Shown here: positions 1 to 64,000 of the stretch, piece after piece
How positions within the stretch are numbered: the first letter of the stretch is position 1
How the letters are laid out: every line of letters begins with the position of its first letter
Assembly (NCBI GenBank): GCA_051439605.1
Contig: JBFRWN010000015.1
Coordinates: 21,378 to 85,377 of the forward strand
Direction: 5' to 3'
Source of the DNA: Synechococcus sp.
Lineage (GTDB): Bacteria; Cyanobacteriota; Cyanobacteriia; Thermostichales; PCC-7336
DNA: 64,000 nucleotides
Notes under the pieces: generated by a model
What the model saw: the letters and a program-made list of their open reading frames with translations, nothing else
Database searches by the model: none
What the model was told of the DNA's origin: nothing
Program-made: the position numbers and the translations under genes

Positions 1-120
1 GCTGGTGCGTCCCTATTCCTAAAGTCGATACCTTATGCCCCTCTGCTGATTTTTCAGATGCGGAGAGATGAGTCAGCTAGATACTCAGCCCATTTTATCC
101 CCTTCTTAAAGGTCGCCATT

Positions 121-1269
121 ATGCCCGACGATGACTTGAAAGAGATTCAAATTCGTCCTGTTCGCTATGGTGACTTGGAGGCGATTGAGGCACTGTTTGA
201 AGAGGCTTTCGCCGATGAATACGGCAGCCGGTCGGTGGATATATCCGCCCAAATTCGTCGCATCCGCCGTTGGTTCGCTCCCCTCAAAGTCCTCAGCTTT
301 TTCCCCAACCGCTTTCAGCACACGTTTACGGTTCACGTAGCCGAGCGGGATGGCGAAATTCTAGGCATGGTTCAAGTTTCCCCTTTTAACCAAAACCGTA
401 CTACCTGGCGCATTGACCACGTAGCGGTATCCAACAAGGCTCAGCGCCAAGGCATCGGCTCGAAATTAATTCGCCATTGTGCCCAGCATTTCCGCGAAGC
501 TCGTACCTGGATGTTGGAAGTCAACATCCATAACAAGGGGGCCATGGCACTGTACCGGCGCAATGGGTTTCAACAACTTGCTCAGCTTACCTACTGGTCT
601 ATCGACCCTTCCATTCTCGTCGAACTGGCCAAAGAAGATATCTCTCCCCTAAACCTGAAGCCGGTGAGCAATGGGGATGCCTATTTGATCTATCAGTTAG
701 ATACGGCGTCGATGCCTCCGCAAGTTCGGCAAATCTACGATCGCGCGGCTAGCGATTTCCAACGCAGCCTTTTCGAGACATCCATCGATACCCTCAAGCA
801 GTCAGTTAGCAATACGGAACGGGTGAGAGCCTACGTATACGAGCCCGATCGCAAATGTGCCATTGGTTATTTCAATCTCAAGCTGTCTCGCACCGGCAAT
901 CAGCCTCATGTGGCTCAGCTGATGGTTCATCCAGCTTACACTTGGCTGTACCCCGAGCTTGTCAGCAAGATGGCCAAACTAGCTCAGGAATGTCCCCCTC
1001 AATCGCTATATGTCACTTCAGCGGACTATCAGCCAGAGCGGGAAGAGTTCTTGATGAAGATAGGAGCGACGGATATGGAGCGCACTCTGCTCATGTCCCG
1101 TTCCGTATTTCATAAAGTGAGGGAGTCGCGCTTGAGCTTAGAAAGCTTGCAGCAGCTGAATAGTGTCATTCGCAGTTTGCAGGTGAAACAGCCCTTGCCC
1201 GAGCGCATCGATCGCATGATGCAAGAAATGCAGGATAAAACTCCTCCCGATTCTCAACAGCAGTCTTAA
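121..1269 (+). CDS. GNAT family N-acetyltransferase (two GNAT-like domains)
   Basis: Acetyl-CoA motif QRQGIGSKL and LEVNIHNKGAMALYRRNGF; start placed at MPDDD (ORF is open from 58). Confidence 0.85.
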   Translation: MPDDDLKEIQIRPVRYGDLEAIEALFEEAFADEYGSRSVDISAQIRRIRRWFAPLKVLSFFPNRFQHTFTVHVAERDGEILGMVQVSPFNQNRTTWRIDHVAVSNKAQRQGIGSKLIRHCAQHFREARTWMLEVNIHNKGAMALYRRNGFQQLAQLTYWSIDPSILVELAKEDISPLNLKPVSNGDAYLIYQLDTASMPPQVRQIYDRAASDFQRSLFETSIDTLKQSVSNTERVRAYVYEPDRKCAIGYFNLKLSRTGNQPHVAQLMVHPAYTWLYPELVSKMAKLAQECPPQSLYVTSADYQPEREEFLMKIGATDMERTLLMSRSVFHKVRESRLSLESLQQLNSVIRSLQVKQPLPERIDRMMQEMQDKTPPDSQQQS

Positions 1270-1537
1270 GAGTTGTGACTTGGGTGGATAATTTTTGGGG
1301 TGCATCGCATATGCCCCCTCTTCATGCCAAACTCGATGGAAGGGCGATTGTTAAAGCGCTGAGAGCATTTATAACGCCATATACTCAACCTAAATCTTCG
1401 GCAAAGCCGGAGCCGTTTGAGCGAAGATCGCCTTAAAATCGAGAAGCCATTCAGATCGGGTGGATCGGCATCGCTATTTGCGATTACGAGCAAATCCCGT
1501 TACTCACCGCATTTTGATAATTGGAGTTCAGAATCCA

Positions 1538-2188
1538 ATGGTTGCAACCACCGTTACTGCCCGCGAATTCTTTAAAGAAGCATACGAAAACCGTTACACC
1601 TGGGATTCCAACTTCCCCGGTTTCACCGCCCAAATGACCTTGGAGATGGAGGGCAAACAGTTCACCGGTGGCGCCCGCGTTAACGCCGACCTCACCTTCG
1701 ACGTCTCTGGGTTTGCAGACACTGCAGCCGAGAAAATGGCCCAAGGGCAACTGTGGGAGATGACCATCCACCGCGTCAACCACAGCTTTGAAAAGAGCCA
1801 CGGGGAAAACACCTTTGAATTTGGTGAAACCGACGAGTCTGGTGCCGTAGAGATTCTGGTGGGCGGCAAAGCTCACGGCAACCTCTATAAAGTTCGCGAT
1901 CGCACCGTTTGTCTTGTATACCGAAAAATTCGCGACGTCATCGTGACCATCAACACCCATAAGGTTATGGATACTGGGGCTGGCTACCTAGCCACCCACT
2001 ACGACTCCATCTACGTCGATGCCGAAACAAAAGAAGTCACAGGGGATAGCAAAACCTTTGAAGACACCTTCGAAGATATCGGCGGCTACTACATCCTTAC
2101 CCGTCGGACGATTACATCTGGAACGGGCAATGACAAAGCAGTGACCGATCTGAAGTTATCTGACGTGCAGTTATTGACCAATGGGTAA
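1538..2188 (+). CDS. DUF3386 family protein
   Basis: AREFFKEAYENRYTWDSNFPGF N-terminus typical of cyanobacterial DUF3386. Confidence 0.8.
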   Translation: MVATTVTAREFFKEAYENRYTWDSNFPGFTAQMTLEMEGKQFTGGARVNADLTFDVSGFADTAAEKMAQGQLWEMTIHRVNHSFEKSHGENTFEFGETDESGAVEILVGGKAHGNLYKVRDRTVCLVYRKIRDVIVTINTHKVMDTGAGYLATHYDSIYVDAETKEVTGDSKTFEDTFEDIGGYYILTRRTITSGTGNDKAVTDLKLSDVQLLTNG

Positions 2189-2545
2189 TAGATTGCGGAG
2201 AAACGCTCCTCCTCCTAGAAGTTGACAGGGTTGGCAGCCAAAATGAATGCGCTATCTTTGAGAAGTAGGTGTTCAGCAGCGCGCAGACTTGTTCGCTTCG
2301 TTCTGTTGCGTCGATACTGTGGTCTCAGATTATACTGCTAGATGGATAATGTTGATTGGTGTGTTATTGCGGCGAGCGTGATTCAGCCTAAGACCTTATC
2401 TGAAAAGCATCGTATGCAGCTTTGCACCTCTAGATTCAGAGTGTAGCGATCTTCTCATCGAGGTTTTCTTAGAGAACTTCGAATCGTGAAGTTAGCGGGC
2501 AGAGTTAGTCATCTAGGTGTTTTTCACCCTCACCCTCCCACGAAG

Positions 2546-3322
2546 ATGTCTCATTCTCCTCAGCCCGATCGTTCTGATTTTGCAAATGCCCATCGTTCGC
2601 ATCAGGCATATTTAGAAGATATGGATTATTACGACGAACGCCCAGGTTGGGGCAGTGGTCTGTTTCCCTGGATAGCAGGGCTGGGTATCTGCTTGGCATC
2701 TGCTGGGGTAGGTGTGGCGTTTAGCTGGATGATGTCTCCCACTCAGACTGCAAGCAATCGCGACAATGAGACGCTGCAGGCTAATACCGCTGGTAGCAAT
2801 TCCACAGTTGGCGAACCTGAAGAGAGCGATCCCCTGGGAATTCCCCTAGAAGAGTTGGCGCTAATTCCAGTAGACCCTCTGGCTAACAGCCAAGTACGCC
2901 CCTCACGCTTGCCTGGGTCTGTGTCTGAGCCTTCTAATTGGGCGGCAAATCCTGCTTTTCGGCGCAGGAACGATTCTTTAGAAGAGGGGGATGATGCTCA
3001 ACAGAATCAAGAATCCGAACGCTCATCCAATGAGATCGTCGAAACCGAGCAGGTGGAAACCCGCAATGTAGGAGCGACTACCACCAGCAATCCACGTTTG
3101 GATTTGGGACCTGACTTAGGGGAAGGTACCTTTCTGGTTTTGATGACCTATCAAGGAGACAACAGCTTATCTGAGGCTAGAGAACATTCTCAAGGGGCCT
3201 TCATCAAACAGTTAGAAGGTGAAACCTACGTCCAACTGGCTGCGTTCGATCAGCTAGAGTACGCCCGACACATGGCCGATCGGCTTCGCAGACAAGGGGT
3301 ATCGGTGTTGATTCTGCAATAA
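2546..3322 (+). CDS. Membrane-anchored protein with C-terminal SPOR-like domain
   Basis: Single TM helix (WIAGLGICLASAGVGVAFSW), low-complexity linker, C-terminal YVQLAAFDQLEYARHMADRLRRQG. Confidence 0.6.
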   Translation: MSHSPQPDRSDFANAHRSHQAYLEDMDYYDERPGWGSGLFPWIAGLGICLASAGVGVAFSWMMSPTQTASNRDNETLQANTAGSNSTVGEPEESDPLGIPLEELALIPVDPLANSQVRPSRLPGSVSEPSNWAANPAFRRRNDSLEEGDDAQQNQESERSSNEIVETEQVETRNVGATTTSNPRLDLGPDLGEGTFLVLMTYQGDNSLSEAREHSQGAFIKQLEGETYVQLAAFDQLEYARHMADRLRRQGVSVLILQ

Positions 3323-3359
3323 ATCCCCAGGCCATTCAATGTGGGGTCGTTCAGCGCAT

Positions 3360-5441
3360 CTACTTCACCATCAGTACAACGCTCGATCGGCTCCCCACTC
3401 TGTAACGATAGCCAGCAACTTCATCAGCAGCATCCAACTGACAAAATGAATCGGACAGCGGCAGTTCAGTGTCAATCACTCGATACCATCGCTCCCCCTT
3501 ACCCAATACTGGCAGCTCAAAATCTAGGGGTTCCCAATAGGCGTTGAGCATGACATGTAGGTATTCTCCAGCGTCGGGATGGCGTAATGAGAAGGCCAAA
3601 CTGTGGGAATGTTCCCCCCAATCGGGTTGGCATAAATTTACCCCATGCCAACTGATGTGGGGACGGTGGCTGCCGTAGGACACCTCTAATCTTTTTTCTT
3701 GGCTAAACAGTTCGAGCTTTTGCGTAAAGTCGATCAGTCGCCGCACAAAGCACCACAGATCAAATTCGCGATCGACGGCATCCCAATCAAACCAACTAAG
3801 ATCGTTGTTTTGACAGTAGGCGTTGTTGTTGCCCCGCTGAGTGCGGCGGACTTCATCTCCCATCAACACCATGGGGGTTCCCTGGCAGAAAAACTGAATG
3901 GTGAGCAAATTCTTGATTTGCCTCAGTCGGAGGGACTGGACATCGAGATCGTCTGTCTCCCCTTCTATACCGCAGTTCCAACTGAAGTTTTGGTTGGTGC
4001 CGTCTTGATTGTCTTCACCATTATCGTGGTTGTGCTTTTGGTTGTAGGCCACTAAGTCATTGAGAGTAAAACCATCGTGGCAGGTGATAAAATTGATACT
4101 TCGATTAATGTCAGTATCATCTTGGGGATAGATATCGGGACTGCCCAAAATGCGATTGGAAAGCCGCTTTACCACCCCGTTGTCTCCGCGCACAAATTGG
4201 CGCAGGTCATCCCTAAACGGTCCGTTCCATTCGGTATACCAGTCTGCAAATTCGACAAATTGCCCCACGCTATAGAGACCGGCTGCATCCCAAGCTTCGG
4301 CAATCAGTTTGGTTCCCGCCAGCACAGGATCCGACTCGATCGCCCACAAAATGGTGCTGGTGCCGACGTCTTCGGTCAGGGGTTCGCCATGAATGTTGCG
4401 CGCTAGGGCAGATGCAAGGTCAAACCGGAAGCCGTCTACGTGCATCTCCGAGACCCAGTAGCGCAGACTATCCAAAATCAGGCGGCCAACAATGGGATGG
4501 TTGCCTTTGATAGTATTACCGCAGCCGCTGTAGTCACTGTAGTTGTTGGGTTCCTCCGGGTCGAGGATGTAGTAAGTCTCGTTGGCGAGTCCCCGAAATG
4601 ACAGGGTTGGACCCCGCTGATCTCCCTCGGCGGTGTGGTTAAACACAACATCCAAGATGACTTCGATACCCGCCCGGTGCAGTGCCTTGACCATGTCCCG
4701 AAATTCGTTGACGGGACCGAGGGGACTGCGATCGCTGCTGAATTGGGGATGGGGGGCAAAAAACGCTAGGGTACTGTATCCCCAATAGTTCGTCAGTCCT
4801 GGGCGGGAATCATGGATGTCAAAGGCATGGACGGGCAGTAGTTCGATTGCGGTAATGCCGAGATTCTTTAAGTAGGGAATTTTCTCGATTACTCCTGCAA
4901 AGGTGCCTCGTTTTTGAGGGGGAAGTCCGGAGTTAGGGTGTCGGGTAAACCCTCCAACGTGGAGTTCGTAAATGACGCTGTTGCCGTAGGGAATGCGAGG
5001 ATGCCGGTCGTTCCCCCAATCATAGTCGCCGGAATCGACCACGACACTGCGTAGCGATTGGGTACAGTTGTCTTGGGCGATCGCGCTGGCGATGGTGCGG
5101 TCGTAGCGCTCCGTGCGGGCGATCGCCTTGGCGTAGGGGTCTAGTAGAACTTTGGTGCGATCGAAGCGCTGCCCCCGTTCGGGCCTGTAGGGACCGTGGG
5201 CTCGATAGGCGTATAACTGGCCAGCTTTGAGGTTCGGAACAAAGATATGCCAGTAGTGAAAGGAGCGATTTTGATCCGGCACCAGAGGCAGAAGGTGGGA
5301 AGGTTTGTCAGCTTCAACGGTTTCAAACAGCAGTAACTCGATCGCCGTAGCGTTTTTCGAAAATACAGAAAAGTTGACCCCATCTGGATACACGGTGGCA
5401 CCCAATGGGAAGCTACGGCCCTCTAACGTCTTCAACTGCAT
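3360..5441 (-). CDS. glgX: Glycogen debranching enzyme (isoamylase, GH13)
   Basis: NYWGY, DVVFNHTAEG, DGFRFDLAS, AEAWD and FITCHDGFTL motifs; ORF open to 5501. Confidence 0.95.
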   Translation of the reverse strand: MQLKTLEGRSFPLGATVYPDGVNFSVFSKNATAIELLLFETVEADKPSHLLPLVPDQNRSFHYWHIFVPNLKAGQLYAYRAHGPYRPERGQRFDRTKVLLDPYAKAIARTERYDRTIASAIAQDNCTQSLRSVVVDSGDYDWGNDRHPRIPYGNSVIYELHVGGFTRHPNSGLPPQKRGTFAGVIEKIPYLKNLGITAIELLPVHAFDIHDSRPGLTNYWGYSTLAFFAPHPQFSSDRSPLGPVNEFRDMVKALHRAGIEVILDVVFNHTAEGDQRGPTLSFRGLANETYYILDPEEPNNYSDYSGCGNTIKGNHPIVGRLILDSLRYWVSEMHVDGFRFDLASALARNIHGEPLTEDVGTSTILWAIESDPVLAGTKLIAEAWDAAGLYSVGQFVEFADWYTEWNGPFRDDLRQFVRGDNGVVKRLSNRILGSPDIYPQDDTDINRSINFITCHDGFTLNDLVAYNQKHNHDNGEDNQDGTNQNFSWNCGIEGETDDLDVQSLRLRQIKNLLTIQFFCQGTPMVLMGDEVRRTQRGNNNAYCQNNDLSWFDWDAVDREFDLWCFVRRLIDFTQKLELFSQEKRLEVSYGSHRPHISWHGVNLCQPDWGEHSHSLAFSLRHPDAGEYLHVMLNAYWEPLDFELPVLGKGERWYRVIDTELPLSDSFCQLDAADEVAGYRYRVGSRSSVVLMVK

Positions 5442-5716
5442 AAGGTGCGTCGATCCTGGTAGCTTGCCAGCTTTTTCAGGCAATTCACTAAAAGCATACA
5501 AACACCCTAGCCAATCGGCTTGGAGTTGGGGGTATTGTTTGCTATTGGCCGATGTTTTTTGTGGCTACCTTCCCCTGCGTCCCCATTGCCGTACATCTTC
5601 TGCCGCAGCCTTTAATGACAATCGAAACTATCTTCGAAGTAGAGTTTAAACCTCTTGCAAAAGTCCTAGGTGCTATATTTTGAGGGCCTTGCCCAGAGGA
5701 ATTAGGTGGTAGAAAG

Positions 5717-7372
5717 TTACTTCCCTCCCCCCGATCGCACAATCGAAATTAACAGCCAAACCCCCAACACACTAGCTGCCAAAAATAACCCATTCCCCAC
5801 CCAATACAACTGACTGCTGGAATCCGGCGTCGCGATCGTAGCCGCGCCAATAATCAAAGCACCGACCACAATGCTGAACGATAACCGATTTGCCGAAGTT
5901 TCAAAACTGTGCCGCAACCCATCTACCTGTTGCAGGTTTAGATTCCACTGCAACGTCTCCGATGTCAGCCGCTCCAACAACACCTCCACCTGACGAGGAG
6001 ACTGAATCGCCAGCGACTTGAAATCTAACAGCATCCTTAATGCCGTCGGGAGAGGCCGATCGCCAATTAACCTCGTTTGCAACAGGTCCGTTGAAAGCGG
6101 CTCAATCTCGGTTACAAGGTCAAAATCGGGATTGATTTCCCGTGCCACCCCCTCTAAATTGGCGATCGCCTTTGCGCACAATCCCATATTCCCCGGCACC
6201 CGAATCCTGTTGTTTCGGGCCGTCTCCAAAACCTCGTAAAACAACTCACCAAAATTAATGCGGGATAAGCTCACGCCCGCATACCGCCGCAATAGCCGAT
6301 CGAAGTCATTCTGCAATTTCACCAACCGCACCGGATCTTCTGGTGGAGAAAGCCGTAATACTAACTGGGCACAGCGTTGCGGGTCGAGGGTGGCGATCGC
6401 CAGCAGCAGTTCGATTAAAATCTCCTGCGTCTTCGGATCCAAATTCCCTGCCATGCCGCAATCCAGCAATGCTAGCCGCCCCTCTCCCAAATACAGAAGG
6501 TTCCCCGGATGGGGGTCGGCGTGGAAAAAACCGTCTACACAAATTTGCTGAAAGAAAGCTTGCAGAAGTAGGCGGGCGATTGCCTGACGCTCCAGCTGCT
6601 CATCTCCCCCATAGGCTTCCCCCGAAATCGCCGCCTTCAAAATCGGAGTGCCATCAATCCAGTCCAGCACCAAGACCTTCTCCGTAGTGACTGCATCAAT
6701 CACCTCTGGAATTACAACTTGATTCGGTTTAAACCACCGACTAGACAACAAAGCCCCCCGAAATTGATTTGTATTCTTCGCCTCGCGGGAAAAATTCAGC
6801 TCCGCCATCAGCGATTGAGTAAACTCCTTCGCCAATCCCACAATGTCGTAGGTTTGCCCGAACTCCGTTGTAGAAGCCAGCCGCGCTATCAACATGATTA
6901 GGTCCACATCCCGCTGCACCAGCAGTTCCAAACCAGGACGCCGCACCTTCACCGCCACGTTGCGCCCATCCGGCAACGTGGCCCTATGTACCTGGCCAAT
7001 TGAGCCAGCCGCGATTGGAATCGGATCGAACTGTTCGAAGACTTCGCTGAGGGGGCGATCTCCATATTCAACCCTTAGCAAAGCCTCAACTTCTGCCCAA
7101 GGGGAGGGTGGTACGTTTGTTTGCAAATCCGAGAGGGCCTCAATATAACTAGCAGGCAACAAATCCGGGCGAGTGCTCAGCAGTTGCCCTAACTTGACGT
7201 AAACCGGACCCAACTCCACCAAAATATTGCGCAACACTGCCGGAGGAGGTAACACCGGCTCCCCTGCCCTCCCCCCTGTCAAAAGCTGGCGCATATAGCT
7301 CCAGCCATTCCGCAAAACAACTTCAACAATTTCCCCCTGACGGGAGGTGGTGTTAGCAAAACGTGACAGCAC
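5717..7372 (-). CDS. ABC1/AarF/UbiB family atypical kinase
   Basis: LGPVYVKLGQLLSTRPDL, AAGSIGQVH, VAVKV, FFHADPHPGN, LLDCG; two C-terminal TM helices. Confidence 0.93.
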   Translation of the reverse strand: MLSRFANTTSRQGEIVEVVLRNGWSYMRQLLTGGRAGEPVLPPPAVLRNILVELGPVYVKLGQLLSTRPDLLPASYIEALSDLQTNVPPSPWAEVEALLRVEYGDRPLSEVFEQFDPIPIAAGSIGQVHRATLPDGRNVAVKVRRPGLELLVQRDVDLIMLIARLASTTEFGQTYDIVGLAKEFTQSLMAELNFSREAKNTNQFRGALLSSRWFKPNQVVIPEVIDAVTTEKVLVLDWIDGTPILKAAISGEAYGGDEQLERQAIARLLLQAFFQQICVDGFFHADPHPGNLLYLGEGRLALLDCGMAGNLDPKTQEILIELLLAIATLDPQRCAQLVLRLSPPEDPVRLVKLQNDFDRLLRRYAGVSLSRINFGELFYEVLETARNNRIRVPGNMGLCAKAIANLEGVAREINPDFDLVTEIEPLSTDLLQTRLIGDRPLPTALRMLLDFKSLAIQSPRQVEVLLERLTSETLQWNLNLQQVDGLRHSFETSANRLSFSIVVGALIIGAATIATPDSSSQLYWVGNGLFLAASVLGVWLLISIVRSGGGK

Positions 7373-7532
7373 TCCCTGACCTCAATTCATACAACTGTAA
7401 TGTCGCTACCACCCTATCCTCACGAAGCCAAGCCGTCTGTGTCTTTCATTTTCAACCTCAGTAGTTCCAATCTATTCAGCGCTAGCAGTACAGTAGGTGT
7501 CGAGTTCACCAGCAATAGCGGAGAGCAATCGC

Positions 7533-7934
7533 ATGCCCATCCCCAAAAACCGCACCATCATCGAAACTAAAGCAGCACCGGCCCCAGTCGGCCCCTATAA
7601 CCAAGCGATCGCCGCCCAAGGCTCACTCATCTTTACTGCCGGTCAAATTGCCCTCGAGCCCGCCACCGGAGCATTAGTGGGCAACGGAGATGTCGCTGCC
7701 GAAACCGAACAGGTGCTTAAAAACCTAGCCGCTGTTCTAGCCGCTGCAGGCACCTCAATGGGCAACATCGTGAAAACGACGGTCTTTTTAGCGGACATGA
7801 ACGACTTTACTGTTGTCAACGAAGTCTACGGCAAGTTTTTCCCCTCCGACACCGCCCCAGCCCGATCTTGCGTCGAAGTGGCCCGTCTCCCCAAAGACGT
7901 CAAAGTGGAAATTGAAGCGATCGCCCTGCGTTAA
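7533..7934 (+). CDS. ridA: RidA/YjgF family reactive enamine deaminase
   Basis: APAPVGPYNQA, VKTTVFL, PARSCVEVARLPKDVKVEIEAIA. Confidence 0.93.
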   Translation: MPIPKNRTIIETKAAPAPVGPYNQAIAAQGSLIFTAGQIALEPATGALVGNGDVAAETEQVLKNLAAVLAAAGTSMGNIVKTTVFLADMNDFTVVNEVYGKFFPSDTAPARSCVEVARLPKDVKVEIEAIALR

Positions 7935-7993
7935 TCCTTAAGTTCCCCCCAAATGCAAGTTAGCGAATCCCTTTAGCTTTTGAGCCGATCGAC

Positions 7994-8920
7994 CTAAAAT
8001 TCAAGCTTCTCAATCTGAGACTTGACGGAGGCTGCCGAGGCGTTCAACGCCTCCAGTTCTTCGTCAGTCAAGGTGACTTTAATAATCTCCTCGATGCCTC
8101 CAGCCCCAAGCTTCACCGGCACCCCCATACACAATCCGCTCAATCCGTATTCCCCTTCCAGAACCACAGAGGCCGATAAGATACGGTGACGATCGCGCAA
8201 AATCGCATCCACCATCACCGCGACGGAGGCAGAGGGTGCATAATAGGCACTGCCGGTTTTCAGCAAACGACCAATCTCCGCTCCTCCTTGGCGGGTGCGC
8301 TCTACAAGATTAGAAATAGTTTCGGCAGACAACAATTCCGGTAGCGGTACGCCACTTACGGTGGTATAGCGAGCCAAGGGCAACATTAAATCTCCATGTC
8401 CCCCCAACACCATGGCCGATACATCCGCCGCCGAGACGTTCAACTCCATCGCAATAAATGTCGCAAACCGCGCCGCATCTAACACCCCCGCCATCCCCAT
8501 CACCCGCTCGCGGGGCAATTGGGTGCTCTGAAAGACCAGATAGGTCATCACATCCAGAGGATTTGTGACCACGATAAAAATGGCGGTGGGAGCGTGGGCG
8601 ATCGCTTGGGCTGCCACTTTAGTTACAATGCCAGAGTTAATACTGAGCAGGTCATCCCGCGTCATATCGGGGGTGCGAGGACGACCGGCGGTAATGACGA
8701 CAAGCTGGACCCCAGCAATATCGGCATAATCTTGGGTACCGATAATTCTGCGATCGTGGCGCTCTACAGCTCTAGCCTCCATCAGGTCTAAAGCCACCCC
8801 TTGAGGCCGCCCCTCAATAATATCCAGCAGAACCACATCGGCTAGATTGTTTTCCACAATCCGTTGAGCGAGGGTGCTTCCCACCGCTCCTGCACCAATA
8901 ATCGCAACTTTCGAATGCAC
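7994..8920 (-). CDS. mdh: Malate dehydrogenase (LDH-like)
   Basis: GAGAVG Rossmann motif, TAGRPRTPDMTRDDLL, GGHGD. Confidence 0.92.
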   Translation of the reverse strand: MHSKVAIIGAGAVGSTLAQRIVENNLADVVLLDIIEGRPQGVALDLMEARAVERHDRRIIGTQDYADIAGVQLVVITAGRPRTPDMTRDDLLSINSGIVTKVAAQAIAHAPTAIFIVVTNPLDVMTYLVFQSTQLPRERVMGMAGVLDAARFATFIAMELNVSAADVSAMVLGGHGDLMLPLARYTTVSGVPLPELLSAETISNLVERTRQGGAEIGRLLKTGSAYYAPSASVAVMVDAILRDRHRILSASVVLEGEYGLSGLCMGVPVKLGAGGIEEIIKVTLTDEELEALNASAASVKSQIEKLEF

Positions 8921-9513
8921 AGCGAACAGCCACCTCTTACTGTGTTGACGACTCAGAAAGGGGTAAGTTTATTCGGGACTTACCCTCTAAATTGATCTTC
9001 ACACAGCCCTCATATCGTTAGAGAAATTGAAAACAATTCGCTACAACTTCTCCGTCCCAACAACCGCATAGAGGACGCATCAGCCGACTGTAGCAATCAG
9101 AAGTTTGAGAAAACAGGATCACTAGCTGCAAAAAAAACATAAAAACTTACTATCACGCCCAAAAAGGCGGTGAAATATTTCTAGAAAAGACTATCCTCAG
9201 TGTTTTGAAAACACATTCACAGACTAAAGCAATCCTACTCAGAAATTATAAGCAACATTAATTGAGCAGATTCGATCGCATCTAGCCCTCTGCTAGCCAA
9301 TACCGTTCTTCGTTAGACTCACTTGGGTGACAATCATACGCATAGGGGAAGTTCCATCAAGTCAGATCGGCCCTTTAACTTGTCATGCAACAATTAGGCG
9401 AGAGATTTCATAGGAAGTTGAAGTTAAATCGTCTCCGCGTAAAGATAGACTACAGTCAAGTAATATAATCATATGTAGCTGTACCGAAACGCCTATGTTT
9501 GGCTATTATCTGC

Positions 9514-10194
9514 ATGACTAATATGAACTCTACAGTCATACGAGTATTGATTCTGGACGAGGAAAATTTCGTCCACAAACTGCTGAAAACATACATGGCC
9601 AACGATCCTGACATTCAACTAGTCAGCAGCTCTAATGGCAACCAATCATCGATCGCTGCAGTAGAGAGCCTTAAGCCTGATGTAGCCATCCTGGATGTTA
9701 AGCTAGAAGATAGCGACCACTTCGAAACCGCCCAAGTTATCACTCAGCGTTTTCCCGAAACCAAAGTACTGTTACTCAGCAGCAATGAGGACTCTGAACA
9801 TGTTAGGCGAGCCATTCAAGCTGGTGCCAAAGGTTATCTTAACCCGGCTTCACCACCCTTAGAGATCATTGATGCCATTCACTACATTCATAAAGGTTTT
9901 TTACAATTAGGACCCGGTTTGTTGGAGCAGGTGCTGCAAAATAATACCCTTCAGTCAAACAATCAGGCAGCCGATCTCACATCCAATAGCCAAACATTAC
10001 AACAATCTTCAAAAAGTGAAATAGAGAATCGAGGCCCATTGAAGCTTGACGTACTTCGTTATGAGCAACAATTCTCTATCCTAATGGCACGCATCAATAA
10101 GCTACAGACAGCCATGTTGGTCCTCTGGTTAACACTTGTAGTAGTCGCCGTTCTGATCGTATTAAATATCTTAAATATTTTTTCTTTTCGGTAA
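9514..10194 (+). CDS. Receiver-domain protein (NarL-like REC) with C-terminal TM helix, no HTH
   Basis: RVLILDEE..PDVAILD..KVLLLS..AGAKGYL; hydrophobic C-terminus MLVLWLTLVVVAVLIVLNIL. Confidence 0.75.
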   Translation: MTNMNSTVIRVLILDEENFVHKLLKTYMANDPDIQLVSSSNGNQSSIAAVESLKPDVAILDVKLEDSDHFETAQVITQRFPETKVLLLSSNEDSEHVRRAIQAGAKGYLNPASPPLEIIDAIHYIHKGFLQLGPGLLEQVLQNNTLQSNNQAADLTSNSQTLQQSSKSEIENRGPLKLDVLRYEQQFSILMARINKLQTAMLVLWLTLVVVAVLIVLNILNIFSFR

Positions 10195-10614
10195 ATTCTT
10201 TGTCGCGCAAATCGGCCTAGCCAATAATAATATAGTTAAGGTTTCATCCATATGTACGATCCTAAACGATTGGCTATGCGGATCTTATGCATAGGCATTG
10301 CCAGCTTAATTATTACTGATGATGGTAAGTGTGCAGCATGTTTTCGTTCCTCAGCTTGGGCAGGCAAATGAAAAAGCTGCAAGACTATATCAAGAATCGA
10401 TACTGAGACTTGCACTAAAGCTTTCTCATCACATCCGTAATATCTGAATCCATCGCTTAACTGAATTCCTAGCAATCGGAATGTAGATCGCTAGCCGTAA
10501 TCAACACAAAAGGCATCAATGCAGATATCAATCTAGATATCGGACTATCAATATAACCGTCGGATTGTTACTATTTTAAGTGTCACACTATATTAGCCAT
10601 CTTTGGAGTAGTAG

Positions 10615-10824
10615 GTGAATCAAATGGAAGAACTTAGACAAATCGATAGCGAACTTGTGCAGCTTAATGCCAGACGGCGGGAACTGGAGCAAAAAAGGCA
10701 AAAAGCCGTAGATCAGACAATTGAAAATCTTTTATCAGAACTTGAGTCATTGGGCATCAATCGAAGCTATATCTCTAACTACATCAACAACTCAGTTGAT
10801 GCGAATGAGGTGCAGTCATCATAG
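10615..10824 (+). CDS. Small coiled-coil hypothetical protein
   Basis: GGAG RBS upstream; heptad-like charged helix; alternative ATG at 10624. Confidence 0.55.
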   Translation: MNQMEELRQIDSELVQLNARRRELEQKRQKAVDQTIENLLSELESLGINRSYISNYINNSVDANEVQSS

Positions 10825-11624
10825 AGCTCTTACAAACCGGGCAATAACTCTGATAAAGACTCTATTTGCAAAAATAAAGTGTGTAGCAGTGCAAGGTTCA
10901 CTACGGTATACTCCCTAAGTATCTTGCAGCAAGAGGTTTTCCTGTATATGCCCGAGCCTGCCAGGTGAGGGTATTGAATTTCTTGTAAAGTTTTAATAAT
11001 ATCGAGAAAAGTAGATTCAGATGCTAGAGCGATTCTAACGATCTTGTATACAGGCGATGCTAGAGTAAAGGGAACTTTTCTAAGGATAGATTATTCCTAA
11101 AGCTCGTCAACTGCATTTGAATCAGATGTCCATCGCAATTTAATCAGCAGTGTAGAGCTAACTAAGCAGCACTTTCCCTTCCTCTATGTCCAAAAACTAG
11201 TATCGTTTCGCATTCAGAATCGCAAAGAGCGAGCAACCCAAGGTGCAAGGGGGCATAACTAAGCAACAGTCCTTTCAGCTTAATATCTATTTTGAAGATA
11301 AAGTTATGCTAGGAATTCGCCGGACAGCGGAAGGTCAAAATCATTTTGTGGGAGGTGGGCAATCTGAGCTAGAGAACAACTCACTTCCTTTTAGTCATCT
11401 GTTTTGACAGTACTATTTCGATAGGGAACATCCGGACAATCGGCAATGAATTCCTGTCTATTGGGATAAGGCGATTGTGTTCTGCTATGAGCAAGTATGT
11501 TGTCTCTGCCCTACTACATGTACTACGACATGGATGATGTCTCTTTTGAAAATCTTTAGCTTCTGTCTCTGAAAACTCCCGTAAATATATGTTTGAGTGC
11601 TTTTCCCCCAGCCGCGTCTGAGCC

Positions 11625-12104
11625 ATGAACACATGCGAATTACTACAACGTTATTCCGATGGAGAAAGAGATTTTCGCAGGGTGGATCTCAGTCATGCCA
11701 ACTTGGCTGGAGTAGAACTCATTGGTATTCAGTTAGATTGGGCCATTTTGAACGGAGCCAATCTTCGCGGGGCAATTTTGCTGGAGGCTCAGCTCAGTGG
11801 CACGGTGTTGTACAAGGCCGATTTGGAGGAGGCTACTCTCACCGAAACAGATTTTTACAAGGCTAAGCTGCACCACGCTAACCTCAGAAAAACCATTCTT
11901 TATCGTACAAAGTTGCGCCGCTCCAGCCTCCGAAATGCAGATTTACAGGAATCAGTCTTGGTGGAAGCCGACCTCACAGAAGCCGATTTGCACGGGGCCA
12001 ATATGCACGAAGCACGATTCTTTAAAACCAAGATGCCGAACGGTTACATTCGAGATGACGATGCCGAATTCCCGCTGATAGCCAGTGGGTTAAATCTAGG
12101 CTAG
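11625..12104 (+). CDS. Pentapeptide repeat protein
   Basis: ELLQRYSDGERDF cap followed by A(N/D)Lxx repeats. Confidence 0.9.
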   Translation: MNTCELLQRYSDGERDFRRVDLSHANLAGVELIGIQLDWAILNGANLRGAILLEAQLSGTVLYKADLEEATLTETDFYKAKLHHANLRKTILYRTKLRRSSLRNADLQESVLVEADLTEADLHGANMHEARFFKTKMPNGYIRDDDAEFPLIASGLNLG

Positions 12105-12373
12105 TTATCGGTTTAGCCTCTCTTTTAGGATAGACAGACCTTTATCCAGCCAGGATTCTGGAACGCTCAGATGTCATAAGCCACTTGATGGTTGTATGGA
12201 ACAAATTTTCTGGCCAGCTATTCATGACCGACGACGGGCTTATGACATCGCAAGTCAATGCCAATACGCAATGCAGTCCATACTTAAAGACGGAGCTCAA
12301 CGCGTTAGGATGGCAAACACGAGCGCAAACATCAAGGTACAATCTGCATGGTTTTTTGGGGTTTTGTTCAGGT

Positions 12374-13744
12374 ATGGCGACAGCAGTTCGGGTGGTGATC
12401 GTACGGCATGGCGAAAGCACCTACAATGTCGAGCACCGCTTTCAAGGCTCGCTAAATAAATCGGTTTTAACTGAGCGGGGCCAGAAACAGGCAGTCAGTA
12501 CGGGCCAGGCACTCCAAGATTTATGCTTTGATGCGATCTTCAGTAGTCCCTTGCAAAGAGCCAGCCACACCGCAGAGGAAATTGCTGGAGTGCTGGCTAC
12601 AGCAGGCAATTCTGGTGCCACAGTACAAACAACACCACTGCTCAAAGAAATCAGGCTCTACGACTGGGAAGGGTCAACCTACGAGGAAATTCAACAGCGA
12701 GATCCGCAGGAGTATGCGCTATGGAATCTACATCCCCAAGCCCTTGCAATTAAAGGTCACTACCCTCTGCGGGATTTGTGGCAACAAGCCAGGGATTTCT
12801 GGCAGTTTCTGCAGCACCAAGCCCTCTCCAACAGCAAAGATGGCAACATCCAAACAATCTTAGTTGTTGCCCACAGCGGCATCAATCGTGCTCTAGTAGG
12901 CACAGCCTTAGGCCTCGATGAAAGTGCCTACCGACAGTTCGGAATGAATAACTGCTCTATCAGCGTGCTCAATTTCATTGACGGTTTGGAAGCTCGGGCA
13001 CAGTTGGAGTCCTTAAATCTAACGGGACATGTGGGGGATTGCTTACCCCCTAGCAAAGGGGGAATTCGCCTTCTATTAGTACGCCACGGTGAAACCCAAT
13101 GGAATAAAGAAAAGCGATTTCAAGGGCAGCGGGATATCCCCCTCAACCCTACAGGTGAACAACAAGGACGGCTGGCTGGGCAGTTCCTGAAAGAACAGAC
13201 CATCGATATTGCATTTTCTAGCCCCCTCAAGCGTCCTTGGAAAACCGCTGAATTTATTCTGCAGGACAACACCTTTGCCCAAGCGAGTGACCCGCCTCTG
13301 GGTCTCATCCCCGTAGAGGCACTCCAGGAAATCAGTCATGGACTGTGGGAGGGATTGCTCGAACGTGAAATTGAAGCCCAGTTTCCAGGCAAAATGGCAA
13401 TTTGGCTGTCAACGCCCGGAGCTGTTCAAATGCCCGAAGGGGAAAATCTAGACCAAGTGTGGGATCGATCCTTCGATGCCTGGCAGGAATTGGTTGAGAA
13501 GACGGCGGCAGTAAACGAATCAGCCACAGCTTTAGTAGTAGCCCACGATGCCGTGAACAAGGCCATATTGTGCAAGCTTTTGAATTTGGGGCCGGATGCC
13601 TTCTGGTATTTCAAACAAGGAAATGGAGCTGTCAGTGCCATCGACTATCCCAATGGGCCTGAGGGGTTACCGGTGCTGAGGGCGTTGAACATCACCAGCC
13701 ATCAGGGTGGGGTAATTGACTGTACAGCGGCTGGAGCGCTGTAG
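12374..13744 (+). CDS. Histidine phosphatase / phosphoglycerate mutase family, tandem double domain
   Basis: Two RHGE motifs (VRHGEST, VRHGETQWN), each followed by SSPLxR and VAH. Confidence 0.92.
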   Translation: MATAVRVVIVRHGESTYNVEHRFQGSLNKSVLTERGQKQAVSTGQALQDLCFDAIFSSPLQRASHTAEEIAGVLATAGNSGATVQTTPLLKEIRLYDWEGSTYEEIQQRDPQEYALWNLHPQALAIKGHYPLRDLWQQARDFWQFLQHQALSNSKDGNIQTILVVAHSGINRALVGTALGLDESAYRQFGMNNCSISVLNFIDGLEARAQLESLNLTGHVGDCLPPSKGGIRLLLVRHGETQWNKEKRFQGQRDIPLNPTGEQQGRLAGQFLKEQTIDIAFSSPLKRPWKTAEFILQDNTFAQASDPPLGLIPVEALQEISHGLWEGLLEREIEAQFPGKMAIWLSTPGAVQMPEGENLDQVWDRSFDAWQELVEKTAAVNESATALVVAHDAVNKAILCKLLNLGPDAFWYFKQGNGAVSAIDYPNGPEGLPVLRALNITSHQGGVIDCTAAGAL

Positions 13745-13922
13745 ACCTCATCGCATTTACTCCGATCGATCGCGCCTGCCGACAATCCACCCAATCTATC
13801 CCCGCATAACTTAGGGAGAAGACTATTGCTTCGAAACATCTGCTTCCCCCGAGAGCAGATAAGTCCTCAATCCTGCCAATCAAATCGATCAATCGAGCTG
13901 ATTGGCCAGGTAGCACGGAAAG

Positions 13923-14357
13923 TCAAGCCATAATGGTATCCGTGGTGCGCTTCATCTCCTGCACAATGGTGAATGCCGCCTGCAAATTTTCCAATTCGAC
14001 CTCGGTCACATCATCGGTGGACAAGATCGAGGCCATAGCCTGAGGACCAAACTGCAAAACATCTCCCACTCTCAACAGTCGGCTTCTAGCGGTCTTTCCA
14101 TTGAGGCGCAGACCGTGATGGCTGGGCCGACTGGCACTCCCCCCATCCAACGCAAGGTACTGAGGACATTGGTCGGTCGGTCCAACACGGAAAAGCCTTG
14201 CGTGGTGGCGGGACGCGTAAGGATCGAACAAACGAATGGCGCTACTATTAGCTCGTCCGATTGTGTAGCGTTGCTCGGACAACACGATGGCTCGGCGACC
14301 TGCACAATCGTCCATCACAATAATCAATGACGATTGCGGGGATCGAGGGTAGGTCAT
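13923..14357 (-). CDS. FHA domain protein
   Basis: YTIGR...ASRHHARL...SHHGLRLNG...LRVGDVLQFG. Confidence 0.85.
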   Translation of the reverse strand: MTYPRSPQSSLIIVMDDCAGRRAIVLSEQRYTIGRANSSAIRLFDPYASRHHARLFRVGPTDQCPQYLALDGGSASRPSHHGLRLNGKTARSRLLRVGDVLQFGPQAMASILSTDDVTEVELENLQAAFTIVQEMKRTTDTIMA

Positions 14358-14905
14358 TTAAATCACCTCCCATTCAACCAGAATGCGTAAATAGATGAAC
14401 ATACAACGGAAAGAAATTGTCAGTATTTTCACTTCACCTGAGTAACGTATACCACAAGCCAGGGCATTGCCGGTAAAAATACTGACAAGTTAAAGTATTT
14501 TTTAGACTTTGCAGTGCTTGTGACTGCTCAATTGCGTAGAGAACTTATAGGGGAAATTTGTTTGGGTAGAGCCTGAACCGCGAGTAGGTATGCGATCGTG
14601 CATAGCTCCACTTGTAATCATTCAGAGACTATTACAACCAAGAGTTTAGCTCCAAGTGTTGTGCTCTCCACGTCGTGTCGGATGGAACATATGGCAGCTA
14701 TCAAGCCGCTGAGGAAATTTGATGAAACCGACACTGGGCCCATCCTCCACTGTCCAAAACGGAATGGCCACCACTATCGCTGACATATCCACATCGGCAG
14801 GGATAGTTGAATATGGTAAAGGTTCGCAGCTGGTGCGCGATTCTGGTCATTGCTGTTTGCTATTCAGTAAGGTTACCGAACCGTTAGTACGGTGCCAGCC
14901 AGTAC

Positions 14906-15151
14906 CTAGACCACTTGTTCCACTTCAATAATGTCGGGGATAGACATGCGCAGCTTCCGTTCAATACCCATCTTGAGAGTGTAGGTGGAGCTAGGGCAGG
15001 AGCCGCACGCACCGTTGAGACGCAGCTTAACCACGGGGCCATCTAGCTCAACCAACTCGACGTTACCGCCATCTGCAATCAGATAGGGACGTAACTCGTC
15101 TAACACTTTTTCCACATTTTCGGGGGTCAGTTCGAGAGTGTCGGCTGACAT
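14906..15151 (-). CDS. nfuA: NifU/Nfu Fe-S cluster scaffold
   Basis: [15 protein letters not shown] and GACGSCPSS CxxC motif. Confidence 0.92.
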
Positions 15152-15235
15152 GGGTGCCTCTCCGATGAAATCTAGCTAGTTTTGATTTCATTCTATTCCA
15201 ACTAGTGGAAGGTAGGCTTTGCATTACTCTCTATG

Positions 15236-15415
15236 ATGCGGATCGAGATAACCCCTTGCGAACCAAACTGCAATGCCTATGTTGAGTCCCTTGTAGTCGT
15301 GCCCCCTAAACTCTGATAAAGTTGTCCCCCCGAACAATCTTCCGAAGCCTCCATAACGCTGGCTTCAGAGAATCACCAACTGGTCACCGCAAGGAATCTG
15401 TCCCGCGGAGCTAAG
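15236..15415 (-). ncRNA. ssrS: 6S RNA (cyanobacterial ssaA/ssrS); ends approximate
   Basis: Minus strand reads CCTTGCGGTG..GGTGATTCTCT..GCCAGC..GGCATTGCAGTTTGGTTCGCAAGG, matching remembered cyanobacterial 6S blocks; 5' CCTTGCG pairs with 3' CGCAAGG to give a rod of about 180 nt; TACGAT -10-like box just upstream. Confidence 0.8.
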
Positions 15416-15596
15416 CCCCGCATCGTAGCGATCATCTCACTCTTACTAAATACTGCTCGCCATCACAAATTACATTATTTTGGCTTGCAAATCGCGCTCC
15501 TCTGAAAACCTTGCAGTCAGTTTTTTTAGGACCGGCACGACTGTGGGAGACTTTGTCCGGCACGACTACACAAGATTCAACAGACCCAGTCTCCCC

Positions 15597-16430
15597 CTAA
15601 TCTTCGCTTTCATCTGTTGCTGTTAACCAGTTCAGGACAATTTCATTCCATCCTTCAGCTCCAGGCAACTGTGCGCGCTCCCAGGTGTCGGGATAGTCAT
15701 TCCTTTGACCTTCTACAGAAGATATCTGACTTGGCAACAGTGCGGCATGGTGCATCAACCTCAACCAGCCAAAATCGGTTGGATCGGTACCAATTCCTAG
15801 GGAGCGAACTTGACCCACATGATCCAGATAGCAATCTAAAAGCAACTGGACTGCAGCTGTCATGTCGGCATTGCCGGTTAAGTACCACTGTCCCCTCAGA
15901 CTGGGGGTTTGTAATTGAGAGATTTGCAGGTGGTGGCGGGCAATAGCCTGCTCTAAAGGCTTTGGAGCTCCTGTGTATGTAAAGATTTCGCTGTATTCTC
16001 GCCGATGGGCCAATTGAGCTTCTTCAGGGGTGAGCCCAAACGCCAACGCCAGCTCCCCTTCAGACCAGTCGCCAAACCCAATGATGTCCGCCCGAAGTTC
16101 TACTCTGACATCCTGTAAAACCTGCCGCAAATGGCTGTAGGGCAAGCCAAAGACGTGGAGGAATTGGCCTTCATGCAGTTCCCATCTATCGTCCAAAATG
16201 CTGGTGGGGAAATAGCGATCGGGAACTAAAACAGCAGCACCATTTTCGATCGCAACCGGATGATTAGAATCTAACTTTTCCTGGAAGGCATCAATTTCAG
16301 CACGGGTTCGACGGGTCACAAGGATGAGCGGAATGTTTCGCCGCTCGATCGCCGCTAGGGCTGGGCGCGCTGCCCCATAACCACCAGCATCAAGCAGGCT
16401 GCCATCAAGGTTAGTAAAGATCACTCGCAC
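15597..16430 (-). CDS. HAD-IIB mannosyl/glucosyl-3-phosphoglycerate phosphatase-like protein with degenerate active site
   Basis: VIFTNLDGSLLD, TRRTRAEI, IENGA, AHRREYSE family motifs. Confidence 0.8.
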   Translation of the reverse strand: MRVIFTNLDGSLLDAGGYGAARPALAAIERRNIPLILVTRRTRAEIDAFQEKLDSNHPVAIENGAAVLVPDRYFPTSILDDRWELHEGQFLHVFGLPYSHLRQVLQDVRVELRADIIGFGDWSEGELALAFGLTPEEAQLAHRREYSEIFTYTGAPKPLEQAIARHHLQISQLQTPSLRGQWYLTGNADMTAAVQLLLDCYLDHVGQVRSLGIGTDPTDFGWLRLMHHAALLPSQISSVEGQRNDYPDTWERAQLPGAEGWNEIVLNWLTATDESED

Positions 16431-17204
16431 TGGATGCTCTACCTCAAGATGGCACGATCGAGTAGAGAATCTCGCTTGGGCTGATAGGGGGGGAATACAA
16501 GATGGTTGGCCTCTCCATTGAAAGCAAGATATCTTGCTTCACACAAACTACCAGAAAGTTCAGAAATGCTCTAGGTTTGGCCCAAGTGTCTCTGCCAATC
16601 CACCTTAGGGTACTCATCTTGCTGGTTTGTTTGTGCGGCATCAGATTTATCCCATTCATGACGAGACTGACGAATTGCGTGCTTAACGGATGGGATATCA
16701 GTCCCAGGTACAGAACCATTCTTCCGATCGCCCGTGGGGATTATGATTGACACGCGATCGCTATTGACGCCAAGAGAAGACTTAGATGGGGTCGCTTTTG
16801 TGTCATGCATAACTGCATAGTGTTGTTAGCGCAGACGGTTCACGACTGTTTGGCGGGGCCTTAAAAGACGGTGTGCCCATACTGACCCATCCACTCCCTT
16901 GTCCCACTTCACAGCATTACTTCTTAGATAACGCCTTTAGAGGTAGAGTCCCGGCATTAGCTTTTTTATAGAAACGCCAGTTCCTGATATGAGTTGCCTG
17001 TATTAGGCAGTCGGTCCTGAAGAACCTAAGTATTCGGTCATTTTTTGATAAATTCTTGTGGCTGATTTACCTCTTTTGAGGTGTGGAAATGGTCATTTCC
17101 CCGTTTCTGTAACGAGGGATTGTTCAGATTAGCACTTAAAACATGGCGGTTAAAGTTATGATGGTTGGAATATTGCTGTAAACTTAGAAACCGACAGTGT
17201 AGCC

Positions 17205-18554
17205 ATGACCGACCTGAAAGGTTTTTCTACCTCAAAAATTCGCTGGCTTCCCACCCTTAGCCTGTTTGCGCTTCCTGTTGTGATTGCCGCGATCTGGGGC
17301 TCAATGCAAAAGCCCGAGTATCGAGCTAACGCTAAGGTACTATTTCAGGCAGAAGAATTTTCTGAACTAACGGGTGTGAGAGAGAGCATTGGAGAGTTCA
17401 CCTCCCTTGCCCGTCAGAATCCACTGCTTACCGAACTTGAAGTCCTGAAATCCCGCGATTTGCTAGAACGAACGATTGAGCAACTTGATTTGCGTGGTGA
17501 AGAAGGGGAGCTACTGCCAGCCAAAGCAGTCAGTCAGAACCTGTCGGTCAAGGTTGTCGGAGCCGCTGACGTGATCGATATGTCCTACGTATCAGAAGAC
17601 CCTGAATTACCTGCGCAATTCATCAATACATTAGCTGAAAATTACATCCTTAACCTTGTTGAGCGCAAAACCGCTCAGCCCATCGAAGCCAGAAGAATCC
17701 TAAGAAGACGATTACAAAATGTTCAAGAAAGACTGGAAGCATCCAGTAATGAATTGAGGCTGTTTCAAGAAAGTAATAACCTGATCGATGCTTCGGGGTA
17801 TTCAAACTTTGTGATCGACACTATTGCAAGCTTGGATAATCAAATATTGGAGACACAGGCTCGGTTAGACGAGCTTTCAGTTCGCATCAACAGTCGTGCC
17901 AGTACTCTTGGGGTAAACACCCAGCAGGCAACGTTGGTTCGAACCCTGAATCAGGATCCCACTGTTGCTGCCACCATTGAAAACCTGGCCGCAGCAGAAA
18001 GCCAACTGGCTCAACAAAGAGCATTTCACAATGACTCCAGCCCGATTGTGATTTCGCTTCAGGAAAATGTGCGGACCCTCAGATCTCAGCTCGAGCAGTT
18101 AACTGCTTCCTACGGTCCTAGTGTGAGTACAAACCAACTGCTATTACAGGCCGATCGCGTTCAGCAGATTTCTTTGGAAGCGATGGGTAACGAGGAAGTT
18201 GAGCGCATGGGGCTCACCTCTAGGCTCAGTGCTCTTCAGGCCTCCCGAGATGCGTATTCATCGCGACTGCAGGATTTACCGACTTTAGAGGGTGAGCAAA
18301 GCCGACTTCAATTGCAGATTCAAGCGGATGAAGAAGAGTTAGCCTTCATCAACGAACAACTACAAAGATTGGTTGTGGCAGAGCGTTCAACTATAGGTAA
18401 CGCCTCATTGATTGAGACCGCGCAACCTCCGACCGGTCCTGCTGGGAACAACATGCGGGTATTCATTGTGGGTGGAATTTTGTTAGGTGGTCTTTGCGCC
18501 TCCACCTATAACTTCTGGCAACAGCAATTTGCCACTGACTCTGAGCTGAAATAA
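17205..18554 (+). CDS. GumC/Wzc-type polysaccharide chain-length determinant lacking the kinase domain
   Basis: N-terminal TM + PEYRANAKV, TELEVLKSRDL, long coiled coil, IETAQPP + C-terminal TM. Confidence 0.8.
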   Translation: MTDLKGFSTSKIRWLPTLSLFALPVVIAAIWGSMQKPEYRANAKVLFQAEEFSELTGVRESIGEFTSLARQNPLLTELEVLKSRDLLERTIEQLDLRGEEGELLPAKAVSQNLSVKVVGAADVIDMSYVSEDPELPAQFINTLAENYILNLVERKTAQPIEARRILRRRLQNVQERLEASSNELRLFQESNNLIDASGYSNFVIDTIASLDNQILETQARLDELSVRINSRASTLGVNTQQATLVRTLNQDPTVAATIENLAAAESQLAQQRAFHNDSSPIVISLQENVRTLRSQLEQLTASYGPSVSTNQLLLQADRVQQISLEAMGNEEVERMGLTSRLSALQASRDAYSSRLQDLPTLEGEQSRLQLQIQADEEELAFINEQLQRLVVAERSTIGNASLIETAQPPTGPAGNNMRVFIVGGILLGGLCASTYNFWQQQFATDSELK

Positions 18555-18645
18555 GTGCAGCATGTGTCGGTCAAACCCCTCAAGATTGACATGTCTACAC
18601 CAACCGCTCAGCGATACTTGCAAGATATTTACCCGATCAATATTA

Positions 18646-18683
18646 AAGGGTTGAGCAAAATGTCTATGCTCAACCCTTCTTTT
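18646..18683 (+). terminator. Intrinsic terminator after the GumC-like gene
   Basis: AAGGGTTGAGCA / TGCTCAACCCTT 12-bp stem followed by CTTTT. Confidence 0.6.
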
Positions 18684-19019
18684 CTCAATTTATCTAAACT
18701 GCAGTAACTACTGCGGTGCGTAAACAAGGTCTTGCCCTTTGTGGGCTCAGTTTTATGCGGATAAAGTATAAGGGTCAAGGCTGTCGCTAGCTGCTTGGAG
18801 TCTATCTAGCGGTTTGTGAACATTGTTCGAATCGAACTCTCTGTTGAAAAAGAGGTTTTGTTAGCTTGACTGAAATGTTTACAAACATAGCAACCGTCAA
18901 GTTGTTCGGAATATCTTATCTATCCGGCATCCTAACGGGACAGCACTCTTGATGTCCTAACTAAGAAGGCCATAGAAACAACTATTTACGAAACAATAAT
19001 ATTTAGGAGTGACTAGGCG

Positions 19020-19619
19020 ATGTTTGAAGATCCTTACTGCCCGGATTACCTCCGTCGCGATGTAGTCGATGGAGTCGATCCATTATTTGCACAGCGTTGG
19101 TCTCCTCGTGGATTTCGGAAAGTTGAAATCCCCCCCGAGATCCTCACCACGATTTTCGATGCTGCCCGTTGGTCCCCTTCCTGCTTTAACGATCAGCCCT
19201 GGATCTTTATCACCTCAACAGATGAGAGCTCGTTCAACCAATACCTCGGTTTACTGGTGGAAGGAAACAGAGCGTGGGCTAGAAATGCCAGCGTTTTGGG
19301 GTTTGCAGTCACCCGGCGCCACTTTGCCCGCAACGGCGAGCCCAACGACTGGTCGGCATTCGATACCGGAGCTGCTTGGATGGCCATGACCTTGCAAGCA
19401 CGCCTGTACGGACTTTATACCCACGGAATGGGGGGGATACACAAGGATGCGATATACAACCAACTCAATATCAATCGGGATAAGTACGCGGTCATTTGTG
19501 GGTTTGCCATCGGAGCTCTCGATCGCCCCGAGTCATTGCCGCAAGAGTTGAGAGATCGAGAGATATTGTCATTGCGTAATCCCCTCTCCAGCATGTGGAA
19601 TCCTGCCGATCTCAGTTAG
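19020..19619 (+). CDS. Nitroreductase family protein
   Basis: RWSPRGF, AARWSPSCFNDQPW, FDTGAAW, THGMGG. Confidence 0.92.
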   Translation: MFEDPYCPDYLRRDVVDGVDPLFAQRWSPRGFRKVEIPPEILTTIFDAARWSPSCFNDQPWIFITSTDESSFNQYLGLLVEGNRAWARNASVLGFAVTRRHFARNGEPNDWSAFDTGAAWMAMTLQARLYGLYTHGMGGIHKDAIYNQLNINRDKYAVICGFAIGALDRPESLPQELRDREILSLRNPLSSMWNPADLS

Positions 19620-19685
19620 GTCGGACTTCAACTTCCTTCCAACTCCAACCTTTCATGACGTTCTCAGGAGAATATCGAAGTCATT

Positions 19686-20057
19686 ATGTCATCTGCCAAA
19701 AACGTTTTGGGGACCGATCTAGAACCTTGCTGCACCTCTCCGATGACCGGATTCTATCGAGATGGATTTTGCAATACGGGAACGGGGGATTACGGCGCAC
19801 ATGTCGTCTGCGCCGTAATGACTCCAGAGTTCTTGACTTACACGAAAGCACAGGGGAACGACCTCAGTACCCCCGTCCCCACTTACCAATTTCCGGGCCT
19901 GAAACCCGGCGATCGGTGGTGCTTGTGTGTCTCTCGCTGGAAGGAAGCGATGGAAGATGGAATGGCACCCAAAGTAGCACTGGAATCTACTCACGCTGCA
20001 GCTCTAGAGTACGTTTCGCTGGATGAGCTGAAAGGTCATGCGATTGAAGAATCGTAG
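19686..20057 (+). CDS. DUF2237 family protein
   Basis: NVLGTDLEPCC, TGFYRDGFC, GNDLSTP, GLKPGDRWCLC. Confidence 0.92.
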   Translation: MSSAKNVLGTDLEPCCTSPMTGFYRDGFCNTGTGDYGAHVVCAVMTPEFLTYTKAQGNDLSTPVPTYQFPGLKPGDRWCLCVSRWKEAMEDGMAPKVALESTHAAALEYVSLDELKGHAIEES

Positions 20058-20127
20058 TTGAGCGCCTCTCTTGCGGAGTTCCAGCTAGTATGTTGCTGAC
20101 TGATGATGGACCGGAGAACAGTCTGTG

Positions 20128-20358
20128 TCAGCGGAATAGCGATCTTGCCAACCAAAACAAAGCACTGAGCCCCAAGCTCAAAAGAATGCTCGTTGCCAGT
20201 GGGAAATAGAAGGTGAAATTATCCCGCTCGATCGCGATATCGCCAGGCAATCGTCCTAAAGGTACGTGCTTGAAAGTGCCGCCACTCAGCCACAACAAAC
20301 CACCCACAAGCACCAGAACCATCCCAACCATCAACAGCATTTTTCCGAGTTCTACCAT
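20128..20358 (-). CDS. DUF2905 family small membrane protein
   Basis: LGRLPGDIAIERDNFTFYFPLATSILLS. Confidence 0.88.
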   Translation of the reverse strand: MVELGKMLLMVGMVLVLVGGLLWLSGGTFKHVPLGRLPGDIAIERDNFTFYFPLATSILLSLGLSALFWLARSLFR

Positions 20359-20655
20359 CTCTTGCTCGCTGCTACTCAGGTTATTCAGTACCATCCTCAC
20401 ATGGCAGATTGTATCGAGGAAAAGAGAGCTATGGCGACCGTCAAGTCGCTGAGGACATTTCAGCTATCCCAATCCATGACTAGGTATAGAAACTTACGTT
20501 CTATCTAGGGGCTTGGGACGATGGAGGTGGAACTGACAGAAAGAGACTTGGGCAAACTTACCCAAGCAACAAAAACCTGGAAGTGGGGAATAGGGGCCAC
20601 CTCCAGGCTTGCTGCGAAAGGATATTCAGTTGTGCGAGGAAATCCTCGGCAAGAG

Positions 20656-21018
20656 CTAGGCTTTACGATCGAAGCGCTGCTTGATGCGGGTTGCCTTACC
20701 TACGCGATCGCGCAGGTAGTATAGCTTGGCGCGGCGTACCTTACCGCGACGAGTGACCATAATGGACTCAATTCGGGGGGAGTGAATCAAGAAAACGCGC
20801 TCTACACCCACCCCTTGAAAAATCTTGCGCACGGTGATGGTCTTATTGCTGCCACCGTTGCTTTCGGCAATCACTGTGCCTTCGTAGGGCTGAACCCGCT
20901 CCTTGCTGCCTTCACGGATGCGCACCCCTACTTTTACGGTGTCGCCTATGTAAATCTTGGGCAGATCGTCCTTAATATGCTCGGACTCAATCGAGCGGAT
21001 AATCTCTTGGGCGTGCAT
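20656..21018 (-). CDS. rplS: 50S ribosomal protein L19
   Basis: [33 protein letters not shown]. Confidence 0.98.
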
Positions 21019-21060
21019 GATTTATCTCGAATTTCGCAAAATTATATCTTATCACCCTAC

Positions 21061-21106
21061 ATAAAAAACCATGCAGATTTTCTATATAAAAAACCATGCA
21101 GATTTT
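21061..21106. repeat. Tandem direct repeat, 2 x ATAAAAAACCATGCAGATTTT (25-bp period)
   Basis: Copies at 21061-21081 and 21086-21106 in the divergent rplS/glcE intergenic region. Confidence 0.9.
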
Positions 21107-21167
21107 TCAGGCTAGACGGCGCTCGCCATTGCAGGGATGCTGGTATCGAGAGTTTGAGGACTGAGGA

Positions 21168-22553
21168 TTGTCTAGCGAGATCGTCGCTCAACTGGAAGCA
21201 TTAGTGGGGGACGAGTCAGTGGTGGCTTGGCCGGAGATACCTGTCCCCCTGAAACTGCACTTATCACAACTATCCTTCTCTGCGCAGCCTCTAGAGGCAG
21301 TGGTTTTTCCCCACACAGCAGCAGAAGTCTCTGAAATTGTTAGTTGGGCAGCCCGCGATCGCCATACTCTCGTGCCAATGGGGTCTGGCAGCAAGCTGGG
21401 CTGGGGCGGTCTACTGCCTTCTCCCCTTCCTGAACGGGGCTTGTCATCCACCATCGCAGTTAGCACCACCCGACTCAATCAGGTGGTGGAGCATGCCATT
21501 GGCGATTTGACTCTGACAGCCGAAGCCGGTTTGCCTTTGCAGGAAGTGAGCCAACTGTTGGTTCCCCACCGTCAGCAGTTGGGGGTAGATCCAGCGTTTC
21601 CCGCCCACAGCACTCTGGGAGGAACGATCGCCACAGGAGATACAGGCTCTTTGCGGCAGGCCTACGGTAGCGTGCGCGATCGTCTATTGGGGGTTGAGTT
21701 TGTGCGATCAGATGGGCAAGTGGTTAAGGCAGGTGGGCGCGTGGTGAAAAATGTTGCGGGCTATGACTTAATGAAGCTCCTGACGGGCTCCTACGGCACG
21801 TTAGGAATCATCACCCAAATGACCGTTCGCCTGACCCCCACCCCCGAGTCCTCCAGTTCTGTCCTAATCGTGGGGGCAACTGCTGCCCTCGCATCGGTAG
21901 CTCGGCAAATCCGCGCTTCTAGCTTAGTCCCCACTCGCTTTGATTGGGTGTCTTCTCGTTCTTTATCCACCTGCATCGAGATGTCCGCCCCCCCTTCCAG
22001 TGCTTCCCTGCTGCTGCAATTCCAAAGTATTGCAGCCAGCGTAAGCCAACAAGTTGGCTGGACGGTCGCGCTGGCACAAGCCGCTGGACTCACCGCTACA
22101 TCATTCGATGCAGCGGCAGAACCCGGTGTATGGGAAACAGTCCAAGCATCCCTCCACAGGCGCCAACCCACTGTCTTGGAGAATGACAACCGCCCTAACC
22201 CGCAAAAGATTGTGGGTTGCAAGTTCGGCCTCCTCCCTAACCAAGCGCCAGACCTGTTCGCAGCCTTGGACACCTTAGCCATCCCCGCGAACATTCAGAT
22301 TCACGCCAGCAGCGGCATCGGATGGATCTGTTTCCCCGATCCTCATCCCGATCCTCAGACGTTATTGAATCTGCGTCAGTTATGCCAGCAGAACGGTGGC
22401 TATCTCACCATCCTGCAAGCCCCTCCATTCCTCAAACAGCAGTTAGACATCTGGGGCTATGCTGAGGTCAGCCTTGGGCTGATGCGGGCGATCTCCAAAA
22501 AATTTGACCCAGACGCCATTTTTGCTCCTCAGCGTCTTCTACCACATGCCTAG
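21168..22553 (+). CDS. glcE: FAD-binding oxidoreductase, glycolate oxidase subunit GlcE-like
   Basis: GSGSKLGWG, GGRVVKNVAGYDLMKLLTGSYGTLG, KFDP; upstream of glcF. Confidence 0.85.
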   Translation: MSSEIVAQLEALVGDESVVAWPEIPVPLKLHLSQLSFSAQPLEAVVFPHTAAEVSEIVSWAARDRHTLVPMGSGSKLGWGGLLPSPLPERGLSSTIAVSTTRLNQVVEHAIGDLTLTAEAGLPLQEVSQLLVPHRQQLGVDPAFPAHSTLGGTIATGDTGSLRQAYGSVRDRLLGVEFVRSDGQVVKAGGRVVKNVAGYDLMKLLTGSYGTLGIITQMTVRLTPTPESSSSVLIVGATAALASVARQIRASSLVPTRFDWVSSRSLSTCIEMSAPPSSASLLLQFQSIAASVSQQVGWTVALAQAAGLTATSFDAAAEPGVWETVQASLHRRQPTVLENDNRPNPQKIVGCKFGLLPNQAPDLFAALDTLAIPANIQIHASSGIGWICFPDPHPDPQTLLNLRQLCQQNGGYLTILQAPPFLKQQLDIWGYAEVSLGLMRAISKKFDPDAIFAPQRLLPHA

Positions 22554-22732
22554 AGAAAACATGTTTTAACGAATCTAGCGGCTGTCTGCAGATGAAAGCA
22601 CCACCACCAGTTTTCAGAAGGTTGCCGATCTTTTCAGCACATTTCCGATCCAAGCCCTGAGCATTTGCCGCCCATTGAAATAACCCATCCTCAATCCTTT
22701 ATTAAACTCGACTCGCTACACCAGCCATCGTC

Positions 22733-24115
22733 ATGTCAACCCCATCGCCTCTCGCCAATACAGAAACGGCTAGCAACCCAGAAACGGACACAGCCACTAG
22801 CTTTGATAGCAGCCATCCCCCCTCCACCGAATTCATCGATGCCTGCGTCCATTGCGGCTTTTGTCTCAGTACCTGCCCCAGTTACCGAGTTCTCGGCACC
22901 GAAACCGATTCCCCCCGCGGGCGGATCTACCTAATGGATGCCTTAGCCGATGCTCAAATCGAACTGACACCGGACGTTGTGAAGCATTTTGATAGCTGTC
23001 TTGGCTGTTTAGCCTGTGTCAGCACTTGTCCTTCCGGCGTGCGTTACGACGAACTCATTGCCGATATGCGAGCCCAGGTGGCTCGCAATCACCCGAGATC
23101 GCCCTCTGAGAAAGCCCTAAGGTGGCTAGTGTTCAATCTGTTCCCTTACCCCAATCGCCTCCGCCCTCTGCTACGTCCCCTTCAGCTGGCGCAAAATCTA
23201 GGGCTCACCAGTCTAGTGGGTCAATCTAGTGCCCTGAAGCGCTTCGCCCCCCAACTGGCCAGTATGGCATCGATTTTGCCCGAGGTGCCCGCCAGCGCCT
23301 TCGATCGCCCAATGCCCACCATCGTTCCGGCTCAAGGGCAACAGCGGCTGCGGGTGGGCATGATTCTGGGCTGCGTGCAGCGGGTCTTATTTTCGGATGT
23401 GAATCAAGCTACAGCCAGAGTGCTGAGCGCAAATGGCTGCGAAGTGGTCATTCCCCCGTCTCAGGGATGCTGCGCAGCGCTGCCCTACCATCAAGGGGAA
23501 GAGGACCAGGCAGCGGTACTCGCTCGTCAAATGATTGATAGCTTTGCTGGCGAAGATTTGGACGCCATCATCATCAACGCGGCAGGCTGCGGGCACACCC
23601 TGAAAGAGTACGGGAGAATTTTGCGAGATGACCCGGAATACGTAGACAAGGGAGAAACCTTTTCCCGCAAAGTAAAAGACGTGCAGGAGTTCTTGTCAGA
23701 AGTCGGCATCACGGCGAATCTAGCTCCCATTCATCACGAATCGCTTACCCTGGTCTATCAAGATGCCTGCCATTTATTGCACGGGCAGAAAATCTCTTCA
23801 CAACCCCGTCAACTACTGCGCAGCATTCCTGGCATTGAATTGCGTGATCCCGTTGATGCGGCCCTGTGCTGCGGAAGCGCTGGAGTTTTCAATATTTTGC
23901 AACCTGCAATTGCAGAGGAATTAGGAGAACAAAAAGTCCGTAATTTGATGGCAACCGGAGCCTTAGCGATCGCCTCTGCCAATCCAGGATGTACCCTGCA
24001 AATCCAAAAGCACCTCAAACAAGCAGGAAAGAATGCTCCTGTTTATCACCCCATACAACTGCTGGACTGGTCGATTCGCGGCGAACAGATTTCTCTCAAC
24101 ACTTCAGTCTATTAA
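22733..24115 (+). CDS. glcF: Glycolate oxidase iron-sulfur subunit
   Basis: Two CxxCxxCxxxCP ferredoxin motifs plus cysteine-rich CCG-type domains (QGCCAAL, LCCGSAG). Confidence 0.9.
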   Translation: MSTPSPLANTETASNPETDTATSFDSSHPPSTEFIDACVHCGFCLSTCPSYRVLGTETDSPRGRIYLMDALADAQIELTPDVVKHFDSCLGCLACVSTCPSGVRYDELIADMRAQVARNHPRSPSEKALRWLVFNLFPYPNRLRPLLRPLQLAQNLGLTSLVGQSSALKRFAPQLASMASILPEVPASAFDRPMPTIVPAQGQQRLRVGMILGCVQRVLFSDVNQATARVLSANGCEVVIPPSQGCCAALPYHQGEEDQAAVLARQMIDSFAGEDLDAIIINAAGCGHTLKEYGRILRDDPEYVDKGETFSRKVKDVQEFLSEVGITANLAPIHHESLTLVYQDACHLLHGQKISSQPRQLLRSIPGIELRDPVDAALCCGSAGVFNILQPAIAEELGEQKVRNLMATGALAIASANPGCTLQIQKHLKQAGKNAPVYHPIQLLDWSIRGEQISLNTSVY

Positions 24116-24790
24116 ATCTAAAAACTGTTCGGAGTGGACTGAATACTTTAACCACTTTCCTCACAATAAATATATCAACAGGTGATGAATCAGATGGTTG
24201 TTCTGCAATCACTGTTGGCAACGTAGCTTGCTTCTCTCCGCAGTATCATTGCTCTAACTAAGGTTCCTCTGAGCAATTCTTTCAATTTAGATCTTCTGAC
24301 GCCTGCTGAAATGGGCAAGTTGTGCAAGCATCTTAACCCTTATTAGCTAGCAAACCTTGGAGCGGGGATCGCCTGTTTTACAAGGGCTTCAACGATCCCC
24401 AAAACCTAAAGAGACTATTAACTCTTGTGCCGATCCCTCACCCTAGGCCTCACAATACGAAGGGATTCGACATCATCTGTGTTTCAATTTGCCGAGTTTC
24501 TGCATTATGGTTGCGGTCTACTTTCCATACGTCGCCAGTTTTTGTTATTGCCTTTGTCAGTTTCAAAAAAATTGTGGTATGGATCTTTGACTTTACCAGC
24601 CTTACCCACCAAACCAATTAAAAACAAACGAATTAACTTAAATTTACGACGGCATTAAACAGTTTTCCAGGAATTATTAGGTGTTCTTGCACACTGGCAA
24701 CTGTGTTTGAAGCAATTACAGTTATGAGTACGGAGGAAACCAATCGCTTTCGAAGCCATTGATAAACCTATACTTTAAGGAAAATTTCCT

Positions 24791-25066
24791 ATGAAATCTC
24801 CTCAACCACTCTCTATCCTGTCCGCACATCCAGTTACTCCCTTGTCGAACTCGATCCCTCCCAAAGGATTTTCTTCGAATGCCTCTTTTTGGGTTGCTGA
24901 ATGGGGGGATCGTTCAATTGAGGGAACTCTCTCAGAATGCCTTGATTTCATGGGCATTTATGGCTCCGCCCGTAATTTTCACATGCGAGAAGCCAGCCGT
25001 ACTGGTCTAACGGGTGGTGACCTATGGCAAGTGCGATTGCTATCCGAACAAGTGGTGGCCAGTTAG
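24791..25066 (+). CDS. Hypothetical protein
   Basis: AAGGA RBS before ATG, 91 aa, fills an intergenic gap; no family recognised. Confidence 0.45.
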   Translation: MKSPQPLSILSAHPVTPLSNSIPPKGFSSNASFWVAEWGDRSIEGTLSECLDFMGIYGSARNFHMREASRTGLTGGDLWQVRLLSEQVVAS

Positions 25067-25220
25067 TTTCACCTTTAACTACTCATGGTCTCTGGTGATT
25101 TTGTCTGCCTAGCCCAAAGGTGAGGTTCCGCAAGCTCTATCCTCCCAAAGTCTTCCTCCCCCTGAGAATGTGTCTTATGGGCATCTTGGCCAACCGCGGT
25201 CAAGGTGCTTTTTCATATTT

Positions 25221-26048
25221 TCAACACACGTACCGGATCTTCTTTCGCCAACAAAACCAGTACTCAATTCCCGCCCATGTCAGTAGCAAGATCCACCAGC
25301 CCACAATGCCCGCCAGCAGATTGTCACCAACCCCCGTCACCCAACTGGGGACTGCGGAGGTATAGGATAATAACCCAGCAATATTGACCAATGAGATGGC
25401 AAACACCCATCCCGCATGCAACCCAATCGGCAACCCCAGACATTCCCCTGTTAAGACCTTGGCACGCACCAAGATGGTTCCCACTAAAATCAGTCCAAAG
25501 GTTTGTGCCCCCCACTGATGGACCGCCGTAAATACTGCAGTCGTCACAACTCCAGCTAGCCAACCTTTGTAGTCACATCTCAGTTCCTCAAACAGCCAGC
25601 CACGAAACAGAAGTTCTTCTGCAAAGCCCACTGCGGCAGCAGTAGCAACCGCATTGGCTAGCGCCGTGAGAAACGCCTTGGGTGCCATTGACGTCCACTC
25701 CAGCCATCCCAGCCAACCTTCTAGCAATAAAGGGATGAACACTCCCGCAACGCCGCAAATAAGTCCGATCGCAACCTCCTGCCGAAACCCTTGCGAAAGG
25801 GAAAGTCCCAAAGCCCGGTACGGATACACGTGGCCATGAACCCAACGCCCCCAGCCCCCAAAGGCAGAGACAACGATGAGGTACAGGACAAGAGTTGATA
25901 CCCAATCTGGTAAGCCAAACCCGCTATCTAACAGCAGCCAAAGCAGCAAAAAAGGGATGACAAATACTGGAATTCTCAGCCATGCAGGGTGCGATCGCAC
26001 CCAAGCACAATACCTCCGTAGCATTCTCGAACCAGCAGATTCTCTCAA
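25221..26048 (-). CDS. CPBP/CAAX family intramembrane metalloprotease
   Basis: EELLFRG, FTAVH, IGLHAGW motifs in a polytopic protein. Confidence 0.9.
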   Translation of the reverse strand: MRESAGSRMLRRYCAWVRSHPAWLRIPVFVIPFLLLWLLLDSGFGLPDWVSTLVLYLIVVSAFGGWGRWVHGHVYPYRALGLSLSQGFRQEVAIGLICGVAGVFIPLLLEGWLGWLEWTSMAPKAFLTALANAVATAAAVGFAEELLFRGWLFEELRCDYKGWLAGVVTTAVFTAVHQWGAQTFGLILVGTILVRAKVLTGECLGLPIGLHAGWVFAISLVNIAGLLSYTSAVPSWVTGVGDNLLAGIVGWWILLLTWAGIEYWFCWRKKIRYVC

Positions 26049-26060
26049 ACCAGCTCCCGA

Positions 26061-26345
26061 TTAGCAGTCGGGTTCAATCGAACTGGTTAACCCATGGGTT
26101 TGCAACTGCTCTTTATAAAACTCGGCATGTTCCTTCGGAACAACAATCACCACCGCCATACCATTGACATGCGCTTCCATCATGATGTCTCGTGCTTGAG
26201 GGGGCTGCATCGCCGGGATGAGTTTCACCAATACCTCGATGACATACTCCATTGAGTTGAAATCATCGTTATGTAGGATGACCCGATACATCGGCATCGG
26301 CTTCCGGGCGGTTGAGCTCTTGGGCTTGACCTCCGCGAATACCAT
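26061..26345 (-). CDS. clpS: ATP-dependent Clp protease adaptor
   Basis: YRVILHNDDFNSMEYV, MMEAH, AEFY. Confidence 0.95.
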   Translation of the reverse strand: MVFAEVKPKSSTARKPMPMYRVILHNDDFNSMEYVIEVLVKLIPAMQPPQARDIMMEAHVNGMAVVIVVPKEHAEFYKEQLQTHGLTSSIEPDC

Positions 26346-26439
26346 GAGAAGCAACTCCGTAACTTTACTTTTTGTATAACAACCAAAACCACATATATTC
26401 TGCGAATTTCTTCATAATGTGGCAAGAGGAAAATACCGA

Positions 26440-27234
26440 TTACAGTTTCAACAGTTCCACAAAGTAGAACACCAGCGGGGCCGTAAACACGTAGCTATCC
26501 CCCCGATCCAAGATGCCTCCATGTCCGGGAATCAAATCCCCTGAGTCTTTCACACCGGCATTGCGCTTCATCAACGACTCGGTTAGGTCGCCGAGGAGAC
26601 CGGTCACCCCAATCGATAATCCCATGAGAATTCCCGTCAATGGCCAGCCATGCCACTGCAGCCACCAAGACCCCAAAACAGCAATCGAAATACTGCCACA
26701 AATCCCCGCCATTGCCCCCTCAACAGTTTTTTTAGGGCTGATAATCGAAAGCTGGGTTTTGCCAAACTGCTTACCCATAAAGTAGGCGCCAATATCTGCT
26801 GCCCAGATACAAGCAAAGGCCATCAACCCCAATTTGAGGCCGTTCTCGTGGGCTCTGACTAAAATCCAAAAGCTGGGCAAGTAAGCACAGTAGAACAACG
26901 CCAAAATCGAAGTTGCAATATCGTTAATGGTGGCGACTTTGGGCTTAAACAGCAGATAAAAGCAAATGCAAGTTCCCGCCAGCGTAAAGCTCAAACCAGT
27001 CCATTCCGGACGCACCTGCTGAATAAATACCAGCGCCTGGCTGGTGACTAGCGTCATCCGTTTTGCCGGTGCTGCACCAGTCGCCTGAACTAACTTGAAA
27101 AACTCCAATTGTGCCAGCAACACAATGACCGCAATCATGGCGGTAAAGAACCACCCTCCCAGAAACGAGAACAAGAGTGCCATGGCAATAGCTACCACAG
27201 CGCTGGCCAAACGCAGCTTGAGCTTTTCTCTCAC
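26440..27234 (-). CDS. cdsA: Phosphatidate cytidylyltransferase
   Basis: DIGAYF, ISPKKTVEG, GDLTESLMKR, KDSGDLIPGHGGILDR. Confidence 0.95.
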   Translation of the reverse strand: MREKLKLRLASAVVAIAMALLFSFLGGWFFTAMIAVIVLLAQLEFFKLVQATGAAPAKRMTLVTSQALVFIQQVRPEWTGLSFTLAGTCICFYLLFKPKVATINDIATSILALFYCAYLPSFWILVRAHENGLKLGLMAFACIWAADIGAYFMGKQFGKTQLSIISPKKTVEGAMAGICGSISIAVLGSWWLQWHGWPLTGILMGLSIGVTGLLGDLTESLMKRNAGVKDSGDLIPGHGGILDRGDSYVFTAPLVFYFVELLKL

Positions 27235-27644
27235 GTCAACAGCACTCCTTGCAGCGATGGAGGCCGGATCGGTTCGGAATCGACATTAGGAAGGGACAAG
27301 TAACTATCCGAGAGAGAGCTAGTGTTTAAGTGTAGCCGAGCCTTCAGGATTCTGATTTCTAGGGGTCTGGCGCCATGGGAAACTAATTTGGCAGCGCAGG
27401 AAACTTAATATCTTGTGGCTTTGTAGGTTGTGCCCTGGTCAAACAGCTGGAGGAGACCTCTCCGAGCTTGGTTTGTCGCATCGCTCAAGAACTGTTTGCA
27501 AAAATGAAAACGGTAAAGGGATTTGTGGCCAAGTTTAGCCACTGACACTGATATCCGATACATACTTCCTCCGAAGTCACTGCCAACCTAACCAGGCGGA
27601 CCTCCAGCCAATAGAATAGAGAGGCTCTTTTTTGAGAGGCTGCC

Positions 27645-29960
27645 GTGACCGCTTCCAGCCCTGCATTTAGTCCCGAAGAACTAAAAGCCACCGGAATTTC
27701 CACTAGTGAATATCAGTCCATCGTGGAGCGTATGGGGCGGGACCCCAACCCCAACGAACTCGCCATGTTTGGAGTGATGTGGTCAGAGCACTGCTGCTAC
27801 AAAAATTCCCGTCCGCTGCTGAAACAATTTCCCACCACGGGCGATCGGATTCTAGTTGGTCCGGGTGAAAATGCCGGAGTTGTGGATCTGGGAGATGGCG
27901 ATCGCCTCGCCTTCAAAATTGAGTCCCACAATCATCCATCAGCCGTAGAACCCTTTCAGGGGGCCGCCACAGGGGTGGGGGGCATCCTACGGGATATTTT
28001 CACCATGGGTGCCCGACCTATAGCGGTGTTGAACTCCCTCCGCTTTGGCCCCCTCAACAACCCGCGCAATCGACGATTATTCGCTGGAGTTGTCAGCGGC
28101 ATCTCCCATTACGGCAACTGTGTCGGAGTCCCCACCGTAGGGGGAGAAGTCGACTTCGACCCAATCTATTCCGGCAACCCACTGGTTAACGCGATGGCCC
28201 TCGGTTTGATGGAGACTGATGAAATCGTTAAGTCTGGTGCAGCAGGGTTGGGTAACCCTGTGCTGTATGTCGGCTCTACCACAGGTCGAGATGGTATGGG
28301 GGGGGCAAGCTTCGCCAGTGCGGAGTTAACGGACGAATCGGAACAGGATCGTCCCGCGGTTCAAGTGGGGGATCCGTTCCTGGAAAAATCTCTGATCGAA
28401 GCTTGCTTAGAAGCCTTTAAAACCGGTGCGGTGGTTGCGGCCCAAGATATGGGAGCAGCAGGGATTACCTGCTCAACTTCAGAGATGGCTTACAGTGGCG
28501 GCGTGGGCATCGAGTTCGACCTCGACAAAGTCCCCGTAAGGGAAGCCGGGATGCGCCCCGATGAATTTCTACTCTCCGAATCACAAGAGCGCATGCTGTT
28601 TGTAGTCGATCCAGAGAGAACTGAGGAACTGATTGAAATTTTTCAACGGTGGGGGCTGCACGCAGTTGTAGCAGGTCGCGTGATTGAAGAACCGGTAGTA
28701 CGCATTTTCCACAGAGGGGAAATTGCCGCCGAGGTCTCTGCATCTGCTTTGGCCGATGACACCCCCCTATACAAACGCGAAATCGTTGATACACCAGACT
28801 ACGCCCTTACCGCTTGGCAATGGAGCGCAGCGTCTCTTCCGAGTGCTGCAGAGGCGGGAATCGGCGATCGCAGTTGGAATGACATTCTTTTACAGCTGTT
28901 AGACGACCCTTCTATTGCCTCCAAACAGTGGGTCTATCGGCAATACGATCACCAAGTGCAAAACAATACCGTTTTGGTACCGGGTGGAGCCGATGCTGCC
29001 GTTGTCCGCATTCGTCCCCAAACCTTTGGAGTAGGAGATATTGAAACAGTTCCCCTCTCGCACAAAGGGGTAGCTGCAGTTGTGGACTGTAAAGGACGAT
29101 ACGTCTACCTCGATCCCTACGAGGGAGCAAAAGCCGCCGTTGCAGAAGCCGCCCGCAACCTCAGCTGTGTTGGAGCAGAACCGCTAGCAGTCACTGATAA
29201 TCTCAACTTTGGCAGTCCCGAAAAGCCGGTGGGCTACTGGCAATTGGCTGAATCTTGCCGGGGAATTTCTGCTGCTTGCAAAGCCCTTCACACCCCAGTT
29301 ACCGGAGGCAATGTCTCGCTGTACAACGAAACCATCGACAGCGATGGCAACCCCTGCTCAATCCACCCAACCCCAGTCATTGGCATGGTGGGCCTAGTGC
29401 CGGACGTTCGCCGAGTCTGCGGTCAAGCGTGGGTTAGCGAAGGGGACAGCATTATTCTCCTGGGCAGCCTGGAAACTCTGGCACTCGGGGGATCCTCTTA
29501 TCTCAGTAGCATCCACGGCATCACAACCGGTCGGCCCCCTCGTATCGATCTAGAGATAGAAGCTAAAGTACAAACCGCCTGCCGCGAAGGGATTCGCCAA
29601 GGGTGGGTAAAGTCGGCCCACGACTGCAGTGATGGAGGGTTGGCTGTAACATTAGCGGAGTCCAGTCTCGGCAACGGCATTGGCGCTTGCATTGTGCTTC
29701 CCACTAGCAACCTACGTCTAGATGAACTTCTGTTTGGTGAAGGAGGCGCTAAGATTCTGATGTCAGTTTCTCCCGACCATCTAGCGTTCTTCAGAGAATA
29801 TCTCACTGTAAATTTACCGAATTTATGGCTGGAGCTGGGCCAAACCAAAGGCGATCGGTTGGACATTCAACTCGCGAGCGGAATCAGTGCAATTTCTCTG
29901 CCCGTTACTCAACTCTCGAGCACCTTTAACTCGGCCATTTCCAAGCGCATGCAGCCTTGA
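27645..29960 (+). CDS. purL: Phosphoribosylformylglycinamidine synthase subunit PurL
   Basis: [44 protein letters not shown]. Confidence 0.97.
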
Positions 29961-29972
29961 GTTCACCCCTCG

Positions 29973-30680
29973 CTAAGGGAGACAAGTTTCGACTGCCACA
30001 AGAGCCGCCTTCACTTGAGCAATACAGGTTTCCACTGGCAACCCTAACCCCATGCATTCCACTGCCACCTTGTAAGCTACCGCTTGCTCCTCGAAAAGGC
30101 TTCTGGCCTGTAAACGTGCCCACCGCTCCATATACCCTGGGTCCAGGAGCTGTCCGCTGCAGCGCAAGCTGCTAACTAGTTGTTGCAGCTTGTGTCGATC
30201 ATCGCGATCTCCGATCGCATTACCCATCTCAGCTTTTTCCGCTACGCCCCCTGCCATCCACATAATGCTGTAACGCTCAACATCGCGGCGAGTCATTCCC
30301 CCTTGCTCGAGCCATCCTTGCCAGACAGCATCATCAAGCTGCACCCCCCCATACCCTGGATACCCCTTACGAAACGCTTGCCAAGGATCGAGCACGTAAT
30401 CTTTGATGGGAATGTCCAATTGGCAAGCAGCTAAGAAATGACCTGCTTCGTGGGTGAGAACGCGTTGCTTCTGCCGAGAAGTTCTGCCCTCCCACTGCGC
30501 CCCCAATAATTGTGAAAATCGCCCCTGCATCACAGTGCGATCGACCAAAGCTGCACCCAACACGAAACTCGTCAGCCCAACAGGCAGTATCTCCCCCATC
30601 CCCAAAGCTGGCGATAGCAGAGCAAAGAGCGAGAGGGCAAAAACGGCGATCGCCATTCCCGATGAATTGGAAGGATGCAT
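29973..30680 (-). CDS. M41-like Zn metalloprotease domain membrane protein
   Basis: Two N-terminal TM helices, HEAGH, MAGGVAE. Confidence 0.75.
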   Translation of the reverse strand: MHPSNSSGMAIAVFALSLFALLSPALGMGEILPVGLTSFVLGAALVDRTVMQGRFSQLLGAQWEGRTSRQKQRVLTHEAGHFLAACQLDIPIKDYVLDPWQAFRKGYPGYGGVQLDDAVWQGWLEQGGMTRRDVERYSIMWMAGGVAEKAEMGNAIGDRDDRHKLQQLVSSLRCSGQLLDPGYMERWARLQARSLFEEQAVAYKVAVECMGLGLPVETCIAQVKAALVAVETCLP

Positions 30681-30878
30681 ACAAAAATATCCTTTGGGAA
30701 CCATATCTATGAAGAAAAGGTCGAAAGGAGCATGCTCCCTCTTTATCAAGTGTCCGAGCAAGTTGAAGAGCTCCCTACAAGTGTAAGGAGTCAGTAGATT
30801 TTCGGGTAACTCTAAAGTAATAACTCCGTTATCTTACACAGTATTCTTGCATTTTCTGAAACAAGGCTTATCTTAGCT

Positions 30879-32153
30879 ATGTTCACCAAGACTCTCGATA
30901 CTGCTCGCCTGCCCCCACAATATTGGAGTCATGTTTCACAAGAGAATTGGAACGATTGGCGTTGGCAACTTAAGAACAGGCTTAACACTCTTGAGGACCT
31001 AAGTAAATTCATTGACCTTACTCCCGAAGAGGTCCAAGGTCTCGGTGCACCCGAGCGATTTCGAGTCGATGTCACCCCCTATTATGCAAGCCTGATTGAC
31101 CCCACCGATCCCAATTGCCCAGTCAGGCGGCAAATCGTTCCTACCGGTCGAGAGCTACAAGCTTTTGCAGGCATGATGGACGATAGCCTCTCGGAGGACG
31201 AACATAGCCCGGTTCCTGGCTTAGTGCATCGCTATCCCGATCGCGTCCTCATGCTCTTGACCACCCATTGTGCTAGCTACTGTCGTTACTGCACTCGCAG
31301 TCGCATGGTGGGGGATTTCACTAAAACGACTCAAAAGCCCATTCTTGAACAACAATTGGAGTACTTGCGCCGTACCCCCCAGGTACGAGATGTTCTTCTT
31401 AGTGGCGGCGATCCCCTTACCCTTTCTCCCGCAGTACTAGAATACACACTCTCTAGCCTGCGTGAAATAGACCATATCGAGGTCGTCCGTATTGGCAGTC
31501 GTGCCCCAGTTTTCCTGCCTCAGCTCGTGACAGACGAACTTTGCGACATGCTGAAAAAGTTCCACCCGTTGTGGCTCAACATTCACGTCAATCATCCAAA
31601 AGAAATCACTCCCGAGCTCAGCCAAGCCTTGGCAAAGTTAGCCAACTCAGGTATTCCTCTAGGAAACCAAAGTGTCTTACTAGCAGGCATTAACGACAGC
31701 GTAGAAATCCAAAAGGAATTAGTTCACAAACTCGTGCGCAACCGAGTACGTCCCTACTATTTGTACCAGTGCGATCTCGTCAAGGGAGCTGGCCATTTCC
31801 GCACCAGCATCGCCAAAGGGTTAGAAATTATTGAGGGATTGAGGGGTCACACCAGCGGCTATGCGGTCCCTACATTTGTTGTGGATGCCCCAGGTGGTGG
31901 TGGCAAGATACCGATCAATCCCCAATACCTGATTAGCCACGGGAGCAAGCGCGTTGTGCTGCGCAACTACGAGGGTTATATCTCCACCTACGAAGAACCG
32001 GCCAATTACGATCCCGATTTGATTTACAAGATGCAACCCCATGCCCACAGGAAAAAAGCAGAGGACCAACAGTCTGGAGTTTCGGGATTGCTGCAGGGTG
32101 AGGCGAAGTCTATTAAACCAGAGGGATTCGACCAAATTCACCAACGCGATTGA
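30879..32153 (+). CDS. kamA: KamA-family radical SAM enzyme, lysine 2,3-aminomutase
   Basis: WNDWRWQL, HRYPDRVL, CASYCRYCTR (CxxxCxxC), LSGGDPL, YQCD, VVDAPGGGGKIP (PLP lysine). Confidence 0.9.
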   Translation: MFTKTLDTARLPPQYWSHVSQENWNDWRWQLKNRLNTLEDLSKFIDLTPEEVQGLGAPERFRVDVTPYYASLIDPTDPNCPVRRQIVPTGRELQAFAGMMDDSLSEDEHSPVPGLVHRYPDRVLMLLTTHCASYCRYCTRSRMVGDFTKTTQKPILEQQLEYLRRTPQVRDVLLSGGDPLTLSPAVLEYTLSSLREIDHIEVVRIGSRAPVFLPQLVTDELCDMLKKFHPLWLNIHVNHPKEITPELSQALAKLANSGIPLGNQSVLLAGINDSVEIQKELVHKLVRNRVRPYYLYQCDLVKGAGHFRTSIAKGLEIIEGLRGHTSGYAVPTFVVDAPGGGGKIPINPQYLISHGSKRVVLRNYEGYISTYEEPANYDPDLIYKMQPHAHRKKAEDQQSGVSGLLQGEAKSIKPEGFDQIHQRD

Positions 32154-32198
32154 TAGGTTCACGTACGAAAGCTCACTTCACCAACAAGGTCTTCAGCT

Positions 32199-33356
32199 TT
32201 AGTGCGATAGCGATTTGGAGCCAGCGGCAACAGTTGCGATCGCCTCTAGCAAATGGCCAATTTCCTCTTCCGTAGTGAAATAGTGGATAGAAGCCCGGAG
32301 CGATTCAGGGTCTTGCATCGATCGCACGTAGATACCTTGCTGCTCCAGACATAGCTCCAGCTCCACGGGATCCCGATCGACCACAGTAAACGGTACCAAA
32401 CCTGTTTGGGGCAAGTGAAGGTTACAAACCTCTACTCCAGCAATCGTCTGCAGTTGTTGCCATAGTAACTGAGCCAGACGTATCTGCCGTTGATAGCGAT
32501 CTTCAAGTTTACCGAATTGGTCATGCATCTCTAATGCCGCCTTAAATCCCATTCTTAAGGGGTAGGCTGCGGTGGAAACTTCAAATGCATCTGCCCCCTT
32601 GCCATAGGTTTTGCACCATCCAGTGAAGGTGGGGCGGATGGCAGCCTGCCCGCGTTTCGATAAATAAAGTGCCCCTACCCCCGCAGGACCGCACAGCCAT
32701 TTGTGCCCCGTAAAAGCATAAAAGTCGACTCCAAGCTCTCTCAGGTTGAGAGGAAGCACCCCAGCGGATTGAGCCGCATCCACATGTAGCAATAGCCCAC
32801 GATCTTGGCAGAGTGCCGCCAGGTCTTTCAGAGGCAAAATCGTCCCAGAGTTCCACAGCACGTGGCTGATACAAACCATGCGCGTGTTGGGGCGCAGATA
32901 GTCCGCCAAGGTCTGAACGCAATTGTCACCTTGACTGAGGGGACAAGTATCTAACTCGATGCCAAACCGGTGCCTGAGTTCTCGCGCAATTTCCCATACA
33001 CCATAATGCTCGGCATCTGAGAGCAGCAGGCGATCGCCCGCCTGCCAATCCAGCCCCCATAAAGGAATATTCATGCCCGCAATTGTGCTCTCTGTGAGAG
33101 CTATACAATCGGGGGTGGTTCCAAGATACTTGGCCATTGCTAGACGCAGGCTATCTTGCTCGGACATCAGCCAGTTGAAGGCGGCTTTTGAAAATGGCCC
33201 CAGTTTGCTACAGATGTCGTAGGCATTGAAGATAGCCTCTCGAGCTGGCTGGGCTAGAGGCCCCTGACCACCGAAATTGAGATAGGTTTTCCCTGCCAAA
33301 GCAGGAAACTGGCTGCGATGAGTTGCCAGAGAGGCATAAGGTGAGGTGGAATTCAT
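32199..33356 (-). CDS. Class V aminotransferase, cysteine/cystine lyase (C-DES)-like
   Basis: YLNFGGQGP, SHVLWNSG, VDAAQS, FTGHKWLCGPAG. Confidence 0.85.
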   Translation of the reverse strand: MNSTSPYASLATHRSQFPALAGKTYLNFGGQGPLAQPAREAIFNAYDICSKLGPFSKAAFNWLMSEQDSLRLAMAKYLGTTPDCIALTESTIAGMNIPLWGLDWQAGDRLLLSDAEHYGVWEIARELRHRFGIELDTCPLSQGDNCVQTLADYLRPNTRMVCISHVLWNSGTILPLKDLAALCQDRGLLLHVDAAQSAGVLPLNLRELGVDFYAFTGHKWLCGPAGVGALYLSKRGQAAIRPTFTGWCKTYGKGADAFEVSTAAYPLRMGFKAALEMHDQFGKLEDRYQRQIRLAQLLWQQLQTIAGVEVCNLHLPQTGLVPFTVVDRDPVELELCLEQQGIYVRSMQDPESLRASIHYFTTEEEIGHLLEAIATVAAGSKSLSH

Positions 33357-33592
33357 GCAAACGTTATGGAAAGTAGATCGAGCACGAACCCATTGCTCGA
33401 AGATGATCTTCAGATAGTTCAGCTAGATATGGCACCTTAACCTTTCACCTAGACAGTGGATCTATGCCCTCGAAAAGCCATCAGCGGTCAAAGGGCCACA
33501 ATCGAGCGAGCTGGATTTCTATCCTATTCAGAAATTGAGCAAGAACGCACCATCGTGCTCCGATAGAAACCCTTCAGGGCAGTCCGTAGAGT

Positions 33593-33952
33593 TTAGAACT
33601 CTTCGTTGAATCCATCACCACCGGACTGTTGCTCTTTGCGAGAGCCCAATAGTTCTAAGCGGTCGACCCGAATAACTGGCTTTTGGCGATCATCCCCGGT
33701 ATTGCGATCTTTCCAGCGATCGAACTTTAAAGAGCCTGTGATACCGAATAAATTGCCTTTGCGTATATAGTCACCAGCAACCTCAGCAGTGCGCCCCCAC
33801 ATCTCCAATTCAAACCAGTCGGGCTTATCATCGCGCTTGCTGCGGCGGTTCACCGCCATCGATACATTACAAACAACGTTGCCTGACTCGAAATACCGCA
33901 GCTCGGGATCTCTGCCAGCACGTCCAACTAAAGTCACAACATTTAAGCTCAT
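33593..33952 (-). CDS. ssb: Single-stranded DNA-binding protein
   Basis: NVVTLVGRAGRDPELRYFESG OB fold with acidic aromatic tail. Confidence 0.95.
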   Translation of the reverse strand: MSLNVVTLVGRAGRDPELRYFESGNVVCNVSMAVNRRSKRDDKPDWFELEMWGRTAEVAGDYIRKGNLFGITGSLKFDRWKDRNTGDDRQKPVIRVDRLELLGSRKEQQSGGDGFNEEF

Positions 33953-34159
33953 GGCATAGTTCCTTCAACGACTCAGAGTCCGCCAGATAAAAATTGATTG
34001 ACCAGCCCGAGATAGACTTGCACGATCGCAACGCTATTCGGGCTTAAATCGCCATCAAAATCAAACTAGCTAAGTACTAGAGCATACTGTAGCTCAGCGA
34101 AATCCATAGCAGGACAGTGTGATTGACTAAATTTATTCACCTCTTTTCAGACCAACGCG

Positions 34160-34981
34160 ATGCATGGCTTTATCCCCCCCCACCGTTATCTCCCCTACCT
34201 AACCTGGACAGACATTCGCGACATTCCCCACAAGCAGGATGTAGTCATCCTGCAACCCATTGGCGCCATCGAACAACACGGTCCCCATCTGCCCCTGATT
34301 GTCGATAGCGCGATCGCGACGGCAGTGATAGGAAAAGCCCTAGAACGTTTAGGTGACGAGATTCCGGCGTATTCCTTACCACCGCTGTATTACGGCAAAT
34401 CCAACGAACACTGGCATTTTCCCGGCACAATTACCTTAAGTGCCACCACACTTCTGCAAACAGTCTCCGAGCTTGCAGAAAGCCTCTTTCGAGCAGGATT
34501 TCGCAAACTAGTTTTGGTCAACGGACATGGGGGGCACCCTCAGGTGTTAGAAATCGCTGCTCGGGATATTCACCAAGTCCATGCCAGCATGATGGTCTTT
34601 CCGTTGTTTGTGTGGAACGTCCCCAACGTGGCAGCAGAGCTACTGACACCGCAAGAATTAGAACTAGGTATTCACGCTGGTGATGCAGAAACCAGCTTAA
34701 TGCTGGCGATTGCACCGGAGCAGGTGCAGATGGACAAAGCTCGTACAGAATATCCGCAAGGGCTCCCTCAAAACAGTCTGTTGAGCATGGAAGGTCGGTT
34801 GCCCTTTGCATGGGTCACCCGAGATCTCAGCAGCAGTGGAACAATTGGCGATCCCACCCTTGCAACCCAAGAGAAAGGGCAAAAAATACTGGAGTCTTTA
34901 GCGGCAGGTTGGGCAAGGGCGATCGCTGATATTTATCTGTTTCAGCAACCCCAAGCAATTGACACTGCACATGACAGATAG
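34160..34981 (+). CDS. Creatininase family amidohydrolase
   Basis: PIGAIEQHGPHLP, SNEHWHFPGT, NGHGG, HAGDAETS. Confidence 0.92.
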   Translation: MHGFIPPHRYLPYLTWTDIRDIPHKQDVVILQPIGAIEQHGPHLPLIVDSAIATAVIGKALERLGDEIPAYSLPPLYYGKSNEHWHFPGTITLSATTLLQTVSELAESLFRAGFRKLVLVNGHGGHPQVLEIAARDIHQVHASMMVFPLFVWNVPNVAAELLTPQELELGIHAGDAETSLMLAIAPEQVQMDKARTEYPQGLPQNSLLSMEGRLPFAWVTRDLSSSGTIGDPTLATQEKGQKILESLAAGWARAIADIYLFQQPQAIDTAHDR

Positions 34982-35114
34982 CCATGGCCATTTCAATCGG
35001 GACTGCGGGTTCAGGCCCAGCATGGGAATCGAATCAGATTGACTATCGCCGGTTTGCGTTTGTGTCGACAATTTTAAACGCGAGGCTAAGAACCACAAAA
35101 GAGCAGTGTGCGCG

Positions 35115-35147
35115 AAAAAGACCTTAGCAGTAAAAGCTAAGGTCTTT
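35115..35147 (-). terminator. Intrinsic terminator downstream of tRNA-Pro (possibly bidirectional)
   Basis: AAAGACCTTAGC / GCTAAGGTCTTT perfect stem with a T run on the minus strand. Confidence 0.7.
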
Positions 35148-35166
35148 AGGGGGGTATTTCGGCGAA

Positions 35167-35240
35167 TCGGAGCGGCGGGATTTGAACCCACGACCCCTAC
35201 TACCCCAAAGTAGTGCGCTACCAAGCTGCGCTACGCCCCG
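35167..35240 (-). tRNA. tRNA-Pro(GGG)
   Basis: Minus strand CGGGGCGTAGCGCAGCTTGGTAGCGCACTACTTTGGGGTAGTAGGGGTCGTGGGTTCAAATCCCGCCGCTCCGA; cloverleaf, anticodon GGG, CCA not encoded. Confidence 0.97.
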
Positions 35241-35523
35241 GAGTCGCTTTGCTACTATAGCACCCGTTGGAAACCCTTTGACAAGAGTCTGTACAGAGAT
35301 CTCCAGGGGAATAAACGCATATTGCTGCAGCGATTCCAAGGAGAAAAGCGGAACTGTACCCAGAACAAATTAAAGGCCCACGAGCAGCCCCTGGTAACTT
35401 GACGATCGCTATACTTTCGGGGAAAGGAAGCCGCTGTAAATTGTAGCAATATCAATATCCCGCCTCGAACAAAGCCTAAACAGGAAAAGCAAGTTTTCTA
35501 GCAGCAAAAGCGAGTGCTATCCC

Positions 35524-36057
35524 CTAAATAGTTGCAAGAGCAGTGCGATCGGGACAATCCCCTTCATCAAATGACATAGAAGCACATGCGGACAGAATGA
35601 CTTTGCGATCGAGACCAATGAGTTGACCTAACAAGTCAGCAGGAATGAGGGACATTTCCTTTCGACCAACCAGCGCGTGAATTTGCTGTAAGAGAAGGCG
35701 AGCACGGTTGATTTCGGATTTCTCTTGCATCAGGTGCTGCAGATAGTTTGACTGGTTCAGGCGAGTTTGGAATGCCTGTTGGCGCTCTATGGGGGTTTCA
35801 GGACTACAGAGCTTGAGAGAACCAAAACCAAAGATACCCGTTACTGAGATATCGATAGTTCCCCCCAATGCACTGCCAGGGCAGATGAGCTCTGTGTAAA
35901 AACGCTTTATTAAAATGATGCCACCACGACAATCGGACATCAGTCGGTATAATTTGCGGTTTTTGCAAAGCTCTAGCCCCAACCAAATGGGCCCTTGAGA
36001 GGAGTAAACCGCTTCCGTGTTCGAGCAAATGTTGGAAGACAATTGACCAAGCCCCAA
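35524..36057 (-). CDS. Hypothetical protein, possibly degenerate Crp-like with C-terminal HTH
   Basis: 177-aa ORF; C-terminal IPADLLGQLIGLDRKVI resembles an HTH; start uncertain. Confidence 0.55.
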   Translation of the reverse strand: MGLGQLSSNICSNTEAVYSSQGPIWLGLELCKNRKLYRLMSDCRGGIILIKRFYTELICPGSALGGTIDISVTGIFGFGSLKLCSPETPIERQQAFQTRLNQSNYLQHLMQEKSEINRARLLLQQIHALVGRKEMSLIPADLLGQLIGLDRKVILSACASMSFDEGDCPDRTALATI

Positions 36058-36236
36058 CCATTAACTTAAGCGAGTATGAAGCATCGATAGAGTAAAACAC
36101 TCGGTTGGAATGCTGAAATAACTGGAGCTGAATAGGAATCCTCAGTGAATACCCCATGGCTTGTGGAATGAAATCGCAATCTCAGCTCACATCGTTCAAC
36201 AATTCAAGGGCCCTACCCTTATACCCTTAAGACACC

Positions 36237-36743
36237 TCAGCTCGTGGGAGCTCCCCACCTAACGATAAGACGAACCACTATAGGCACAACAACGATGACA
36301 CCAACCATGCGGGTCAGGTGCATCACCAATACGGTTGGACCTTGAGCTCCCATATCTAAAGCAATCAGGCTCATATCGGAAATCCCCCCGGTGCTGAGGC
36401 TAACAGGGCCGTAAGACGCTCTAGCCCCAACCAGTGAGAAATTGCTAACCCAGACGCAATACCGGTAAAAAGCGTAATGGTGGTGCAGAAGAGAGCGGGT
36501 CTCCAAAGGTCTTTCAGGCCAGCTAGAGCATCGGTAGTGATGGTGGCCCCCAACAAAATTCCCAAGCCCACTTGCAGAATAAATTTCATCCCTTGGGGGG
36601 GAGTCGGCACTTCGAATAGCTGTAAGCAATTCATGCTACCGACTGCCATCAGAGCCCCTACCAAAGCCCCAGCAGGAACTTTCAGCTTGACCGCGATCGC
36701 GCTTCCCAGCAGAGCCACTAATAGAGTCCAGATTATAGTTCAT
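36237..36743 (-). pseudogene. AbrB/AmoA-like membrane protein, frameshifted
   Basis: KLKVPAGALVGAL...QVGLGILLG...ASAPGG continues as ISDMSLIA...MHLTRM in another frame across a C6 run (36384-36389); ATG at 36743 is also one base out of frame. Confidence 0.75.
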
Positions 36744-36983
36744 GCGATTTTGTGAGATGAGAAAAAAGTTTTCTCGAAAATGCTATCTATAGGGGTTGTG
36801 CAGAGCGCTGTAAGGCCAATTATTTGTTTTTATGTAATTTCCAAGATTTTTTTACAGTCAACCATTAACGCTTCCGCAAAGTCCACCTGAGAGTCAGATA
36901 GAGACCATCTTCATGGGGCAAACCCTGAGACACAATGGCAATCTTCAAGCAGCGGTAGGATCGAGGAATCGCTGATGGGCTTA

Positions 36984-38579
36984 TCAAACAGTAACGTTAA
37001 GCGGTGAAAATTTCTGACATTGCTGCACCAAGCTCACCGGATCGACTGCACCAAAACCCGATGTTTTTGCCAGGGACAGCGCAGCTTGAGCATGCCACCA
37101 AGTGGCAATACCAGCGGCAAGCTCTGGGGCAAGTGCTTGGGCCAGAAATCCTCCGATCAGCCCTGTCAAAACATCACCACTTCCACCGCGAGCCAAGGCT
37201 GAGGTGCTGCGGGGGTTCAGCCACAGGCGATCGCCGTTGGAAATGACCGTACATGCACCCTTCAAAAGCACCGTTGCTTGGTACTCTCGTGCAGCTGAAC
37301 GCACCGCTGAGAACCTGTGTTCTGGATCGATCTTGGGAAAGAGGCGGCGAAATTCCCCCACGTGGGGAGTCAGGATAGTGGGCGCAACCCGCTGCTTTAC
37401 AAGTTCTAGCGAGGTCCTGGCTAAGGCATTCAGACCATCCGCATCCAACACCAGCGGTATATCCAGTTGGCAGACCTCGGCCAGCAATCCCTCTATATCC
37501 CGATCGAGGCCAGGTCCCATTGCGATCGCCGAATACCGACCCTTTTTCAAGTCAAGCCTGATTGATTCTCGCTCGATCCAGTTTGCTCGTCCCCCTAAAT
37601 CTGGAATTGCAGCAATGGAACCAGTGACCGTTTCCGGGCAAGGCAAGACCAAAGCCTCCGGAACCCACTGACGCACTAACATCTGGATGCTCTCTGGCAC
37701 CGCCACTGTTAGCATCCCAATCCCCGTGGGTCTTGCCCCTAATGCCGTCAATAAAGCGGCCCCCGAATATCGAGCGGATCCGCAGACCAACAGTAGGTGT
37801 CCGTGGCTGTACTTATGGGTATTGGGGTTAGGAGGATGCAGTACTGTCCCCCAGCGCAAAGGAGGTCGGTTAGCGCGCACCCAGTCCGCAGTAATACATT
37901 CTTGGACAGGAGGGGAGCCTAAGACACTCGAAATAGCTGTCAGGGGCAACCCAAAATCAATTAGCTGGGGATCGCCAACAAACGGTAAAGCCCGATCCTG
38001 AAACAGCCCTTGCTTCCACAATCCCAAGCAGTAGGTCGTAGAAGAGCGAATAGCTACCCCTAAGACCTCACCGCTATCGGTATGGATGCCGGAAGGAACA
38101 TCGATACTCACAATGGGTAGCCCAGATCCATTGGCCCACCGTGCTGTCTCTGCCCAAATCCCTGTCAGCGGTCGCTCGAGACCAAAGCCAAACAGGCCAT
38201 CTAGCAATAATTGGCAATCGTGGAGTTCGGAAACCGTATCGACCCAATCCACCCCTAGCGATCGTAAATATCGTCCGTGATTATCCGTTAACGGCTTGGC
38301 GCGCTCGCCAGGCATCCATACTTTGACTCGGTAACCCGCCAGCCATAATTCTCGACCCACTACCAGAGCGTCTCCGCCATTGTGTCCTGGTCCCACCAGT
38401 AAGCCGACGCTGGGAAACTTGGCTTGTGGAAAACGCGCATGAATCTTCCCAAACAACAAGCCACCGACCTTTTCCATCAACGCTGCAACTGGCATCCCCG
38501 CAGCAAAGACAGATTGTTCGATGGCTCGCATTTGAGCAGCCGTGACCAGGAAGCGGTTGACCCTGTTCGACTTACTCAT
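36984..38579 (-). CDS. nnr: Bifunctional NAD(P)H-hydrate epimerase/dehydratase
   Basis: LMEKVG, GPGHNGGDA, DVPSG, MGPGL, LDADGL, TPHVGEF, LARGGSGDVLTG. Confidence 0.93.
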   Translation of the reverse strand: MSKSNRVNRFLVTAAQMRAIEQSVFAAGMPVAALMEKVGGLLFGKIHARFPQAKFPSVGLLVGPGHNGGDALVVGRELWLAGYRVKVWMPGERAKPLTDNHGRYLRSLGVDWVDTVSELHDCQLLLDGLFGFGLERPLTGIWAETARWANGSGLPIVSIDVPSGIHTDSGEVLGVAIRSSTTYCLGLWKQGLFQDRALPFVGDPQLIDFGLPLTAISSVLGSPPVQECITADWVRANRPPLRWGTVLHPPNPNTHKYSHGHLLLVCGSARYSGAALLTALGARPTGIGMLTVAVPESIQMLVRQWVPEALVLPCPETVTGSIAAIPDLGGRANWIERESIRLDLKKGRYSAIAMGPGLDRDIEGLLAEVCQLDIPLVLDADGLNALARTSLELVKQRVAPTILTPHVGEFRRLFPKIDPEHRFSAVRSAAREYQATVLLKGACTVISNGDRLWLNPRSTSALARGGSGDVLTGLIGGFLAQALAPELAAGIATWWHAQAALSLAKTSGFGAVDPVSLVQQCQKFSPLNVTV

Positions 38580-38641
38580 TCAAGTTCACGGATGAAATAG
38601 CATGCATAAGCCAGCATGATTGCCAGCAAATAAAGAGAACG

Positions 38642-39118
38642 CTATCCAGCAATACCTTGGAAGTCCTGCAGGAAGCTGGGCAACGTAGCCAACACGTCTG
38701 AGTTCTCAATCAACAGATAGGCGGTGATGGCGCCACCAAATCCACCAATTAAGAAGCCAGCTGCAAAATCGCTCCAATTTTCTTTGCTACCGATAAAGCT
38801 GTCTTCATCGGTGACGTATGAGTAGATGGACAGCGCCATGGTCATCAATAGCACGATGCCGCAGGCAGACAGGAAACCTGCCAGTAAACCAATGGGCTCA
38901 TTGCGCAGAGGACCCAGAATGGCAAAGGGGCCCACCAGCCAGTAGCCGTGAGCCATACCAATTTCCAAACCGCGCAGCAGAGGAGACATGCCTGGACGGT
39001 TATAGGGCAACCAGTTGATAAAAAACTTAACAGCAGGGGAATCATTGACCGGAGTCATCATGTTCCCAATTTGAGGGTCGCCGCCAGGGGCTGAAACAAG
39101 AGACTTAGACTGAGTCAT
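38642..39118 (-). CDS. psaL: Photosystem I subunit XI
   Basis: IGNMMTPVN, LRGLEIGMAHGYWLVGPF, LGPLRN, WSDFAAGFLIGG. Confidence 0.95.
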   Translation of the reverse strand: MTQSKSLVSAPGGDPQIGNMMTPVNDSPAVKFFINWLPYNRPGMSPLLRGLEIGMAHGYWLVGPFAILGPLRNEPIGLLAGFLSACGIVLLMTMALSIYSYVTDEDSFIGSKENWSDFAAGFLIGGFGGAITAYLLIENSDVLATLPSFLQDFQGIAG

Positions 39119-39228
39119 AGTACTAAATATTTCCTGCGTATAGATTAAATCGACATCTCAATCTTTCCGATTGAAAAGCAGATGTTCGATTCGGTGGCCA
39201 AAAAACTGAAATGTACCGAAATGTAAGT

Positions 39229-39357
39229 CTAGAAAACGAGAAGGTCTGGAACAAAGCGATTGATTTCAATCAATAGACCGGCCAGCACAAGAGTCGTTAA
39301 CGCTGCCAGGACTGGTGCAGTACTGAGGTAAGTTTTTAACTTGTCGATATCTTGCAT
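39229..39357 (-). CDS. psaJ: Photosystem I subunit IX (42 aa, not in the ORF track)
   Basis: Translates [50 protein letters not shown]; directly after psaF. Confidence 0.95.
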
Positions 39358-39474
39358 GGTTCAAGTCCTCAAAAGAATAATTGTGTGGGAACAGATTGAA
39401 ACATTAGGGCAAGTGTTCCCACATTAATATCGATGCTAGAAAGCAGAATTAGCTGGTCGGGACCATTAATTGAA

Positions 39475-40026
39475 TTAGCGGGGGGAAATGGGCACAGCCT
39501 TATCATCTTCGCGAATGGCACCGGAAGATATTTCGGCAAAAGCCAATGCAGGCCAAGCTACGGATTTGCTAACGGCAGCCAAAGCCATCGGCAAATCGAT
39601 AATGATTTCTTTGGTGGTGGCATCACCGCTTTCGCGTGCTGCAATCAGGTAGCTGCGACCGGCCCAGCCAATGAACCCTGCAACATAGAGAAACATCAGG
39701 CCGGGAATGATAAATTCCCCTGCATGATTGAGGCGACCATCGGTTACGAGGTGAGGTAGACCTTCTTCGCCACAGAGCAAGGAACTGTAGCGGTCGAAGC
39801 GGGCATTCGTTTGTGCAATTTGGCTTTTAATCAGGGTTGCAGTCGTACTGCCGGGCTCGGCAGCAGACAGCTTCGCTTCTAACGCAGAGATGCGATCGCT
39901 CTGACGCTGGGTAAATGCAGGTACGTCGCTGCAAGTGTTAAGGCCAATCAGACCTTCTGCATTCGCGACCTGGGGAACCCCCAAAAACAGCAATACTGTA
40001 AGCAGTATCGTAAAGAGTTTTGCCAT
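39475..40026 (-). CDS. psaF: Photosystem I subunit III
   Basis: Signal peptide, LLCGEEGLPHLVTDG, HAGEFIIPG, LYVAGFIGWAGRSYL, ISPR end. Confidence 0.97.
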   Translation of the reverse strand: MAKLFTILLTVLLFLGVPQVANAEGLIGLNTCSDVPAFTQRQSDRISALEAKLSAAEPGSTTATLIKSQIAQTNARFDRYSSLLCGEEGLPHLVTDGRLNHAGEFIIPGLMFLYVAGFIGWAGRSYLIAARESGDATTKEIIIDLPMALAAVSKSVAWPALAFAEISSGAIREDDKAVPISPR

Positions 40027-40154
40027 GAAATTCTTTTCCCACTGTGACGCATCAAGTTAAATTAGGCTTCCAACTGGAAGGAGCCTAACTCGCCTTGAAT
40101 CATACTCCTTCACATATCGCCCGTAAACCAAAGTAAAACGTCTTAAAAACCCCG

Positions 40155-41231
40155 ATGGCAACTGTTCTAGCAATTGAAACAAGTTGTGACGAAACTGCGG
40201 CAGCAGTCGTTACAAATCGCAATATTTTGAGTTCTATTGTTGCCTCCCAAATGGACATTCACGCTCAATATGGGGGGGTGGTGCCAGAGGTAGCTTCTCG
40301 GCAGCACGTTCCGGTTTTGCAACCGACAATCGCGGCAGCCATGACCAATTCAAGATTGGACTGGCAAGACTTAGATGCGATCGCCGTCACCTGTACCCCA
40401 GGCTTAGTAGGAGCCTTGTTGGTGGGTGTCAGCGCAGCAAAGACCTTGGCAATGCTGCATCGAAAGCCACTGATTGGGGTGCATCACCTTGAAGGACATA
40501 TATTTAGTGGGTTTCTGGCACAACCTGATTTAGAAGCCCCGCTGTTAGCACTCTTAGTGTCGGGGGGACACACCAGCTTGGTGCATGTGAAAGCAGAAGG
40601 AGAGTACGAAACCGTCGGGCAAACCTGCGATGATGCGGCTGGGGAAGCCTTTGACAAGGTGGCCCGCATGCTGGGGTTAGGATATCCCGGTGGCCCTAAG
40701 ATCGATCGATTGGCGAAACAAGGGGACCCGACTCGATTTCGATTACCGGAGGGCAAAGTCAAACATCCCTACAACACCAGCTTCAGCGGTTTAAAAACGG
40801 CAGTGCTGAGACTAGTACAAAAACTGGAAGCTACCGGAGATGCTATACCGTCAGCGGATGTAGCAGCTAGCTTTCAAGCGACTGTAGCCAGAGTCCTGTG
40901 CAAGAAGGCGATCGCCTGCGCTCGGGACTTACAGCTCGAGACCATAGTGGTGACAGGTGGAGTAGCAGCTAACAGCGAATTGAGGCGTCAATTGCAAGCG
41001 GCCGGACAGGCCGCAGGAATTGCCATTGTTGTGCCCCCCTTGTGGCTGTGTACGGACAATGCAGCCATGATTGCCGCTGCCGCAGCTTCTCGATATCAGC
41101 AAGGATGCTATTCACCGCTGAATTTGGGGGTGCAGTCACGCTTGAACCTCGAGGAGATTCGAACTTGCCTTTACAAACCCTGTTCCCATCGGGCACGACG
41201 AGCTGCTGATGTCTCAACCGCCTCATCCTGA
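40155..41231 (+). CDS. tsaD: tRNA N6-adenosine threonylcarbamoyltransferase
   Basis: [51 protein letters not shown]. Confidence 0.97.
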
Positions 41232-42082
41232 ACCACCCAGGTGGTGACAATCTCAATTTCTTCAGGAGACCAGGAGCCCAACTTTTCCATTGAATAACCA
41301 TTGGACCGCATAAACCGCTGTGCTAGGGATTGGCTGGCTGCACGTCTGCGAGCGTGGGGCTGAGTATATTTTGGATCGATCAATAGACTGCTTTCATTGC
41401 CAGGCTCTACAACGCTCAACACCCCTGAATACGTGTCGAGGAAAGAGCTACGCGACGCTTCAAAGCCACCGTGGCAACCGACACAGCTCACATGCAACAG
41501 CGGTTGGACATCAATATCGTAAGTATATTGAGGCTCGGTTTTAAAGGAAAATTGCACTTCATCTGCAAGCGGCAGAGCAGCTTGAGGGGCCAACATCACG
41601 GTGTATTCAGTGCTGAACTGCAGCATATCTGAGGGTTGCAGTACCAGTCGATTGTCGGCAACGTTAAACTGCAAAGACAGCTCGGGCTCGATTGACAGAT
41701 CCAGTTCTTCCAGATCTTCATCAAGAATTGCGTCACTAAATTCCAGCTCAATGCGACTGGTAACTGGCACGTCTACAGACTGATTGTCCGGCAGACTGGA
41801 CACCAGCTCAATCGTCCGAACAGGAGGAACTGACTCCCCAGAGGGTGCATCAGCCGGACTACTACCCGCTTCAACCGGAATGGGTGGGAGCTGCTCCCCA
41901 TCGCCATCAGGAATTGTTTGAGGATAGCTATTTTGGGCGTAGAGCTTAGCAGGCTGGTGAGCGGTTAGAAACCGTGGTGAGTCCGAACCCAAACCACTCT
42001 GAGCGAATGTCCAGCTGAGAAATAGGACTGTTAGAACGAACAGCCCCAGCCGAATCCACTTTCCATAACGAAATATTTTCAT
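41171..42082 (-). CDS. Exported protein: Ig-like (Big_5-like) domain + monoheme cytochrome c domain
   Basis: N-terminal signal/[21 protein letters not shown]...LQFSTEYTV Ig-like domain; CVGCH heme motif; [11 protein letters not shown]-terminal helix. Confidence 0.7.
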
Positions 42083-42350
42083 GGCAATGAACGAATCAAT
42101 CTCCGATTGGCAGGACAACTGAGATCGCTGTATGTAGCTGTTGCCATCTCAATTAACAACCGACAGGGGTATGCCCAGTCAGGGTTCTGTATAGCTGAGA
42201 TGTTCTAAGCGACTTGAGGATCGCTATAGAAGTTTCCTGACTGTGCAACCTTAGCAAATGACAATGAGTTGCCAGACGGCCAGTGCTTTTTTCAAAGACA
42301 CGTGAGGCTTCTGACAACTCAACCAATGGGGTCAGGACAACCAGTGCCGC

Positions 42351-44471
42351 CTATTCTTTCACAATGTGTGGAGTCATCAGCAGAACTACTTCCCTGCGAT
42401 CGCTTTCCGTACTTTCGTTCCTAAACAGAGCACCCAGAAGAGGAATATCACCCAAGATGGGTACTTTCTCAACAGTGACCAGATCTGTATCTTGAATCAG
42501 ACCCGACAGCACAAACGTTTGACCGTCACGCAAGCGAATTTGCTGGGTGTTGAGGGTTCTTTGACTGAGCAAAGTAATCGTGGTTAACCCTAGCTGTTCT
42601 TGGCTGGCGGGGGAAGAGACTTGAGGTGATAAGTCAAGACTGACAAAGCCGTTATCGTCAATCCGCACGTTACGGACTGACAAACTGACCCCAGCATTCC
42701 CAATAACTGCGGTCTCAGTGGTCAACAGTGTTGCTGGGTCGGTGGTGATTTCAACGTTTGTAATGACCTCATCACCAATTGCTATTGTGGTGAAGCCCCC
42801 ATCACTCACCAGCACTTTAGGATCGGCTAGAACTTTCGATCGATTGTCCTCAATCAGGAGATTAATGTTTATTCCTCCCTCCAAGGGCTCCACTCGACGA
42901 GAGTCGTAATCGAGAAATAATCCACCCGGACCAATAGTCCCCAGGAAGTTCCCAGCGTTAAAGAAAGAGTTGACATCGAGATCGAAGTCACTCCCAAGAT
43001 TGAAGTCGATCAGCTTGAAGTCAATTATCGCTTGGCGCTTGCGAATATCTAGCTGGGCAATTTTGGCACCAACGAGATCCAGTTGGTTGGGGGTACCAAC
43101 AGCCGTAACCGAGTTGGTACGAGTATCGCCGTAGAATTCGACCCCCTCAAAAGGCCCCCCTTCACCAGCTAGTTCTTCGAGGGTATTGAGGATGCCGACG
43201 ACTTCAATGTCCTCTCCCGTGACCGTGCCCACTTCACCAATAGACGGTTCCACTCCGCCAAAACCAAGGGTAGTGTCTTCCACATAGGCCTGGTTAAGAC
43301 GATAGGTCCTCAGAGTTTTTTGTTGCACCCCTGGAAGAGATTGGCCAATAAAGATAGTGCGGCCAACCCGTTCTGCCTGCAATTCGTTCAGCCTCAGCAC
43401 AGAGTTAAACACCGTTTGGAGAGGAGAATCTACCACGTCCAACGATACCGTTGAACCCGGAGGAACATCGTTTAGAACCACATCTAAACCAGCCCGTCTC
43501 ACCAGCAAGCTAAGAACGTCAGCGACAGGAGCCTCTTTTAGCGTCAGGGTAACGAGTTCTCGGCTACCGAGTTCCACCGAAGGTGCCATCAAAATGATGT
43601 CACCCGTAACAATGTCACCGACCGGCGGGGCAGCTGCAGTCGTCAACCGGTGGGTAGGGTTACTTTCCGTAATCGGAGTTGGCACGCTAGGGTCAGTGGA
43701 TGGCGTTGCAGCAATTTCAGGAGAAACAGAACCAGCAGCCGCATTGGGGTCAGCACTCTCATCAAATACCGAGGGGCCTGAACTCGAAGGCGCAGCTGCA
43801 CGATTGCGGTAGGTATCGATTGGGGACAGCAGACCGTTCTCAAGATAAACACCGCTCTCCGTCGGTTTGTTGAAGCTCTCTGCACCGCTCTGTGCTGGCG
43901 AGTGAGGGGCAGCAGCAGTTTCATTCTGAATACTGCTACCAGCATTTGGGGACGGTTGCGCTGTGGACGACTGTGGAGATTCTATGGACGGGACATTGGC
44001 GACCTCTTCTCGATCCTGCAATCCCTCAAAGTCAAAGATGAGCTGATTGTCCGTTCGTTCAGACAGAAGACCTTGAGGGGCATCTGCCCCCCCCGTGACG
44101 CGAATCTGGACGCTGTCCGATCCAGTTTGGCGGGCTTCAATTTCACTCACCCCGGGCACAGGATTGGGCTGCCTCAGTTGCTGTGAACCGTCAGGCAAGT
44201 CTAATGTAGCGTTGGCAATATTGCCCACCCAGGCATTCCCCTGCTGTGAAAAAATCACTTGGGGCTGACTGTCTCCTGACAAGGCGATCGCCAACCGGAC
44301 CGTATCACCCTCTTGAGTGAGGTCAATCGCTTGAATGGCTGTGGTTTGGCTAGCGCTATTGGCCGCTCTCGCGATCGGCATCCGAAACTGTGGAGCTAGA
44401 AAGCTCACAGCAGTCAACGGTAAACTCAACGCTAAACTTGCTGCTAGGCAACTTTGCAATCGACGTTGCAT
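42351..44471 (-). CDS. pilQ: Type IV pilus secretin with AMIN domain
   Basis: Signal peptide, AMIN-like N-terminus, RLRDGQTFVLSGLI, KVPILGDIPLLGALFR. Confidence 0.92.
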   Translation of the reverse strand: MQRRLQSCLAASLALSLPLTAVSFLAPQFRMPIARAANSASQTTAIQAIDLTQEGDTVRLAIALSGDSQPQVIFSQQGNAWVGNIANATLDLPDGSQQLRQPNPVPGVSEIEARQTGSDSVQIRVTGGADAPQGLLSERTDNQLIFDFEGLQDREEVANVPSIESPQSSTAQPSPNAGSSIQNETAAAPHSPAQSGAESFNKPTESGVYLENGLLSPIDTYRNRAAAPSSSGPSVFDESADPNAAAGSVSPEIAATPSTDPSVPTPITESNPTHRLTTAAAPPVGDIVTGDIILMAPSVELGSRELVTLTLKEAPVADVLSLLVRRAGLDVVLNDVPPGSTVSLDVVDSPLQTVFNSVLRLNELQAERVGRTIFIGQSLPGVQQKTLRTYRLNQAYVEDTTLGFGGVEPSIGEVGTVTGEDIEVVGILNTLEELAGEGGPFEGVEFYGDTRTNSVTAVGTPNQLDLVGAKIAQLDIRKRQAIIDFKLIDFNLGSDFDLDVNSFFNAGNFLGTIGPGGLFLDYDSRRVEPLEGGININLLIEDNRSKVLADPKVLVSDGGFTTIAIGDEVITNVEITTDPATLLTTETAVIGNAGVSLSVRNVRIDDNGFVSLDLSPQVSSPASQEQLGLTTITLLSQRTLNTQQIRLRDGQTFVLSGLIQDTDLVTVEKVPILGDIPLLGALFRNESTESDRREVVLLMTPHIVKE

Positions 44472-44692
44472 ACTCATCTCTTCACACCTCAAAAAATCAA
44501 TTGACTCGAACGGAGTCGTCACACCAGAAAAATGTTCTCTGTTTCCATCGCTCGTTCAATCCGAATCCTGACAATCTGGACATCTGAAAACCCATGAACA
44601 AACCATGAGATAGCAAAACCAAGAGATATGCAGATTGGGGAACAGATAGATTGAGAGATAGGCAGAAAGCTAGAACTAGGGAACCATTCGCA

Positions 44693-45400
44693 TTACTCCT
44701 GAGTAGGTTCTTCAGCTGCAGGAATCGCCACCGGAATTGAACTGTCGTAGACAAAGGCATCCAAATTAAACCGAGTGGTTTGGATCGCCGTTTCGCTATC
44801 GACATCCACGCTTAAATTGGAAACTTTAAATAGGGTTTCCAATCGTTCGATGTTGCCCATCAAGTCAATCCCCGACTGATACGACCCGCTGTTCACGGCA
44901 ATTTGGGTCGAGTTCTGAGTGATTTGGGGTTGAATTGACGCAGGGACATTAGACCCTGCAGGTTGAGGAGCACTGGGCACAAAACTAGAGAGTACGAGGT
45001 CACTTTGCTCAACCAGGCGACTGACTTCCAAAAGCTGAGTATTGACATTCTCTGGAGTGGGTAGCAAATCGCTAATGGCAGCATTCAAAGCCCTAGCGCG
45101 CTCGATTTGAGCATCTAAATCCTGCAAGCCTTCGATCTTCTGTTGGATGCTACTCAGTTGCGATTGCTTCGTTTTGAGCTCTTTTTCAATCGCATTCATC
45201 TGTTCAAAAGTGGGCTTTAGGGAGAAAAAGCTGAGAGCACCGACACCAATAATGCCAAGAGCACCGACGATTAACCCCATCCGCACTGGAGTGAGCTCTA
45301 GACCCAACACCGTAACAGTGGATTGCGCCCGATCGAGGGCTGCCAACTCTTCCGGAGAGGGAACATATTCCTCCTCACCATCAAATCCGCCGTAGGTCAT
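44693..45400 (-). CDS. pilO: Type IV pilus assembly protein PilO
   Basis: TM + coiled coil, NIERLETLFKVSNL; located between pilN and pilQ. Confidence 0.8.
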   Translation of the reverse strand: MTYGGFDGEEEYVPSPEELAALDRAQSTVTVLGLELTPVRMGLIVGALGIIGVGALSFFSLKPTFEQMNAIEKELKTKQSQLSSIQQKIEGLQDLDAQIERARALNAAISDLLPTPENVNTQLLEVSRLVEQSDLVLSSFVPSAPQPAGSNVPASIQPQITQNSTQIAVNSGSYQSGIDLMGNIERLETLFKVSNLSVDVDSETAIQTTRFNLDAFVYDSSIPVAIPAAEEPTQE

Positions 45401-46095
45401 CACTGCACCTCCAAATCGCGCAGAATCTCAATCTTTCGTACCAAACCACTGGAACCACTAGCGGCCAATGCATCCAGCAGTTCATCGAGTTTGCGAGCCG
45501 TCAACTGAAGCCGCAGCCGATAGTTGACCACGCTCGCCTCTGACCCTTCACCTTCCCCCAGGACTGCACTTTCAATTACGGCATTGGCCACTAATGGGGA
45601 TTGCAGCAATGTGAGTTGAAAGTCGTTAACGCTCTGAAATTGATTGGACTGCCCCTCAAGCGTCACGGTTTTGCCGCTCGCAGAGATTTTGGTCAGCCAG
45701 ATATCTGAGGGAGCTTGATTGCGAATGTCTTCCAGGATGGCAGACCAGGGTTGGACATCGTTGAAAAACGTCTTGAAGGCTTCTGTGCGAGCATCAATGC
45801 CCGCCAGTTCAGCTTGTAAGCGTTCTAACTGCTGTAATTCCGCTTCAGCACCGGCCAGCTCTTCATCGATCGTGACCTGTTCAGCTTTGAGGGTGTCTAA
45901 GCGACGACGAAACGTAAAGTCCGCCACTGCATAGGCCCCCAAAAGAATTAAAGAAATGACAACCCCAATCAAAATGGCGTTGACTCCCCCCAACAGGCCT
46001 CCTCCGACGCCGGAGCTTAAAGCAGAACGCTCGGTGGGGACTGGCCCCTGGTGTTCCTGTCGCTGCTTAAGAAAGTTAATTTCTGGAGTATGCAC
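45400..46095 (-). CDS. pilN: Type IV pilus assembly protein PilN
   Basis: EINFL motif, TM, coiled coil, PWSAILEDIR..P, VNDFQLTL. Confidence 0.9.
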   Translation of the reverse strand: MHTPEINFLKQRQEHQGPVPTERSALSSGVGGGLLGGVNAILIGVVISLILLGAYAVADFTFRRRLDTLKAEQVTIDEELAGAEAELQQLERLQAELAGIDARTEAFKTFFNDVQPWSAILEDIRNQAPSDIWLTKISASGKTVTLEGQSNQFQSVNDFQLTLLQSPLVANAVIESAVLGEGEGSEASVVNYRLRLQLTARKLDELLDALAASGSSGLVRKIEILRDLEVQ

Positions 46096-46109
46096 GGTAT
46101 TTTTCTCCG

Positions 46110-47204
46110 TTAGTTCTCCCGAAGGCCGAGCCCGACAGCCACCCCAAGGGAGGGCCGCTCTGCTTCAGAAATATCGATTGAGGATGGGATGGAGACCCCA
46201 CCCAGCGGGTTGGCTAGAATCACGGTTTGGCCCATCTGCTGGCCCATGAACACATCGATATCCCCCAATGTGGCCCCAGCTCCAGCCAGAAGAATTTGAA
46301 CCACCGGGGCACTGCCATCTTGACTGGCATAAAACTCGATGGAGCGCTGCAGTTCATCGGCGAGATCCACCAACACTCGGGCTACAGCAGAACTCCCCGG
46401 GTTTCCAGCAGGTCGTTCTCCTAAATCTACATCCACCAGAGGGAGCTTGATAGATTTCAGCAGATTATCGGCAGTAGACGCCGGAACGTTGAGTGCCTGC
46501 CCCAGCACCTCCTGCATTTGGGCGGTACCAATGCCGATTGTGCGCGTAAATTGGGGAATACCGGAGACAATAATGTCAATCTCAGTGGACTCGACACCAA
46601 TTGCCGCTAAAGCAACTGCCTCTTGGGGTCCAAATTGAACCAACTGATCTTGAATCGACCGGATAATGGCAAAGCTTGACAACTCAATGGATTTTGCCTC
46701 CAAGCCTGCCGCATTCAACACCTCAGCGTAGTTATCCACGATTTCTCGGGGGACAGCAACCAGCAGCACCTCCATTTCTTCTGTGCCATCTGGGGAAACT
46801 TGTATCCCGAGCGGCTGATAGTCAATATCGGCTTCATCCCGTGGAAATGGAATAAACAGCTCGGCTTCTTGATTGAGCACTGTATCTCTTAATTCATCCT
46901 CCTGAAGATCGGGGGGTAATCTGAGCAGCCTGACAATCGCCTCGCGTCCGGGGATAGCCCCAGCTGCAGCAGACTGTTTAATCCTGTTATCCCCCAGCAA
47001 CTGCCTAAGGGTGGAACCGACCGCGATTGGGTCGAGGACCCTGCCATCCTCCATGGCTCCGACAGGCATAGGTGTACTGGCATAGTTGGCAAGCTTGATG
47101 CCTGCCCCCTGCTGCTTCATTAGAACAACGGAAATCAGCTCGGGGGTTAAATCCACCCCCAACAGATTATTTCTACCGCCGCCAGAAAAGAGATTTTTGA
47201 ACAT
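46110..47204 (-). CDS. pilM: Type IV pilus assembly protein PilM
   Basis: LGVDL actin-like start, EAELFIPFP, EVLLVA, ELQRSIEFY, VAVGLGLR. Confidence 0.93.
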   Translation of the reverse strand: MFKNLFSGGGRNNLLGVDLTPELISVVLMKQQGAGIKLANYASTPMPVGAMEDGRVLDPIAVGSTLRQLLGDNRIKQSAAAGAIPGREAIVRLLRLPPDLQEDELRDTVLNQEAELFIPFPRDEADIDYQPLGIQVSPDGTEEMEVLLVAVPREIVDNYAEVLNAAGLEAKSIELSSFAIIRSIQDQLVQFGPQEAVALAAIGVESTEIDIIVSGIPQFTRTIGIGTAQMQEVLGQALNVPASTADNLLKSIKLPLVDVDLGERPAGNPGSSAVARVLVDLADELQRSIEFYASQDGSAPVVQILLAGAGATLGDIDVFMGQQMGQTVILANPLGGVSIPSSIDISEAERPSLGVAVGLGLREN

Positions 47205-47531
47205 ACTCTTGAGGGCAGATTTCTGACCTTAACACTACGGCTAGTGGAATAGTACCTAAATATGCGGAATGCAACCACTACATGTGCGAATTAAACACCT
47301 TGCATTGAAAACCAACATAGAGTAACGGGTTCAGGGTTCATCCTTGAACCCATTAGCTGGGATTTAAGGTTATCTTTAATTTTTATCTAGCCAAACACCT
47401 GTCGTCTGGAGATTGTTACTTGAGCTGATGTTTCATCACGAATGCAAGAAAAACCTAGATTTTTCTTAATACTTCCCTTGCAGGTTCCGTTTCTTAAGAC
47501 GCTTTAGCAATAGAAAGCGATAGAGCATGTC

Positions 47532-47933
47532 TCATCGTTCGAAGTTCGATATGACCCAGGATCGGTACAGAGACGGGTGCTGAGGAATCTGCCGTTGCAG
47601 ACAAGTCAAGCGAGGGTAGTACTTCAAAATCGCAATACCAACCACGCGATCTCGGTGAATGGGGCCAAACCTTCGGCTGTCAGAGCTGATTTCGAGATTG
47701 TCCCCTAGGACGTAATATTCGCTGTCATCTAATACGTAATCCATGTCCCAACAGACGATAGTCTCTCCAGGGACTGCGGCAACCCGCTTCAGGTACGTGC
47801 GACGGTCGTCACTAAACACGATCGCGTCCCCTAGTTTGGGTCGGGTGCAGTGCCAAACTAACAGGCGATCGCCGTCAGAAAAGAGGGGTAGCATGCTACC
47901 CCCCTGAACTCGATATCTAGAAACAATAGGCAT
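47532..47933 (-). CDS. sodX: Ni-SOD maturation protease (S26 family)
   Basis: VQGGSMLP, LKRV, LGDN..SSDSRRFG; directly downstream of sodN. Confidence 0.85.
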   Translation of the reverse strand: MPIVSRYRVQGGSMLPLFSDGDRLLVWHCTRPKLGDAIVFSDDRRTYLKRVAAVPGETIVCWDMDYVLDDSEYYVLGDNLEISSDSRRFGPIHRDRVVGIAILKYYPRLTCLQRQIPQHPSLYRSWVISNFER

Positions 47934-48014
47934 CGTGTTTGGAGTGGGCCGTAGAGGCCAAAAGCTCCGTAACTTGAGATTTAGGCGTCTTGCCTAAATG
48001 CAAGACAACCCAAA

Positions 48015-48482
48015 TTAAGCAGCTTTCGTGGCGCGGAAAATATCGCCAATTTCAGTCACCATGGACTTGAGCTGATTTGCAGCAGCTACATCGATGGTGC
48101 GCTTAACGGCGGAGCACTGCTTGGTGGCCTTGTGGATTTTCTCGGTTAGGTCAGGGTACTTCGCAAAGTGCTCGGGCTTGAAGTAGTCAGTCCAAAGGAT
48201 AAGCAACTCTTTCTTGCACTTCTGGGCGTACTCTTCGTTAACGCTAGTCATACGGCTAATGGTTTTGTCGTAAGCAACCTGAGCAGCAGAGTCACCTGCA
48301 GCAGGTGCTTCTAGAGCAGCTAGCTTTTCGTGCATTTTCACAACGGTTTCAGCAGCCCAGAACATAGAATCGGGCTCGTATACACCGCAGGGAACATCGC
48401 AGTGGGCGCTAGCAGCAGGCAGGGAGGAGCCATTTTCTAGGCGATTGACAATTGCTTTCCAGCTTTTGGAAACAAAATTCAC
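48015..48482 (-). CDS. sodN: Nickel superoxide dismutase precursor
   Basis: Leader followed by Ni-hook HCDVPCGVY; ELLILWTDYFKP. Confidence 0.95.
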   Translation of the reverse strand: MNFVSKSWKAIVNRLENGSSLPAASAHCDVPCGVYEPDSMFWAAETVVKMHEKLAALEAPAAGDSAAQVAYDKTISRMTSVNEEYAQKCKKELLILWTDYFKPEHFAKYPDLTEKIHKATKQCSAVKRTIDVAAANQLKSMVTEIGDIFRATKAA

Positions 48483-48753
48483 GGGTTATACCCTCGCTTT
48501 GTAAGAACGTTGGTTGAGTGATGGTTTGGACTGGATGAATCGTCGGTGGGTGTCCAATGCTACGACTGACACGGTAGCCGAGAATCCTGTCACGATCGGC
48601 ATTCTATCGCTAGGGATGGGTGGCAGCAATTACGTTTTGGGAGAGGGTAATGAATTGCTTGTTGCGGGTTCTCGGCGATCGACCGCTTTGTGGGTATGGC
48701 AAAGACGCCGGCTGAAAACTTTGGACGATCGTCGGCAGTTGATTGAAAGGAAC

Positions 48754-49296
48754 CTACTGCACTTTCAGCAAATGGCCCCGACATTTCCCACACCTGTGAC
48801 GCTGCAAATCAATGGAATTGCGCTGGCGGCGATAGACAGTACCGCATTGGCTACAATCCCAGCGATGTTTGGCATGGCGCTGCACCTCTGCCGTAAAACT
48901 ATGGCGCTGAGTAACAACGAACTCCGATTGCATGCGATTCACTTCAGCCATTTTGGTCTGAAACAGCACCCCATGGCCGTGCTTGAGATCTGCCAGATAA
49001 AGTGCCACCCAAGCGTGAATCATTTCGTGGGCTAGCGTTCCTAGTAAGTCTGGGTGAGGCCGATCGCCCAATAGCGGCCAAGACAGGCGAATTCCGCACT
49101 CCAATGCATCCCCTTGCCTCTTAGGTCGTTCCTTCCACCAAAACAATCCAGCCGATCGCGTCATCCGGCTCGACCAGGCCACCGGAATCGTTGGAATCTG
49201 GTTTTCAAACAGCTCGCGATTCAGTTGCCAGAATAAAGGATCGAGATCGGGCCGATGACGGAGTTGCTGAGCTTCAATGGCGGTAGTACCTGACAT
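48754..49296 (-). CDS. SprT-like metalloprotease with Zn ribbon
   Basis: WSSRMTRSAG, TLAHEMIH, HGVLF, CSQC...CGKC. Confidence 0.88.
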   Translation of the reverse strand: MSGTTAIEAQQLRHRPDLDPLFWQLNRELFENQIPTIPVAWSSRMTRSAGLFWWKERPKRQGDALECGIRLSWPLLGDRPHPDLLGTLAHEMIHAWVALYLADLKHGHGVLFQTKMAEVNRMQSEFVVTQRHSFTAEVQRHAKHRWDCSQCGTVYRRQRNSIDLQRHRCGKCRGHLLKVQ

Positions 49297-49344
49297 GTGC
49301 AATCTGCGCCCGTCCGTGCTTGTTACTAGGTTCACCAATCAATC

Positions 49345-50763
49345 ATGCCAAAGGTCAAATCAGAATGGGTGTGCAGTGAATGCGGCGATCGCTTTCCCCG
49401 CTCGTTAGGGCGCTGTACCAGCTGCGGAACCTGGGGCAGCTTGGTGGAACAAGTGGCAGAAACTGCCAGCGCAAAATCCCCACAGGCGCAGTTGCGCCAG
49501 AAAACCCGGAAAAGCGGGGTAAAGGCCACTGGCACGCCTTTAGCCGCCACACCTTTACTGCACATCGAACAAGACACGGTTACTCGTATCCCGTCAGGCT
49601 ACGGAGAATTCGATCGCGTCTTGGGGGGAGGAATCGTGCCGGGGTCGCTGGTCTTGATTGGGGGCGATCCTGGGGTGGGTAAATCGACGCTGCTGCTACA
49701 ATCCGCCAGCTATACCTCGCAGCAAGGGCGGGTGTTGTATGTCTGTGCCGAAGAATCGGGGCAACAGGTCAAACTGCGGGCCAGTCGATTGAATGTGGAT
49801 GGCAGCAATTTGCTGGTCTTACCCGAGACTGACCTGGATGCCATCTTGCTGGAGCTGGAAACCTTGCAGCCCCAAGTGGCTGTCATCGACAGTATTCAGG
49901 CCATTTTTTGGGGGGAGCTGAGTTCTGCGCCGGGGTCGGTGTCGCAGGTGCGGGAATGTACCAGCGCGCTGATGCGAATTGCCAAACAGCGGCACATTTC
50001 CCTGCTGATCGTCGGTCACGTTACCAAAGACGGGGCGATCGCGGGTCCTAAAGTGCTGGAGCACTTAGTCGATACAGTGCTGTATTTCGAGGGCGATCGC
50101 TTTCAGACCCATCGGTTGCTGCGATCGGTCAAAAACCGCTTTGGGGCCACCCAGGAGGTGGGGGTATTTGACATGGTGAACGCTGGTCTGAAAGAAGTGA
50201 CCAACCCCTCTGAGCTCTTTATTTCCAGCCGTAGCGATGTCACCCCCGGCACCGCCACAATTGTGGCCTGCGAAGGGACGCGACCGCTGGTGGTGGAGGT
50301 GCAGGCGTTGGTCAGCCCCACCAGCTACAGCTCCCCCAGACGCACCGGCACGGGGATAGAAACCAGTCGCTTTTTACAAATCTTGGCGGTGCTGGAAAAG
50401 CGGGTGGGCATTCCCCTCTCGAAGCTCGATGCCTACATTGCGTCGGCGGGGGGCATTAATGTCTCGGAGCCCGCTGTCGATCTGGGGATTGCAGTGGCGA
50501 TCGCCGCTAGCTTCAGGGATAGAACCGTTGACCCCCACACCGTCTTGATTGGGGAAGTGGGTTTGGGGGGGCAGGTGCGATCGGTCTCTCAACTAGAACA
50601 GCGTTTGAAGGAAGCCTCGAAGCTAGGATTTCGGCGGGCGATCGTCCCCAAGGGAAGAGTCCTGCAAAATTACGGTCTAGAGATTGTTCAAGTGAACCGC
50701 GTACTGGAAGCTCTAGTAGCCGCCCTTCCAGGGGCTGCAACTGACGATGAGCATGAACCATGA
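49345..50763 (+). CDS. radA: DNA repair protein RadA/Sms
   Basis: C4 Zn finger, GGDPGVGKST, KNRFG motif, Lon-like C-terminus. Confidence 0.97.
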   Translation: MPKVKSEWVCSECGDRFPRSLGRCTSCGTWGSLVEQVAETASAKSPQAQLRQKTRKSGVKATGTPLAATPLLHIEQDTVTRIPSGYGEFDRVLGGGIVPGSLVLIGGDPGVGKSTLLLQSASYTSQQGRVLYVCAEESGQQVKLRASRLNVDGSNLLVLPETDLDAILLELETLQPQVAVIDSIQAIFWGELSSAPGSVSQVRECTSALMRIAKQRHISLLIVGHVTKDGAIAGPKVLEHLVDTVLYFEGDRFQTHRLLRSVKNRFGATQEVGVFDMVNAGLKEVTNPSELFISSRSDVTPGTATIVACEGTRPLVVEVQALVSPTSYSSPRRTGTGIETSRFLQILAVLEKRVGIPLSKLDAYIASAGGINVSEPAVDLGIAVAIAASFRDRTVDPHTVLIGEVGLGGQVRSVSQLEQRLKEASKLGFRRAIVPKGRVLQNYGLEIVQVNRVLEALVAALPGAATDDEHEP

Positions 50764-50838
50764 GTCAGAAAGAGTGTTCTTCTGAACCCATCTCTCATTC
50801 CAGATTCTTTGAAAACATCAACTTTAAAAACATCAACT

Positions 50839-51909
50839 ATGAAAAACCTGTTCTTAACCCTTGGCATGACCCTTGCCTCTGCCAGTTTGATTGGCTGTGC
50901 CAATGAGGTTGCGACTAATGCCGTTTCGACTAACGAGGTTGCGGATGAGCGGGTTCTGAACCTATATTCGGCCAGACATTACGAAACCGACCAGACTCTT
51001 TACGACAATTTCACCGGGCAAACCGGCATTGAAATCAACTTGATTGAAGGAAAAGAAGACGAACTGCTCGAACGCCTCAAGAGTGAAGGGGACAACAGTC
51101 CCGCAGACCTATTCATTACGGTGGATGTAGGGCGTTTGTGGAAAGCAGATAGTGCCGGGCTGTTCCAGCCGGTTAAGTCTGATGCTCTAGAATCCGCGAT
51201 TCCTGACAACCTGCGCCATCCTGGCGGTCACTGGTTTGGCCTAACCCAGCGGGCCCGTGTCATTGTGTACAACCCCGAAACCGTCGATCCCTCCACAGAT
51301 CTATCCACCTACGAAGCGCTGACGGACCCCAAGTGGGAAGGTCGTGTCTGCATTCGCAGTTCTTCCAATATCTACAACCAATCCCTAATGGGTTCTCTGA
51401 TTACCAACCTCGGTCCCGAAGCGGCTTCTTAGTGGGCTGAAGGCATGGTGAACAACTTTGCTCGCGAACCGGAAGGTGGGGACACAGACCAGATTCGCGG
51501 TGTGGCTGCTGGTGTCTGCGATGTGGCGATCGCCAACCACTATTACTATGCTCGTTTGGTGAAGTCCGATAAACCCGAAGACCAATCGGTTGCCGCAGCA
51601 ACTGCGGTATTCTTCCCCAACCAGGGTGAGGGAGATCGCGGCACCCACGTGAATATCAGCGGCGCAGGCGTTCTGGCCCATGCCCCCCACCCCGATTCAG
51701 CCGTCGCATTCCTGGAGTACCTCATCACCCCCGAAGCCCAAGCCATCTTTGCCCGAGGCAACAACGAATATCCCGTTGTAGAAGGGGTTGAGGTAGACCT
51801 CGTGGTTGCCGAACTCGGTGACTTCAAAACCGATTCGGCTAGCATCAGCGATTTTGGCGAAAAGAACTCCGAAGCTCTGATTATTTTTGATGAAGCTGGC
51901 TGGAAATAG
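50839..51909 (+). pseudogene. futA: Fe(III) ABC transporter substrate-binding lipoprotein (FutA/IdiA family) with one in-frame TAG at 51430-51432
   Basis: Lipobox LIGC, NLYSARHY, RSSSNIYNQSL, GGDTDQIR, ANHYY, HVNISG, NNEYP; both ORF halves are in the same frame. Confidence 0.85.
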
Positions 51910-52076
51910 TCTCTACTTACGATTGAAGTGCTTGAACCCTATGAAGATGATCGAGAGCGCGCGCGGCACTCGGGCATCAGCGTCTCTTAAGTCAAACCCG
52001 GTATTCCCAGAGGCAGGCAGCAATTCGCGACACAATGCGATCGCTGTCTTGTCCTGTTTTGACAAAGGTTGTGCAG

Positions 52077-52676
52077 ATGTCTAGCACATGGCCCTACCGC
52101 ACCCCCGGCATTCCCGATCGCGAGTTCAACCGCATTCCCGGCATTCCCCTCAGCAGCCGAGAAGTGCGGGTGTTGCTGTTAAGCCAGTTACGGTTAAGGG
52201 AGCAGGGATGCCTGTGGGATATCGGCGCAGGTACGGGGACGATTGTGGTGGAGGCGGGATTGCTCTGTCCAGAGGCAACCATCTATGCGATCGAGCGTGA
52301 CGAGGATGTGATCGAGCTGATTCGCAGCAATTGCAAAAAGTTTGGGGTCACCAACGTCGAAATTGTCCAGGGCAGCGCTCCGGAATGTCTAAAAACTATC
52401 AAGCACAAGCCCGATCGCATTTGTTTGGAGGGGGGACGGGCGATCGGTCAGTTACTGGTGGATTGTTGGGGATATTTAGCCGTTCAGGGGCGCTTAGTGG
52501 CCACCGCAGGATCTTTGGAGGCGCTGTATGCATTATCTGAAGGGCTTTCGAAGGTGCAAGCACGACAAATTGAAGTGATTCAGTCAGCGGTCAATCGGTT
52601 GGAGACTAAAGGGTTAAGCCAGAAGCTCATCCCTCTCGATCCAGTGTTTTTGCTCAGCGGCGCAAAAGTGGACTGA
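52077..52676 (+). CDS. cbiT: Precorrin-6B C15-methyltransferase (decarboxylating)
   Basis: WPYRTPGIPD, REVR, WDIGAGTGT, AIER, GSAPE. Confidence 0.92.
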   Translation: MSSTWPYRTPGIPDREFNRIPGIPLSSREVRVLLLSQLRLREQGCLWDIGAGTGTIVVEAGLLCPEATIYAIERDEDVIELIRSNCKKFGVTNVEIVQGSAPECLKTIKHKPDRICLEGGRAIGQLLVDCWGYLAVQGRLVATAGSLEALYALSEGLSKVQARQIEVIQSAVNRLETKGLSQKLIPLDPVFLLSGAKVD

Positions 52677-52824
52677 GAAGCACAGTTGTCTAGACAGTCG
52701 CCATCACAGACAACAGTTGCGAGGAAACTGTCAACATCATCTGGGCCAGTCATTACCGGTAATGTTTGCACGTAGTGCCCAACAGCCGACTGCTGAAAAA
52801 TTTATCGCTTACAAAGACACGTAT

Positions 52825-53598
52825 CTAGGGCTGAATCGTGACAATCCCGTTATAGATCAGCTGACCCGCCTGCAGTTGCAAGCTCCCGATCGCCACATCT
52901 GGGCCGAGGTCAATGGCCAAATCTTCTAAGCCTGTGATTGGGGTTTCCACCCCACCCTCCCCCAACCAGGTGGGGTTCACTAATAGCAATTGCGAGCCAT
53001 TCTGCGGGAGTAGCCCCGTCGTGACAGACACCGGAACATCGGTGCCATCAGAGTTCAGCAACGCATCAATCTTGAGCCGTCCATCCAGGATGGACACCTG
53101 CGGTTCCCGCAGTTGAAACGCGACAGACCCACCGCTGCCAACAGGGATATCTACGTTAGCTTCGGCCAATTGCGATTGAATCAGTGGCGCTTGAATCGAG
53201 CGGTTGAGATCGAGATCGGTGAGCCGCAGCATGGCCTGAACTGGCAAAGGTTCTACTAATTCGAGACTGCCTCCGCTAAGGGCCTCATCCACCGTCAGGC
53301 GAATATCTTGCCCGGTTAATTCCACGCGAGACAAGTAGAAATCTTTGTAGACCAGATTGTCGCCAGACACCTCCGCTTGGGCGATTCGCCCCCCCAGCAG
53401 GTCGTTATCAGCCCCCTTGATGTTGACGGACAGATTATCGACGCTGTCCACCTCCGACTTAATCCAACGAGCCACCAGCGGATTGACGATCGCACTGACA
53501 AATTGCGCGGAAGCAGGCCAAGCCAACGTTGCCGCAGGCAGTGCGATTGCAGCAGCGATCGCCGACCACAGTTTTAAGCGCATATGTCTTGAGCGCAT
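52825..53598 (-). CDS. DUF2993 / LmeA-like exported protein
   Basis: Signal peptide, LLGGRI, LRLTDLDLNRSI pattern. Confidence 0.7.
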   Translation of the reverse strand: MRSRHMRLKLWSAIAAAIALPAATLAWPASAQFVSAIVNPLVARWIKSEVDSVDNLSVNIKGADNDLLGGRIAQAEVSGDNLVYKDFYLSRVELTGQDIRLTVDEALSGGSLELVEPLPVQAMLRLTDLDLNRSIQAPLIQSQLAEANVDIPVGSGGSVAFQLREPQVSILDGRLKIDALLNSDGTDVPVSVTTGLLPQNGSQLLLVNPTWLGEGGVETPITGLEDLAIDLGPDVAIGSLQLQAGQLIYNGIVTIQP

Positions 53599-53674
53599 AA
53601 CTCAACCTCGAATTCTGGAGTGTTTGACTCTGTGGAGCAGTCTAACGATTTGAGATTGAGAACGGGCAGGGGCG

Positions 53675-54091
53675 TTACAGCAAAGCTTTTAACGCTTGCA
53701 GGTACTCATCAATGTTGCGTTGGTTGCCCCCAAAGTCGCGTTCCCCCATCCGACCTACAGAATGAATCGAAATTTGGGTTTTGCCGGGGTCCGCTTCGCT
53801 GGGGGAGATGGCCACGTCGATATCATCCACAAACTTAAAAAAGTTGGTGCGAGAAACCCCTGTCACCACCTGCTGAGCTTCGTCTGCTTCAACAAACTCC
53901 CCACGAGACCAATCAGTAAATGCCTGCTGCGCTGCAGAAAAGACCGCTTCGGGGGCAGCATCAACCACGATCTGCTGGCTGGCTTGGTTGTGGGGGCTAG
54001 CGGCCATGGCAGGCTGTCCAAATCCCAATGAAATACTGGCTACTAGGGCAATCGCCATGAATACCCGAATCACTGGTCGACCAAAAACCAT
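53675..54091 (-). CDS. DUF1499 family protein
   Basis: SRTNFFKFVDDI, SVGRMGERDFGGNQRNI. Confidence 0.8.
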   Translation of the reverse strand: MVFGRPVIRVFMAIALVASISLGFGQPAMAASPHNQASQQIVVDAAPEAVFSAAQQAFTDWSRGEFVEADEAQQVVTGVSRTNFFKFVDDIDVAISPSEADPGKTQISIHSVGRMGERDFGGNQRNIDEYLQALKALL

Positions 54092-54256
54092 AACTAAAAC
54101 CCTTTATAAAAGTTCACTCTTCCCATCATGGCTGCGGATGCGGCGATCGCCCAAATGCAATCGCTGCAAACACGTTTTCTTTACTCAAGCGGTAAAGCCG
54201 CGTAATCTGCACTCGCTATACTGCGGTAACGCCAGTCCGTTGGTTTGGGTAGCTAG

Positions 54257-56353
54257 GTGAGCTTAAAAGACCTGATTATTCAGGAGACCTATCGCAGTGA
54301 TGACTGTGACCTAGTTGAGGATTTTTACGAGCCTTGCCTACAACATTCGACCACGTACGATCGCGCTGCGGGCTATTTCTCTAGTTCATCTCTGGCGGCG
54401 ATCGCACAGGGGCTAACCGCGTTTATCCGTGGCGGAGGGCGAATGCGGTTGGTGACTTCGCCCAAGCTATCCGAAGAGGACAGTTGGGCGATCGCCCAGG
54501 GGTTAAAGCAACGAGATGAGGTGATTACTCGTACCCTTTTGAGAAGTCTCGATGGAAAGTCCTTACCCGATCTAGGCAAACAACGGTTGGCTGCTCTCAC
54601 CTGGCTGCTAGCAAACGGGTTATTGGATATCAAGCTAGCGATAGTACCCTCGCACCGAGGCATCTTTCATGAAAAGGTGGGCATTTTTGCAGATGCTGAC
54701 GGCAACTTAGTGACGTTTAGTGGATCGGCCAACGAGAGTGAAAATGCTCTCAGACATAATTTTGAAGTATGGGAAATTTTTACATCTTGGCAAGCGGGCG
54801 TAGAAAGCCGCGCAAGGCGAAGAGCCCAAGCGTTTGAGGACCTATGGCAGAACCGCACGCCAAAAGTCGATGTCATTGATTTTCCGGAGGCAGTGAAGCG
54901 ATCGCTAATTGAAACCTATTGTCCCAGTCGTCCTCCCACTCAGGAGTTTAAAGTAGCTAGCTCGGTAGGTCCCTATAATTTTTCTCCTTCAGGTACACCA
55001 GCTTTACCCAAAGGTTTAACGTTACGCTCCTACCAACAACAGGCTGTAGAGAATTGGTTCAAGAACAAGGGACGCGGCACGCTGAAGATGGCGACAGGCA
55101 GCGGCAAGACGATTACGGCACTAGCGATCGCCACCCGCCTGTTTGAGACCATCGAGCTCAAAGTTCTGTTGGTGGTCTGTCCCTACCGCCATTTGGTCAG
55201 TCAGTGGGCAACAGAATGTCGAAAATTTGGACTGAAGCCTCTTTTGGCGTTTGAGAGTGCACAACGGTGGCAAGAGAATTTAGCGACACAACTGTATAAC
55301 GTGCGATCGGGTTCGCAAACATTCCTGACGATTGTGACCACGAATTCCACACTTATCGGTCAGCGGTTGCAATCGCAGTTGCAGTACCTGCCCGCCAAAA
55401 CATTGATTGTGGGAGATGAAGCCCACAATTTGGGGGCACGTCGGCTAGAAGAGAGTTTGCCTCGCAACGTTGGCTTGCGTTTAGCGCTGTCGGCGACTCC
55501 GGAGCGCTATTTTGATGACTCGGGCACGCAGCGAATTTTTGACTATTTCGGGCCTGTGTTGGAACCGGAATTTACCCTCAAGGATGCAATTCGAGCGGAG
55601 GCTTTAGTTCACTATCTCTATTACCCAATGTTGGTGGAGCTAACGGAGAGCGAGGCGGAAGAATACGCGACATTGACGGCAAAAATTGGGCGGTGTATCG
55701 GATTGGGAGGGGCAGACGCGGAGGAGAACGAAGCGTTGACGGCGTTATTGGTGAAGCGATCGCGGTTGGTGGGGGCGGCAGCCAACAAGTTGGTGGTGTT
55801 GCGGCAGCTGATGCAAGAGCGGCTGGATACCTCCCATACGTTGTTCTATTGCGGTGATGGTGAGGTAGAAGACGAGGTAACCGCAGAGACGAGGCGGCAG
55901 GTGGAGGCGGTGACGCGGTTATTGGGGAAAGAGTTGGGATATCGGGTGAATACCTATACGGCGGAGACATCTTTGCAGGAACGCGAGCAGTTGCGGCAGC
56001 AGTTTGAATCAGGGGAGTTGCAGGGATTGGTGGCGATTCGCTGTTTGGATGAGGGGGTGGATATTCCGGCGACGCGGACAGCAGTGATTTTAGCGAGCAG
56101 CAGCAATCCCCGGCAGTTTATTCAGCGACGGGGACGGATTTTGCGACGGCATCCGGGGAAGGATAGGGCGACATTGTTCGATGCCATTGTGGTGCCGCCG
56201 GAGATGGGAGAAAAGACCATGGAGGTGGAGCGAGGGTTGTTGCGAAAGGAACTGAGACGGTTTGTGGAGTTTGCGGATTTGGCGGATAACGCTGGCGAAG
56301 CGCGAGCACATCTGCTACCACTGCAGAAACGTTATGGGTTGCTGGATTTGTGA
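54257..56353 (+). CDS. pbeA: PLD-nuclease + SF2 helicase (DNA phosphorothioation-associated restriction enzyme, PbeA-like)
   Basis: YDRAAGYFSS, PLD motif FHEK..GSANES, MATGSGKT, DEAH, LSATP, LDEGVDIP, QRRGRILR. Confidence 0.8.
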   Translation: MSLKDLIIQETYRSDDCDLVEDFYEPCLQHSTTYDRAAGYFSSSSLAAIAQGLTAFIRGGGRMRLVTSPKLSEEDSWAIAQGLKQRDEVITRTLLRSLDGKSLPDLGKQRLAALTWLLANGLLDIKLAIVPSHRGIFHEKVGIFADADGNLVTFSGSANESENALRHNFEVWEIFTSWQAGVESRARRRAQAFEDLWQNRTPKVDVIDFPEAVKRSLIETYCPSRPPTQEFKVASSVGPYNFSPSGTPALPKGLTLRSYQQQAVENWFKNKGRGTLKMATGSGKTITALAIATRLFETIELKVLLVVCPYRHLVSQWATECRKFGLKPLLAFESAQRWQENLATQLYNVRSGSQTFLTIVTTNSTLIGQRLQSQLQYLPAKTLIVGDEAHNLGARRLEESLPRNVGLRLALSATPERYFDDSGTQRIFDYFGPVLEPEFTLKDAIRAEALVHYLYYPMLVELTESEAEEYATLTAKIGRCIGLGGADAEENEALTALLVKRSRLVGAAANKLVVLRQLMQERLDTSHTLFYCGDGEVEDEVTAETRRQVEAVTRLLGKELGYRVNTYTAETSLQEREQLRQQFESGELQGLVAIRCLDEGVDIPATRTAVILASSSNPRQFIQRRGRILRRHPGKDRATLFDAIVVPPEMGEKTMEVERGLLRKELRRFVEFADLADNAGEARAHLLPLQKRYGLLDL

Positions 56354-56460
56354 TTTGTGGTGGGGGAACCCCCTACATCCCCCACTTGTGGGGGACTTGT
56401 TAACAGGTTCTCGGATGGCCTTTTGGAGTTACCGATTTTTGTAGATTTTGGAGGCAGTCA

Positions 56461-56649
56461 ATGGCAAAGGAATCGGACACTGTTGAGCCAACGATGGAGG
56501 ATGTGCAGGAGCCGATTACGACTGCACCGCAGCAGGTGAAGCAGATTATCGAGCGGGTGTTGAGGATCGAGAAGGATCGTCTGGATAACAACAATCGCGG
56601 GCACATCAATGAAGACATTTTGCAAGTGGTGAAGGACGAAATTCGGTGA
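56461..56649 (+). CDS. Small helical protein (PbeB-like by position)
   Basis: GGAGG RBS; stop overlaps the ATPase start (GTGA coupling). Confidence 0.65.
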   Translation: MAKESDTVEPTMEDVQEPITTAPQQVKQIIERVLRIEKDRLDNNNRGHINEDILQVVKDEIR

Positions 56650-58730
56650 AGCTGATTGGATTGCGGCTAAAAAATTTTCGGCCTTTTTACGGCACGACGC
56701 CCGAGTTGAAGCTGGGGGGAGCAGCGGGGCGAAATATTACGGTAATTCACGGCAATAACGGTTCGGGTAAGACTGCATTGCTGAATGCCTTTACTTGGGC
56801 GCTGTACGAGTCGTTTACAGCGGCACTGGCATCTCCCGAACAGTTGGTGAATCAGCGGGCGATCGCCGAGGCAGGGGTCAACCAACTGGTGGAATGTTGG
56901 GTGGAGGTGATGTTCGAGCACGAAGGTCGGAAATATCGGGTGCGGCGGGTGTGTCGGGCAACACAAAATGCGAACGGCGAGGTGACTCACAGTAAGAGCG
57001 AGCTGCAGTTACAAACCTGCGGAGATGACGGACGCTGGCAGTTCATGCTCTCCAATCAAACGCCAGAGGATGCCATCACGCGAATTTTGCCCAAGAGTTT
57101 GCACCAGTATTTTTTCTTTGATGGGGAACGAATCGAGCGGATCGTGCGATCGCAGAATCGGGCGGAGATTGCGGAAGCCACCAAGAAGCTAATCGGGCGG
57201 GAGGTGTTGGAGAAGAGCATCCTGCACTTAAAAAATGCTCGCAAGACGCTGGAGCAGGAGTTGGAACGGATTGGGGATGCGGAAACGAAGAAGTTTTTGG
57301 CGCAGAAGACCGAGCTGGAGGCGAAGCGCGATCGCCTTTTAGAGAGACAAGATGAAATTGAGACAGAACTAGCCCATCATGCCGACCGGCAAAACACCCT
57401 GCGGGAGCAGTTGCAGGAGCTGAGTGGGGCGGAACAACTGCAGTTGCGGCGGCAGGAATTGAAAGCCTCACTGGCAGAGCATCGGGAGCTGCTGGCTCAG
57501 AGTAAGGAGGTGTTGAAAAAAGCGATTTCGACGCGGGGCTATACCGTGTTTTTGGGGGAGGCAACGGCGGCGTTTCGGCAGATGGTGGAGGGGTTGAGGC
57601 AGCGGGGGGAGTTGCCTGCGGATGTGAAGCAACAGTTCGTGCAGGATTTGCTCGATCGCAACTACTGCATTTGCGGCACAGAGCTGCACGAGGGCAGCCC
57701 AGAGCGGAAGAAGGTGGGGGCTTGGCTGGAGAAGGCGGGGTTGGCGGATGTGGAGGAGCAAGTATTCAAGCTGGCGTCGGAGGTGGATCGGATCGATCGC
57801 CAGGCGGAGGAGTTTTGGGAGGAGGTCGATCGCGAGCAGGCGAATGTTAGCCGCTTTCGGGACGTTATCGGGCGAGTGCAGACGGAGTTGGAGGGGATTG
57901 ATGAGCAGTTGCGGCAGTTCCCACGCGAGGATGTGCGGCAGTTGCAGGCGCGGTTGGACGAGTTAGAGGACAAGGTCAACGATTTGACGTTGGAGAAGGG
58001 AGGAAATCAATTTAAGGTTGCAGAGTTGGACGAGCGGATTCAGGCGTTGGGCAAGCGGATTCGCGAGCACAAGAAAATGGAGAAGGATCAGCGGCTGGCG
58101 CAGAAGCGGATTGATGCGGCGGAGGATGCGATCGCCCGCCTGGTTGAGACTCAGAACAATTTAGATCGGATGTTTCGGGTGCAGTTGGAGCGCAGGATTC
58201 AGGAGATTTTCGGTCAGATTTCGTTTAAGTCGCAGGTGCCCCGCCTGAGCGAGAAGTACGAGCTGACGCTGGTGGATACCGTCGCCGGGCAGGAGGTGCC
58301 TGCCGGGGCTTCGACGGGGGAGAACCAGATTTTGAGTTTGGCGTTTATTGGAGCGGTGATCGATCGCGTGCGGGAGTGGAGCCGCAATCGCAGCAATTTG
58401 CTAGTAGCTCCCGAGAGTGGCACGTTTCCGGTGGTGATGGATTCGCCGTTTGGCACGTTGGACGAGCTGTATCGGCGGCAGGTGGCGCGGTTGATTCCCA
58501 AGTTGGCGAATCAGGTGGTGGTGCTGGCGTCGAAGACGCAGTGGCGGGGGGAAGTGGAGAAAGAGATGGAGAAGCAGATCGCGCGGGAGTACGTGCTGTC
58601 GTTTAATTCCACCAAGCAGGATGGGGAGCGGGATGAGATCGAGCGGCAGGGGGAGAGCTATCCGTTGGTGCGATCGAGCCCGAATGAGTTTGAATACACT
58701 GAGATTGTGGAGGTCAACCGCAATGGTTAG
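56646..58730 (+). CDS. Rad50/SMC-like ABC ATPase with Zn hook (PbeC / DndD-like)
   Basis: LKNFRPFYG, Walker A GNNGSGKT, FFFDGE, coiled coils with central CICG, signature ASTGE, Walker B VMDSPFGTLD. Confidence 0.85.
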   Translation: MKLIGLRLKNFRPFYGTTPELKLGGAAGRNITVIHGNNGSGKTALLNAFTWALYESFTAALASPEQLVNQRAIAEAGVNQLVECWVEVMFEHEGRKYRVRRVCRATQNANGEVTHSKSELQLQTCGDDGRWQFMLSNQTPEDAITRILPKSLHQYFFFDGERIERIVRSQNRAEIAEATKKLIGREVLEKSILHLKNARKTLEQELERIGDAETKKFLAQKTELEAKRDRLLERQDEIETELAHHADRQNTLREQLQELSGAEQLQLRRQELKASLAEHRELLAQSKEVLKKAISTRGYTVFLGEATAAFRQMVEGLRQRGELPADVKQQFVQDLLDRNYCICGTELHEGSPERKKVGAWLEKAGLADVEEQVFKLASEVDRIDRQAEEFWEEVDREQANVSRFRDVIGRVQTELEGIDEQLRQFPREDVRQLQARLDELEDKVNDLTLEKGGNQFKVAELDERIQALGKRIREHKKMEKDQRLAQKRIDAAEDAIARLVETQNNLDRMFRVQLERRIQEIFGQISFKSQVPRLSEKYELTLVDTVAGQEVPAGASTGENQILSLAFIGAVIDRVREWSRNRSNLLVAPESGTFPVVMDSPFGTLDELYRRQVARLIPKLANQVVVLASKTQWRGEVEKEMEKQIAREYVLSFNSTKQDGERDEIERQGESYPLVRSSPNEFEYTEIVEVNRNG

Positions 58731-59385
58731 TGTTTCGCCCCAACCGTCAATCGTTCAGACCGATAAGTGGGTGAAGGCGAGTTGGGCTGAGTTTGAGGCG
58801 GCATGTGCCAGCCCTGCTTTGGTTGGAGGGCGATTTTATTATGTTGGCGATCGCATGAGGATTGAGATGCCGCCGGTTGGTTCTTCCCACTGTCAAGACG
58901 ATCCTGTAGTGTCGCGAGTTGTGAGCCTATTTGCCACCGTCAAGGGTTTGCGGGTGAAGGAGTTGGGCAACGCCAGTTTTCGGAAGATGGGGGAGCTGGA
59001 GTTTCAGCCAGATATTGCCTTTTATATTGGTGACGATCTGAGGTTTCCGCCTAGGGGAACGGCTCCCATCGATCTGAACGCAGTTGGGGTGCCGACGCTG
59101 GCGATCGAGATTTCTTCGACCAGCTTGAGTGACGATTTGGGGGCGAAGCGGTTGATGTACGAGGCATTGGGGGTGAAGGAATATTGGGTGGTGGATGTCA
59201 GTCAATGCGAGGCGATCGCATTTGAAATGTCTGAGGGATATAGCGGGCGCATTTACGAGTCTCGGGTGTTGCCAGGGTTGCAGATGTCTGTGGTGGCAGA
59301 GGCATTGCGACGCAGCCAAACAGAAGATGACGGCACGGTTAATCGTTGGTTGATGGAGACATTCGCGAGTGAAGGTGAAGGCTAA
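58723..59385 (+). CDS. Uma2 family endonuclease
   Basis: IEMPPVGSSH, QPDIAF, PTLAIEIS, DDLGAKRLMYEALGVKEYWVVD. Confidence 0.9.
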   Translation: MVSVSPQPSIVQTDKWVKASWAEFEAACASPALVGGRFYYVGDRMRIEMPPVGSSHCQDDPVVSRVVSLFATVKGLRVKELGNASFRKMGELEFQPDIAFYIGDDLRFPPRGTAPIDLNAVGVPTLAIEISSTSLSDDLGAKRLMYEALGVKEYWVVDVSQCEAIAFEMSEGYSGRIYESRVLPGLQMSVVAEALRRSQTEDDGTVNRWLMETFASEGEG

Positions 59386-60120
59386 TGTCGATTCAGTTGG
59401 ATGAAAAGATTTTGGCGCAATTATCCGAGCACGGGGTGACGGTGCCCCCCACTCAAGATGATTTGACTACGACGATGGGGAGCCGATGGATACGCCCCGC
59501 CATGCTGCTCAAATGCGTTAGTTTATTCCCGTTACGGTTGTGGTGGAAGGATCGCGATGAGGGGTTTGTGGGGGGCAATACGTTTGTCCACTACAGCCTG
59601 AAGCAGGTGCGCGATCGCGATTTTAAAGGACCGTTTTTTTTGCGGTGTTGGGGGTGCCGAAGCGGGAACGCAAGAGTTGGGTAGTGTGGGAGGAAAGTAA
59701 GGGACCGGATGTGGTGGTGGAATTACTGTCGCCGAGTACGGCAGAACGGGATAAAACCGTGAAGAAGGCGATTTATCGCGATCGTCTGCGATGTGCAGGA
59801 GTATTTTGGTTCGAGCCGTTGGGGGGGAGTTGGCGGGGTTCTTGCTGACTCGGGAGGGGTACAAGGTTAAGAAGTTGGAGGGCGATCGGTTGGTTTCGGA
59901 GGTGTTGGGGTTGGCGTTGGTGCGCTAGCACGGGGTGTTTGAGGAGATTGAGGCAGATTGGGTGCGATGGGCGACGTTGGAGGGGGAGGTGTTGCCGTTG
60001 GAGGAGGAATTGGCGGAGCGGGCGATGCGACAGGTGAAGGTTGAAAGAGAAAGAGCTGATGCTGAAAAAGAGCGGGCGGAGCGATTGTGGGAGTTAGGGG
60101 TTGACCCGGATGAAGTGTAG
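59385..60120 (+). pseudogene. Decayed Uma2 family endonuclease
   Basis: Fragments in different frames (YDDGEPMDTPRH, FVGGN, RKSWVVWEESKGPDVVVELLSPST, RWATLEG, ELGVDPD) with several frameshifts and TAG stops. Confidence 0.85.
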
Positions 60121-60243
60121 CGATCGGGTAGCTCGTTAAACCATGTGCGAGCTCGGCAATATTGAATTTGGTTAAAAGCATTTCTCAAAGAGCATTTTAA
60201 GTTATATTCGTGTATTGTTTAATTCGAATGTTAGCTCGAAAGC

Positions 60244-60723
60244 ATGTCTAGAGCTCAGATTACAGACAGAATCAGAATTGCTCGAAATAAATCTGACTTT
60301 GTGATGTCTCTAAAGTCGGTGAAACAACAGGGAGGGCCATTTCAGACGTATGCAGATATCGTCAATTTTGCTGCTGCCATTGGTTTGATGCATATGAAGC
60401 GTGAACCTATTGTAGAAGCTTCAAATCATGATCCAGATCCTATTCCACAAGAGCAATTCTCGACTCAAGGGTATGTTGCAATGATAGATCTGGCAATGAT
60501 ATTAGACGACAAAGATCCGAAGAACTTAGCTCAAGATGATTATCGTTCAGAACGAGCGAGAGTTTTTGAGGAATATGCAAATGCAGGACTTGAGATTTTA
60601 GAAGAATCGCTAAAGGCAGCTGCAGACTTACAGGACTCTCTTCTATTGTTTCTATCAGACCATCGCAAAGAAAAAATTCTTTCTAGAACTAGTTTTGATT
60701 TGAGTGATTTTCTGTCGAGCTAG
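60244..60723 (+). CDS. DNA phosphorothioation-associated protein 4-like (PbeD-like)
   Basis: RIRIARNK, GPFQTYADIVNFAAAIG, FEEYANAGLEIL motifs. Confidence 0.75.
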   Translation: MSRAQITDRIRIARNKSDFVMSLKSVKQQGGPFQTYADIVNFAAAIGLMHMKREPIVEASNHDPDPIPQEQFSTQGYVAMIDLAMILDDKDPKNLAQDDYRSERARVFEEYANAGLEILEESLKAAADLQDSLLLFLSDHRKEKILSRTSFDLSDFLSS

Positions 60724-60732
60724 AGGGGAGTC

Positions 60733-61335
60733 TTGGAAAAATTAGAGGGATTGGCCTACTACGCAAAAAAGTTTGAGCGATTGCGGGTTGATCGCTCTTA
60801 CGGAGTTGCACCCCATAAACCAATTCTGCTGCTGTCAGTGATGGAGCTGATTTTCAAAGGAGCGATCGCAGAGAATAGAATTGTACTGTCACCAATTTTA
60901 ATAGCAACCTTCTTAAAATATTGGAGCTATCTTGGCACGCCCAGACATAATCCCGATATATCTCGTCCCTTCTTTCACATGAGAAGTGGGAAATTCTGGC
61001 ATCTATATGCCAACTCTGGTTTTGGGAGAGTTATTGCAGACAAGTTAAGGCTTAAAAACTATTCAGCAGTTAAACAGGCGATTTCACATACCTATCTGGA
61101 TGAAGACCTGTTTGATTCCCTACAAGATAATGTGACAAATACTAGTCTCAGAAGTGTATTGGTTTCGCGCTGGTTTTCAGGTCGCTATGAAGAGACAACT
61201 AGAATTTTGAAGTCTCAAGAAATCTTAGATGAAAATGAATACCTTCAGCAAAAGTATGCTTCTTTTTATCACTGTAGCGACTTAGCCTCCACACTTCGCT
61301 CGATGGATCGCCAACTAGCATGGTCAAATATTTAA
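60733..61335 (+). CDS. Stand-alone sulfur-binding-domain (SBD)-like protein without nuclease domain
   Basis: LRVDRS..APHKPILLLSV and RPFFHMRSGKFWHL; no HNH motif; GAGGGG RBS before TTG. Confidence 0.65.
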   Translation: MEKLEGLAYYAKKFERLRVDRSYGVAPHKPILLLSVMELIFKGAIAENRIVLSPILIATFLKYWSYLGTPRHNPDISRPFFHMRSGKFWHLYANSGFGRVIADKLRLKNYSAVKQAISHTYLDEDLFDSLQDNVTNTSLRSVLVSRWFSGRYEETTRILKSQEILDENEYLQQKYASFYHCSDLASTLRSMDRQLAWSNI

Positions 61336-62276
61336 GCTACTACATCAAAAAAATTACCATGTTGAGGGTGGATCGCTCTCGCGGTATTGCACCTTATCAG
61401 CCACTTTTGATCTTATCTTTGCTAGAAACAATCGAGCAAGGGTTAACAGTACAGAATAAGTTTTTTCTGGGGCCAGAGCTGATCTCGGTTTTTATCAAAT
61501 ATCGAAATCAGTTATCTTCCTCTATTCATCAGGCAGATCCCGCACAGCCATTTTTTCACATGAGTAAGAAAAAAGGGAGTTTCTGGCACCTCAAACCAAA
61601 AGCTGGTCACGAGCATATGCTCTCTTCGAAGATTCGACTGAACTCCCTAAAACTCTTGAGGGAAAATGTTGAATACGGTTATTTCGATTCCGAACTCTTC
61701 AGGCTTTTACAAGATCCTATTTCTAGAAATAGTTTGACAGCTGCACTTGTACAGAAATGGTTCCCAGACAAGTTGGATGAAATTTCAAACTTATTACAGA
61801 TTAGAAGCTTTGAACGGTTACGTCGATCTCTCAAAGAAGCTGGGGGTGCTGTCTACAGTGTTGAAGACTCGGCTGATGACATCGGAATGGTCGTGAGAGA
61901 TGCTGCCTTTAGAAGAAATATTGTTTCACTTTACGAACAAAGATGTGCGTTTTGTAAGGTTCGAGTGATTGATAGAGATCATAACAATATTGTAGATGGC
62001 GCACATATCAAGCCCTTTTCAGAGTTTCGCGATAATCTCCTGAATAACGGGATTTCATTATGCAAAAACCATCATTGGGCCTTCGATCGCGGCTGGTTCG
62101 GCATTAATGATAATTATGAAATATTGATTCCGAGCGATCGCTTCCACGAAGAGTCTCCTCAGCACACACGACCCATGAAAGACTTTGCTGGAGAAGTTAT
62201 CACTTTACCTCTGAGAGAAGAACACTATCCCCGACCAGAAGCATTACAGTGGCATCGTGACAGGTGGGGCATTTGA
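61320..62276 (+). CDS. SBD-like + HNH endonuclease (modification-dependent, type IV-like)
   Basis: APYQPLLIL / QPFFHM N-domain; RDAAFRRNI, CAFC, DGAHIKPF, NGISLCKNHHWAFDRG. Confidence 0.85.
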   Translation: MVKYLSYYIKKITMLRVDRSRGIAPYQPLLILSLLETIEQGLTVQNKFFLGPELISVFIKYRNQLSSSIHQADPAQPFFHMSKKKGSFWHLKPKAGHEHMLSSKIRLNSLKLLRENVEYGYFDSELFRLLQDPISRNSLTAALVQKWFPDKLDEISNLLQIRSFERLRRSLKEAGGAVYSVEDSADDIGMVVRDAAFRRNIVSLYEQRCAFCKVRVIDRDHNNIVDGAHIKPFSEFRDNLLNNGISLCKNHHWAFDRGWFGINDNYEILIPSDRFHEESPQHTRPMKDFAGEVITLPLREEHYPRPEALQWHRDRWGI

Positions 62277-62490
62277 ATTGCCAACGTTCTTATTCATCTA
62301 CGTCCATCGGGGGATTGGGTATTTGCACGGCGATCGCAGCATTCAAACTACCGAGAATCTCATTCAACTTGCCCTTGATACCGCTGATTCTTAGATCGCG
62401 GCGATCGGGCACCTAGGATTTCTGTTTGGGTTGCTGGGGCGATCGCTTGCGGCAATCATCTAAACATTGAGAGGTTGAATCCCTACCCGC

Positions 62491-62988
62491 GTGAAAACAG
62501 ACTCAATTTTCTATCAGTTATTCGCAGTCTATCCGGCTAGCTTTTTCGAGCTGGTAGGCTTACCCGCTGCAGAAGCCCAGTCCTATCGGTTTGACTCAGT
62601 CGAAGTCAAGCAAACGGCCTTTCGTATTGATGGTGTCTTTTTGGCACCTGGCGATCGTCCGTCAAGCCCCACCTACTACGTCGAAATCCAGTTTCAATCC
62701 GATCCCGATCTCTACAAGCGGCTATTCTCCGAAATCTTCCTGCATCTGCGTTACGACACCTCCAACCACCCTTGGCGGGCTGTCGTTTACCAAGAAGCTT
62801 TGCGGGAATGTTGCGAGGAAGGAATCCATAAAGGGCTGCATCGTGTGGAGATCGCGGCATCTAATCCACAGAAGATCTCATCCAACTTGCCCTCAGAACA
62901 GCCGAATCACAGTCCACACAAACAGCCCCTTCCAAACCTTGACGACACCCAAAGCCGTTATTACGCTGTAATCACAAGTCAAGGCTAA
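62491..62988 (+). pseudogene. Rpn/DUF2887 recombination-promoting nuclease remnant
   Basis: MKTDSIFYQLF, SVEVKQTAFRIDGVF, YVEIQFQ, then an apparent jump to C-terminal YQE..EEG and a non-homologous tail. Confidence 0.7.
62939..62972 (+). promoter_or_regulatory. Putative sigma70 promoter with overlapping palindromic operator of the TA operon
   Basis: TTGACG(62939)-N17-TACGCT; ATTAC-gct-GTAAT palindrome at 62960-62972. Confidence 0.5.
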
Positions 62989-62992
62989 AGTC

Positions 62993-63232
62993 ATGCCAGA
63001 CCAAAACGCTTCAACCACAAAAGTGCGGAGATCGGGGAATTCCGCCTCGGTGACCCTCTCCAAAGAAATTCTTGAACAATCCGGTATTCAATTAGGCGAC
63101 TCCGTAACCATTTCCGCCAAAGACGGACGCATCATTATCGAACCCATCGATCCGGATTTTGAAGAAGCAATGCAACTCTACCGGGAATTCAGTTCTACCC
63201 ATCGCAATGTCATGCGAGAACTCGCTAAATGA
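62993..63232 (+). CDS. AbrB/MazE-family antitoxin
   Basis: KVRRSGNSASVTLSKEIL...GDSV...IIIEP; ATGA overlap with the toxin gene. Confidence 0.9.
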   Translation: MPDQNASTTKVRRSGNSASVTLSKEILEQSGIQLGDSVTISAKDGRIIIEPIDPDFEEAMQLYREFSSTHRNVMRELAK

Positions 63233-63624
63233 CAGCTCCTCGATGGCTGACTGCAGACATCGTTATCGCTATCCACGACACTTCGATCGCCCAATTTGGG
63301 GGTTCCCCTTGCATTCGAGATCGCGGACTATTGGAATCTGCGCTCGCCAGACCCCTAAATATGTATGCCTATGAAACTCCCGATATCTTTACGCTAGCCG
63401 CCGCTTACGGATACGGAATCACCCAAAATCACGCCTTTATCGATGGCAACAAGCGCGCAGCACTGGCTGCAATGGCTGTATTTCTAGGTCTCAATGGCTA
63501 TACCTTCGAGCAGCCAGGTCCTCAAACCGTTCTCGTGATGGAAGGTCTGGCCCATGGAAGTGTAAGGGAATCAGAGCTAGTGGAATGGCTGAGAAAGAAC
63601 AGTGTCGAGTGGCGATCGCATTGA
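63229..63624 (+). CDS. doc: Death-on-curing (Doc/Fic) toxin
   Basis: IRDRGLLESALARP, HAFIDGNKR motif. Confidence 0.92.
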   Translation: MTAPRWLTADIVIAIHDTSIAQFGGSPCIRDRGLLESALARPLNMYAYETPDIFTLAAAYGYGITQNHAFIDGNKRAALAAMAVFLGLNGYTFEQPGPQTVLVMEGLAHGSVRESELVEWLRKNSVEWRSH

Positions 63625-63898
63625 AATCTCGTCTAGATCTTTTTCACGCTGAAGTCTGGAGTTTTCTAGAAGGCATTCAGAAGCTCGTAATCCTGCGCCG
63701 AAGGCGAGCCTAGTTCGAAAACCATAGTTTTTGGAGCTGACCTAAAGACCTTTGAAGACAATCCCGATCGAGCCTGTTTCAATGCCTGTCGGGCTTGATA
63801 GCATGCCAGCATAGAAGTCCCTCTCTGAGATACAAAATTTTCCTGTCAGCTTCGGACGGTATTGCCGAGGGGCCTAGTCACTACAAGGATGAAGGGCA

Positions 63899-64000
63899 AT
63901 GAAAGCAGTTGTCATACACCAACACGGCTCAGCAGACGTGCTGCAATACGAAGACATTCCTCCACCTTCTATCAAACCGCGTTGCCTGCTGGTCAAAGTC
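63899..64000 (+). CDS. Zn-ADH / quinone oxidoreductase (MDR) family, N-terminal fragment truncated by the window end
   Basis: MKAVVIHQHGSADVLQYEDIPPPSIKPRCLLVKV. Confidence 0.75.
   Translation, partial: MKAVVIHQHGSADVLQYEDIPPPSIKPRCLLVKV

Follow-up and report, generated by a model that had tools for sequence, protein, structure and literature searches.

PbeABCD of Haloterrigena jeotgali A29 (Xiong 2019, PMC6459918), which corresponds to the CxC ABC-ATPase system of Rakesh 2024 (PMC10853773), blocks unmarked invaders in a host whose DNA is marked with phosphorothioate (PT), and it fails against a PT-marked virus. How it senses PT is an open question, and solitary Pbe copies are common (320/553; PMC6459918). 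With respect to nucleases carrying a sulfur-binding domain (SBD), all members characterised in the papers cited here act on PT DNA (PMC7461809, PMC6224610, PMC10602919), and the SBD of Hga binds all five natural PT contexts (Hu 2023, PMC10602919). PT-dependent nucleases are reported beside dnd genes in <3.6% (PMC7461809). In the seven SBD clades of PMC10602919 the SBD is fused to a nuclease, a kinase or an unknown domain, none being a stand-alone SBD, and our searches found no published description of a stand-alone SBD gene. Moreover, wHTH+SAD(SRA)+HNH nucleases in dnd loci have been proposed as the real restriction arm (PMC10853773). Finally, dndFGH are reported to be absent from cyanobacteria, where PT writers are said to lack restriction partners (PMC8569181).

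Here we analysed a window of 64,000 nucleotides from Synechococcus sp. together with 300 related genomes. We give roughly even chances to the explanation that the locus derives from a conserved cyanobacterial PT island by deletion of the writer, and that this island has two complementary arms, Pbe and a PT-cutting SBD-HNH nuclease. While the Pbe module and this kind of nuclease are known parts, the stand-alone SBD (solo SBD) is the new element.

Gene content of the locus

The features of the locus are as follows:
54257..56353, + strand, pbeA, fusion of a PLD/HKD-type nuclease domain and an SF2 helicase, 698 aa (PADLOC PbeA 827 bits; TIGR04095 657 bits, cut-off 600)
56461..56649, + strand, pbeB-like small protein, 62 aa (from size and position; no family match)
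56646..58730, + strand, pbeC, CxC Zn-hook ABC ATPase, 694 aa (PADLOC PbeC 955 bits; DndD model 162 bits, below the cut-off of 246)
58723..59385, + strand, Uma2-family putative endonuclease (PF05685 76 bits)
59385..60120, + strand, second Uma2-family gene, broken, in three reading frames (fragments only; alignments with intact relatives run through frames 1, 3 and 2)
60244..60723, + strand, pbeD-like, DNA phosphorothioation-associated protein 4, 159 aa (TIGR04062 129 bits, cut-off 74)
60733..61335, + strand, solo SBD, 200 aa (SBD of Hga, 8h0l, E 9e-19; no nuclease domain)
61320..62276, + strand, SBD-HNH endonuclease, 318 aa (8h0l E 6e-14; TagI HNH E 3e-5; PF13391)
~62290-62394, + strand, dndE 3'-end scar, last ~33 codons and stop (HMM from DndE of 30 relatives; DNA alignment)
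62850..62918, + strand, further dndE-like tail in a more advanced state of decay, within the end of a truncated DUF2887/Rpn-like frame (alignable to the first scar)

A sequence-only reading of the window had described a co-directional run from the PLD-SF2 helicase gene through SBD-HNH, and this run was confirmed, including the 9 bp between the pbeD-like gene and the solo SBD and the overlap (16 bp) of the latter with SBD-HNH. The proposed Pbe identity is likewise supported by the PADLOC and TIGRFAM models for PbeA, PbeC and associated protein 4. Two details had to be revised: the first of the two Uma2 genes is intact and the second is a pseudogene, and the ATPase labelled Rad50-like/SMC does have a Zn hook, but belongs to the CxC/Zn-hook clade and not to SMC (PMC10853773).

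PbeA carries HxK at 138, Walker A at 281, DEAH at 387 and motif VI at 623, and Walker A, CxC (at 341), signature and Walker B are present in PbeC. PADLOC gave no match for PbeB and PbeD at the locus; size, position and conservation fit, with relatives of the pbeB-like gene between pbeA and pbeC in 41 loci, and the TIGR04062 cut-off was passed by the pbeD-like protein, which we infer from its size and position to be PbeD. Save for the broken Uma2 gene inside it, the PbeABCD/CxC module looks intact as judged from its sequence. The gene order, with the putative pbeB and pbeD, is that of PbeABCD, with strong PADLOC scores for PbeA and PbeC and a solitary state that is common for Pbe; the differences are the Uma2 genes before pbeD, the SBD genes after it, and a writer represented by the dndE scar. 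A Uma2 gene is a frequent passenger between pbeC and pbeD, with matching position in many relatives. Promoter and terminator scans of the locus gave chance-level signals only. Pseudogenes and scars flank the locus genes, and toxin-antitoxin genes lie downstream.

Both SBD assignments of the sequence-only reading were borne out by sequence and structure matches to solved SBDs, and the predicted models of both fold like these (best match Hga 8H0L, TM 0.87-0.90 on target). SBD-HNH consists of an SBD (residues 1-150), a short linker and an HNH domain from ~190. The pocket positions are Y26, Q27, Q76, P77 and H80, with Y-Q as in SprMcrA and the proline kept; the active site (CxxC, H229, N243, CxxH) is invariant in 45/45 aligned relatives. 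It shares the SBD-linker-HNH layout, the CxxC/CxxH zinc site and the pocket proline with SprMcrA, EcoWI and Mae9806I (PMC7461809, PMC7470945), and differs from them in that its clade often stands beside intact dnd (full dndC within 12 kb in 20/72 loci), and in that it scores below the NF045808 cut-off (114 bits, cut-off 180) and has a solo SBD partner. In a look-up for Mae9806I, no Microcystis name appeared among the 40 entries listed. The wHTH+SAD+HNH proteins are also SBD-bearing HNH nucleases inside PT islands; the nuclease studied here has no SRA (SAD) domain, neither as a Pfam match nor in the predicted model, and sits between pbeD and dndC, and a solo SBD is not described in the consulted part of PMC10853773.

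The solo SBD (predicted model with pLDDT 84.8, matching 8h0l, 5zmo and 7cc9) has H28, K29, R78, P79 and H82 at the pocket positions, such that 4/5 pocket residues of Hga are kept, among them H-K and the proline. Hga itself has its SBD fused to a PD-(D/E)XK nuclease, and its L75 position is Arg or Gln in the SBDs of the locus. The best 120 homologues of the solo SBD are all 162-214 aa, i.e. without a fused domain. It is present in 24/71 SBD-HNH carrier genomes and forms one conserved clade, as assigned from a quick tree. Recent local duplication was rejected, the two SBDs being only 35% identical and the solo SBDs forming their own clade, as was a single frameshifted SBD-SBD-HNH gene: relatives have two genes, and 744 longer candidates gave 0 matches, which is a weak test. 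An apparent twin outside cyanobacteria, in Hymenobacter, has an unrelated upstream gene, and in the 15 matching plasmid records no annotated solo SBD underlies the match.

Traces of the sulfur-writing genes

That no dnd genes are in view, as the sequence-only reading had it, holds for intact genes; immediately after the stop of SBD-HNH, however, comes the dndE scar. No other of the 148,056 frames of the genome gave a significant match to the HMM (E 1.2e-5 for the scar, 1.6 for the runner-up), and because of the scar we suggest that a writer once stood at the locus and was later lost, apparently through deletion of the sulfur-writing genes in this genome. The second dndE-like tail was not significant in HMM runs and is supported by its alignment with the first scar. 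One contig of run X3 joins at this second tail with sequence reading like DndE, and a contig of a sibling sample bypasses pbeABC.

In agreement with the earlier view of a host without a PT writer, the whole-genome search for dnd/ssp genes found no intact writer. Specifically, DndC, DndB, SspD, DndE and DUF4007 gave no match in the genome, the DndE and DUF4007 searches being run without a positive control, and the one PAPS reductase reads as housekeeping CysH. The assembly is 99.98% complete in 143 contigs and the locus contig ends at window position 64000, which leaves some chance that a writer was missed. A complete DndCDEA-PbeABCD system includes a PT writer, dndCDE(A), in the host; here only the dndE scar was found.

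In a complete genome of the same genus, decayed remnants of pbeC-uma2-pbeD are still recognisable, as is a dndE tail sharing 76% identity with the scar. There the tail is 250 kb from the pbe remnant, and the scar studied here could have arrived separately. SBD was found in 0/6 same-family genomes, showing that the island is patchy in near kin.

Conservation of the island in related genomes

The 300 related genomes contained 72 pbeC loci, 41 full dndC and 71 SBD-HNH carrier genomes, and the neighbourhood was set to 12 kb. The expectation that SBD genes are regular companions of pbe held: SBD-HNH was found within this distance in 30/72 pbeC loci, in all 30 downstream on the same strand, and was missing from 42/72, some of them on short contigs. 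Furthermore, it adjoins 20/41 full dndC and is unbroken in 19 of these 20. The consensus order is pbeA-pbeB-pbeC-(Uma2)-pbeD-(solo SBD)-SBD-HNH-(HTH)-dndC-dndD-dndE, and the same layout is present on a Chloroflexota plasmid. The SBD pair is often kept where pbeA-C are cut to fragments, and in many loci it stands next to a truncated pbeA and pieces of dnd. Full dndC is absent from 48/71 SBD-HNH carrier genomes and from 31/70 pbeC genomes. A phage search for DndC gave 18 records, none of them a cyanophage with full DndC. Selection is purifying, in the solo SBD clade too (dN/dS 0.04-0.36 in all 31 unsaturated pair values), also among writer-less carriers, the averages spanning branches where the writer may still have been present.

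The linkage counts (30/72, 20/41) together with the dndE scar argue against both chance neighbourhood and a repurposed orphan Pbe. The former, which the sequence-only reading had itself named beforehand as the finding that would undo it, holds that the genes are neighbours in a decaying defence hotspot and have no present function. The flanking pseudogenes and scars, the downstream toxin-antitoxin genes and the sibling-sample contig would fit; order and strand are nevertheless fixed in 30/30 linked loci, motifs are intact and selection is purifying, and we regard this explanation as very improbable.

Also improbable, in our view, is that the six genes act as one system, with the SBD pair turning an orphan Pbe on PT-marked invaders of a host that has no PT itself. 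This idea is in keeping with the six intact genes and missing writer here, with the 31/70 pbeC genomes lacking full dndC, and with pbeD and both SBD genes forming one low-GC block. An obligate unit is, however, contradicted by the 42/72 pbeC loci without the nuclease and by 47/71 SBD-HNH genomes showing no solo SBD, and the parts are lost independently, many SBD loci having a pbeA stub only. Repurposing of an orphan Pbe conflicts with the dndE scar, which favours loss over design, and with the unbroken SBD-HNH beside full dndC in 19/20 loci. An apparent link between the twin SBD genes and writer loss (2/22 vs 21/41 overall) was rejected, since it vanishes within families, where writer presence does not differ between twin and single carriers (2/24 vs 1/15).

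Possible roles of the two SBD genes

The sequence-only reading regarded Pbe and SBD-HNH as following opposed logics; in these islands they stand routinely side by side. Most likely the two complement each other, because SBD-HNH would cut the PT-marked DNA that Pbe cannot stop. In the two-arm explanation the PbeABCD arm would block unmarked invaders in a PT-marked host, and the SBD-HNH arm would cover the gap by cutting foreign PT-marked DNA. PT binding and cleavage by the SBD-HNH clade are inferred from sequence, predicted models and analogy: as in SprMcrA and EcoWI, the pocket would recognise an Rp sulfur of the DNA backbone and the HNH domain would cut at a distance of a few bases. Where the host is PT-positive, SBD-HNH might leave host DNA alone through tight control or because it favours a different PT context; the latter is weakened by Hga, the solved SBD closest to it, which binds all five natural contexts (PMC10602919). 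The solo SBD, probably co-expressed, could serve as another PT reader, one without a nuclease, and guard or tune the cutting step; this is the weakest part of the scheme. In the present genome, without a writer, SBD-HNH could still work as a simple PT-dependent restriction enzyme, with Pbe perhaps idle.

An unbroken SBD-HNH beside full dndC in 19/20 loci, which runs against the <3.6% of PMC7461809, is also expected of a self-sensing partner. With reversed logic, SBD-HNH would sense PT on self DNA, which would keep it off that DNA or license it, and would cut unmarked invaders as DndI or SspE do, with assistance from the solo SBD and possibly from Pbe; cyanobacteria would then have the restriction partner that they are said to lack. 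We consider this unlikely. DndI provides a precedent (PMC11662687), DndI and SspE being PT-sensing nucleases that, like the present putative PT readers, coexist with writers; the reported absence of dndFGH (PMC8569181) agrees with it, as does the proposal of such a role for the wHTH+SAD+HNH nucleases of dnd loci (PMC10853773). SBD distances of SBD-HNH also track PbeD distances (rho 0.85, 25 loci), although neighbours travel together anyway. On the other hand, DndI and SspE carry NTPase switch domains and are described as having a hydrophobic patch, not an SBD (PMC11662687), and SBD-HNH has no such ATPase/GTPase switch domain. Moreover, a nuclease acting on unmarked DNA should be toxic without a writer, as DndI is, yet SBD-HNH is unbroken here, and full dndC is missing from 48/71 carriers.

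The intact pocket and active site beside writers could alternatively mean that SBD-HNH reads host PT and is a suicide effector, restrained by the solo SBD on the sites, by a convergent HTH regulator or by Pbe until infection frees it to cut the chromosome. An HTH gene does face SBD-HNH in ~41 loci, suicide action is discussed for these islands (PMC10853773), and many carriers have broken writers, as occasional self-attack would select. Against this, the solo SBD is absent from 19/20 writer-adjacent loci, purifying selection extends to writer-less carriers, and within five twin-carrying families full dndC is no rarer with SBD genes (3/39) than without (5/88). Suicide action therefore seems quite unlikely to us.

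The solo SBD co-occurs with a second DndC-like gene (14/24 vs 6/47) and may be its specific partner; the distance correlation with this gene, 0.70, is, however, no higher than that with its HNH neighbour (0.77). We tentatively raise the possibility, which we hold to be doubtful, that the solo SBD is a PT reader gene without a nuclease, the first of its kind: a dedicated subunit at PT sites that either licenses or aims Pbe or else shields self sites from SBD-HNH. Joined by SBD-HNH, it would provide cyanobacterial Dnd-Pbe islands with their PT-reading arm, the same parts being turned on PT-marked invaders in writer-less hosts.

SBD-HNH, wedged between pbeD and dndC, and the solo SBD, in a third of the carriers, are concrete candidates for PT sensing by Pbe and for the missing cyanobacterial restriction partner. 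Natural writer-plus and writer-minus copies of the island, of which this locus is a writer-minus copy with six genes intact, make the question directly testable, and a natural stand-alone SBD may serve as a PT-binding reagent. If true, a PT-reading arm would account for PT sensing by Pbe and for cyanobacteria doing without DndFGH.

The pbe module and its SBD neighbours

All genes listed in the sequence-only reading, a Pbe module followed by two sulfur-binding domain (SBD) genes, are present as frames on the plus strand, and what was counted as a second Uma2 gene is a pseudogene spread over three frames. The main features are:

54257-56353 (+), helicase, PbeA
56646-58730 (+), ATPase, PbeC
60244-60723 (+), TIGR04062 protein, assigned as PbeD
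60733-61335 (+), solo SBD, 200 aa
61320-62276 (+), SBD-HNH, 318 aa
about 62290-62394, dndE scar, confirmed by a DndE HMM
62850-62918, second decayed dndE-like tail

In the PADLOC and TIGRFAM check the helicase scored 827 bits on PADLOC PbeA and passed TIGR04095, the ATPase scored 955 bits on PADLOC PbeC and was below the DndD cut-off, and 60244-60723 passed TIGR04062. PADLOC gave no match for the 62-aa ORF or the TIGR04062 protein, and PbeB and PbeD were therefore assigned from size and position. PbeA keeps the HxK nuclease motif and the helicase motifs, and PbeC the Walker A, CxC hook, signature and Walker B motifs. The GC content of pbeD and both SBD genes is 0.40-0.42 compared with 0.51-0.57 for pbeABC; since the mean GC of SBD-HNH in relatives (n=21) is also 0.08 below that of pbeC, this is in part usual for the island.

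A short dispersed repeat lies between pbeA and pbeB (56369-56400) and recurs many times in a same-genus genome. One low-depth contig of sequencing run X2 skips pbeA-C (54172-58587) and one contig of run X3 has different DNA beyond 54172; the left edge may be variable among strains. On the other side (62491-63624), a truncated DUF2887/Rpn-like gene is followed by a pair made up of an antitoxin of AbrB/MazE type and a Doc-family toxin. Judging from translations, 42351-47204 reads as a pilMNOQ-like pilus operon, and 48015-48482 would encode a nickel superoxide dismutase.

The island in related genomes

One set of 300 same-class genomes was searched three times. SBD-HNH matched in 79 of 301 genomes, and leaving out the own genome and seven with distant HNH-only matches gave 71 genomes (72 loci). 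PbeC gave 70 genomes (72 loci; a row at 27% identity and one of the halves of a split gene left out), while 46 DndC matches were above the cut-off, 41 of which were full and unbroken and kept (five partial, split or stop-containing left out). The survey bears out SBD genes as regular pbe companions: SBD-HNH is found ≤12 kb from pbeC at 30 of 72 loci, always downstream and on the same strand, and ≤12 kb from 20 of 41 full dndC loci, 18 loci having both. These counts are lower bounds because contigs are short, and they include kin that are not independent. That the genes are chance neighbours is hardly credible. Of the 41 full-dndC genomes, 39 have pbeC.

The fetched loci represent one island, pbeA-B-C-(uma2)-pbeD-(SBD)-SBD-HNH-convergent HTH-(dndB)-dndC-dndD-dndE-(second DndC-like gene, TIGR04096 methyltransferase). 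Among 82 non-duplicate SBD loci, a pbe or dnd piece is nearby in 32/35 with a solo SBD and 36/47 without. At 19 of the 20 loci that have full dndC beside it, the nuclease is unbroken and retains the pocket proline and the HNH motifs; dndD has a full frame at 18 of the 20 (the remaining two run off the fetched stretch). A Chloroflexota plasmid carries a full dnd operon faced by SBD-HNH, together with pbeA, a small gene and a stub of pbeC. SBD-HNH is also present on eleven cyanobacterial plasmids; among three inspected (two with flanks and one more) dnd is beside it in one and not in two.

The second DndC-like gene (e.g. L008:16008-17222 (-); PAPS-reductase family, ~400 aa; TIGR03183 145 bits, cut-off 290) is found in about 30 related genomes, divergent from the TIGR04096 putative methyltransferase, and often outlasts lost dndCD. 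It accompanies 14/24 with solo SBD vs 6/47 without (within families 14/24 vs 3/15), is absent from the host genome, and might be an independent writer of phosphorothioate (PT).

The host genome lacks two regular members: an HTH_3 gene converging on SBD-HNH, present in about 41 loci (L021:10290-10942 and relatives), and an unknown gene of ~93 aa, present in about 29. In families f28, f29 and f33 (L075-L078, L081, L083, L085, L090) PbeA is without its N-terminal PLD nuclease domain and SBD-HNH and dndCDE are present; here HNH might supply the nuclease. At the dndC-dndD place, one decayed island encodes a protein of 733 aa that includes an Argonaute PAZ domain (L019:12709-14910). A 1248-aa frame (L098:10040-13786) starts as DndC and extends across the position of dndD, which might make it a DndC-DndD fusion.

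Loss of the writer genes

The host assembly (99.98% complete, 143 contigs) gave no match to DndC, DndB, DndE, SspD or DUF4007, the DndE and DUF4007 searches matching in no control genome, and the DndD search found PbeC and two weak matches. Its one PAPS reductase, also the main BrxP match, is from its motifs presumably the housekeeping CysH. tblastn of the host with relatives' DndC, second DndC-like protein, methyltransferase, DndB and HTH gave nothing; relatives' DndE gave a weak match directly behind SBD-HNH, which in an HMM of 30 relatives' DndE is the sole significant match (E 1.2e-5) among 148,056 frames. The claim of no dnd genes in view thus stands for an intact writer and fails for the dndE scar. 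A contig of run X1 spans 58956-64000 with zero differences; hence the junction is not peculiar to the assembly, though X1 may be the source sample and so is not independent confirmation.

A complete same-genus genome retains the tail of pbeC along with a broken pbeD and Uma2 genes that are deleted and broken; 250 kb from these remnants lies a dndE tail that shares 76% identity with the scar. SBD was found in 0/6 same-family and 1/23 same-order genomes.

The two SBD proteins and their possible roles

Both SBD calls are upheld by matches to the solved Hga SBD (8h0l; E 9e-19 for the solo SBD, 6e-14 for SBD-HNH), also the best match of both AlphaFold models, followed by the ScoMcrA and SprMcrA SBDs. 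Against the Hga sulfur pocket H25/K26/L75/P76/H79 (available text of PMC10602919) the solo SBD has H28/K29/R78/P79/H82 and SBD-HNH Y26/Q27/Q76/P77/H80, which shares its Y-Q with SprMcrA (PMC7470945, as far as available). The HNH residues C209, C212, H229, N243, C248, H251 and H252 are invariant in 45/45 aligned relatives chosen out of the fetched loci; no SRA domain was seen in SBD-HNH. Both proteins are predicted to bind PT.

The solo SBD is present in 24/71 carrier genomes (two copies broken), all within five of 40 families; a scan of genome contigs gave 17 loci, with named hosts all cyanobacteria. The best 120 of 2958 profile matches are 162-214 aa, their named hosts cyanobacterial. A quick tree was built from 106 SBD domains, with five duplicate loci and short rows left out. 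In it 34/34 solo SBDs fall to the same side of one branch (SH-aLRT 97), their HNH partners being drawn from many subclades; in the same 25 loci mutual likeness is 66% for solo SBDs vs 56% for partners' SBDs. dN/dS is 0.05-0.30 for solo SBD genes (12/14 hand-picked close pairs; two saturated), 0.05-0.36 for HNH partners (10/12 pairs) and 0.04-0.23 for single nucleases (9/9 pairs). Twins adjoin full dndC and dndD at two loci (L017, L037); an apparent link between twin and writer loss is a family effect. At L013:4134-5640 the usual partner of the solo SBD is replaced by another PT-restriction HNH (NF045808 passed, 270 bits), which faces it in convergent orientation.

The island is conserved, its writer genes were lost here, and the intact readers are under selection in relatives. 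SBD-HNH would be a PT-directed nuclease that complements Pbe, the latter being ineffective against PT-marked virus (PMC6459918, in the part available); this role and the island reading jointly have in our view an even chance. SBD-HNH beside writers needs a self-sparing step, and two other candidates therefore stay. In one, PT is sensed on self and unmarked DNA attacked; this agrees with SBD-HNH adjoining writers, but many of the 48 carrier genomes that lack full dndC have the gene unbroken, which argues against it and makes it rather unlikely. In the other, likewise compatible with adjoining writers, SBD-HNH acts in controlled suicide, which we regard as improbable. A six-gene repurposing of an orphan Pbe is very doubtful and, with chance, fits worst; the sequence-only reading is confirmed in part as an observation and supported in part as an interpretation, its repurposed orphan Pbe not holding.

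Published work already covers Pbe, its solitary form, SBD-HNH enzymes and the SBD nucleases of dnd loci (among PMC6459918, PMC10853773, PMC7461809, PMC6224610, PMC10602919, PMC7470945, PMC8569181, PMC12914056 and PMC11662687, as far as their texts were available). No published description of a stand-alone SBD or of the pbeD-SBD-HNH-dndC order was found in a literature with thin subscription coverage, and the supplements of PMC10853773 and PMC7461809 may list such loci. While its parts are known, the conserved reader pair offers a testable clue to PT reading by Pbe-type islands.
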